A stretch of DNA of 32,000 nt from Erysipelotrichaceae bacterium MTC7. GTDB lineage: Bacteria; Bacillota_I; Bacilli_A; Erysipelotrichales; Erysipelotrichaceae. Below, one piece after another: positions 1 to 32,000 of the stretch. The position numbers and the translations under genes were made by a program. Every line of letters begins with the position of its first letter. Positions within the stretch are counted from its first letter, which is position 1. The notes beneath the pieces were generated by a model. The model saw only the letters and a list, made by a program, of their open reading frames with translations, made no database searches and was not told where the DNA came from. The stretch spans positions 12,336 to 44,335 of the forward strand of contig LVZN01000013.1 of the NCBI GenBank assembly GCA_001695645.1, written 5' to 3'.

Positions 1-877
1 CAATATTCACTGAGAATAAAGCTAATAAACGCAAGAATACTAAAATACCTGATTGTGCAGCTTGGGCACTGATTTTGAAGATTCCAACTGGACCACTCAA
101 TTGACTTAAGTTTTTCCCGTGAAGTAAGTTGGCAAGTCCATCAAAGACTGCTGTACTAGCTTCACCAAGATCTTTTGTCCCATAGCCAATGGCATCAACT
201 GCTGAAATTTTAACAACCTTTCCAGGTGCAAAAGCAACCCCTATACGTTTGGATTCACTTTCTTTATCTAGCACTGGTGTTGCTTCTAGTTCAAGAATTT
301 TCCCATCACGATCAATGGTAAAAGTTAAAGTTCCTTCAAATGTATTCACGACACTTACCATTTCGCTTGCCGTTTTTACATCGTAAACATTGTTTTCCGT
401 ATCCGCGATTTTTGTGACCTTATCGCCAACTTTAAAACCAGCTTCACTTGCAATACTGTCACTAACAACTTCATTAATAATTGCCGGTTGTGCTTCCACA
501 CGTTGACCAACCGCCATGTTGATCCCCACAAAAACAACCCACGCTAGAATTACATTCATGATAATTCCTGCAAGCATGACAATGACTTGTTGATATGTCT
601 TTATTCCATTAATGGTACGTTCGAACGGTACATTTTCATCAGCTTTTGTATCGTCTGCTTCACCCGCCATGGAAACAAATCCACCAATTGGTAAAGCACG
701 AATGGAATACTGTGTTTCTCCTACTTGTTTTTTGAACAGAACAGGTCCCATTCCAATTGAAAATTCACCACAGTATACACCGAATGCTTTTGCCGTAAGA
801 AAGTGACCAAGTTCATGGATAAACACAATGACACTTAGTAAAATTACAAAACTTAAAATGGCAATAATCGTATCCAT
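1..877 (-). CDS. rseP: RseP/RasP-family site-2 zinc metalloprotease, N-terminal ~292 codons (3' end runs off the left edge)
   Basis: Absent from the ORF track because it is truncated. My translation of the minus strand from ATG 877..875 gives MDTIIAILSFVILLSVIVFIHELGHFLTAKAFGV...IRALPIGGFVSMAGE... with the HExxH motif (HELGH). The frame stays open to position 1. A GGAGGG SD lies just upstream. It follows dxr as in the conserved uppS-cdsA-dxr-rseP cluster. Confidence 0.85.
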   Translation of the reverse strand, partial: MDTIIAILSFVILLSVIVFIHELGHFLTAKAFGVYCGEFSIGMGPVLFKKQVGETQYSIRALPIGGFVSMAGEADDTKADENVPFERTINGIKTYQQVIVMLAGIIMNVILAWVVFVGINMAVGQRVEAQPAIINEVVSDSIASEAGFKVGDKVTKIADTENNVYDVKTASEMVSVVNTFEGTLTFTIDRDGKILELEATPVLDKESESKRIGVAFAPGKVVKISAVDAIGYGTKDLGEASTAVFDGLANLLHGKNLSQLSGPVGIFKISAQAAQSGILVFLRLLALFSVNI

Positions 878-2026
878 TTATTTCCCTCCATATTCATATA
901 CAAAAGCACGTGTTTTTTCATCCGTTACTCGTAAATCTTCGTAACTTGGATTTGCAATAAATTCCATCGTTTCGTATGCTTTTGCAATACACTCTTCAAT
1001 TTGTAAGAATGTAATCTTTTCATTTAAAAATAATTCAACCGCAACTTCATCTGCCGCATTTAAAATCGCACCGCTATTTCCACCACGTTTACCCGCTTCA
1101 TAAGCAAGGGCTAAAAGTGGAAAGCGTTCAAAATCCATCGCATCAAAGTGTAACATTCCTACCTTGATTAAATCAAGAGGTTCACTTTGCATAAGTGGTA
1201 GTCGATCAGGATAACTCAATGCATATTGGATAGGAATGCGCATATCTGCGGTTCCTAGTTGCGCTATAACAGAACGATCCACGTATTCAACAAGGGAATG
1301 TACAATACTTTCCTTGTTGATAATGGTATCAATATTCGCAAAGTCAATATCAAACAAGTAATGCGCTTCAATCACTTCAAATCCTTTATTCATCATCGTC
1401 GCGCTATCAATCGTGATGCGTTTTCCCATCGACCAATTGGGGTGACTTAAAGCATCTTTTACACTTACATCAACAAGTTGTTCTCGTGTTTTATCACGAA
1501 AACTTCCACCACTGGCACTAACGATAAGACGTTTCACTTCACTGGTTTTATTTCCTTGTAAGCATTGAAAGATCGCAGAGTGTTCACTATCAATTGGCAA
1601 CATCGTTCCCTTGAATTTTTTTAGTGCAGCTTTGACTAAGGGTCCTCCAGTCACCAAACTTTCTTTATTAGCTAAAGCTAAGACCATCCCTTTTTCGATG
1701 GTTAAAAGACTTGGTTTTAATCCAGCAAATCCAACAAGTGCATTAATTACCATATCTGCTTTTACATCCAACAATCCAAGCAATCCATCATCACCGTGAC
1801 CAAAATGCAAATTTGGATACATCGCTTGTAAAGCAAGTGCATCACTTTCCTTACGTACACTGTAGTATTTACAGGTTGGATAGATGCGAATGATTTTTTT
1901 AAGTTCTTCTATATTGTAACCAGCTGCCATGGCAACGATTTCATACATATTCGGGTGTCCAAGTACTACATCGATACTTTGTGTTCCAATCGAACCTGTT
2001 GCGCCAAGTAATATTATTTTTTTCAT
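878..2026 (-). CDS. dxr: 1-deoxy-D-xylulose-5-phosphate reductoisomerase (MEP pathway)
   Basis: 382-aa track ORF. N-terminal NADPH-binding LGATGSIGTQ, plus LANKESLV and DSEHSAIFQC motifs typical of Dxr. Conserved position after cdsA. Confidence 0.97.
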   Translation of the reverse strand: MKKIILLGATGSIGTQSIDVVLGHPNMYEIVAMAAGYNIEELKKIIRIYPTCKYYSVRKESDALALQAMYPNLHFGHGDDGLLGLLDVKADMVINALVGFAGLKPSLLTIEKGMVLALANKESLVTGGPLVKAALKKFKGTMLPIDSEHSAIFQCLQGNKTSEVKRLIVSASGGSFRDKTREQLVDVSVKDALSHPNWSMGKRITIDSATMMNKGFEVIEAHYLFDIDFANIDTIINKESIVHSLVEYVDRSVIAQLGTADMRIPIQYALSYPDRLPLMQSEPLDLIKVGMLHFDAMDFERFPLLALAYEAGKRGGNSGAILNAADEVAVELFLNEKITFLQIEECIAKAYETMEFIANPSYEDLRVTDEKTRAFVYEYGGK

Positions 2027-2793
2027 ATAATAATAACCATCACTGCCGCAAACGCGACAAGGGTAAAAATAAGTGAATCAATACGATCTAAGAATCCTCC
2101 ATGACCTGGGAAAATGTTAGAAAAATCTTTGATATGGTAGTCTCGTTTAATATTCGAGAAAGATAAATCACCGATTTGACTGACAATTGGTAACCATAAA
2201 GATCCAACGATAAGCAAGATAAGTGGCATATCTTTCACAACAAAGATGGCAAACAAGGCAGATAGTACCGCCCCAGTTGCCCAACCACCAACTGCACCTT
2301 CTACTGTTTTCTTAGGTGAGATTTCTGGTAAAAGTTTTGTTTTACCAAAAATACTGCCAACAAAGTAAGCACCTGTATCACAACCGTAAGTAGCAAGTAG
2401 AATGTACCAAATGTACAAGTGATTGTACGAGTAGATGTAAAAGAACACCTTACCTAAAATAAACGTAATAGTTGATATCGCAATCAGAAAGAATACATCT
2501 TCCGTCAACACACGCTTTCTAAATAGTGGTGTTGCAAGTTGAACAAAAATAAGCACTGCAAATGCAAAGAAGCTATATTTTTCCGGTATGATAACCAAAC
2601 ATCCATTCAGTAGAAACAATAAAGCCAACAATGCTGTACTTAGTGATTTGCGATTTGGTAATAAAGAGACAAGTTCAAAACTGGCAACCAAGACGATTAA
2701 ACCAACTAGAACTTTCAATAAAATTCCTCCATATAATAAAGGTGGAATGACACAAGCAATGATTACTAGTGCAGTTATGATTCGTTTTACCAT
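2023..2793 (-). CDS. cdsA: phosphatidate cytidylyltransferase (CDP-diglyceride synthase), polytopic membrane protein
   Basis: 256-aa hydrophobic track ORF with C-terminal SxxKRxxxxKDxxxxxPGHGGxxDRxD signature (SNIKRDYHIKDFSNIFPGHGGFLDRIDS). 4-nt overlap with dxr. Confidence 0.93.
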   Translation of the reverse strand: MVKRIITALVIIACVIPPLLYGGILLKVLVGLIVLVASFELVSLLPNRKSLSTALLALLFLLNGCLVIIPEKYSFFAFAVLIFVQLATPLFRKRVLTEDVFFLIAISTITFILGKVFFYIYSYNHLYIWYILLATYGCDTGAYFVGSIFGKTKLLPEISPKKTVEGAVGGWATGAVLSALFAIFVVKDMPLILLIVGSLWLPIVSQIGDLSFSNIKRDYHIKDFSNIFPGHGGFLDRIDSLIFTLVAFAAVMVIII

Positions 2794-2795
2794 AA

Positions 2796-3485
2796 TTAGA
2801 CACCTCCAAAACGGCGTTCGCGATGATTGAATTCCTCAATGATTTCACGAAAGCGTGTTTCATCTAGTTCTGGCCATGCATAGTCAACAAAAACAAATTC
2901 CGCATATGCAAGTTGCCACAACAAGAAGTTTGATAAACGTTTTTCCCCACTGGTGCGAACCAATAGATCAATTTCTGGCAAACCATTGGTCATCATATAA
3001 GAACCAAACGTTGCTTCATCAATTTCTAAAGACTGTTTTCCGGCTAACACATCTTTTGCATATTGCTGTGCAGCCAGTGTAATTTCACGTCTTGAACCGT
3101 AATTGATGGCAATCACTAACTTCAAACCTGTATTATCAATTGTTTGACGTTCCGCTTCTAAAATGACTTTCACTGTATCACTAGGAAAGCGCTCAAGTTC
3201 ACCAATATGCATGACTTTTATATTATTTTCTTTCAATTCTTTAATGTATTTATTAAAGAACATTTTTGGTAATTTGCATAAATATTCAACTTCTTTGGGT
3301 GGACGTTTCCAGTTTTCTGTACTAAAAGCATACAACGTTAAGGCTTCGATTCCCAAACGGTTTGCTTCTAAGGCGATGGTGCGAATGGTCTCTGCACCTG
3401 CTTTATGTCCTTTTGTTCGTTCAAATCCTTTTGCTTTTGCCCAGCGACCATTTCCGTCCATGATCATTGCTACGTGTTTTACCAT
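2796..3485 (-). CDS. uppS: undecaprenyl (isoprenyl) diphosphate synthase
   Basis: Track ORF 2796..3512 trimmed to ATG at 3485 (MVKHVAMIMDGNGRWA...), preceded by GGAGGC SD. MDGNGRWA and RTSGExRxSNFLLWQ motifs. Confidence 0.95.
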   Translation of the reverse strand: MVKHVAMIMDGNGRWAKAKGFERTKGHKAGAETIRTIALEANRLGIEALTLYAFSTENWKRPPKEVEYLCKLPKMFFNKYIKELKENNIKVMHIGELERFPSDTVKVILEAERQTIDNTGLKLVIAINYGSRREITLAAQQYAKDVLAGKQSLEIDEATFGSYMMTNGLPEIDLLVRTSGEKRLSNFLLWQLAYAEFVFVDYAWPELDETRFREIIEEFNHRERRFGGV

Positions 3486-3505
3486 AGTTAGCCTCCATAA
3501 AGTAA

Positions 3506-3523
3506 AACCCACTTACGTGGGTT
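3506..3523 (-). terminator. short hairpin between frr and uppS (AACCCAC-GTAA-GTGGGTT), possible partial terminator or attenuator
   Basis: 7-bp stem with GNRA-like loop immediately after the frr stop. It is followed on the minus strand by TTTACTTTAT, a weak U-tract. Confidence 0.4.
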
Positions 3524-3525
3524 AA

Positions 3526-4071
3526 TTAAATTGACATGATTTCTTCGACTTTTGTTTTAACTGTTTCGTCAATTTTCTTCACGTATTCATCCGTAAGTTT
3601 TTGAATACGATCTTGTGCATCTTTTTTCATATCTTCTGTAAGTTCAGAAGCTTTTTTTGCAGCATCGTTAGCATCACGACGAATGTTACGGATTACAATT
3701 TTGCTTTCTTCACCAACCTTCGCTGCATCTTTTCCTAAAGATTTACGTGTATCTTCTGTTAATGGTGGAATGTTAATACGTAAGACATCTCCATCATTTT
3801 GCACAGGATATCCTAAATCACATGCGTTGATTGCTTGAAGCATATCTTTAACTAGACTTTTGTCATAAGGTTTAATTAACAATTGACGTCCTTCAACTAC
3901 TTGAATACTCGCCATTTGGTTAACTGGTGTTGGTGAACCATAGTAATCTACTTCTACACGATCCAACATCGCTGGATTTGCTCTACCAGTACGAATATCT
4001 ACTAAATTGTTGTGAAGTGCATCCATTGCACGTTCCATTTTTTCTTTTGCGTTATCTAAAATTGTTTGCAT
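3526..4071 (-). CDS. frr: ribosome recycling factor
   Basis: 181-aa track ORF. The N-terminus MQTILDNAKEKMERAMDALHNNLVDIRTGRANPAMLD and the overall length are typical of Frr. Sits between pyrH and uppS. Confidence 0.97.
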   Translation of the reverse strand: MQTILDNAKEKMERAMDALHNNLVDIRTGRANPAMLDRVEVDYYGSPTPVNQMASIQVVEGRQLLIKPYDKSLVKDMLQAINACDLGYPVQNDGDVLRINIPPLTEDTRKSLGKDAAKVGEESKIVIRNIRRDANDAAKKASELTEDMKKDAQDRIQKLTDEYVKKIDETVKTKVEEIMSI

Positions 4072-4072
4072 C

Positions 4073-4786
4073 TTATTTTTCTCCTTTACTAATTACAGTT
4101 CCAATTGTATTTCCTTTAATTGCTTTTAAGATATTGCCACGTTCATTCATATTGAAGACAATCAAGTCAATATCGTTATCCATACACATACTTGTTGCAG
4201 TTGTATCCATGACTTGCAACCCTTGATTTAATAGATCCATGTACGTTAAACGTTCGTATTTTTGCGCATCAGGATTTTTCTTTGGATCGCTATCATATAC
4301 CCCATCAACACCATTTTTGGCCATTAAGATCACATCTGCTTTAATTTCACTTGCGCGTAATGCTGCAGTGGTATCCGTTGAGAAGTATGGTGAACCAGTT
4401 CCTGCTCCAAAGATTACAATTCTGCCTTTTTCTAGGTGACGAATGGCTCTTCTTACAATGAATGGTTCCGCAATTTTTTGCATTTCAATTGCTGTTTGCA
4501 CACGTGTTGGTACACCAATTTGTTCCAATGCATTTTGGACCGCTAGTGCATTTATAACAGTACCAAGCATTCCCATGTAATCCCCTTGAACACGATCAAT
4601 TCCCAATTGTTCAACAAGTTTTCCACGGATGAAGTTTCCTCCGCCGACAACAATTGCTAAATCAACACCTTGTTCGTGAACTTCCTTTAATTCTTCGGCA
4701 AGTTGTTCAAGGATTTTTGGGTCAAAAGCATTTCCGTTCCCAGATAAAGCTTCCCCGCTTAGTTTTAATAGAACTCGATTATACAT
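4073..4786 (-). CDS. pyrH: UMP kinase
   Basis: 237-aa track [14 protein letters not shown] and [10 protein letters not shown] motifs of the amino-acid-kinase-fold UMP kinases. Confidence 0.97.
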
Positions 4787-4804
4787 CTATAATACCTTCC
4801 TTTA

Positions 4805-4819
4805 TATACAGTCTGTATA
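4805..4819. promoter_or_regulatory. perfect 7-1-7 palindrome TATACAG-T-CTGTATA in the pyrH 5' region
   Basis: Read directly. It lies between a TATAAT-like -10 (minus strand, 4831..4836) and the pyrH SD (AAGGAAGG). Confidence 0.4.
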
Positions 4820-4911
4820 GACTCTAGTTTATTATACATGATTTGTGAAACCACTTCCACCGTAAATATAAAGAAGACAACAAAATCTATGTGAACTTTT
4901 AGCAATAGTTT

Positions 4912-4940
4912 TTGACATATGTCAATAATAGGCATATACT
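4912..4940 (+). promoter_or_regulatory. sigma-A-type promoter of the DUF134-mrp operon (TTGACA-17 nt-TATACT); the -35 lies inside a 14-bp palindrome
   Basis: TTGACA 4912..4917, 17-nt spacer, TATACT 4935..4940. About 36 nt upstream of the AAGGAG SD and ATG 4977. TTGACATATGTCAA (4912..4925) is its own reverse complement. Confidence 0.7.
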
Positions 4941-4976
4941 TTTTCTTGTACAAATTACAACTAAGGAGAACTATCG

Positions 4977-5312
4977 ATGCCAAGACCAAAAAAGACAAGA
5001 AATATCTGTGAACGTCCACGTTGTACAAGTTTTCGTCCTGACCTTCATCACGAGAAAGAAACACTCTTACCACTTGATGAATACGAAGTGATTCGTTTAA
5101 TCGACTATGAAGGCTTAAACCAAGAACAATGCGCGGCGCAAATGGGAATTTCAAGAACTTTAGTACAAGCGATGTATGCACGTGCACGTAAGCAAATTGC
5201 CATATGTTTGGTTGAGTCAACCGCCTTACGAATAAGTGATCATCGTGAAGTTTGCCCAAAAGTGCATAAAAAACGTCCTTGTTGTAAAAAAGGAGGAACT
5301 CAACATGAGTAA
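4977..5312 (+). CDS. DUF134/UPF0251-family small putative DNA-binding protein (sigma-70 region-4-like HTH) with N- and C-terminal Cys clusters
   Basis: 111 aa. MPRPKKTRNICERPRCTSFRP...LDEYEVIRLIDYEGLNQEQCAAQMGISRTLVQAMYARARKQIA matches my recollection of the UPF0251 pattern (MPRPxKxRxVC..P....F.P, DExExIRLxDxEGxxQEExA..M.VSRxTV). Cys at 11, 16, 93, 102 and 103. AAGGAG SD 8 nt upstream. Confidence 0.85.
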   Translation: MPRPKKTRNICERPRCTSFRPDLHHEKETLLPLDEYEVIRLIDYEGLNQEQCAAQMGISRTLVQAMYARARKQIAICLVESTALRISDHREVCPKVHKKRPCCKKGGTQHE

Positions 5313-6576
5313 TTGTAATAACGACTGTGGTTCATGTAGCGAAAACTGTAACGATAGAACCACACCGCAAAGTTTTTTAGAAGAACCAAATAAGAACGCT
5401 AACATCAAGAAAGTCATCGGAATCGTAAGTGGTAAAGGTGGCGTTGGAAAATCACTTGTCACTTCTCTACTTGCCTCAAGCATGCAAAGAAAAGGTTATC
5501 CAAGTGCGATTCTTGATGGAGATATCACAGGACCTTCCATTCCAAAAGCGTTTGGAATTAAAGATAAAGCCTATGGAAATGACAACGGTATGTTCCCTGC
5601 GACTTCTAGTACAGGTGTAAAACTCTTTTCAACCAACATGTTGCTTCAAAACGAAAGTGATCCAGTCGTTTGGCGTGGACCAGTTATTGCTGGAATGATC
5701 AAGCAATTCTGGCAAGAAGTACAATGGGGTGATGTAGATTACATGTTTGTTGATATGCCTCCAGGAACTGGAGATGTACCATTGACTGTCTTCCAATCTC
5801 TTCCTGTTGATGGAATTATCATTGTGACAAGTCCACAAGAACTGGTATCAATGATTGTTGAAAAAGCAGTCAACATGGCAAACATGATGCAAATCCCAGT
5901 TTTGGGTATAGTTGAAAATATGAGTTACTTCATTTGTGATTCTTGTAATAAAGAACACCATATTTTCGGTGATAGTCACCTTGAAGAAATTGCTGAAAAA
6001 TTTGGCATTGAAACCATTGCACGTTTACCGATGGACCCTAGCTTTGCAAAACTTGTTGACCAAGGAAGAATTGAAGATTTAAACGTGACCCAAATTCAAC
6101 CAATCACAACCATGTTGGAAACCGTTGAAAGCCTTCATAACAATAAAGAAGAAGCAACAGATCAACCAGCAACAAATATAACTGCAATTGTAGCAATACC
6201 ATACGATAAAGGACAAGTGTTCCAACATTTTGGTAAAACCAAAGAGTTCAAGATTTACACTGTCAAAAATAGTCAAATCACGAATCAAAGAATCATTTCT
6301 GCTGGTACAGCGGGACACCACGAACTTGTAAATGTATTACAAGCGCAAAATGTCGACACTTTACTTTGTGGTGGTATGGGTAATGGTGCCAAGGATGCAA
6401 ACGAAGCTGCAGGTATTACTGTATACACAGGATTTACAGGCAGTTGCGAACAAGCAATCGCCAAATACATAAGTGGAACTGCGACATTATCAAGTGATGC
6501 AACATGCGATCACCATGATCACGAACATCATCACGACCATGAGCACCAATGTAGTGGAAACTGCGCAAATCACTAA
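5305..6576 (+). CDS. fusion protein: Mrp/NBP35/ApbC-type P-loop ATPase + NifX/NafY/NifB-C-type (dinitrogenase FeMo-cofactor-binding family) domain + His-rich tail
   Basis: Track ORF 5236..6576 trimmed to ATG 5305 (AGGAGG SD 8 nt upstream; ATGAGTAA overlap with the upstream stop). N-terminal CNNDCGSCSENC. Deviant Walker A SGKGGVGKS (nt 5431..5454). DMPPGTGD. CxxC (ICDSCNKEHHIFG, nt ~5935). C-terminal domain VAIPYDKGQVFQHFGKTKEFKIYTV...LLCGGMGNGAKDANEAAGITVYTG (nt ~6181..6495). Tail CDHHDHEHHHDHEHQCSGNC (nt 6505..6573). Confidence 0.88.
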   Translation: MSNCNNDCGSCSENCNDRTTPQSFLEEPNKNANIKKVIGIVSGKGGVGKSLVTSLLASSMQRKGYPSAILDGDITGPSIPKAFGIKDKAYGNDNGMFPATSSTGVKLFSTNMLLQNESDPVVWRGPVIAGMIKQFWQEVQWGDVDYMFVDMPPGTGDVPLTVFQSLPVDGIIIVTSPQELVSMIVEKAVNMANMMQIPVLGIVENMSYFICDSCNKEHHIFGDSHLEEIAEKFGIETIARLPMDPSFAKLVDQGRIEDLNVTQIQPITTMLETVESLHNNKEEATDQPATNITAIVAIPYDKGQVFQHFGKTKEFKIYTVKNSQITNQRIISAGTAGHHELVNVLQAQNVDTLLCGGMGNGAKDANEAAGITVYTGFTGSCEQAIAKYISGTATLSSDATCDHHDHEHHHDHEHQCSGNCANH

Positions 6577-6586
6577 AACCAAAAAC

Positions 6587-6620
6587 AAAGAGAACTCAGC
6601 ATTTGAGTTCTCTTTTTGTG
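6587..6620. terminator. bidirectional rho-independent terminator between the convergent mrp-fusion gene and the adhesin gene
   Basis: 12-bp stem AAAGAGAACTCA / TGAGTTCTCTTT with a 5-nt loop. T-run follows on the plus strand (TTTTTG), and a T-rich run follows on the minus strand (TTTGTTTTTGGTTTT). Confidence 0.8.
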
Positions 6621-6647
6621 TCTACATCCAAACGAATTTAGATTTGA

Positions 6648-9600
6648 CTATTTTTTGTTTTTTCTAAATTTGTAAGTTCCTAATACAACACCTGCTGCTA
6701 GCAACAATAATGCTGCATATGCCATAACGTTTGTTGTATCACCTGTAGCGATTGAAGGTAATCCTAAAACAGTTTCTTCTTTCTTAGGTTCTTCTTTTGG
6801 TTTGTCTATTGAAGGTGATTGTGTACGAACATAAATTTCAATTACATTCTTTTCGCCATCAACGTCTAGTTTTGCTATTTCACCGTAAGGTGTAACAAAA
6901 CTTTGATTGTTTTCTAGTTTAACTGTATCTAAGAAATCTTTATAGTGTACGTGCCCAAATGCATCTGTAACGTAAAGTCCACTATATGCGTTTTCTGCAA
7001 TAACCTCTTTATTTGCTTCGTGCATTACACGAACAGTTGCATTTGTTTTTATACGAGCTACTTCAATAACAATTACGTTATCAGCATCTTCAACGCTTAA
7101 TGTAATCGTTGGACGTGTTCCCAGTACTTCGTACCCTTCTGGAAGAACTCCGTCAACAAATTGGTTGTAGTCCGATGGAGTAAATTCGTCATTCACGAAA
7201 AGATCAAAGAAATCTTTTGTTCCCAATTCTTTTTGTCCACCATCAGTAACATCAACAACCTTTACAGTAGCTGCAGTTGTCATTCGCTTGATATTAATTA
7301 TGATATCATTACCTGTTTCATTAAGTGTTATTGAATCACGAGGGTCAATTTCTTTATAACCATATGGAACTGCACTATCTACAAAATCATTGTATTGATC
7401 TGGTCCAAATTCATCAGTTGCTTTTAAGTTTTCATAGATTCGCGATGCCACAAATACTGGAGAATCAGTCGTAACATCATAAACAGTCACTGTCGCAAAT
7501 GTACTCTTTTTAGCAATATAAACAATAATTGTGTTCGCTTCCTCATTTTCAGACAAAGTAATAGATGAAGATGGATTTACCCCAACAACTTCATACCCTA
7601 ATGGTGTGTTTGCAGTAACAAAACTACCATAATCACTTTCACCAAACGTATCTGTAGCTTTTAATTCTGTAAATGCTTTGACTGCTGATCCGTCCGGAAT
7701 ATCAGTTGGATTTTGTTGGTCCTCAGTTTTTACCACAATTACTTTTGCAGTCGTATCCATTTTGGTGATAGAGAATCTAAACACATTCTTACTCGAGTCA
7801 GCTTGTAGTTCCCTTTCACCATCCCATCCATTAATCTTGTATCCAGGATATGCTTTAAGTAAATCTTCAATAACTGTTGAAGCATCAGTCAATGGATAGA
7901 ATTCTACAGCTGCTTGTAACTCTGTAATTTTTGCAGAGTCTAAAATTTTTCCATTATCAATATCGTCTAAGTGCATTTGAATTGTTACTGATGTTTTTGC
8001 CTTTGTCATGTATAGTTTAATGTGGTTATTTTCTGCACCACCTGGCACTAGGGTTGCATCTGTAACACCCGTAGTTACCAATACGTAATTTGGTTCTCTA
8101 GCTGCAATAGCATTTGCCTCAGCCAAGATTGTATTTGCAGCAATCACATCATTTACATGACCACTAATTTCAGTTGTTGTACCTACAACATCTCCACTAT
8201 CTATACTATCTCTATAAACAGTAATTTTATACTTTGTTGGAGCATTTGCTACAACGTGAATGACATTCGTATCAGCATTTTTTGTAAGGTTTATTGAAGT
8301 AAGCGTAGAGTTATCAATAACATGATTTGCATAGATGCCAGTTAGGAATGCTTCTAGTTCATTCACATAACTGTTCGCATCAAGTGCAGTTCCAACTTTA
8401 GCTTCTCCAGGTATGGTACCGATAGTCGCTCCATTTATTGCATTTTCGTGTAATACGATTTTATATCCAACTTTTTTTACATAATGAATACTTGGAGAAT
8501 TGTTGAAACTAGTTGTAGATTCAGATTTACCATTCAACGTGTAAGTAATACTAGCGTTTTTGTTTGAAACATATGTATCTTTCTCAAAAGTTGCTTTACT
8601 TTCATTAAATCTTACATTGAATGAGAATTCTTTAGTTGAACTATTTGCATCTCCAACTGTAATGTTGGCAGTTTTATTTCTTACATCAAGAGCGACACCA
8701 GCTGTCCCACTGTCAGAAACAATATCAAACTCATCAGTTACAACATCTTTAATTGACACATTCGTTGCCGTTGGAATCGTTGATAACATTTTATCAATAA
8801 TTGCTGTTATATCTTCAGAAATATCTTGAGGATTTGAGGTATATGCATAATCTGGCTTTGATGCCAAAGACTTAATTAGTGTTTCTGCCGCGGATCCCGA
8901 TTCTAAGCCATAACCTAAAGTAAATACTGTAGATAAAGATTTTAACTTATCACCAGCATCTTTTGTAGGTTTAATGTGATCACCAGAATATCGAATAGCA
9001 TATTTTTTTCCATCAATTACACAATCATGAGAAATCCATGGATCCCCTAAATGACGATTTGGCTCACCATCTCCTAAGATAAATGCGTAGTTATCCGCGT
9101 TTGTTTTACCTTTAAACCATTCATTAGCTTTAAGTACAGCGTAGTGCATATTTGTATTACCATCTGCATCACCAAATTGCGAATCTTCATCTTTTCCAAA
9201 ACTATATGCTTTGCTTGTAACATCTCCAGCAAATGTGATTAATTGAATAGTTACAGTTCTCGCCGGCTTAATATCTTTTAAAGCATTGGCTAATTTTTTC
9301 ACCGCATTTTTCGCATTTTTAAACTTGTTACCATCCATTGATCCTGAGCGGTCCACTATCAAAGCTACATTCAATGGTTTTGGTTTTTGTTGAATATCAC
9401 CACCTTTTACTTTAAAGGTAATTTTATATTCACCATTGTCTAGTTTTTCAAGTGATTTTTCCCACTCAATCCCATCAATTGTCGTCTCATTTGTATCAGT
9501 TGACGAAATTTTACTTGTGGCAACATCACCATCAGTTAGAGCAGTTGGTTTAAAATCTTTTGCCATTACTGTCATGTTTGAAACAGTAGTAAAAACTACA

Positions 9601-9659
9601 GCAAAAGCAATAAAAACAATGCTTAACGTACGTAAGGTTTTTCTTAACTTTTTATTCAT
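6648..9659 (-). CDS. large secreted, cell-surface adhesin-like protein: signal peptide + VWA (MIDAS) domain + Ig-like region + seven ~80-aa MucBP-like repeats + C-terminal wall-sorting-type signal
   Basis: 1003 aa. N-terminal KK..R + hydrophobic core + VMA|KD. MIDAS DRSGSMDG ... GNTN ... GDGEP. Repeats start at about aa 397, 476, 556, 637, 721, 796 and 872. C-terminus LGLPSIATGD-TTNVMAYAALLLLAAGVVLGTY-KFRKNKK. GGAGGA SD. Confidence 0.85.
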   Translation of the reverse strand: MNKKLRKTLRTLSIVFIAFAVVFTTVSNMTVMAKDFKPTALTDGDVATSKISSTDTNETTIDGIEWEKSLEKLDNGEYKITFKVKGGDIQQKPKPLNVALIVDRSGSMDGNKFKNAKNAVKKLANALKDIKPARTVTIQLITFAGDVTSKAYSFGKDEDSQFGDADGNTNMHYAVLKANEWFKGKTNADNYAFILGDGEPNRHLGDPWISHDCVIDGKKYAIRYSGDHIKPTKDAGDKLKSLSTVFTLGYGLESGSAAETLIKSLASKPDYAYTSNPQDISEDITAIIDKMLSTIPTATNVSIKDVVTDEFDIVSDSGTAGVALDVRNKTANITVGDANSSTKEFSFNVRFNESKATFEKDTYVSNKNASITYTLNGKSESTTSFNNSPSIHYVKKVGYKIVLHENAINGATIGTIPGEAKVGTALDANSYVNELEAFLTGIYANHVIDNSTLTSINLTKNADTNVIHVVANAPTKYKITVYRDSIDSGDVVGTTTEISGHVNDVIAANTILAEANAIAAREPNYVLVTTGVTDATLVPGGAENNHIKLYMTKAKTSVTIQMHLDDIDNGKILDSAKITELQAAVEFYPLTDASTVIEDLLKAYPGYKINGWDGERELQADSSKNVFRFSITKMDTTAKVIVVKTEDQQNPTDIPDGSAVKAFTELKATDTFGESDYGSFVTANTPLGYEVVGVNPSSSITLSENEEANTIIVYIAKKSTFATVTVYDVTTDSPVFVASRIYENLKATDEFGPDQYNDFVDSAVPYGYKEIDPRDSITLNETGNDIIINIKRMTTAATVKVVDVTDGGQKELGTKDFFDLFVNDEFTPSDYNQFVDGVLPEGYEVLGTRPTITLSVEDADNVIVIEVARIKTNATVRVMHEANKEVIAENAYSGLYVTDAFGHVHYKDFLDTVKLENNQSFVTPYGEIAKLDVDGEKNVIEIYVRTQSPSIDKPKEEPKKEETVLGLPSIATGDTTNVMAYAALLLLAAGVVLGTYKFRKNKK
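6822..8471 (-). repeat. seven tandem, diverged ~78-84-codon repeats inside the adhesin gene
   Basis: Recurring pattern at protein level: [TA]ATV.V.D....-(L/F).ATD.FG...Y..FV....P.GYE..G.....ITL.......I.I. Examples are ELKATDTFGESDYGSFVTANTPLGYEVVG, NLKATDEFGPDQYNDFVDSAVPYGYKEID and DLFVNDEFTPSDYNQFVDGVLPEGYEVLG. Confidence 0.7.
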
Positions 9660-9685
9660 ACTTTCCTCCTTAGTTCTTTAAACAT

Positions 9686-9723
9686 ATTTTAATGTATTTT
9701 ATAAGTATTGTAAAGGTTTTTTT
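9686..9723 (-). promoter_or_regulatory. candidate adhesin promoter (TTTACA-17-TAAAAT) with an A7 UP-like tract just upstream
   Basis: Minus strand: AAAAAAACC-TTTACA-atacttataaaatacat-TAAAAT. About 20 nt upstream of the GGAGGA SD. Confidence 0.4.
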
Positions 9724-9780
9724 ATAAGAGAAAGAGTCCATTTAAAAACCAAATTATAACTAGTTTTACAAGTTTGGATA

Positions 9781-9804
9781 AGAAAAAAAGGCCAAAAGGC
9801 CTTT
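9781..9804 (-). terminator. rho-independent terminator after tsf
   Basis: Minus strand: AAAGGCC-TTTT-GGCCTTT followed by TTTTTCTT. Starts 5 nt after the tsf stop. Confidence 0.8.
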
Positions 9805-9809
9805 AAAAA

Positions 9810-10697
9810 TTATTTATTGATTTGACTCATTACTTCTTCAGCGAAGTTTTCTTCTCTTTTTTCGATTCCTTCACCTACAGCGTAACGTACGAATGTTACA
9901 ACTTCAGCTCCGTTTTCTTTCAAGAATTGAGCAACTTTTAAGTTAGGATCTTTGAAGTAGATTTGGTCAATTAAACTTACGTCTTGTAATGATTTAGATA
10001 AACGACCTTCAACGATTCCTTTAAGAACGTTTTCTGGTTTTGATTTTAAACTTTCATCATTGTTTAAGATTTCCGTTTGAATTTGTCTTTCTTTATCAAT
10101 AAATTCTTGTGGCATGTGGTCACGAGAAATGTATTGAGGAGACATTGATGCAACTTGCATTGCGATGTCTTTAGCAACTTCAGCATTTCCGCCTTTTAAT
10201 ACAGTTAAAGCAGAAATTTTTCCACCCATGTGCATGTAAGCTCCAAATACGTCATCGCTAGCTTTTTCAATCACTTCAAAGCGACGTAGTGAAATTCTTT
10301 CACCGATTGTAGCTGTTGCATTTGCAATTAAAGTTTCTAATGAATCACCTTCTGTAACTAGTGCTAATGCACTGTCCATGTCACTTGGTTTGTTTGATAA
10401 TAAAATTCCTTGAATTTTATCTAATAATTCAGTGAATTGTTCGTTTTTCGCAACGAAGTCTGTTTCTGAGTTAACTTCGAAGATTACAGCGATGTCTCCA
10501 TCAGTTGCAACACGAGTTAATCCTTCAGCAGCAATTCTTCCTGATTTTTTAGCAGCTTTCGCGATACCTTTTTCACGTAGCCATTCAGCTGCTTTTTCCA
10601 TATCTCCGTCAGTTTCTTGAAGGGCTTTTTTACAGTCCATCATCCCTGCGCCTGTTCTTTCTCTTAGTTCTTTTACCATTGCAGCAGTAATTGTCAT
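9810..10697 (-). CDS. tsf: translation elongation factor Ts
   Basis: 295 aa. MTITAAMVKELRERTGAGMMDCKKAL is the canonical EF-Ts N-terminal UBA-like motif. Confidence 0.97.
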   Translation of the reverse strand: MTITAAMVKELRERTGAGMMDCKKALQETDGDMEKAAEWLREKGIAKAAKKSGRIAAEGLTRVATDGDIAVIFEVNSETDFVAKNEQFTELLDKIQGILLSNKPSDMDSALALVTEGDSLETLIANATATIGERISLRRFEVIEKASDDVFGAYMHMGGKISALTVLKGGNAEVAKDIAMQVASMSPQYISRDHMPQEFIDKERQIQTEILNNDESLKSKPENVLKGIVEGRLSKSLQDVSLIDQIYFKDPNLKVAQFLKENGAEVVTFVRYAVGEGIEKREENFAEEVMSQINK

Positions 10698-10726
10698 AGT
10701 AAGTCTCCTTTCTTTACGTTATGTAA

Positions 10727-11716
10727 TTATGCTTCTTTTTTATCTTCTGTTTTAGCTTCTGCAGTTGTTGCTGTTTCAGCTGGTTTGTTGTTGTAAGCTG
10801 GTCTGTTTCCACCTTGTGCTCCACGGTTGTCATCACGACGTCCTTGGTAAGGTTTTCTTGGACCACGGTTGTCACGTCCATCACGTTTGTTAGCGAAACG
10901 AGCACGACGTTCTTCGTATTTAGCACGACGACGACGTTCGTTTTCAGCGATTTGTTCTTCAACGTTAATGATTACATCTTTCATAGTTACATCTGGTTCA
11001 GTATCGTTTGCACATGAGTGAGCAACTGATAACAATCCACCTTTAGCTTCTACAATTGCATCAGCCATTAATGTAACGATTAATTTAATTGCACGCATTG
11101 CATCATCATTTGATGCGATTGGGTAATCAACTTCCTCTGGGTCACAGTTTGTGTCGATCATTGCGAATACAGGAATTCCTAATTTTTTTGCTTCCGCAAT
11201 TGCGTTGTGTTCTTCTTTTGGATCAACAACAAAGATTGCATCTGGAAGTTTTTTCATTTCTTTAATTCCACCCAAGAAGTTTTCTAAACGAGCTTTTTGT
11301 TTGCGGAATTGTGCTTGTTCTTTTTTCGTGTATACGTCGATTAATCCAGTTGATTCCATTTCTTCAATTTCGATTAAACGTTTTACACGTTTTTGGATAG
11401 TACGGTAGTTTGTTAATAATCCACCTAACCATCTTTGGTTTACATAGAAACTTCCTGAACGTAAAGCTTCTTCAACGATAGTTCCTTGTGCTTGTTTTTT
11501 TGTTCCAACAAATAATACTTTACCACCTTTTTCAGCGATTGCTTTCATTGCGTTGTAAGCCGTATCGATTTGTTTTTCAGTTTCTTCTAAGTTAATGATG
11601 TATACACCGTTTCTTGAACCATAAATATATGGTTTCATTTTTGGGTTCCATCTTCTTGTTTGGTGTCCGAAGTGTACACCTGATTCTAATAGTTGTCTCA
11701 TTGAAACAATTGACAT
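10727..11716 (-). CDS. rpsB: 30S ribosomal protein S2 with a ~75-aa Arg/Asp/Gly-rich C-terminal extension
   Basis: 329 aa. [27 protein letters not shown] is the canonical S2 start. The tail reads ...[72 protein letters not shown]. Confidence 0.97.
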
Positions 11717-11849
11717 AAGTAAGTCCTCTCTTTCCGTTACTCCTCCATCAATTCAAAAGTTGATAACTCATCGTCGCGAGGATTCTTCCTGCTAGAGCAC
11801 GGATCAACCAATTCTTGATGTGTGTAGTCGTGTCTTCACACGCTAAGGT

Positions 11850-11878
11850 ATTGTACCACAAACAAACCCCTTATTCAA
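11850..11878 (-). promoter_or_regulatory. rpsB promoter (TTGAAT-17-TGgTACAAT, extended -10), followed by a ~125-nt leader
   Basis: Minus strand: TTGAAT (11878..11873), 17-nt spacer ending in TGG, TACAAT (11855..11850). Confidence 0.65.
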
Positions 11879-11886
11879 TAGGGTTT

Positions 11887-11926
11887 AAGAAAAACGCATT
11901 CACGACTTAGCGCGTGGAAATGCGTT
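11887..11926 (-). terminator. terminator hairpin at the end of xerC (stop codon in the loop)
   Basis: Minus strand: AACGCATT-(18-nt loop containing the TGA stop)-AATGCGTT followed by TTTTCTT. Confidence 0.55.
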
Positions 11927-12805
11927 CTCATATGTAGATTTCAATTTATCTTGACTAATGTGTGTGTAAATCTGTGTGGTACTAAGTGAACTGTGTCCAA
12001 GTAGTTCTTGCACAATACGCAAATCTGCTCCATTATCCAGTAGATGCGTCGCAAAACTATGCCGCAACATATGTGGATGTACGTGCATGTTTAAACCACT
12101 TTTTAACACCACCTGATTTAAGATATATTGCACCCCACGACTGGTTAGCTGTTTACCTTTTTGGTTAATAAACACATATCCGTGTTTCTCATGTGTCCAA
12201 CGTTCTCTTGTGCGCAGTACATACGTTTGCAAGAGTTCACCAACACTTTCGTAAAATGGCACCATGCGTTGTTTATCACCTTTCCCAGTGACAATAAGTA
12301 CTTGTTCCGAAAAATCAATGTCAGTGATTTTCAAATTCACCACTTCACTAACCCGCAAGCCACAAGCATACATAATCTCTATCATCGCACGATTGCGCAG
12401 ACCCACATCATCGCTTGTATCCATTGAATCAAGTAGTTGGTCCAATTCATCTTCAAAAAGAAACTCGGGAATCTTCTTGTCGATTTTTGGCATCTTCACA
12501 TAATGGAAAGGATTGTTTTGGATTCCAACATATTCATTTAGATACGAGAAAAACGAGCGAAGTGAACTTAGCTTACGTGCAATACTACTGTTTTTTAAAG
12601 GACCATTTTTACTAAAGCGATTTCGCAATTCAACAATATAGTTACTTACCAAAAGCCGATCAACGTGATCGAAGTTTTGCACTCCCTCTTGTTCCATAAA
12701 GGCTTGAAATTCCTCAATGTCACGTTGGTAGGCTTCAGTAGTATGATCACTTCCTGAGTTTCTTTGTCGTGTATAGTTTAAGAAACGTTCAACGTACTCA
12801 TTCAT
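11900..12805 (-). CDS. xerC: tyrosine site-specific recombinase XerC/CodV type (chromosome dimer resolution)
   Basis: 301 aa. Catalytic-region motifs [20 protein letters not shown] and TQIYTHIS (R..HxxR..Y). Sits in the conserved topA-trmFO-xerC order known from Bacillus (topA-gid-codV). Confidence 0.9.
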
Positions 12806-14094
12806 AGTTTTTCGACAATGGTTTCCATTACGCTTAATGCCTGCTTTGCATAAGCAGCTTTACGTTCACGTTTTTTCACTTTTGTTTCCAGTTGCATAAT
12901 CCCAAAGTTTGCGTTCATCGGTTGGAAGTAGGCTGGATTGGTATGCGTTATGTAGTATGCTTGTGCACCAATGGCTGTGGTTGGTGGAAGTACAATTGGT
13001 TCTTCACCTTCCAGTAAACGTGCCATGTTGATTCCTGCAAGTGCTCCACTCGCTGTACTTTCTACATATCCTTCTACACCGCACATTTGTCCAGCGAAAA
13101 ATAAATTGTCACGAATTTGACTTTGGTATGTTTGCTTTAAACATTTCGGTGCACACATAAATGTATTACGGTGCATCACCCCATAACGAACAATCTCACA
13201 GTTTTCCAATCCTGGAATCATCTGTAAAATACGTTTTTGTTCGGGCCATTTTAAGTGTGTTTGAAACCCGACAATATTATACAGTGTTGCTGCTGCATCA
13301 TCCTGACGCAATTGCACAACCGCATACGGTTTATGGTTTTCATCTTTTTCCAACCCGACGGGTTTCATCGGTCCAAACAAAAGTGTTTTCTCACCACGCT
13401 TGGCAATCTCTTCAAATGGCATGCATCCCTCAAAGTATTTTTCATCTTCAAACTCTTTAGGTACGACCACTTCTGCGTGAATGAGTTCATTGTAGAAGTT
13501 TTTAAACTGCTCTTCATCCATAGGACAATTGATGTAATCAGCTTCTCCTTTATCATAACGTGATTTGTAATACGCCTGACTAAAGTCAATGCTGTCTTTT
13601 TCAATAATAGGTGCTGCTGCATCATAGAAATGTAAGTAATCTTGTTGAAACAATTCTTTGATACTTTCTGACAACCCATCACTTGTGAGTGGACCCGTCG
13701 CTACAATAACATTCCCTTCAGGAATTTCTGTCAACTCATCCTCAATGACTTCTACCAATGGGTGTTCTCTTAATGTTTTAGTGACAGAAGCACTAAAACC
13801 TGCACGGTCCACAGCAAGTGCGCTACCGGCAGGTACTTGGTGCTCGTCAGCTTTTTGAATGATTAAAGAGTCAAGCATGCGTAACTCTTCCTTCATAATT
13901 CCAACTGCATTTTCTAACGAGTTAGAACGAAGTGAGTTACTACATACAAGTTCAGCAAAATCATTCGTGTGGTGAGCAGGTGTCATTTTCTTTGGTCGCA
14001 TTTCGTAAAGTTTTACCTTGATCCCTCGTTTTACGAGTTGCCAAGTCGCTTCACTTCCTGCAAGTCCTGCTCCGATGACGATAACTTCTTTCAT
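12802..14094 (-). CDS. trmFO: methylenetetrahydrofolate--tRNA-(uracil-5-)-methyltransferase TrmFO (Gid)
   Basis: 430 aa. FAD-binding [11 protein letters not shown]. Length and position (after topA) are typical of TrmFO. Confidence 0.95.
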
Positions 14095-14097
14095 ATT

Positions 14098-16353
14098 TTA
14101 TGCCTCTGCATCTGAACTACTCGCCTTTTTGGTTTTCGTTGCTTTTTTCGTTGTTGCTTTTTTCGTTGTCGTTTTCTTTGTTGTGGCTTTCTTAGCAGCT
14201 GTTTTCTTAGTTGGTTTTGGTTCTGCTGTTTCTTCAACTACAACATCTGCTTCTTCATCCTTTGGTTTTTCATCTTTTTTGATGTAACGACATTTTGGAT
14301 ATCCAGAACATCCAACAAACATTTTTCCATATCGTGATTTACGTTCGACTAGTGGTTTGCCACATTCTGGACACATTTCGCCAGTCTCTTTTGGCGGTTG
14401 ACGATCACTTTTGATGTATTTACATTCCGGATAGTTTGCACATGCATAGAACTCTCCAAAACGGCCACGTTTTTTAACAAGTGGGCCTCCACAGTTTGGA
14501 CATGTTTCGTCAATTTTATCTTCTTCTTCTTGTTTTACGTATTTACATTCTGGATAGTTGCTACAAGCAACAAAATCACCATAGCGACCCTTACGAATAA
14601 CAAGTTCATGACCACATTCTGGACACATTTCACCAGTTTTTTCCGCTTCGATTTTTTCCATTTTGTCATAAGCTTCTTGAAGTAATGGTTCAAAACGGTC
14701 ATAGAATGTACGTAGCTCTTTTACATAGTCTTTATGTCCATCAGCAATTTCATCAAGTTCATGTTCCATTGCTGCTGTGTATTTCACATTGATGATATCA
14801 GAGAAGAATTCTTGTAATTTCTTATCCGTTAATTCTCCTTGTTCTGACGGGAAGAACACTTTGGTTTTTGTTGTTTCTGTCGGTTTTCTTAAATCCGCAT
14901 ATCCACGCGCTTGCAATGTATCAATAATCATCGCATACGTTGATGGACGTCCAATCCCTTGTTCTTCAAGTTCTTTAATCAAACGTGCTTCACTGTAACG
15001 TTTTGGTGGTTCTGTAAAGTGTTGTTTTCCTTCAAGCTTAACATCTTTAAGAATTTCACCTTCTTCAAGTACAGGTAATAATTCATCTTTACTTGATTCA
15101 TAATCTTTGTACACTTTTAAGTACCCATCAAAAGTTAATACAGAACCAGAAGCACTAAACTGTGCATCGTTGTTTGTGATTTGTGCACTCACACTATCAC
15201 TTTTTGCAGGTGCCATCAGTGAGGCAAGCGTACGTGCATAAATCAATTTATATAACTTATATTGATCAGCTGTTAGATAGTTCTTGATTGATTCTGGTGT
15301 ACGATTCACATCCGTTACACGACAAGCCTCATGAGCATCTTGTGCATTTGCATCTTTCTTTTGTCGTACACTACCCACGTATTCTTTTCCATATGTACTT
15401 TCAATATAAGCTAGTGCACTTTCTGTAAACACTTCACTTAAACGAGTTGAATCCGTACGCATATAAGAGATTAACCCCTCAACACCTGTACCGATTTCAA
15501 TCCCTTCATATAACTTTTGTGCAGTTGACATGGTTTTCTTAGCACTGAAGTTTAACTTTGTACTCGCTTCTTGTTGTAATGCTGAAGTGGTAAATGGAAG
15601 TTTCGAAGCTTTTTTCTTAACTTTCTTTTCGATGGAAGAAACGACATAATCACCTGTACATGATGCAATGATGGCATCACTTTCTGCTTGATTGGCAATC
15701 TTTGCAGTTTTTCCTTTATATTTTTTTAGTTCAGCAACAAATGCATCACTATTTTTATTAACAAGCGCATCAATTGTCCAATATTCTTCTTGAATAAAGG
15801 CACGGATTTCATTTTCACGTTCAATGATTAAATGTAACGCTACCGATTGTACACGTCCTGCAGACTTACTTTTAATTTTACTACGTAATAATGTCGATAA
15901 ACGAAATCCGATAATACGGTCAAGAATTCTACGCGTTTCTTGCGATTTCACTAAATCTTGATCGATTTTTCTTGGATGTTCAAACGCCTCAATAACTGCT
16001 GGCTTTGTGATTTCATGAAAAATGATACGGTTTTGCTTATCTTGATCAAGTCCAAGTTCATCAGCTAAATGCCAAGCAATAGCTTCCCCTTCACGGTCAG
16101 GGTCACTTGCAAGATAAACTTCATCACTCTTTTTTGCAAGTGCTTTTAATTCTTTAACCGTTGCTTTCTTTTCTTTGCTTATTTTATAGGTTGGTTCAAA
16201 ATTATGATCAACATCGATCCCTAACCCACCTTTTCCTGATGTGGCTAAATCACGTATATGTCCTTTACTTGATACGACTTGAAAATCGCTACCAAGGTAT
16301 TTTTCTATGGTCTTTGATTTGGAAGGTGACTCCACAATTACTAATTTTTTCAT
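14098..16353 (-). CDS. topA: DNA topoisomerase I (type IA) with three C-terminal 4-Cys zinc ribbons and a Lys/Thr/Ala-rich basic tail
   Basis: 751 aa. Toprim start MKKLVIVESPSKSKTIEKYLG. Active-site region ISYMRTDS. Three CPxCG...C..YPxCKY ribbons. Tail PTKKTAAKKATTKKTTTKKATTKKATKTKKASS. Confidence 0.97.
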   Translation of the reverse strand: MKKLVIVESPSKSKTIEKYLGSDFQVVSSKGHIRDLATSGKGGLGIDVDHNFEPTYKISKEKKATVKELKALAKKSDEVYLASDPDREGEAIAWHLADELGLDQDKQNRIIFHEITKPAVIEAFEHPRKIDQDLVKSQETRRILDRIIGFRLSTLLRSKIKSKSAGRVQSVALHLIIERENEIRAFIQEEYWTIDALVNKNSDAFVAELKKYKGKTAKIANQAESDAIIASCTGDYVVSSIEKKVKKKASKLPFTTSALQQEASTKLNFSAKKTMSTAQKLYEGIEIGTGVEGLISYMRTDSTRLSEVFTESALAYIESTYGKEYVGSVRQKKDANAQDAHEACRVTDVNRTPESIKNYLTADQYKLYKLIYARTLASLMAPAKSDSVSAQITNNDAQFSASGSVLTFDGYLKVYKDYESSKDELLPVLEEGEILKDVKLEGKQHFTEPPKRYSEARLIKELEEQGIGRPSTYAMIIDTLQARGYADLRKPTETTKTKVFFPSEQGELTDKKLQEFFSDIINVKYTAAMEHELDEIADGHKDYVKELRTFYDRFEPLLQEAYDKMEKIEAEKTGEMCPECGHELVIRKGRYGDFVACSNYPECKYVKQEEEDKIDETCPNCGGPLVKKRGRFGEFYACANYPECKYIKSDRQPPKETGEMCPECGKPLVERKSRYGKMFVGCSGYPKCRYIKKDEKPKDEEADVVVEETAEPKPTKKTAAKKATTKKTTTKKATTKKATKTKKASSSDAEA
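14126..14215 (-). repeat. five to six tandem 15-bp units encoding the KKxTT pentapeptide repeats of the TopA tail
   Basis: Plus strand: gcttttttcgttgtt / gcttttttcgttgtc (14 of 15 identical) / gttttctttgttgtg / gctttcttagcagct / gttttcttagttggt. Confidence 0.6.
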
Positions 16354-16375
16354 TTACTACCTCCGACTTACATCA

Positions 16376-16403
16376 AGTATATTCACTTTTATCGTTTTGT
16401 CAA
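16376..16403 (-). promoter_or_regulatory. topA promoter (TTGACA-16-TATACT)
   Basis: Minus strand: TTGACA (16403..16398) lies directly after the dprA stop. 16-nt spacer, then TATACT (16381..16376). About 20 nt upstream of the GGAGG SD. Confidence 0.7.
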
Positions 16404-16406
16404 CAC

Positions 16407-17138
16407 TTACAATTCGCGCAAACTTTCGTGATCAATAATAATATTCGCTCCTTCTTGAATGAGAACATTACAACCGCTTACTTGTTTTTCACTGTATGAA
16501 AATGGAAATACATAGACTTCTTTATTTAATTCGATTGCTTCATTTACCGTCAATAGCGTACCACTTCGTTTACTTGCTTCAATGACAACTACCTTTTCAC
16601 CGAGTGCTGCAATCAAGCGATTTCGTAAAGGAAAATGAAAAGAAAACGGTCGTGATCCGTTGGGGTATTCACTTATGAGTAAATGTTCTTTTTCAATTTC
16701 TTTATAAAGGAAGTGATTACACGCTGGATAATGTACATCAAGTCCACACCCCACAATCGCAATCGTACTACGTGTTGCCAAGGACAATTGATGAATGTAC
16801 CCATCAACTCCTTTTGCCAGTCCACTTACAGTTACGTAATCTTTACTTACATGTCGCAATAACGATTCACAGTTGTAGCGACCTTGACGACTCATTGCAC
16901 GTGAACCAACAATGGATAATTTGCGTTTTTCTAATAGCTTCAAGTCTCCTTTATAGTAAAGTACATACGGTGGTTGTTTTAACAATAAAAACTCTGGTGG
17001 GTATGCATCATCTAAAATAGTTATATAGGGATCTGGATAATCAATGTCACGATAGGCTTCATTATGTAAGATTGCTTTTTTAATTGCATGAACATCACCG
17101 TCGTATTTTACACTGTAATACAATAATCGTTTTCTCAT
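16407..17138 (-). CDS. dprA: DNA-processing protein A (DprA/Smf), compact 243-aa form
   Basis: Rossmann-fold core motifs SIVGSRAMS, GLAKGVDGYIH, GCGLDVHYP, RNRLIAALG and SGTLLTV. Conserved smf-topA adjacency. Confidence 0.88.
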   Translation of the reverse strand: MRKRLLYYSVKYDGDVHAIKKAILHNEAYRDIDYPDPYITILDDAYPPEFLLLKQPPYVLYYKGDLKLLEKRKLSIVGSRAMSRQGRYNCESLLRHVSKDYVTVSGLAKGVDGYIHQLSLATRSTIAIVGCGLDVHYPACNHFLYKEIEKEHLLISEYPNGSRPFSFHFPLRNRLIAALGEKVVVIEASKRSGTLLTVNEAIELNKEVYVFPFSYSEKQVSGCNVLIQEGANIIIDHESLREL

Positions 17139-17157
17139 GTTTTTACCTCTTTGTATA

Positions 17158-17170
17158 TATATATAGGTAA
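17158..17170 (-). promoter_or_regulatory. 13-nt box TTACCTATATATA upstream of dprA, identical to the box upstream of comGA
   Basis: Minus strand: ...CCTTTTTTC-TTACCTATATATA-TATACAAAGAGGTAAAAAC-ATG(dprA). The same 13-mer occurs at 27592..27604. Confidence 0.5.
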
Positions 17171-17199
17171 GAAAAAAGGAATATCCTGTGATATTCCTT
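17171..17199 (-). terminator. rho-independent terminator after rnhB
   Basis: Perfect 10-bp stem AAGGAATATC / GATATTCCTT with a 4-nt loop, followed on the minus strand by TTTTTTC. Confidence 0.8.
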
Positions 17200-17200
17200 A

Positions 17201-17824
17201 CTATTTGAAATCAAAATGCATTTGTAATGCTTTTGCTACAGGAGCATAACTGCGTCGATGAATCGGTAAAACGCCATAGGTTTCGAGAGCTTGTAAATGT
17301 TGTTTGGTTGGGTATCCTTTGTTTTTATCGAAGCCATACTCTGGATACGTTTCACTATACGCTTTCATAATACGATCACGAGTCACTTTGGCAAGAATAC
17401 TTGCTGCAGCGATATTCACACTTTTTTGATCACCTTTAACAATCGGTTCAACAACTTTTCCCTCAATTTGAAATTTCATCGCATCACTTAAGATGACATC
17501 AGCTATTTCACATTCTCTTGCAATTTTCATCATGGTTTGTTTAGTTGCTTCATAGATATTTAAGCGATCGATCGTTGCTTCATCAATAATTTCTATTTTG
17601 AAGTAAAGTGCGTGTTCTTGAATGTAATCAAATAACACTTCACGTTTCTTTTCACCTACTTTTTTTGAATCGTAAATATCAGGATGACTAAAACCTTTTG
17701 GAAAACAGACACCAGCCACAACCAATGGTCCAGCAAGCGGTCCGCGTCCTGCTTCATCAATTCCTATCACTTGTTTGTAACCTTGCTCCATATAGAGCGT
17801 TTCAAACTCATTCTTGCATTCCAT
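17201..17824 (-). CDS. rnhB: ribonuclease HII
   Basis: Track ORF 17201..17851 (TTG start) trimmed to ATG 17824 (MECKNEFETLYMEQGYKQVIGIDEAGRGPLAGPLVVAG), with GGGAG SD 7 nt upstream. GIDEAGRGPLAGP is the RNase HII signature. 17-nt overlap with rbgA. Confidence 0.93.
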   Translation of the reverse strand: MECKNEFETLYMEQGYKQVIGIDEAGRGPLAGPLVVAGVCFPKGFSHPDIYDSKKVGEKKREVLFDYIQEHALYFKIEIIDEATIDRLNIYEATKQTMMKIARECEIADVILSDAMKFQIEGKVVEPIVKGDQKSVNIAAASILAKVTRDRIMKAYSETYPEYGFDKNKGYPTKQHLQALETYGVLPIHRRSYAPVAKALQMHFDFK

Positions 17825-18677
17825 CAATACGCTCCCATGTAATACGACCAAATCGATTGGCTCGAATATCTTTCATAAACGTCTCAATTGTACGATTATA
17901 GTCCACTTCATTTCCCTTTTGCAACAAATGACGATTTCTACCAATTTCTAAAAATAGTTTGTAATTATTTTCGATAATTGTTACATCATACGCTTCCACT
18001 AAGCGTTCAGGAAAGTATGCTTTTAAATATTTCAATGCAGCGTATGCAACTTCTTCTAGCGGTAAAACTTGATCACGAATCGCACCAGTAATAGCTAATA
18101 GAATTCCGATGTGTTCATCTTCAAACTTTGGCCACAATACACCTGGTGTATCTAACAATTCAATATCCTTATTTACTTTCACCCAACGCGTGTTTTTAGT
18201 TACCCCTGGTCGGTCACCCGTAACTAAGGTTTTCTTTGCCGCAATTTGGTTAATCAATGTACTTTTCCCAACGTTAGGAATTCCACAAACCATGCAACGA
18301 ACCGCTCTAGGATTCATCCCTTTACGGATTTGACGATCACGTTTTTCTTTCATTAACGTCAGTGCGTTCTCAGTAATGATTTTTTTAACATTATCGTGTA
18401 AGACATCTACACCAATGACTATTGTTTTATCATCGGACAACGCTTGTATCCAACGTTTTGTTTCTTCTGGTTCAGCTTTATCTATTTTTGAAAGTACAAT
18501 CAATCTTGGCTTTTCACCAACCAACTCATCAATTAATGGATTTTTTGAAGCGTTAGGTACTCTGGCATCACGAAGTTCTATGACCATATCGACCATATTT
18601 AGCATGCTTTGCATTTCCCGCTTCGCTTTTGTCATATGACCAGGAAACCACTGTATGTTTAATTTTTGATTACTCAT
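17808..18677 (-). CDS. rbgA: ribosome biogenesis GTPase A (YlqF/RbgA), circularly permuted GTPase
   Basis: 289 aa. IQWFPGHMTKAKRE start. Permuted order LSKID ... GIPNVGKST ... DTPG. Confidence 0.93.
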   Translation of the reverse strand: MSNQKLNIQWFPGHMTKAKREMQSMLNMVDMVIELRDARVPNASKNPLIDELVGEKPRLIVLSKIDKAEPEETKRWIQALSDDKTIVIGVDVLHDNVKKIITENALTLMKEKRDRQIRKGMNPRAVRCMVCGIPNVGKSTLINQIAAKKTLVTGDRPGVTKNTRWVKVNKDIELLDTPGVLWPKFEDEHIGILLAITGAIRDQVLPLEEVAYAALKYLKAYFPERLVEAYDVTIIENNYKLFLEIGRNRHLLQKGNEVDYNRTIETFMKDIRANRFGRITWERIDGMQE

Positions 18678-19275
18678 TATTTGTTACCAACCCTATTTTA
18701 TCAAACGGATAAAGTACGAGAACGTACTTACTCACAATTGCTTGACCTTTAAATGGTCCAACAGCACGCGAATCGCGCGAAACTGGACGATTGTCACCCA
18801 TTAGGAAATACTCATCTTCCCCTAACACAAAAGGATCTAGGTCATTTGTAAAGTTATTTCCATAACCTGATTGTCCAATCTGATCTTCCATGTATTTTTT
18901 ATTTAAAAACGGTTCTTCCACCGGTTCACCATTAACATACAATTGATCATCAAAATATTCAATTTCATCACCTGGCAAACCAATTACGCGTTTTACCCAT
19001 AAATCATCTCCCGTTTTTTCATCTTGCACAACAACAACTTCAAAACGTTGTAAATCACTAGTAATCGCAGAAAAAACATTTGAAAAACCAAATTCTTTAT
19101 CTTCAAGTGTTGGATACATACTGATTCCTGAAACCGTAATTGGGCGGAAAAAGAACTTCACGCATAAAAAGACTAAAACAAAACAAATAAGAACCATTTT
19201 CACAAAGCTCAAAATTTCTGTTTTAGTGATTTCTTGTTTTTTATTATTTCTTGTTTCCTCACGCTTATTCATCAT
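18670..19275 (-). CDS. lepB: signal peptidase I
   Basis: 201 aa. Lys-rich N-terminus plus a TM helix. Catalytic SGISMYPTL. VKRVIGLPGD. GDNRPVSRDSR. Confidence 0.92.
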   Translation of the reverse strand: MMNKREETRNNKKQEITKTEILSFVKMVLICFVLVFLCVKFFFRPITVSGISMYPTLEDKEFGFSNVFSAITSDLQRFEVVVVQDEKTGDDLWVKRVIGLPGDEIEYFDDQLYVNGEPVEEPFLNKKYMEDQIGQSGYGNNFTNDLDPFVLGEDEYFLMGDNRPVSRDSRAVGPFKGQAIVSKYVLVLYPFDKIGLVTNNE

Positions 19276-19280
19276 CGCTT

Positions 19281-19289
19281 ATTATACCA
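19281..19289 (-). promoter_or_regulatory. extended -10 element TGgTATAAT only 5 nt upstream of the lepB ATG
   Basis: Minus strand: ...GGAAAAATGGTATAAT-AAGCG-ATGATGAAT. No SD-like sequence between the -10 and the start. Confidence 0.5.
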
Positions 19290-19396
19290 TTTTTCCGTTT
19301 CGTTTCACACATAAAGACTCATATCTTTCATCATATTCTTTACCTGCTTTATATACTTTTTTAAATATATAATTCAAAATGTAATTACACAATGTT

Positions 19397-19439
19397 AAAG
19401 AGTATGAATATTTCCACCATGTAAACTTTCATACTCTTT
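19397..19439 (-). terminator. 12-bp perfect-stem hairpin with a 19-nt loop immediately downstream of copB (atypical terminator or RNA element)
   Basis: AAAGAGTATGAA ... TTCATACTCTTT. There is no clean U-tract afterwards on the minus strand (AACATTGTGTAATTACATTTT). Confidence 0.4.
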
Positions 19440-19449
19440 ATACTTAGCT

Positions 19450-21492
19450 TTATTTCAATTTCAACATCATTGCATTAATTGCAACAATAATGGTACTCAG
19501 TGACATCAAAATGGCACCAAGTGCTGGACTTAATACAATTCCTAATGGTGCCAAGATACCAGCTGCTAGAGGTATAGCTATAATGTTGTAGCCTGCTCCC
19601 CACCATAGGTTTTGGACCATTTTACGCTGCGTGTTTTTGGCAAGTGATAAAAAATGTACAATGTCAGCTGGATCACTTTTTACCAGGACAACATCTGCAG
19701 CATCAATTGCTACATCAGTTCCTGCACCAATGGCAACACCGATGTCTGCGCGAACCAAACTTGGTGCATCGTTTACACCATCACCAACCATCATCACAAC
19801 ATGACCGTTTGCTTTGTATTCTTTTACAATTTGCTCTTTGTTTTCCGGTAACAGTTGTGCATGTACATCATTGATTCCTACTTGTGCTGCAACTACATTG
19901 GCAACTTGTGTGTTATCTCCAGTCAACATCACAGGTGTAATGCCTTCGTCAATAAATTGTGCAACCGTTGTTTTTGCATCTGGCTTAATTTGGTCTCCTT
20001 GCGCAACAAGACCAACATTTACATCATCAACCAATACGAAACTAATGGTATTCCCTTGTTTTGACAAGGATGTTACCAACGCTTCATCAAAATCGATTTG
20101 CTGTTTACTCATATAACTGACACTAACAATCCTAACTGTTTTACCCGCAAGAACACCTTGCAACCCAATTCCTGGTAGGTTTTGGATATCTTGTGCTTTG
20201 GTTAATGACAATTGAAGTTCTTTAGCTTTTTGTAATATCCCAGTAGCAAGTGGATGGCTTGAACCCATTTCTAAACTTGCTGCATACATCAGTACCTGTT
20301 CATCTGTATAGTTTGAATCAAATGATTGAAACGCGTTTACCGCAAAATTCCCTTCAGTTAGGGTTCCAGTTTTATCCATTACAATGATATCCACCTTTTT
20401 CGCAATCTCTAAAGCTTGTCGATTTTTAATCAACAAACCATTTTTCGCACCAAGTGAGGTAGACCTTGCAGTCACTAACGGAATGGCTAACCCGAGTGCA
20501 TGTGGACAAGCTATAATGAACACCGTCACCATGCGTTCTAGTGCAGCACTAACATCATGATCAACCAAAAGCCATACAATAAAAGCACCAATTCCAAATA
20601 CTAGTGCTATGTAAAACAACCAACTAGCCACTTTATCAGATAGGGATTCCACTTTGGATTTATCTTGTTGGGCATGTGCAACTAAATTCATAACCTGTGC
20701 TAGATAGCCCGATTCGCCTGTGCCTGTCACCTTAACAGTTAACGTACCAGATCCATTAATCGAACCACCGATCACAGTATCATTTTCACGTTTTTCTACG
20801 GCTTTTGCCTCTCCCGTTACCATGGATTCATTGACGCTTGTATCTCCACTGACAATGATGCCATCGGTTGGTATATTTTCTCCAGGCTTAACCAACACCA
20901 TGTCACCAACATGTACTTGCGCTAAAGGAATCACACTTGTTTTGCCATCTGAATTTACACGCGTGGCATCACTTGGCAGAAGTTCTGCCATTTTCTTCAA
21001 TGCATCTCCTGCATTTTGAATTGCATTCATTTCAATCCAGTGTCCCAGTAACATAATAATAATTAAAGTTGCTAGTTCCCAGAAAAAATCCATAACGTGT
21101 GCATCACTATGCAAAATGTGATTCATAAAAAACGCATATACACTATAGATATACGCTACAGAAATACCAAGTGAAATTAACGTCATCATCGCTGGCTGTT
21201 TCATTTGCAGTTCCATCTTGGCACCTTTTAAAAATGGCATACCACCATAAAAAAATAACACTGTCGCAAACAGTAAAACCACCCACTGTGAACCAGAAAA
21301 CGATATTTGAAACGGCAATTTTGCCCCCATCAAAGAAGACATTAAAAATATTGGGATGGAAAGAATAATAGAAACGATAAATTTTTGTTTTAAGTTTCCC
21401 ATATGCATTGAGTGGTCCATCATTTGTCCACCATTTTTGTGCATTTCATGTTCCATCGTCTCGTGATGATCATGCATTTCATGTTTGTCCAT
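19450..21492 (-). CDS. copB: copper-translocating P1B-type ATPase, CopB-like (CPH motif, His/Met-rich N-terminus, no HMA domain)
   Basis: Track ORF trimmed to ATG 21492 (AAGGAGG SD inside the track's upstream extension). N-terminus [34 protein letters not shown] motif [34 protein letters not shown]. Confidence 0.93.
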
Positions 21493-21587
21493 AAAATCCT
21501 CCTTTCCCCTCATACGACTATCTATATAGTAGCATTTGCCCTTAGTTAAGCAAGCAATACACTTCTATAACTGGGAATCAGATTGGA

Positions 21588-21623
21588 TAAAAAAAACAGG
21601 TTATGCAATTAAGCATAACCTGT
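21588..21623 (-). terminator. strong rho-independent terminator after rplS (hairpin flanked by A8 and T5, so potentially bidirectional)
   Basis: 11-bp stem ACAGGTTATGC / GCATAACCTGT with a 6-nt loop. T8 follows on the minus strand. Confidence 0.85.
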
Positions 21624-21655
21624 TTTTAATCGTATGTATTGCAACGACTTTACAA

Positions 21656-22006
21656 TTATTTACGTACTTCTTTAATTCTTGCAGCTTTTCCACTACGTCC
21701 TTTAAGGTAACGTAATTTGTTTCTACGAACTTTACCATGACGTACAACTTCGATTTTATCGATAATTGGTGAATGTAATGGGAATGTTCTTTCAACACCG
21801 ATTTGGTTAGAGATTTTACGAACTGTGAAAGTTTCAGCAATTCCTCCACCTTTTTGTGCTACAACAACACCTTCGAATACCTGGATTCTTGATTTGTCAC
21901 CCTCTTTAATACGAACGTGAACTTTTACTGTAGCTCCACTACGGAATGCAGGGATATCAGATTTAATTTGTTTTTTTGTTACTTCGTTAACTAAATTTAA
22001 ATTCAT
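21656..22006 (-). CDS. rplS: 50S ribosomal protein L19
   Basis: Track ORF 21656..22111 trimmed to ATG 22006 ([46 protein letters not shown]...), with AAAGGAGAAAG SD upstream. Confidence 0.96.
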
Positions 22007-22123
22007 TGTCTTTCTCCTTTTCTTTAGTAATACAGATTGGTTCATCATCCTAAAAAACTGGATAAGCGGAACCCTGCAGCCAACAGGCTTATTTATAATA
22101 GCAAATTTCATCGCTCATGTAAA
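22007..22123 (-). promoter_or_regulatory. rplS promoter (TTTACA-17-TATTAT) plus ~90-nt structured 5' leader; possible L19-leader-type autoregulatory element
   Basis: Minus strand: TTTACA (22123..22118), TATTAT (22100..22095). The leader contains AAGCCTG-TTGGCTG-CAGG..GCTT pairing followed by GTTTTTT. The 179-nt trmD-rplS gap is unusually long for this operon. Confidence 0.4.
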
Positions 22124-22185
22124 TACAAAAATCATGATTTTTGCCTATATTTGCCCTATTTACAAGCATATTTGTTAATTGTAAA

Positions 22186-22920
22186 TTACCGGCTTTGTTT
22201 TTCTTCTTCTATGATTTCCTGTAAGAATTTATGTTCTTCTTCATTCAACTTACGAGTTTCAAGTAAATCTGGTCTTCGCAAATATGTTTTTCGTAACGAT
22301 TCTTTCAAACGCCATTTTCGAATGTTCTCATGGTGTCCGCTCATCAAGACATCAGGAACCATTTTCCCTTCAAATGCAACTGGTCTTGTATATTGTGGGT
22401 ATTCAAGTAACCCATTCTCGAAAGAATCATCTTCGTGAGAGTCACTGCGAATCACACCATCACGTAAGCGAATGATGGCATCACTAACAACCAAAGCTGC
22501 TGGTTCTCCACCGGTTAATACAAAGTCACCAATACTCACTTCTTCATCGACATAATCACGAATTCTTTCATCAAAACCTTCATAATGACCACAAAGCAAA
22601 ATGATATCATCATTTCTTGCTAATTCATGGACAAGTTTTTGATCAAGTTTCTTACCCTGTGGACTTAACATAACAACCTTGCTATCAGGTGTTCGGTTGG
22701 CTTTGATTGCATCAACTATTGGTTGACAGGCAAGCAACATACCTGCGCCTCCCCCACAAATGGTATCATCGACATTGTTGTGTTTATCTAATGTGTAATC
22801 ACGAAAGTTAATTGCTTCAAAATGTACACTACCTTTATCTAAGGCACGTTTGATGATTGAAGTTTCTTTAAACGAATCAAAAAACGTCGGAAAAAGAGTT
22901 AACACTTTGACGTTCATCAT
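22186..22920 (-). CDS. trmD: tRNA (guanine37-N1)-methyltransferase
   Basis: 244 aa. VLTLFPTFF start, CGHYEGFDERI and SIGDFVLTGGE motifs. Confidence 0.96.
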   Translation of the reverse strand: MMNVKVLTLFPTFFDSFKETSIIKRALDKGSVHFEAINFRDYTLDKHNNVDDTICGGGAGMLLACQPIVDAIKANRTPDSKVVMLSPQGKKLDQKLVHELARNDDIILLCGHYEGFDERIRDYVDEEVSIGDFVLTGGEPAALVVSDAIIRLRDGVIRSDSHEDDSFENGLLEYPQYTRPVAFEGKMVPDVLMSGHHENIRKWRLKESLRKTYLRRPDLLETRKLNEEEHKFLQEIIEEEKQSR

Positions 22921-23399
22921 AACATTCCCTCAATCACTTCAATTTCAATGCGTTTTGCATCAAGGTCTACTGACTTTACGAATGCATCAACAAACGGAAT
23001 TAGAATTTTTTGATCGATACGCATAATTGGATTTGCAGCGGTATCAATCATTTCTTCTACTTTTCCAATGAGTTGTCCATCTTGATCAACAACTTCACAT
23101 CCAACAAGGTCAAAGAAAAAATAACCTTGCCCGTCATCTTGGATATCTTCACGATTGACATACACTTTTTCACCTTTGTATTTCTCAACCAAATTAATAT
23201 CCAAAAGATCTTTAAATGCCACAAGTGCCATACCTTTATTCATACGAAAACTATGAACTTGCATTTCTATGTCACCAACAAATACTTTGTTACCAACTTT
23301 AAATCGTTCATTTGCAAAGTCTGTATCAAGTTTGATTTTTAATTCCCCACGTAAGCCGTGAGTATTTACGATTTGTCCTATTTCAATTTTTTCCATCAT
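22917..23399 (-). CDS. rimM: 16S rRNA processing protein RimM
   Basis: Track ORF 22917..23444 trimmed to the ATGATG at 23399/23396 (MMEKIEIGQIVNTHGLRGELKI...), preceded by AAAGGTGA. The exact start (23399 or 23396) is uncertain. Confidence 0.92.
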   Translation of the reverse strand: MMEKIEIGQIVNTHGLRGELKIKLDTDFANERFKVGNKVFVGDIEMQVHSFRMNKGMALVAFKDLLDINLVEKYKGEKVYVNREDIQDDGQGYFFFDLVGCEVVDQDGQLIGKVEEMIDTAANPIMRIDQKILIPFVDAFVKSVDLDAKRIEIEVIEGML

Positions 23400-23409
23400 T
23401 TCACCTTTT

Positions 23410-23432
23410 AAAAAAGGATGCGTATGCATCCT
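23410..23432 (-). terminator. terminator-like hairpin inside the rpsP operon, between khpA and rimM
   Basis: Minus strand: AGGATGC-ATAC-GCATCCT followed by TTTTT, then AAAAGGTGA (rimM SD). The khpA TAG stop is inside the stem. Confidence 0.55.
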
Positions 23433-23676
23433 AGTATGATTCAAATTTAATTGTGATCATTTTGTTCTCTGTACGGGATGCAATAGACATCATCTGACGA
23501 AGACTGCTTGCCATAATTCCACGACGCCCGATAAGACGAGCAACATCTTCAGAACTTGCATAGACATTTAAGAGAACTTCATCATCTTCAAGCGTTGGTA
23601 ATACTTTTACAGAAAGTGCTTCTTTATTATCAACCATTGGAGTGATGAGATCCAACATAATTCTTTCGTAATCCAT
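23431..23676 (-). CDS. khpA: KH-domain RNA-binding protein (YlqC/KhpA, UPF0109)
   Basis: 81 aa. LIGRRGIMASSLRQM carries the KH GxxG loop. Conserved position between rpsP and rimM. Confidence 0.85.
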   Translation of the reverse strand: MDYERIMLDLITPMVDNKEALSVKVLPTLEDDEVLLNVYASSEDVARLIGRRGIMASSLRQMMSIASRTENKMITIKFESY

Positions 23677-23681
23677 GACGA

Positions 23682-23954
23682 CTATTTACTGTTTTTTTCG
23701 TCGTGTAATTTTTTAAGAATTCCTTGTTTAGATAAGATTGTACGTACTGTATCTGATGGTTGAGCTCCATTTTTAATCCAGTTCATTGCTTTTTCTTCAT
23801 CTAATGTAATTTGTGCTGGGTCTAAGTTAGGGTTGTATGTCCCGATTGCTTCGATGATTCTTCCATCACGAGGACTTCTTGAGTCAGCAGCAACAATACG
23901 GTAGTATGCGTAACCTTTTTTACCCATTCTTTTTAATCTTAATTTAACAGCCAT
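23682..23954 (-). CDS. rpsP: 30S ribosomal protein S16
   Basis: Track ORF 23682..24014 (TTG start) trimmed to ATG 23954 ([32 protein letters not shown]...), with GAAGGAGAA SD upstream. Confidence 0.96.
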
Positions 23955-23986
23955 TGTGTTTCTCCTTCTAGTTTTTTTACTCACTA

Positions 23987-24015
23987 ATAATACCACAATA
24001 AAAAGAGGTGTCAAG
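23987..24015 (-). promoter_or_regulatory. rpsP operon promoter (TTGACA-16-TGgTATTAT); the -35 is embedded in the 3' arm of the comG terminator
   Basis: Minus strand: CTTGACACCTCTTTTTATTGTGGTATTAT. -10 at 23992..23987. The -35 coordinates are +/-1. Confidence 0.6.
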
Positions 24016-24036
24016 GTTTTTTACTTGACACCTCTA
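24002..24036 (-). terminator. strong rho-independent terminator of the comG operon
   Basis: 12-bp perfect stem AGAGGTGTCAAG / CTTGACACCTCT. The comGG stop sits at the loop edge. TTTTATTG follows. Coordinates are +/-1 because my homopolymer counts here disagree with the track frame by 1 nt. Confidence 0.75.
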
Positions 24037-24446
24037 TCATATTGGTAATTTACAATTCTTTTGCTTTCATAATCGTATGAAAGTGTACTTGATAATTGAT
24101 AGTTTTCACCTTCAATAACAATCTTACATTGCAACTCATCACAGTTGATTTGGACAAGACAGCCCTTATATGTATGATTGCGCTCTGTTTCCTCCTGTTT
24201 CAACATTTGTTTTGCACTTGCAATGGCGTACACTTCCACAAATTCAACTTTACTAACCATTGGACGTTGTGCTTCGAGTTTCAAAGTTAGCATTGTAATA
24301 AAACTTAACGTATAACTCAATAGTAAAAGACCATACAAACTAATAAAGCCGCCTTTAGCAACCGATGATTCTTTCTTTTGGTTTTTGCTTTTTATGTTGG
24401 TAAACAAGATAGATACACTCCTCTCTTTGTTCAAAATACGCATCAT
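24021..24446 (-). CDS. comGG: ComGG-like minor pseudopilin (last gene of comG operon); true start probably internal
   Basis: Track ORF of 141 aa overlapping comGF by 92 nt. Hydrophobic segment KGGFISLYGLLLLSYTLSFITMLTL lacks the Glu5 prepilin signature, as in Bacillus ComGG. A TTG at ~24407 preceded by GAGAGGAG is an alternative start. Assignment is by position and size. Confidence 0.55.
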   Translation of the reverse strand: MMRILNKERSVSILFTNIKSKNQKKESSVAKGGFISLYGLLLLSYTLSFITMLTLKLEAQRPMVSKVEFVEVYAIASAKQMLKQEETERNHTYKGCLVQINCDELQCKIVIEGENYQLSSTLSYDYESKRIVNYQYDRGVK

Positions 24447-24744
24447 CTAAATCTTGTAAAAAAACTTGATAACCTGGTTGCATAACCAAACGATCTTTTT
24501 GTAATTGCAAGTGACTTTCTCGTTCAAAATAAGTCAGCGTAAGTTCACCATTTGCTTGTACATCTTCGCTTAACACATAGATTAAACGCAGTTGAGAAAT
24601 ACTTATATCGTCTTCTCCTTCATAAAGACGTGTATCCATTTTTCGAAAACTCTGAAGATACACCAACACCAAACTAACTAGAATACTTACAATTAATAAA
24701 CTTACGAGTGCTTCCAATAGTGTAAAACCTTGCTTAGCCCTCAT
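24355..24744 (-). CDS. comGF: ComGF-like minor pseudopilin
   Basis: 129 aa. Type IV prepilin leader MRAKQG|FTLLEALVSLLIVSIL. Confidence 0.75.
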   Translation of the reverse strand: MRAKQGFTLLEALVSLLIVSILVSLVLVYLQSFRKMDTRLYEGEDDISISQLRLIYVLSEDVQANGELTLTYFERESHLQLQKDRLVMQPGYQVFLQDLDDAYFEQREECIYLVYQHKKQKPKERIIGC

Positions 24745-24988
24745 GATCTATTATGCTTTCTGCTTCAACTTCTATTTGTTCTGGCAGTTCTTCCTCAACA
24801 ATGATTTCTTCAAAGTGAAATTGTTCATAGATATCGTAAATTTCAATCACTTCATCATAACGATTGATATCTAGGCGTTGATAGCGATATAGACTTTGCG
24901 AACTGATACTTAAAAATAGTACAAGTACAACACAAACCTGTAGAAATACAATACTTTCACTTAAAAGAAAACCCTGTTTACTTCGCAT
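24734..24988 (-). CDS. comGE: ComGE-like minor pseudopilin
   Basis: Track ORF trimmed to MRSKQG|FLLSESIVFLQVCVVLVLFL. Acidic C-terminus. Assigned by operon position. Confidence 0.65.
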   Translation of the reverse strand: MRSKQGFLLSESIVFLQVCVVLVLFLSISSQSLYRYQRLDINRYDEVIEIYDIYEQFHFEEIIVEEELPEQIEVEAESIIDHEG

Positions 24989-25376
24989 ATATATTTCCAC
25001 TCCCTAAATGCACAATGAGTTGTTTCACATCTTGCTTATAACTGCAGGTAATCGTACGTGCTTGATTCACATTTCCGCGTTCATTGAAGAAGATATCATG
25101 ATAGCCACAGTTCACTCCATTTGGTAATTGATATCGTTTGTCTGCAGTAACAATAAAGGTTTCTTCGATTTGTACATGTTGTACCTGTTTACTTAGCAAA
25201 GCTTCTCTTTGTGCTTTCAAAAGCACACTTTTAAGTTTATCGATTTCCATAGGTAGTGATGTCAAAGTTTTTGGACTTTGTGTCAAAATTAGCATACACA
25301 CACTTACCACACAAAGGACCATAAGTAGTTCAACCAATGTAAACCCTTGTTTACTTACTCGCTTGTGCTTCGCCAT
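24978..25376 (-). CDS. comGD: ComGD-like minor pseudopilin
   Basis: Track ORF trimmed to MAKHKRVSKQG|FTLVELLMVLCVVSV, a prepilin leader plus hydrophobic helix. Confidence 0.75.
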   Translation of the reverse strand: MAKHKRVSKQGFTLVELLMVLCVVSVCMLILTQSPKTLTSLPMEIDKLKSVLLKAQREALLSKQVQHVQIEETFIVTADKRYQLPNGVNCGYHDIFFNERGNVNQARTITCSYKQDVKQLIVHLGSGNIYAK

Positions 25377-25653
25377 TAACAATGGTGATTGTCTCTCCAT
25401 CAGGACAACGAGCTTGGCTGGTTTTCAAATATCCTTTACCAATCAGTTGTTGTAAACTGGTTGGCGTCTCTAAAGTCTCAATTTCGTAAAGCAAAATTTG
25501 CGCATTAACCACTTCCACCAAAGCTTCACATCCTTTGTTGTCGATAACTTCTTTCTTTTGTTGAATGTTTGGAATGGTAAGCAAAAATATTAAGGCTATA
25601 ATGGTTAATACAATAATCATTTCCAATATGGTAAATCCTTTTTTTCGATTCAT
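25351..25653 (-). CDS. comGC: ComGC major competence pseudopilin
   Basis: Track ORF trimmed to MNRKKG|FTILEMIIVLTIIALIFLL (G|FTxxE prepilin peptidase site). About 100 aa with two Cys in the globular part. Directly follows comGB. Confidence 0.85.
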   Translation of the reverse strand: MNRKKGFTILEMIIVLTIIALIFLLTIPNIQQKKEVIDNKGCEALVEVVNAQILLYEIETLETPTSLQQLIGKGYLKTSQARCPDGETITIVNGEAQASK

Positions 25654-25655
25654 CG

Positions 25656-26684
25656 TTACATCCTTTCTAATAACTGTAAAGGCAATAACATTACTTGATA
25701 AACACAAATGACCATGACACCAACAAAACTATACGATATGATTTGTAACACCATATTAAATTTCTTAATTTGCATCTCCCACCTTCGTTGTTGTTCATCA
25801 CGATAAGAAATCATCATTTCACGAAACGCACCTGTTGAAGAGCCAATGGTAAAGTGAAGCTTAAATCGTTTCGAAATGCGTGGGTTTTCTTGCAAGACCA
25901 CAAACAAGTCTGCACCTGCATTCAAACCATTGTAAATGGATTGACTCACACTATGAAACAACGGTTGTTTTCGCATATCTTGTAAAAACAAAAAGGCTTG
26001 TCTGGTACTTAGCCCATGTTGATCAAGTTCAATTAGATAATGTGCTAGATAAAACGACATCCATTCTTTCACAAGGGGACTGTGTGTTAGTCCAAAAGCA
26101 CCAACAACACGCATCACTTTGGAACTGATCTGACATAACCCAAACAATAGAAAAAGACATACGATTCCAATAACCATCAAATTGGCCAATTGTTGAATCA
26201 CACCAACCAGTTGAAACATGTAATTTTGTTCGATTTCAAAGTGTTGCACCAACTGTGGAATCACATACCCTGAAAAGATATAAACGGTAAAAAATGAGAC
26301 CAGTAAAATAAAGAAGGGATAGATACTTTTCTTTATCATTTCTTGCTTTAGCTTTTGTTCAAACATGTACATGGAACTTGCACAAGCAATGGCATTTGCA
26401 AGACTTGTCATTTCTAAAAAGAAAGTTACAAACACTTTCATTCGCCCTCTACATGCATCAATGACCAATTGTTCTATGCGTATACCATCATCAAGCATTT
26501 GAAACACTTGAAAACTATCTTTTTCTAACAGTTGCAACGCTTGCTTAAGTGGATATCCTTGTCTTAATAAAGAAGCAAAATACATCCATTCATTTTGCGA
26601 CATTTGCAATACACGAGACTTACGAAATCCAATTTCTTTGTTGAGCCAAGCGAATTTTGTCTTCCATGGTTTGATAGGTTTCAT
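25656..26684 (-). CDS. comGB: ComGB / PilC-GspF-family polytopic platform protein
   Basis: 342 aa from ATG 26684 (the track starts one codon earlier at TTG). GGAAGGAGG SD 8 nt upstream, inside comGA. Duplicated GspF-like architecture with TM segments. Confidence 0.88.
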   Translation of the reverse strand: MKPIKPWKTKFAWLNKEIGFRKSRVLQMSQNEWMYFASLLRQGYPLKQALQLLEKDSFQVFQMLDDGIRIEQLVIDACRGRMKVFVTFFLEMTSLANAIACASSMYMFEQKLKQEMIKKSIYPFFILLVSFFTVYIFSGYVIPQLVQHFEIEQNYMFQLVGVIQQLANLMVIGIVCLFLLFGLCQISSKVMRVVGAFGLTHSPLVKEWMSFYLAHYLIELDQHGLSTRQAFLFLQDMRKQPLFHSVSQSIYNGLNAGADLFVVLQENPRISKRFKLHFTIGSSTGAFREMMISYRDEQQRRWEMQIKKFNMVLQIISYSFVGVMVICVYQVMLLPLQLLERM

Positions 26685-27579
26685 CAAGCAAGCCTCCTTC
26701 CAATAAGATTTGGATGTCTTGTTCTTCCATTAATTCATAAATGCAAATGCGTCGTTCTTCATCTTTTGCTTTGTAAATACGCTGCGAACTTAAGCCAAAC
26801 AACGTTTCTTTTAAATCCAGAACACTTACCCCAAAATCCAACATTCGTTTGATGACATCTTTACAACTTTTTGCATGAATGGTAGATAAAACCAAATGAC
26901 CACTTAATGCTGCAGTGATTAACTGTTTTGCGGTTTTACCATCACGAATTTCACCAATCATAATGACATCAGGATCATGGCGTAAGATTTGTTTAATTCC
27001 TTCTTCATACGTGAAATCAATCTTTTCATTAATCTGCAGCTGTAAATACGTATTGGATTGTATTTCAATAGGATCTTCAAGCGTGATGACATGCTTGTTT
27101 TCTTGTAACGCTAAAGCTTCCAACAACGCATGCAGTGTGGTGGTCTTTCCTGCGCCAGTTGGACCAGATAGTAGTATTAACCCACTGGAGCGTTTTAGCC
27201 AGTCATAAAAAATTGCAACCTGTGCTTCTTCTTTAGTCAAATCCTCAATTGCAAATGCTTGGTGGTTATTCAAAATGCGCAAGACTCCAGTCTGTAGTTG
27301 CATTGTTCGCAAATACGAAAAACGAAACTGTAATTCTTTTTGCTTATAAACATAACTAAAATTTCCACTTTGTGGCAATAAGGAGTTTCCTAAGTCTAAA
27401 TTGGCTGTAAATTTCAAATAATGAAAAAGACTTTCATCAAGAAATTTATGTTCCACTTCCTGAATTCCATAAATACCACGAATTCGAACGTACAAACGTT
27501 TGTTTTGCAGAGTGAAATGGACATCGGTTGCTTGATAAGATTCAATAAGTTCAAGTAATAGTTTTAATTTCTTTTTCAT
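26620..27579 (-). CDS. comGA: ComGA / PilB-GspE-family secretion ATPase
   Basis: Track ORF (GTG start) trimmed to ATG 27579. Walker A GPTGAGKTT. LEDPIE (Asp box). Walker B-like DPDVIMIGEIRD. His box STIHA. Confidence 0.92.
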   Translation of the reverse strand: MKKKLKLLLELIESYQATDVHFTLQNKRLYVRIRGIYGIQEVEHKFLDESLFHYLKFTANLDLGNSLLPQSGNFSYVYKQKELQFRFSYLRTMQLQTGVLRILNNHQAFAIEDLTKEEAQVAIFYDWLKRSSGLILLSGPTGAGKTTTLHALLEALALQENKHVITLEDPIEIQSNTYLQLQINEKIDFTYEEGIKQILRHDPDVIMIGEIRDGKTAKQLITAALSGHLVLSTIHAKSCKDVIKRMLDFGVSVLDLKETLFGLSSQRIYKAKDEERRICIYELMEEQDIQILLEGGLLDETYQTMEDKIRLAQQRNWIS

Positions 27580-27591
27580 GTGCACCTCGTT

Positions 27592-27604
27592 TATATATAG
27601 GTAA
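27592..27604 (-). promoter_or_regulatory. 13-nt box TTACCTATATATA upstream of comGA, identical to the box upstream of dprA
   Basis: Minus strand: ...TTAGAAGCCTGCGT-TTACCTATATATA-AACGAGGTGCAC-ATG(comGA). It lies between the upstream gene's terminator and the comGA SD. Confidence 0.5.
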
Positions 27605-27625
27605 ACGCAGGCTTCTAAAATCCCT

Positions 27626-27653
27626 AAAAAAAACTCACTTCATTGAAGTGAGT
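27626..27653 (-). terminator. rho-independent terminator after the MBL-fold hydrolase gene
   Basis: 9-bp stem ACTCACTTC / GAAGTGAGT with a 3-nt loop, followed on the minus strand by TTTTTTTT. Confidence 0.8.
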
Positions 27654-27658
27654 CACAT

Positions 27659-28264
27659 TTAACGAAAAAATGGATTGTTTTGTTTTTCGAAATCTAAGGT
27701 TGTACTTGGTCCGTGACCTGGATAAACGGTGTAGTTTTTATCTAACATCTTGATGCGATTTAACGTTTGATTCATTTTATTAGATGAACCTGTCGCCAAA
27801 TCCGTTCTTCCAATCGACATTTGAAATAGGACATCGCCACTGATGATGACATCATCAAAAATCAACAAAACGCTTCCTTCTGAATGTCCAGGTGCCTCAA
27901 ACACCTCAAATGTAAATGGCCCAATGTGTTCTTCACTTTGATAATAAGTAGGATCAACATCTAAACTGATATTTTCACCAAACTGATGTGATCCATTCAA
28001 TTGTGGATCTGACAATAGTTTTGCTTCTTCTTTGCTTGCATATACCGGACAGTTGTACATTTTTTGAAAATGCTCAACACCTGCAATATGATCAAAGTGT
28101 CCATGGGTTAATAAAATCGCATCGACAATACCACCATCACTAGCAATACGTTCTGCAATTTTACGACTGGAACCACCAGGGTCCACCATCAAGACATGAT
28201 TATCTTGCCACAACAAATAACAATTTGCTTGAATATTTCCTAAAGGATAAGTTTCTACTTTCAT
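27659..28264 (-). CDS. metallo-beta-lactamase-fold hydrolase (YqgX / glyoxalase II-like)
   Basis: 201 aa. LLTHGHFDHIAG (HxHxDH) and a later GHSEGS / PGHGP His ligand pattern. GGAGGC SD. Confidence 0.85.
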   Translation of the reverse strand: MKVETYPLGNIQANCYLLWQDNHVLMVDPGGSSRKIAERIASDGGIVDAILLTHGHFDHIAGVEHFQKMYNCPVYASKEEAKLLSDPQLNGSHQFGENISLDVDPTYYQSEEHIGPFTFEVFEAPGHSEGSVLLIFDDVIISGDVLFQMSIGRTDLATGSSNKMNQTLNRIKMLDKNYTVYPGHGPSTTLDFEKQNNPFFR

Positions 28265-28284
28265 AATGCCTCCTTGCTTTCCAT

Positions 28285-28307
28285 AAGAAAAAGCCCGAAA
28301 CGGGCTT
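28285..28307 (-). terminator. rho-independent terminator after rpmG
   Basis: Minus strand: AAGCCCG-TTT-CGGGCTT followed by TTTCTT. Begins 5 nt after the double TAATAA stop. Confidence 0.8.
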
Positions 28308-28312
28308 CATTA

Positions 28313-28462
28313 TTATTTCTTTTCTCTGTGTTCAGTTTTAGCGTTACATTTTGGACAGTATTTTTGAGCCACCATACGTTCTGGTTGCGTCTTTTTATTT
28401 CTTGTGTTGATGTAATTTTCCATCCCACATTTTGTACATTTCAAAGTAATACGATCTCTCAT
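28313..28462 (-). CDS. rpmG: 50S ribosomal protein L33 (zinc-ribbon form)
   Basis: Not in the ORF track (49 aa). My translation is MRDRITLKCTKCGMENYINTRNKKTQPERMVAQKYCPKCNAKTEHREKK, with CxxC...CxxC and a TAGGAGGA SD 7 nt upstream. The track ORFs 28274..28486(+) and 28395..28580(-) are shadows of it. Confidence 0.93.
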   Translation of the reverse strand: MRDRITLKCTKCGMENYINTRNKKTQPERMVAQKYCPKCNAKTEHREKK

Positions 28463-28521
28463 CTGAAAATCCTCCTAACTCTTTAGCGTTTCCTATTGTA
28501 TCATATACATTTAGTAAAAGT

Positions 28522-30660
28522 CTACTTCTTATTTTCAAAATAGTATTTCGAAATTTTCCCAACTGGTGGACCACAAACATTACTACCTAAGTTGTTGGTA
28601 TTGTTGGTGTAGTTTGGTGCAATACAACTTACAACGATTTCAGGTTCCTCATAAGGTCCATAAGCCACAATCGAATTGGAAGTTGTGATTTGTACATCTC
28701 CATCTGCGTAAATATCATTTTCCGCAGTTCCGGTCTTTACCGCCATTTTAACACCAACAGCTGCATCTTTTACATCTGCTGGACAAATACCAGCTTTCCC
28801 ATCGACTCCTTCAATACAACCGCGCATTCCTTCTTGTGCCCGTTTTAAATATTCTTCCACATGTGTCCCTTTTAACGTCGAAAGAATGTTGGTTCCCATT
28901 TTATAAATCACCGTTTCAGGGTCATTCACTTCCGTTACTTGATTTAAAAAGTGTGGTTGTACGCGCTTTCCACCATTGGCAATCGTTGCACCATATTGTG
29001 CAAGTTGCATCGATGTATAGGTATCGTATTGACCAATGGCCATCGCCATAATTTTCCCATGTTCTTCGGATCCACCAATGGCTCCGACACTTTCAGTTGG
29101 AACATCCAATCCTGTTTCTACACCAAGTCCAAACATATTGTAATATGTTCGCATCTTTTCAAACGTTCCATCAACATATGGCATTGCCATGTTTGGCACA
29201 TAACTTTTCATCCCGGCCATACGCAAAGCAATTTCAGCCATATACACGTTACTTGAAACCGCAATTGCAGCACGATCGGTAATTGCTCCCCAAGTTTGAT
29301 AACTCGCAAATTTTGGAGTACCTTGGAAAGTCAACGGCTGGTCAACAATTACTTCTCCTGGTTGAATCACACCTTCTTCTAGTCCCATGTATAAGGTCGC
29401 CATCTTAACGGTACTACCTACACGTTCTGCATTTAAATAGGTCCCACTTGGAATGGATTCCAGTTCCCCATCTTTATTTTTTTGCAGACCTGCTGTTGCC
29501 AACACTTCCCCTGTATTGACATCAAGAACCGTCATATACATATTGTTGAAATACTGTGCATCAGCAGTACGACTCTGTACTGCTTCTCGCAACAATTTAT
29601 CTGCTTCTTTCATTAAGTTCACATCAATGGAAAGCGTTAAATCATAACCGCTTTTTCCTGCATTGTTTTCTTCTAGGTTTGCTAAACCATCACTTCCATA
29701 ACTGATGTCATAGTCTTTTGTTGTTCCTGAAAGGAATTCTTCGTATTGCTTTTCAATACCTGAAATACCTATTCTTTGGTTCATTGCATATCCCAATCCA
29801 AGATAATATTCCATATTCTCAGAAGGCAATCCTTGGGTTTGGTCCGATACACTTCCGATAATCGATTTTACAACGGGATTATCATCTTCATAATATACCC
29901 GTTTCCAATCATCACGATATTCAAAACCTGGGTACTCTCCATGATTTTCCAATAACTTGGCAATTTGGTCATTTTCAACATCTTCTTTAATGATCTTGAA
30001 TTCGTTTTCTGGAGCTTGATTCATCAACATGTACGTTAAGTAAAGTTGTTTGGTATGTTCGTCCAATTGTGAAATATCCATACGCTCAATTTTTAAAGCA
30101 TAGGCATCATCAGTAGCTAATTTCCCTTTATTTGCTGCGGTCAATTCTTCTTCTGTAAGTAGATCGTTAAAATTATTTCCATGCAATTGATATTCATGTT
30201 GATAGTGCATATCTTTTAATTGACGTTCAGTAATTGCCAAAGATTGGACACCTCGCGAATTTGTTTTTGTCAGTGACATTCCAAAATTATCAAGGAATTT
30301 TTCTGCTAGTGCCCATTCTTCTTTCGCACTGATATTTTCAGGTGGATAGTAAAAAATGGACAATGATTTCTTTGAGGAAGCCAAAAGTACACCATTGCGG
30401 TCTTTGATATCTCCACGTGGTGGTGCAAATGCTTGGCGTTTCATTGTGAAAGCTTCTAGTTTAATTGCATATTCATCTTGTTTTACCAGTTGAATTTGCA
30501 CTAAACGAACAGCGATAAGCAAAAAAGCAGCCACGATTAACGCAATGAAAACACGTGATCGAAAATTGATTACTTTTGCTAAATCATCCTTTTTTCTAAA
30601 TATATTACTTGAACGTCTGCGACGATCAAGATCGCTTTTACGAAATGGGTTTGTTATCAT
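28522..30660 (-). CDS. class B penicillin-binding protein (PBP2/PBP2B-type transpeptidase)
   Basis: Track ORF trimmed to ATG 30660 (MITNPFRKSD..., GGAGAG SD). N-terminal TM anchor. Active-site triad STVK (SxxK), SSN (SxN) and KTGT. Confidence 0.92.
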   Translation of the reverse strand: MITNPFRKSDLDRRRRSSNIFRKKDDLAKVINFRSRVFIALIVAAFLLIAVRLVQIQLVKQDEYAIKLEAFTMKRQAFAPPRGDIKDRNGVLLASSKKSLSIFYYPPENISAKEEWALAEKFLDNFGMSLTKTNSRGVQSLAITERQLKDMHYQHEYQLHGNNFNDLLTEEELTAANKGKLATDDAYALKIERMDISQLDEHTKQLYLTYMLMNQAPENEFKIIKEDVENDQIAKLLENHGEYPGFEYRDDWKRVYYEDDNPVVKSIIGSVSDQTQGLPSENMEYYLGLGYAMNQRIGISGIEKQYEEFLSGTTKDYDISYGSDGLANLEENNAGKSGYDLTLSIDVNLMKEADKLLREAVQSRTADAQYFNNMYMTVLDVNTGEVLATAGLQKNKDGELESIPSGTYLNAERVGSTVKMATLYMGLEEGVIQPGEVIVDQPLTFQGTPKFASYQTWGAITDRAAIAVSSNVYMAEIALRMAGMKSYVPNMAMPYVDGTFEKMRTYYNMFGLGVETGLDVPTESVGAIGGSEEHGKIMAMAIGQYDTYTSMQLAQYGATIANGGKRVQPHFLNQVTEVNDPETVIYKMGTNILSTLKGTHVEEYLKRAQEGMRGCIEGVDGKAGICPADVKDAAVGVKMAVKTGTAENDIYADGDVQITTSNSIVAYGPYEEPEIVVSCIAPNYTNNTNNLGSNVCGPPVGKISKYYFENKK

Positions 30661-30682
30661 AGTTGCTCTCCAGTACCAAAAC

Positions 30683-30688
30683 ATTATA
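30683..30688 (-). promoter_or_regulatory. candidate -10 (TATAAT) for the PBP gene
   Basis: Minus strand: GCTATAATGTTTTGGTACTGGAGAGCAACT-ATG. The -35 is poor (TAAGCA). Confidence 0.4.
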
Positions 30689-30766
30689 GCATGAATCTGC
30701 TTTTTTGCTTACGCTTCCATGTGAAAAATTAATGAAACTTTATAATTATACACAAGCGAAAAAGAA

Positions 30767-30775
30767 TGGTATAAT
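30767..30775 (+). promoter_or_regulatory. extended -10 promoter element (TGgTATAAT) for ispG
   Basis: AATGGTATAATGCGAGTAGGTGATATT-ATG. This makes the track's upstream extension (30705..30791) non-coding. Confidence 0.6.
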
Positions 30776-30791
30776 GCGAGTAGGTGATATT

Positions 30792-31850
30792 ATGAAAACA
30801 AGAAATCAAACAAGACCCATTCAAGTTGGTAATGTAACCATCGGTGGGCAAAATAAAGTTGTAATTCAATCGATGTGTTCGATTAAAACAAGCAAAGTCC
30901 AAGAAGTCGTCGAACAAATCTATCGACTCGAAGAAGTTGGTTGCCAGATCGTTCGTGTCTCGGTGATGGATGACGATGATGCAAAAGCCATCAAAGAAAT
31001 AAAGAAATACATCCATATTCCACTTGTTGCTGACATTCATTTCAATTACAAGCAAGCAATTGCTGCCATTGAAAATGGTGCAGACAAAATTCGTTTGAAT
31101 CCGGGAAACATCGGTTCTAAAGAAAATGTTCAAAAAGTGGTAAACCTTTGTAAGGAAAAGCATATTCCAATTCGCATCGGCATCAACTCAGGTTCTTTGG
31201 AAAAGGACATTCATGAAAAATATGGAAAACCAACCGCAGAAGGAATGATTGAAAGTGCCCAGCGACACGTGCAAATTTTGGAAGATATGGATTTCTATGA
31301 CATCTGTTTATCGTTCAAAAGTAGTGATGTACAACTATGTATTGATGTGTACCGACTTGCAGCCAAAACCTTTGACTATCCATTACACTTAGGAGTCACA
31401 GAAGCTGGAAACTTTGCCATTTCTTCCATCAAAAGTAGTGTTGCACTAGGCACCTTATTGGAAGCAGGTATTGGGGATACCATGCGTGTATCCGTCAATG
31501 GTGAACCAGAGGAAGAAATTTTTATTTGTAAGCAAATACTAAAAAGTTTACATTTGATTGATAAAGTTGCAAACCTCATTGCTTGCCCTACTTGCGGACG
31601 CACCCAGTTTGATATTCGCCCTATCGTAAACGAAATGGAAGCATACATGCGCACTGTCAACAAAGACATTACCGTTGCCATTATGGGCTGTGCAGTCAAT
31701 GGTCCAGGTGAAGCTAAACACGCAGACATTGCCATAGCTGGTGGAAAAGATGATGGCTTACTCATCAAGAAAGGTGAAATCATCAAACGGGTTAAACAAG
31801 AAGATATGGTAAGTGTCTTAAAAGCTGAAATAGATGCATTTGAAGGTTGA
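30792..31850 (+). CDS. ispG: 4-hydroxy-3-methylbut-2-en-1-yl diphosphate synthase (MEP pathway, [4Fe-4S])
   Basis: Track ORF trimmed to ATG 30792 (MKTRNQTRPIQVGNVTIGGQNKVVIQSM...). RVSV, IRLNPGN and the C-terminal cluster ligands CPTCGR...GCAVNGPGE. Confidence 0.96.
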   Translation: MKTRNQTRPIQVGNVTIGGQNKVVIQSMCSIKTSKVQEVVEQIYRLEEVGCQIVRVSVMDDDDAKAIKEIKKYIHIPLVADIHFNYKQAIAAIENGADKIRLNPGNIGSKENVQKVVNLCKEKHIPIRIGINSGSLEKDIHEKYGKPTAEGMIESAQRHVQILEDMDFYDICLSFKSSDVQLCIDVYRLAAKTFDYPLHLGVTEAGNFAISSIKSSVALGTLLEAGIGDTMRVSVNGEPEEEIFICKQILKSLHLIDKVANLIACPTCGRTQFDIRPIVNEMEAYMRTVNKDITVAIMGCAVNGPGEAKHADIAIAGGKDDGLLIKKGEIIKRVKQEDMVSVLKAEIDAFEG

Positions 31851-31868
31851 GTTCGCTCAACCTTTTTT
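31845..31868 (+). terminator. rho-independent terminator of ispG
   Basis: GGTTGAG-TTCG-CTCAACC followed by TTTTTT. The TGA stop is inside the 5' arm. Confidence 0.85.
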
Positions 31869-31896
31869 CAACAAAAAACCTACCGAACGGTAGGTT
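31866..31896 (-). terminator. rho-independent terminator for a convergent minus-strand gene at the right edge
   Basis: Minus strand: AACCTACC-GTTC-GGTAGGTT followed by TTTTGTTG. Starts right after a TAA at 31899..31897. Confidence 0.6.
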
Positions 31897-32000
31897 TTAG
31901 TCGATAATATTCACAAACGTTTTGGGAGTGTCAAGAAAAGTGTGTAAGTAATTAATGGAAGTTAATGTACTTGTTAACACGTTCCTCAAAATTGGGATTG
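31897..32000 (-). CDS. possible 3' end (34 codons) of an unidentified minus-strand gene entering from the right edge
   Basis: My own translation is open from the window edge to TAA at 31899..31897 (...IPILRNVLTSTLTSINYLHTFLDTPKTFVNIID*), followed by a terminator. Too short to identify. Confidence 0.3.
   Translation of the reverse strand, partial: IPILRNVLTSTLTSINYLHTFLDTPKTFVNIID

Follow-up and report, generated by a model that had tools for sequence, protein, structure and literature searches.

The window, by which we mean the whole 32-kb stretch of DNA analysed here, carries an operon of two translationally coupled genes, the first encoding a DUF134 protein and the second an MrpORP-type iron–sulfur (Fe–S) carrier ATPase (Table 1). 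The near-consensus promoter, the AAGGAG Shine–Dalgarno sequence and the 111-aa DUF134 reading frame are present as described in the initial annotation. The promoter matches the consensus at 11 of 12 positions, which alone is weak evidence (6 promoter-like sites in the region versus 6.0 expected by chance); the promoter region of the operon is kept in Breznakia. The 8-nt overlap between the DUF134 stop codon and the carrier ATG (ATGAGTAA), on which the proposed translational coupling to a 423-aa fusion was based, was read in the sequence, and the carrier start fits the N-termini of homologous proteins. An equally tight junction was found in Breznakia, where the DUF134 reading frame ends at 6008 and homology to the carrier protein begins at 6001. 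The bidirectional terminator was likewise recovered on both strands (–15.6 kcal/mol, z = –4.2; 0 of 200 shuffles folded as well), with the qualification that its T-run on the + strand is broken up (TTTTTGTGT). Breznakia blatticola harbors the same pair in the same synteny (85% and 81% identity) and each of the top 120 carrier homologues shows the same fusion, which rules out an assembly artefact of two separate genes.

Table 1 Features of the DUF134–carrier operon (positions within the window)
Feature	Position	Strand	Remarks
Candidate DUF134 operator, 20-bp inverted repeat	4909–4928		TTTTTGACAT/ATGTCAATAA; overlaps the –35 box
Sigma-70-type promoter	4912–4940	+	TTGACA 4912–4917, 17-nt spacer, TATACT 4935–4940
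Shine–Dalgarno sequence of the DUF134 gene	4963–4968	+	AAGGAG, from sequence; 8 nt 5′ of the ATG at 4977
DUF134/UPF0251 protein	4977–5312	+	111 aa; PF02001, E = 1e-18
Coupling junction	5290–5312	+	AAGGAGG 5290–5296; carrier ATG 5305; DUF134 stop TAA 5310–5312
MrpORP-type Fe–S carrier ATPase	5305–6576	+	423 aa; Mrp/NBP35, linker, NifX-like domain, Cys/His tail
N-terminal CX3CX2CX3C	5314–5349	+	C4, C8, C11, C15; 93–98% conserved in the top 120 homologues
Mrp/NBP35 P-loop ATPase domain	5401–6072	+	PF10609, E = 7.7e-88, residues 33–256
Deviant Walker A, SGKGGVGKS	5428–5454	+	Residues 42–50; from sequence
CXXC, C211-D-S-C214	5935–5946	+	C211/C214 99–100% conserved in the top 120 homologues
NifX-like domain (Nitro_FeMo-Co/IPR003731)	6208–6471	+	PF02579, E = 5.5e-18, residues 302–389
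Cys/His tail	6505–6573	+	CDHHDHEHHHDHEHQCSGNCANH, residues 401–423; CDHHDHEHHHDHEHQCSGNC = residues 401–420
Bidirectional intrinsic terminator hairpin	6587–6615		Found on both strands; separates the operon from a convergent surface-protein gene

The DUF134, Mrp/NBP35 and NifX-like assignments were supported by Pfam profiles scoring above their gathering cutoffs (PF02001, 68.1 bits versus 27; PF10609, 294.5 versus 27.1; PF02579, 65.5 versus 26.3), and the motifs reported for the fusion, CX3CX2CX3C, SGKGGVGKS, CxxC and LLCGGMGNGA, could all be read directly. As in MrpORP, a Mrp/NBP35 P-loop NTPase is followed by a Di-Nase domain (IPR003731), and the AlphaFold2 model (pLDDT 85) comprised two folded domains. 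The NCBIfam model of MrpORP, NF041136, matched the carrier over positions 2–364 of 365 with 437.8 bits (E = 3.5e-131), narrowly (by 12 bits) below its curated cutoff of 450. Alignment with Dde_3202 of Desulfovibrio alaskensis extended from end to end (32% identity, E = 2e-67), while an Anoxynatronum protein named MrpORP by NCBI (P0119) was 52% identical. Judged by its sequence, the fusion is a full-length homologue of MrpORP and thus belongs to an Fe–S carrier family that has already been characterised. The term "uncharacterised module" hence does not hold for the fusion (PMC6345978, NF041136), but still applies to the DUF134 gene.

In the known MrpORP (Orp9/DVU2109 of D. vulgaris, Dde_3202 of D. 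alaskensis), a bridging [4Fe–4S] cluster resides on the CXXC motif and a [3Fe–4S] cluster on the NifX-like domain, and clusters are transferred to apo-aconitase and Orp3/Orp4 (Pardoux et al. 2019, PMC6345978). The window protein shares with them the N-terminal Cys cluster, the deviant Walker A motif, the CXXC pair, the linker, the NifX-like domain and a CDH sequence (residues 401–403), with which the Desulfovibrio proteins terminate. Several features set it apart: QHFGKTKE and AGTAGHHE take the place of CxHFGHCE and TPPPHxPG, the N-terminal Cys residues are spaced as CX3CX2CX3C, the tail extends 20 residues beyond CDH with additional conserved Cys and His residues, and the gene lacks Orp3, Orp4 and Orp8 companions. 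Because CxHFGHCE and TPPPH are absent, the [3Fe–4S] result may not transfer to the window protein. According to the same authors, the Mrp/Di-Nase fusion arose several times (PMC6345978), so that these two motifs may mark the Desulfovibrio subtype only.

The ATPase domain itself was most similar to ApbC, Mrp, Nbp35 and Cfd1, with which it shares the P-loop domain, the deviant Walker A and the bridging CXXC. Among proteins of known structure, the best sequence matches were 2ph1 and 3kb1 (about 1e-68), the ApbC model gave E = 1.1e-57, and Foldseek returned AF2382, Cfd1 and ApbC (2ph1, 3kb1, 6g2g, 8zkc) at 1e-23 to 1e-17. These proteins lack the NifX-like domain and the Cys/His tail of the carrier, and bacterial ApbC has a MIP18/DUF59-type domain at its N-terminus. 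The N-terminal four-Cys site is in turn reminiscent of Nbp35, and it is placed analogously to the Cys clusters of MrpORP and Nbp35 (PMC6345978). Its low pLDDT is as expected of a site that needs a cofactor to fold.

The NifX-like region contains the motifs QHFGKTKEFKIY and LLCGGMGNGA, and its conserved positions are potential ligands (H308 of HFG, 100%; H338 of GH, 90%; C355 of CGG, 90%; top 120 homologues). Structural matches were 1t3v and 1o13 (about 1e-10) as well as 2yx6, and PH0822 by Foldseek. Assignment to NifX, NafY or NifB proper was rejected: the nifB model TIGR01290 scored 25 bits (cutoff 344), and no nif genes occurred at any examined locus. The domain is followed by the tail, which is poorly ordered in the model (pLDDT < 50). 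Conservation in the same 120 homologues reached 100% for C401 and 79–94% for H403, H404 and H406 (H404 94%, H406 86%), and in the distal part 80% for C416, 74% for C420 and 75% for H423. The same tail occurs on DUF134::NifX fusions (e.g., P0173, L019) and on free-standing NifX-like proteins. The tail, likened in the initial annotation to the His-rich tails of Ni/Zn metallochaperones, thus turned out to be a shared Cys/His motif and no private poly-His tag, and on sequence grounds both this tail and the N-terminal CX3CX2CX3C are traits of a large clostridial clade and not peculiar to the window gene. Free-standing IPR003731 proteins (NifX/NafY/NifB-C) such as IssA have the same globular domain, which binds Fe–S species, and IssA too carries a functionally important, probably disordered C-terminal tail (PMC5524996). 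However, the IssA tail is long, cationic, Gly/aromatic-rich and binds thioferrate (PMC5524996), whereas the acidic tail of the window protein abounds in His, Asp, Glu and Cys; a thioferrate storage protein of the IssA type was thus rejected.

The DUF134 protein displays a sigma-70 region-4-like helix-turn-helix (Sigma70_r4_2, E = 1.5e-8) and matches a protein of Erysipelotrichaceae bacterium MTC7 at 100% identity. Its AlphaFold2 model (pLDDT 80; helices 33–44, 49–56 and 60–80) retrieved only sigma region-4 cores in Foldseek, with region 4 of SigR as the best match. The protein falls short of the NCBIfam equivalog PRK04217 (53.6 versus a cutoff of 115), a model itself titled "hypothetical protein", and the searchable literature contained only two incidental mentions and no experiment on any DUF134 protein. 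The N-terminal arm is basic and Cys-bearing (MPRPKKTRNIC) and the C-terminus is Cys-rich (C93, C102, C103). Five Cys residues had been counted initially; the actual number is seven (C11, C16, C52, C77, C93, C102, C103), C52 and C77 having been overlooked. C52 ranks among the best-conserved of them in close relatives (C11 92%, C52 90%, C93 65%, C103 71%). The DUF134 subgroup with GTGC operators is devoid of C52, and the proteins of loci L087 and L060 are devoid of the C-terminal Cys cluster. Since these residues are not universally conserved, an Fe–S cluster on DUF134 itself is uncertain.

The recurrence of DUF134 genes next to NifX-like and Mrp-like genes, noted in the initial annotation, proved to be real. 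In 10 of 12 loci, DUF134 lies directly upstream of, and in one operon with, MrpORP-like or Mrp genes. Furthermore, of the 149 nearest DUF134 representative clusters, 28 showed a fusion of DUF134 to PF02579 (NifX-like domain plus CDHH tail), and no other fusion partner recurred among these 149. DUF134::NifX proteins with the same tail were encoded in about 25 of 80 genome loci, a sample that was fetched with query-derived peptide patterns and is biased to this tail type. In a Synergistaceae genome, the pair adjoins Rrf2–NifS–NifU_N genes. In Anoxynatronum (L089), a complete ORP-like cluster has DUF134 close to its head, in the order DUF5320, DUF134, NifX-like, two CbiA+Fer4 genes and MrpORP. 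The association is not strict, as orphan DUF134 genes exist (L090, L092) and two MrpORP-like loci (L004, L094) lack both a DUF134 gene and the palindrome described below. Orp3-, Orp4- and Orp8-like genes, present at the Anoxynatronum locus, are missing from the 32-kb window, as are nitrogenase, hydrogenase, CODH and urease genes, in agreement with the initial annotation; no Fe–S client was identifiable near the operon.

An inverted-repeat search revealed a candidate operator at the promoter of the window operon, with two arms that are 90% complementary and the core GACATATGTC at 4914–4923. With up to one mismatch allowed, the 7.6 kb of DNA preceding DUF134 genes contained this core 28 times, compared to 17 times in the remaining 790 kb of locus DNA. 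A palindrome of the form N4-ATAT-N4 was present in 20 of 24 dereplicated DUF134 upstream regions and, in the remaining four cases, before the operon's first gene, so that every DUF134 operon examined had it at the promoter. It was absent from all 35 upstream regions of NifX genes without adjacent DUF134, which served as a negative control. The copies lie over the –35 box, just past the –10 box, or at both sites, the usual positions of a repressor. Moreover, operator variant and DUF134 recognition helix change together: all four GTGCATATGCAC operators are paired with SRGT[FL]QR, while GACATATGTC operators are paired with [AS]R[TS]T[VIA][QT]. Locus L093, examined after this rule had been fixed, agreed with it. 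DUF134 is thus, as far as sequences allow, the probable autorepressor of the operon, acting through an identifiable operator.

We lean towards the reading that the operon is an autoregulated Fe–S cluster carrier module whose repressor reads the cofactor state of the carrier. A dimer of the carrier would hold a labile [4Fe–4S] cluster on the C211/C214 pair and hand it to apo-proteins, as in the Desulfovibrio proteins. Further cluster or metal sites may lie on the four-Cys motif of the N-terminus and on the NifX-like domain plus Cys/His tail. DUF134, presumably as a dimer, would bind TTTTTGACAT|ATGTCAATAA and, given that this palindrome is over the –35 box, would thereby repress its own operon rather than activate it. 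Since DUF134 is often fused to a NifX-like domain with CDHH tail, this domain is the likely sensory partner of DUF134, and the two may interact physically. In the split version found in the window, the repressor could learn of the cofactor loading or redox state of the carrier through contact with it, or through a cluster that the carrier passes on to the Cys residues of DUF134. The cofactor, the signal and the clients in this picture are putative. Of the three-function unit envisaged initially, the compact coupled pair stands, and its parts can be specified as a probable autorepressor and a carrier whose NifX-like domain is the probable sensory partner.

The outcome would be a feedback loop resembling IscR–isc or SufR–suf in its workings, not in family membership. 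There, too, a small helix-turn-helix repressor is the first gene of an Fe–S biogenesis operon and binds a palindrome at its own promoter, with its activity set by cluster occupancy. In contrast to these Rrf2 or DeoR/ArsR-type proteins, DUF134 has a sigma region-4-like fold, its cofactor binding is putative, and sensing may pass to a separate or fused NifX-like domain. The Desulfovibrio regulator OrpR (DVU2106) is comparable in being dedicated to an MrpORP operon and in sensing redox state through an Fe–S cluster (PMC8359166), the latter being a property of OrpR. However, OrpR is a PAS–AAA+–HTH enhancer-binding activator acting at a sigma-54 promoter and is not homologous to DUF134, which accompanies a sigma-70 promoter in the window. 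Orp7 was tested as a DUF134 protein and is not one.

A lesser chance, although one to be taken seriously, is given to a response module for redox, oxidative or reactive-sulfur stress. Here, an oxidisable cluster or Cys/His site would allow DUF134 and the NifX-like domain to detect O2, peroxide or sulfane sulfur, and the carrier, instead of staying at a set level, would be induced so that damaged Fe–S clusters are repaired or supplied anew. This possibility refines the carrier-state reading more than it contradicts it; the difference is the signal. In some 20 species-level genomes, among them Lachnospiraceae and Treponema porcinum, DUF134::NifX is the first gene of a compact cluster encoding a Crp-family regulator, thioredoxin, rhodaneses, a CoA-disulfide-reductase (CoADR)::rhodanese fusion and rubredoxin/rubrerythrin fusions. 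Free-standing genes for NifX with the tail adjoin CoADR::rhodanese genes, and one such gene is near the pair in L095. The orp cluster of D. alaskensis is flanked by genes for desulfoferrodoxin, rubredoxin, a flavodiiron protein and cytochrome bd, and the Fe–S redox sensing of OrpR points in the same direction. Yet, the pair occurs without stress genes in the window, Breznakia, Aminipila and Anaerocolumna, the tie to such genes is one of adjacency, and the palindrome is confined to the DUF134 promoter and does not recur before internal genes of the clusters.

It is improbable that the protein serves as a metallochaperone for Ni, Zn or Co alongside a metal-sensing regulator, a reading close to the initial annotation. 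In that case, the His-rich tail would take up a divalent metal and the MinD/Mrp-type ATPase would insert it into a client enzyme, as ATPase-type HypB or CooC do. HypB of Thermococcus kodakarensis is a recognisable relative (3vx3, 28% identity, E = 4e-29; Foldseek 1e-14) of the same MinD/Mrp class, and the abundance of His, Asp and Glu in the tail makes a metal-binding segment plausible. By sequence and by fold, however, the ATPase is nearer to ApbC and Cfd1, and MrpORP is also a far better match; the highly conserved CXXC pair and the Fe–S context favor Fe–S clusters over Ni. The tail, moreover, contains conserved Cys and is also found on transcription regulators and free-standing NifX-like proteins. 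No hydrogenase, CODH or urease gene adjoined any examined locus and the window lacks HypA. Membership in the HypB/CooC nickel chaperones was thus rejected.

Very little probability remains for the view that the operon is what is left of a reduced ORP complex and acts in cell division or positioning. Such a role was proposed for Desulfovibrio, where MrpORP localises to the cell pole (PMC6345978) and an orpR mutant shows altered morphology, and both the homology to MrpORP and the existence of Firmicutes ORP-like clusters that include DUF134 would fit; but the division role is itself putative, the Orp companions are absent from the window, and many lineages share the two-gene form as a stable, recurring unit. 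Equally slim is the chance that the palindrome, a predicted DUF134 site, instead belongs to the promoter or is bound by another regulator and DUF134 has an unrelated function: the first half-site contains the –35 consensus TTGACA, so that promoter strength could account for some of the conservation, but the second half-site is kept as its reverse complement, copies just past the –10 box escape the –35 explanation, and the palindrome follows DUF134 across unrelated gene contexts, spares the control promoters and co-varies with the recognition helix.

The new part of the system is the DUF134 gene, with its pairing, its fusions and its candidate operator. We tentatively suggest, at appreciably lower confidence than for the autoregulated carrier module, that DUF134 together with a NifX-like domain and CDHH tail constitutes a widespread, unrecognised class of regulators in anaerobes that senses Fe–S or reactive-sulfur species. 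If so, these regulators would exist as fused one-component proteins or as split pairs and would bind N4-ATAT-N4 palindromes. Their targets would comprise Fe–S trafficking operons (MrpORP, ORP clusters) as well as operons for oxidative and persulfide defence (rubrerythrin, thioredoxin, rhodanese, CoADR). In that case, the window would represent the split form, in which the carrier ATPase itself bears the sensor domain and loading would be coupled directly to transcription.

The features first read from the sequence, namely promoter, Shine–Dalgarno sequence, open reading frames, their overlap, domains, motifs and hairpin, were confirmed by the analysis (see table). The exception was the number of cysteines in the DUF134 protein, which contains seven instead of the five initially counted, C52 and C77 having been overlooked. 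In Breznakia blatticola, the same pair of genes was found in the same place (85% and 81% identity), within the order rpsB, tsf, large surface-protein gene, pair, pyrH, frr, uppS, cdsA, dxr. The shared pair and gene order rule out that the fusion protein originated from an assembly artefact. The pair and the large surface-protein gene split the usually contiguous tsf–pyrH junction. A recent horizontal insertion at this site was considered and found unsupported: the G+C content was unremarkable (0.36–0.40) and the arrangement is common to Breznakia. The surface protein exhibited a VWA domain, numerous repeats and a membrane anchor at its C-terminus, and its length varied among near-identical assemblies (1003 aa in the window, 1168 aa in L081, 1087 aa in Breznakia). 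A search of Rfam for riboswitches or leader RNAs at a permissive threshold returned only a chance-level Thr_leader match (E = 0.39) over the His-codon-rich tail.

Features of the DUF134–carrier operon and other genes in the window (nucleotide positions unless residues are indicated)
Feature	Position	Strand	Remarks
Candidate operator, 20-bp inverted repeat with halves TTTTTGACAT and ATGTCAATAA	4909–4928		over −35 box
Promoter TTGACA-17-TATACT	4912–4940		read from sequence
Shine–Dalgarno AAGGAG of DUF134 gene	4963–4968		
DUF134/UPF0251 ORF, 111 aa	4977–5312		PF02001, E = 1e-18
Carrier ORF, 423 aa	5305–6576		ATG at 5305 overlaps DUF134 TAA stop; own Shine–Dalgarno AAGGAGG
NUBPL/Mrp-type ParA domain of carrier	residues 33–256		PF10609, E = 7.7e-88
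Nitro_FeMo-Co domain of carrier	residues 302–389		PF02579, E = 5.5e-18
Motifs CX3CX2CX3C, SGKGGVGKS, CDSC and CDHHDHEHHHDHEHQCSGNC of carrier			all found
Hairpin between operon and convergent gene	6587–6615		−15.6 kcal/mol, z = −4.2
Surface protein, 1003 aa	6648–9659	−	shares tsf–pyrH junction with operon
Dxr	878–2026	−	
DprA	16407–17138		
P-type (E1-E2) ATPase, 687 aa	19450–21513	−	between signal peptidase and rplS genes
Competence-type pilus operon	24021–27585	−	T2SSE ATPase, T2SSF platform protein, three prepilins
IspG/GcpE	30705–31850	+	[4Fe-4S] enzyme

Elsewhere in the window, the P-type ATPase, in which an HMA domain was not detected, may be a metal pump; a link to the operon was not found. 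IspG was the sole recognised Fe–S enzyme noticed in the window, where uppS and cdsA are also encoded, and lies 24 kb from the operon, a proximity that is probably coincidental. The three prepilins of the pilus operon carry the N-terminal methylation motif; this operon and DprA represent ordinary genes.

The initial annotation regarded the operon as an uncharacterised module, a description that is fair for DUF134 and overstated for the ATPase fusion. The best NCBIfam model of the 423-aa protein was NF041136, "iron-sulfur cluster carrier protein MrpORP", covered at model positions 2–364 of 365 with a score of 437.8 bits, just below the 450-bit cutoff. Furthermore, the protein aligned end to end with Dde_3202 (32% identity, E = 2e-67) and was 52% identical to an Anoxynatronum protein named MrpORP by NCBI, while its ATPase domain was closest in sequence and predicted fold to archaeal ApbC-like proteins, Cfd1 and ApbC. 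Within this known and partly characterised family, the carrier is slightly divergent. In the only biochemical study of MrpORP (Orp9/DVU2109; Dde_3202), Pardoux et al. found in 2019 that the CXXC motif binds a [4Fe-4S] cluster bridging two subunits and transferable to apo-aconitase and Orp3/Orp4; a [3Fe-4S] cluster, whose role was left open, is bound by the NifX-like "Di-Nase" domain (PMC6345978). The same authors found 99 Mrp::NifX-like fusions and concluded that these had several independent origins (PMC6345978).

The best 120 homologues of the carrier (from Aminipila, Anaerocolumna, Lachnospiraceae, Synergistaceae and others; the top one 55% identical) were all fused alike, started with C-x3-C-x2-C-x3-C and ended with C-D-H-H-x-H ... 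C-x(2-3)-C-x-(C)H. Conservation was high in the N-terminal motif (C4, C8, C11 and C15, 93–98%), in the CXXC motif (C211 and C214, 99–100%) and in the NifX-like domain (H308 100%, H338 90%, C355 90%), and extended into the C-terminal tail (C401 100%; H403, H404 and H406 79–94%; C416 80%; C420 74%; H423 75%). As potential sensing residues, the NifX-like subtype would provide a His/Cys set (H308, H338, C355 and C401) plus the tail. Judged by this conservation among homologues, the tail, initially interpreted as a metal-capturing "His tail", represents a Cys/His site conserved in one NifX-like subtype, family-wide like the N-terminal Cys motif, and no add-on metal-capture tag. In contrast, Desulfovibrio MrpORP proteins end at CDH, where the window carrier continues, and the Thermodesulfobium protein bears a short His-rich extension; the motifs CxHFGHCE and TPPPH of the Desulfovibrio NifX domain are absent from the window carrier. 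The AlphaFold2 model of the carrier showed low confidence in residues 1–20 and 400–423, as expected where folding needs a cofactor.

For DUF134, the AlphaFold2 model (pLDDT 80) revealed a three-helix core resembling sigma-70 region 4, with low confidence in residues 91–111. Foldseek matches to this model were limited to the ~48-residue sigma region-4 core, and a sequence search found no solved DUF134 structure. The N-terminal arm of DUF134 proteins, which is basic, usually bears cysteines (C7 and C11, the latter 92% conserved), and a C-terminal Cys cluster usually follows a GGxYxxC motif, albeit not in every member.

The recurrent neighbourhood of DUF134 with MrpORP-like, Mrp and NifX-like genes, which had been noted initially, was indeed observed in loci of Firmicutes and Synergistetes. 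DUF134 lay immediately 5′ of an MrpORP-like gene in the window, Breznakia (L001), a Bacillota MAG (L002), Aminipila terrae (L087), Anaerocolumna sedimenticola (L088), a Synergistaceae MAG (L093), where Rrf2, NifS and NifU_N genes adjoin the pair, and L095. It was followed by separate Mrp and NifX genes in L007 and by an Mrp-only gene in L091, and was close to the head of a full ORP-like cluster in Anoxynatronum sibiricum (L089; DUF5320, DUF134, NifX-like, two CbiA+Fer4 genes, MrpORP). Two loci, L004 and L094, contained an MrpORP-like gene without DUF134. The orp cluster of Desulfovibrio differs in being under the sigma-54 activator OrpR. Orp7 (DVU2107), encoded at the start of the Desulfovibrio orp7-8-9 operon, was considered as a candidate DUF134 protein, in which case the window would have been a plain orp7–orp9 remnant. 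Orp7 on the contig of DVU2109 (L083:97–507, lacking a Pfam match on record) was scanned. It showed no DUF134 match and only a weak Nitro_FeMo-Co match (PF02579, E = 3.5e-4, under the gathering score), and the assignment to DUF134 was rejected. Orp7 thus appeared as a divergent NifX-like protein, and the orp7-8-9 operon would encode three NifX-like domains.

Direct fusions of DUF134 to a NifX-like domain ending in the same CDHH...C tail were seen in about 25 of 80 genome loci. When 1.84 billion representative proteins were searched exhaustively, 2,809 DUF134 clusters (50% identity) were obtained; PF02579 was present on 28 of the 149 closest, among which no other recurring fusion partner was found. 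Repeated fusion of a DNA-binding domain to one particular ligand-binding domain is classically taken to mark a one-component regulator. If the DUF134::NifX fusions are such regulators, the window would represent the split form, its sensor domain being located on the carrier. A Christensenellaceae MAG (L038:5908–7121) encodes a 148-aa ORF in which the N-terminal Cys motif and the beginning of the Mrp P-loop domain are present, with a DUF134::NifX fusion gene directly 3′; this arrangement may reflect decay of an Mrp gene or a domain-shuffling intermediate among the three modules.

The inverted repeat in the window promoter is a palindrome of the type TTGACATATGTCAA. With at most one mismatch, its core GACATATGTC was counted 28 times in the 7.6 kb preceding DUF134 genes and 17 times, about chance level, in the other 790 kb of locus DNA. 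An N4-ATAT-N4 palindrome was present in 20 of 24 dereplicated DUF134 upstream regions; in the remaining four it lay upstream of the operon's first gene. In L089, both copies are upstream of the DUF5320 gene (3137–3487), which therefore belongs to the same transcription unit. Loci examined later fitted as well, with two perfect copies in L095 and one each in L090, L091 and L093. The palindromes lie over the −35 box, directly past the −10 box, or both, as is typical of a repressor. As a control, none of 35 genes for NifX plus tail without neighbouring DUF134 carried the palindrome. A search for further regulon members in the window found no copy of the core (≤1 mismatch) besides the promoter site, with 1.15 expected by chance. 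A variant, GTGCATATGCAC, was found in four operons (L002, L007, L088, L093) whose DUF134 recognition helix reads SRGT[FL]QR[IL]LY; operons with GACATATGTC encode [AS]R[TS]T[VIA][QT] at this position. By this putative rule, the helix ARTTVQ would go with the half-site type GACATATGTC and SRGTFQR with GTGCATATGC; L093, looked at only once the rule was set, conformed to it. Since the palindrome variant co-varies with the recognition helix, there is good comparative evidence that DUF134 binds this predicted operator.

DUF134::NifX also heads putative stress-response gene clusters in about 20 species-level genomes. In Acetivibrio ethanolgignens (L072:5596–11779) it opens a compact cluster of genes on one strand, followed by a Crp-family regulator, thioredoxin, rhodanese, CoA-disulfide-reductase::rhodanese, rhodanese and two rubredoxin/rubrerythrin fusions, a layout repeated in L045–L071 and in Treponema porcinum (L064). 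Such a gene set resembles an operon for oxidative or persulfide stress that has two regulators. IPR003731 domains bind Fe–S species (PMC5524996, PMC6345978), and OrpR of Desulfovibrio is an Fe–S redox sensor (PMC8359166). Together with the isc-type genes in L093, these observations point to Fe–S clusters, redox state or sulfur chemistry as the possible signal. In the favoured model, the carrier's cofactor state would be relayed to DUF134, which would set operon transcription in a feedback loop comparable to those of IscR and SufR. As the main alternative, the signal would be oxidative or sulfane-sulfur stress and not cluster supply. There is little support for a role as a Ni/Zn chaperone, ATPase-type HypB being clearly further from the carrier's ATPase domain than ApbC and Cfd1.

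Free-standing NifX-like proteins with a Cys/His tail were encoded in L026:2007–11787 and 12 similar Oscillospiraceae/Clostridia loci within a conserved run of MarR, two ABC exporter genes, NifX, a small RelA_SpoT alarmone synthetase, response regulator, histidine kinase and FtsH. In L024, L025 and L031, the free-standing gene followed MatE and CoADR::rhodanese genes. Neither DUF134 nor the palindrome was present at any of these loci.

In the searchable literature, which excludes most subscription journals, DUF134 appeared as a whole word in only two papers, both times incidentally; no assigned function of DUF134/UPF0251 and no description of the DUF134–NifX link, operator or helix rule was found there. 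What the present analysis adds is the proposed connection of DUF134 with the NifX-like domain, the predicted operator and the putative helix-to-half-site rule. For the DUF134 family, the comparisons yield a predicted operator, a predicted sensory partner domain and two kinds of candidate regulon. Fe–S cluster delivery is a poorly understood field in strict anaerobes. If DUF134 reads the state of an Fe–S carrier, it would represent a third, structurally unrelated solution to homeostatic feedback on Fe–S clusters besides IscR and SufR.

Follow-up and report, generated by a model that had tools for sequence, protein, structure and literature searches.

The two identical 13-nt boxes, TTACCTATATATA, that lie upstream of comGA and dprA in Erysipelotrichaceae bacterium MTC7 are probably the -10 and discriminator parts of two SigH/ComX-type promoters, judging from their sequence and surroundings. 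The window, i.e., the whole 32-kb stretch of DNA that was analysed, holds exactly two copies of TTACCTATATATA, both on the minus strand. No further copy was found in the 32 kb when up to 2 mismatches were allowed, and the comGA and dprA transcription units are the sole carriers of the box. What is conserved at these two genes throughout the family is not the exact 13-mer, however, but a two-block element, which recurs at other competence genes of relatives and is most likely a diverged member of the SigH/ComX promoter class. The sequence-only reading from which this work started had suggested a competence-specific sigma factor or a regulator in a lineage whose competence control was undescribed. 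Such control is indeed undescribed in this lineage, and our literature search found no paper on competence or SigH control in Erysipelotrichia, nor transcriptome or genetic work on MTC7, but it appears to be of a known kind.

The comGA copy of the box (27592-27604, minus strand), proposed as the -10 region and discriminator of the comG operon promoter, precedes a 319-aa comGA (26620-27579, minus strand; ATG at 27579-27577) that opens a comGA-GB-GC... operon reaching approximately position 24021. Pfam identified ComGA (T2SSE, 1.6e-69), then ComGB and pilin genes downstream of this first box, and a metallo-beta-lactamase-fold (MBL) hydrolase encoded upstream of comGA. The dprA copy (17158-17170, minus strand) precedes a 243-aa dprA (16407-17138, minus strand; ATG at 17138-17136); DprA was confirmed by PF02481 (8.5e-64), and the preceding gene encodes RNase HII (rnhB). 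Pfam thus agreed with the gene calls of the sequence-only reading, and the flanking sequences quoted there, as well as the restriction of the 13-mer to these two genes, proved exact. The reading had also placed each box between the terminator of the preceding gene and the Shine-Dalgarno sequence (SD), which was confirmed. The sequence contains an intrinsic-terminator-like hairpin and T-run of the MBL gene at 27632-27654 and a terminator-like hairpin of rnhB at 17176-17199, both on the minus strand; rnhB ends with TAG at 17203-17201. Since such hairpins end both preceding genes, the boxes are confined to the 35 to 50 nt left before the SD, which is GAGGTG (27583-27588, minus strand) at comGA and AGAGGT (17145-17150, minus strand) at dprA. 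From the 3' end of the box to the ATG there are 12 nt at comGA and 19 nt at dprA. This position would fit the -10 region of a dedicated competence promoter and is in line with the very short leaders that had been predicted.

The most diagnostic part of the element, a -35-like block, had been overlooked. At dprA, AGGATAT (17181-17187, minus strand) is located 14 nt before CTAT (17166-17163), the in-phase -10 core, and TTAC (17170-17167), with which the box begins, forms the end of the spacer; the whole site reads AGGATAT-TCCTTTTTTCTTAC-CTATATAT, in phase. This AGGATAT is also part of the rnhB terminator hairpin, within its 3' arm, and an identical AGGATAT was found at dprA of the two Breznakia loci L083 and L085. 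From the -10 core toward the predicted start site there is a (TA)6 tract (17154-17165, minus strand). At comGA, the AGGAWWW-like block recognised from the sequence and by a matrix is AGGGATT (27619-27625, minus strand), which precedes TTAC by 14 nt and CTAT by 18 nt. Either CTAT (27600-27597) or, if phase with the -35 block is kept, TTAC (27604-27601) is the candidate -10 core of comGA. In most related comGA upstream regions, the equivalent AGGATTT comes after the terminator T-run. A sigma-70-type promoter was found at neither the comGA nor the dprA box, while the nearby topA has TTGACA-17-TATACT.

The statement that the box is unlike every known competence element was too strong, in view of the geometry of Listeria SigH promoters, the alignment with the streptococcal cin-box and the sites of bridging relatives. 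The SigH consensus of Bacillus subtilis and B. thuringiensis (DBTBS) is RNAGGAWWW, N11, RNNGAATWW (PMC8510167), and the content of the blocks and their spacing are alike here. The dprA block ACAGGATAT agrees with RNAGGAWWW at 8/8 specified positions; TTAGGGATT of comGA is a partial match, with AGGG for AGGA and T at the R position. Both window sites carry TACCTATAT, in which A, T, W and W of RNNGAATWW are matched while G-A is replaced by C-T and R by T, so that both fall outside the consensus. The CTAT core differs from GAAT in precisely the pair of positions by which SigH and ComX boxes are defined. In Bacillus, moreover, SigH leads to sporulation entry and ComK to competence, whereas the element described here is placed directly on late competence genes.

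The closest parallel in geometry is found in Listeria monocytogenes, in which RNA-seq revealed SigH-dependent promoters at comGA, comEA and coiA (PMC4754846), which control the comG operon and other late com genes. In these promoters, 11 nt separate the -35 block (AAAGGATTT or AAAGGAATT) from a -10 block of 7 nt, and the distance from the gene is 19 nt (comGA), 22 nt (comEA) and 81 nt (coiA) (PMC4754846). The Listeria comGA promoter, 19 nt from its gene, reads AAAGGATTT-N11-GAAGAAT (PMC4754846), and the predicted dprA site of the window, ACAGGATAT-N11-TACCTATAT, is of equal geometry. The two systems differ in the -10 core, which is CTAT here (NWAT in the family) and GAAT there, and in the comGA spacing, which is 4 nt longer here; dprA is not among the SigH-dependent units reported for Listeria (PMC4754846). 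In streptococci, the ComX (SigX) cin-box, TTNCGAATAA / TACGAATA at -10 (PMC9300618), is an extended -10 element that precedes every late com operon, including comG and dprA. TACCTATA agreed with TACGAATA at 6/8 positions and TTAC-CTAT-A with TTNC-GAAT-A (TTNCGAATAA) at 6/9 specified positions, CT standing here for the central GA, which leaves the window sites outside the cin-box definition. Some relatives come closer to it, with TACGTATA at comGA of L004 (7/8), GTGAATATA in L010 and TGGAATATA in L026. In contrast to the element described here, streptococcal promoters lack the AGGA -35 block, and ComX and SigH boxes have been described as too distant for interchange. Finally, comG, comE and further late com genes are driven by a SigH-like factor in the non-sporulating Bacillota Staphylococcus aureus and Lactobacillus sakei (PMC3486894, PMC3364868); S. 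aureus additionally uses ComK1 and ComK2, SigH and ComK acting jointly (PMC9300618).

The conservation of the element was investigated in 26 upstream regions of comGA, taken from the matches listed in a ComGA-alignment scan of genomes and from exact-protein look-ups, and in more than 25 of dprA, for which metagenomes were scanned with a DprA alignment and look-ups were added. Approximately 45 related comGA and dprA upstream regions contained AGGAWWW, 14 nt, an NWAT-type core and then a few bases to the SD or start codon. The family core is written NWAT because relatives range over GAAT, CAAT, AAAT, CTAT, GTAT and ATAT. The comGA regions show the terminator T-run, AGGATTT (AGAAAAA in Coprobacillaceae), 14 nt and G[T/A/C]ATATA adjoining the SD. 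In 23 dprA loci (MTC7, Breznakia and 21 metagenome contigs), the rnhB-dprA gap measures 31-63 nt and contains tAGGAWWW, immediately behind the rnhB stop, 13-15 nt and [C/G/A]WAT(W)(W), followed by the SD or directly by the ATG. Several related dprA sites, L107 and L105 among them, have a perfect SigH consensus, as in TTAGGAAAA-TGAGATTTTGC-GGTGAATAA of L107 (N11 spacer). The search in related genomes that had been suggested thus recovered the two-block element at both genes.

The promoter also seems to constrain the choice of the rnhB stop codon. This stop is TAG at 14/22 dprA loci (L090-L109, L012, L083, L085 and the window, at 17201-17203), compared to 18% of the long ORFs of the same loci, and it overlaps AGGA at 11/22. 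In L103-L108, dprA lacks a ribosome-binding site, and 6-9 nt separate the -10 block from the ATG (e.g., GAATAATGTATTGGATG), which suggests that these dprA mRNAs are probably leaderless. A different arrangement was observed in the Breznakia-like L118 (~2885-3000), in which AGGATAA-N14-TTAT lies ~85 nt upstream of comGA and the leader contains an inverted repeat, GTCACATAAA...TTTATGTGAC, that was not observed in the other genomes.

We then scored sites with a two-block matrix that was seeded from the SigH consensus and trained only on dprA sites from outside MTC7, after dropping the 2 columns confounded by the rnhB stop. The window dprA site, AGGATAT-N11-TACCTATATA (gap 11), scored 12.7. Ahead of comGA, the matrix selected the site closest to the SD, and p<0.05 per 100 nt was reached in 12/24 genomes. 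The comGA scores exceeded those of 201 intergenic regions upstream of other genes (Mann-Whitney p=1.4e-5), and a score of at least 10 was reached in 8/26 comGA regions compared to 6% of other upstream regions (binomial 1e-4). When ~1.3 Mb of loci were scanned on both strands (~2.6 Mb of strand), the intergenic sites followed by a gene within 45 nt included, beyond the training set, seven comGA sites, comGC in three genomes, a 102-aa SSB gene and a ComK-family gene. The notion of a competence-specific promoter type is strengthened by these sites ahead of comGC, ssb and comK in relatives. The motif is nevertheless low in information, with 347 matches scoring at least 10 over the ~1.3 Mb (both strands), and false matches arise at efp and an MBL gene because AGGA is SD-like. 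Since the matrix is weak and SigH-seeded, we counted enrichment as evidence and single matches not. One such accidental match to the minimal AGGAWWW-N14-NWAT pattern was rejected as a promoter: AGGATTTTCAGATG (28449-28473, minus strand) belongs to a small rpmG (L33), located between the PBP and MBL genes of the window, and comprises its SD and start.

Three of the recovered genes deserve a separate description. The comGC matches (17.5 in L012 at 2701, 15.0 in L063 at 11858 and 12.1 in L006 at 12018) form a second SigH-like site within the comG operon, directly before the major pilin gene, which suggests a separate boost of pilin transcription. On the minus strand of L102 (1192 of the reverse complement), AGGAATA-N12-TGACAATACT and an SD precede a 102-aa, SsbB-like SSB with the N-terminus MFNQIVIVGK, and this ssb is likely a further regulon member in a relative. 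In L109 (~1315-1800, plus strand), a 142-aa ComK-family ORF (PF06338, 3e-9) directly follows the SigH-like site AGGAATT-N10-TAAGTATTAA. When 5.8 billion proteins were searched, no homologue was returned except the protein itself.

ComGA and DprA of the window show 100% identity to MTC7 proteins. The closest relative of MTC7 is an unclassified Breznakia (ComGA 80%, DprA 82% identity), the next standing at ~59%. The gene order from comG to dprA is preserved in Breznakia. Between rplS and lepB, MTC7 carries a P-type ATPase gene (19450-21513, minus strand) that is missing at that position in both Breznakia loci, L083 and L085, indicating a lineage-specific insertion. Two further genes of the window were recorded, namely one for a 1003-aa protein with VWA as its sole recognisable domain (6648-9659, minus strand) and, on the opposite strand, one in which a ParA/NUBPL P-loop is fused to a Nitro_FeMo-Co domain (5236-6576, plus strand). 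In contigs of 99%-identical strains, the comGA box is unchanged. The sister species has TTTACCTATAAATA (GTTTACCTATAAATAAG) at comGA and TTCCTATATATA (TCTTCCTATATATATAC) at dprA, and its two promoters have just CCTATAWATA in common. At 54-59% protein identity the 13-mer is absent, and in Breznakia sp. PF5-3 neither gene carries one. From the sister-species variants and its absence in PF5-3, the exact 13-mer is therefore shallow and lineage specific.

Among the scoring comGA sites of the family, the gap between the blocks is 11 nt in eight, 12 nt in three and 15 nt in two. The latter are those of MTC7 and its sister species, with AGG(G)ATT 18 nt before CTAT as opposed to 14 nt at dprA, and the comGA gap becomes 11 nt only when TTAC, the first four bases of the 13-mer, is taken as the core. 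This 4-nt offset may mean that the two boxes are read four bases apart, that comGA is read without a -35 contact, similarly to cin-box promoters, or that the comGA promoter is weakened. A related pattern was observed in L112 and L116, which come from one sample and have an in-phase TAAC at comGA and TAAT at dprA, TAAYGTTATA being common to both. Comparison of 20-nt core-anchored segments in six genomes gave 10.7 positions of agreement between comGA and dprA of one genome and 7.8 across genomes, and the within-genome value was reached by 0/265 derangements. In L012, GCGTATT(T/G)A is found alike at comGA, comGC and dprA, and L118 and L114 have TATATAT in common. These data hint that the -10 preference drifts by lineage, in a set of six genomes to which base composition could contribute. 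A more far-reaching possibility, which we consider tentative and rather doubtful, is that the competence sigma of Erysipelotrichaceae reads an extended -10 of ~10-13 nt that drifts by lineage, all competence promoters of one genome moving together, with GAAT having become CTAT in MTC7/Breznakia and comGA having left the -35 spacing. If true, this lineage would offer a natural example of joint change in the specificity of a sigma factor and of its promoters.

We also asked how often such a box would be shared by chance. A shuffle specific to TTACCTATATATA, for which 0 copies are expected, is the wrong null, and the window contains 99 distinct repeated 13-mers compared to ~55 in shuffles; a repeated 13-mer by itself has little meaning, and the unusual feature is its placement. 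The comGA/dprA pair was top among the 91 pairs of 60-nt upstream regions of the window (13 nt; runner-up, 9 nt), and a 13-nt match was found in just 1/479 cross-genome comGA x dprA promoter pairs. TA runs alone account for matches of up to 10 nt between unrelated promoters; given two runs of at least (TA)4, agreement of 5 nt on their left has a P of ~0.007. From the pair ranking, the cross-genome pairs and this P value, a chance origin of the shared box is therefore estimated at roughly 0.2-1%, before correction for the free search by which the box had been noticed.

The main competing explanation is that the boxes are two ordinary AT-rich sigma-A -10 regions on TA runs, in weak promoters with a -10 only, and that their TTACC match is accidental. 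The surplus of repeated 13-mers and the 10-nt matches that TA runs produce among unrelated promoters would be expected in that case, and so would the restriction of the sister species to CCTATAWATA, the loss of the 13-mer at 54-59% identity and the 4-nt difference in distance to AGGA. We nevertheless consider such a coincidence unlikely, given the first rank among the upstream pairs and the single 13-nt match in 479 cross-genome pairs. Moreover, the family keeps the GG of AGGA at both genes, which is not a sigma-A feature, neither site shows a sigma-70-type match, and an equal element stands ahead of comGC, ssb and comK in relatives.

A less probable alternative, already raised by the sequence-only reading, is that the box is an operator bound by a ComK-like activator or by a repressor rather than by a sigma factor. 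ComK boxes are AAAA-N5-TTTT dyads upstream of the promoter. This pattern matched twice in the window, at 13226 and 26511, near neither gene and neither box, and the dyad symmetry of the box itself is limited to the TA run, so that the operator reading gained nothing from symmetry or from a ComK box. The identity does exceed the minimal -10 core by 4-5 nt on its upstream side, one related contig (L109) contains a ComK-family gene, and SigH and ComK act jointly in S. aureus (PMC9300618). However, the L109 protein has no detectable relative in 5.8 billion proteins, and the overlap of the box with the -10 position would leave a repressor site as the only possibility. What the family conserves is a two-block promoter, with no separate site, which makes an operator very unlikely.

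Still less weight is given to the (TA)n tract as a slipped-strand switch that would vary dprA expression among cells or strains. A 99%-identical strain, represented by two independent assemblies, has (TA)5 (L001, L002, L088) where the window has (TA)6, but this is a single length difference that may be neutral or stem from the assembly. Because the -10 core starts upstream of the tract, the -35 to -10 spacing is unchanged, and the comGA tract showed no length variation among the same strains; thus, the difference at dprA probably does not act as a switch. Least credible is translational control with TTACCU as an anti-SD sequence (UUACCU/AGGUAA at dprA). Six bases are complementary at dprA and five at comGA, but the dprA fold (-3.9 kcal/mol, z = -0.6) is no better than shuffles, the comGA fold leaves the SD uncovered by TTACC, the structures are not kept in the sister species, Rfam gave no family match in the whole window, and TTACC would be untranscribed if the box is the -10 region. 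The anti-SD hairpin was rejected on account of these weak and unconserved folds.

For the preferred reading of the two boxes as -10 regions of SigH/ComX-type promoters, we infer a SigH/ComX-like sigma in MTC7, its reading of both sites and the position of the transcription start. A sigma of this family, together with RNA polymerase, would contact AGGAWWW as the -35 block and TTAC-CTAT-ATA as an extended -10. With a start point a few bases ahead of the SD, the leaders would measure ~10-25 nt. Because terminators insulate each unit from the preceding gene, the comG operon and dprA would be silent unless the competence sigma is made. A phmmer search for a sigH/comX gene, with SigH and ComX sequences as queries, returned only RpoD-sized proteins, and no small sigma gene, among the ORFs of ~50 kb of MTC7 and of the relatives' loci.

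Erysipelotrichaceae are common gut bacteria for which few genetic tools exist. A SigH/ComX-type element on comG and dprA, and in relatives on comGC, ssb and comK, points to one master sigma, and overproduction of the competence sigma is a standard route to natural transformation in such species. The element can serve as a search pattern for the remaining regulon and, as a small natural data set, may help to follow the change in -10 preference of a sigma factor between lineages.
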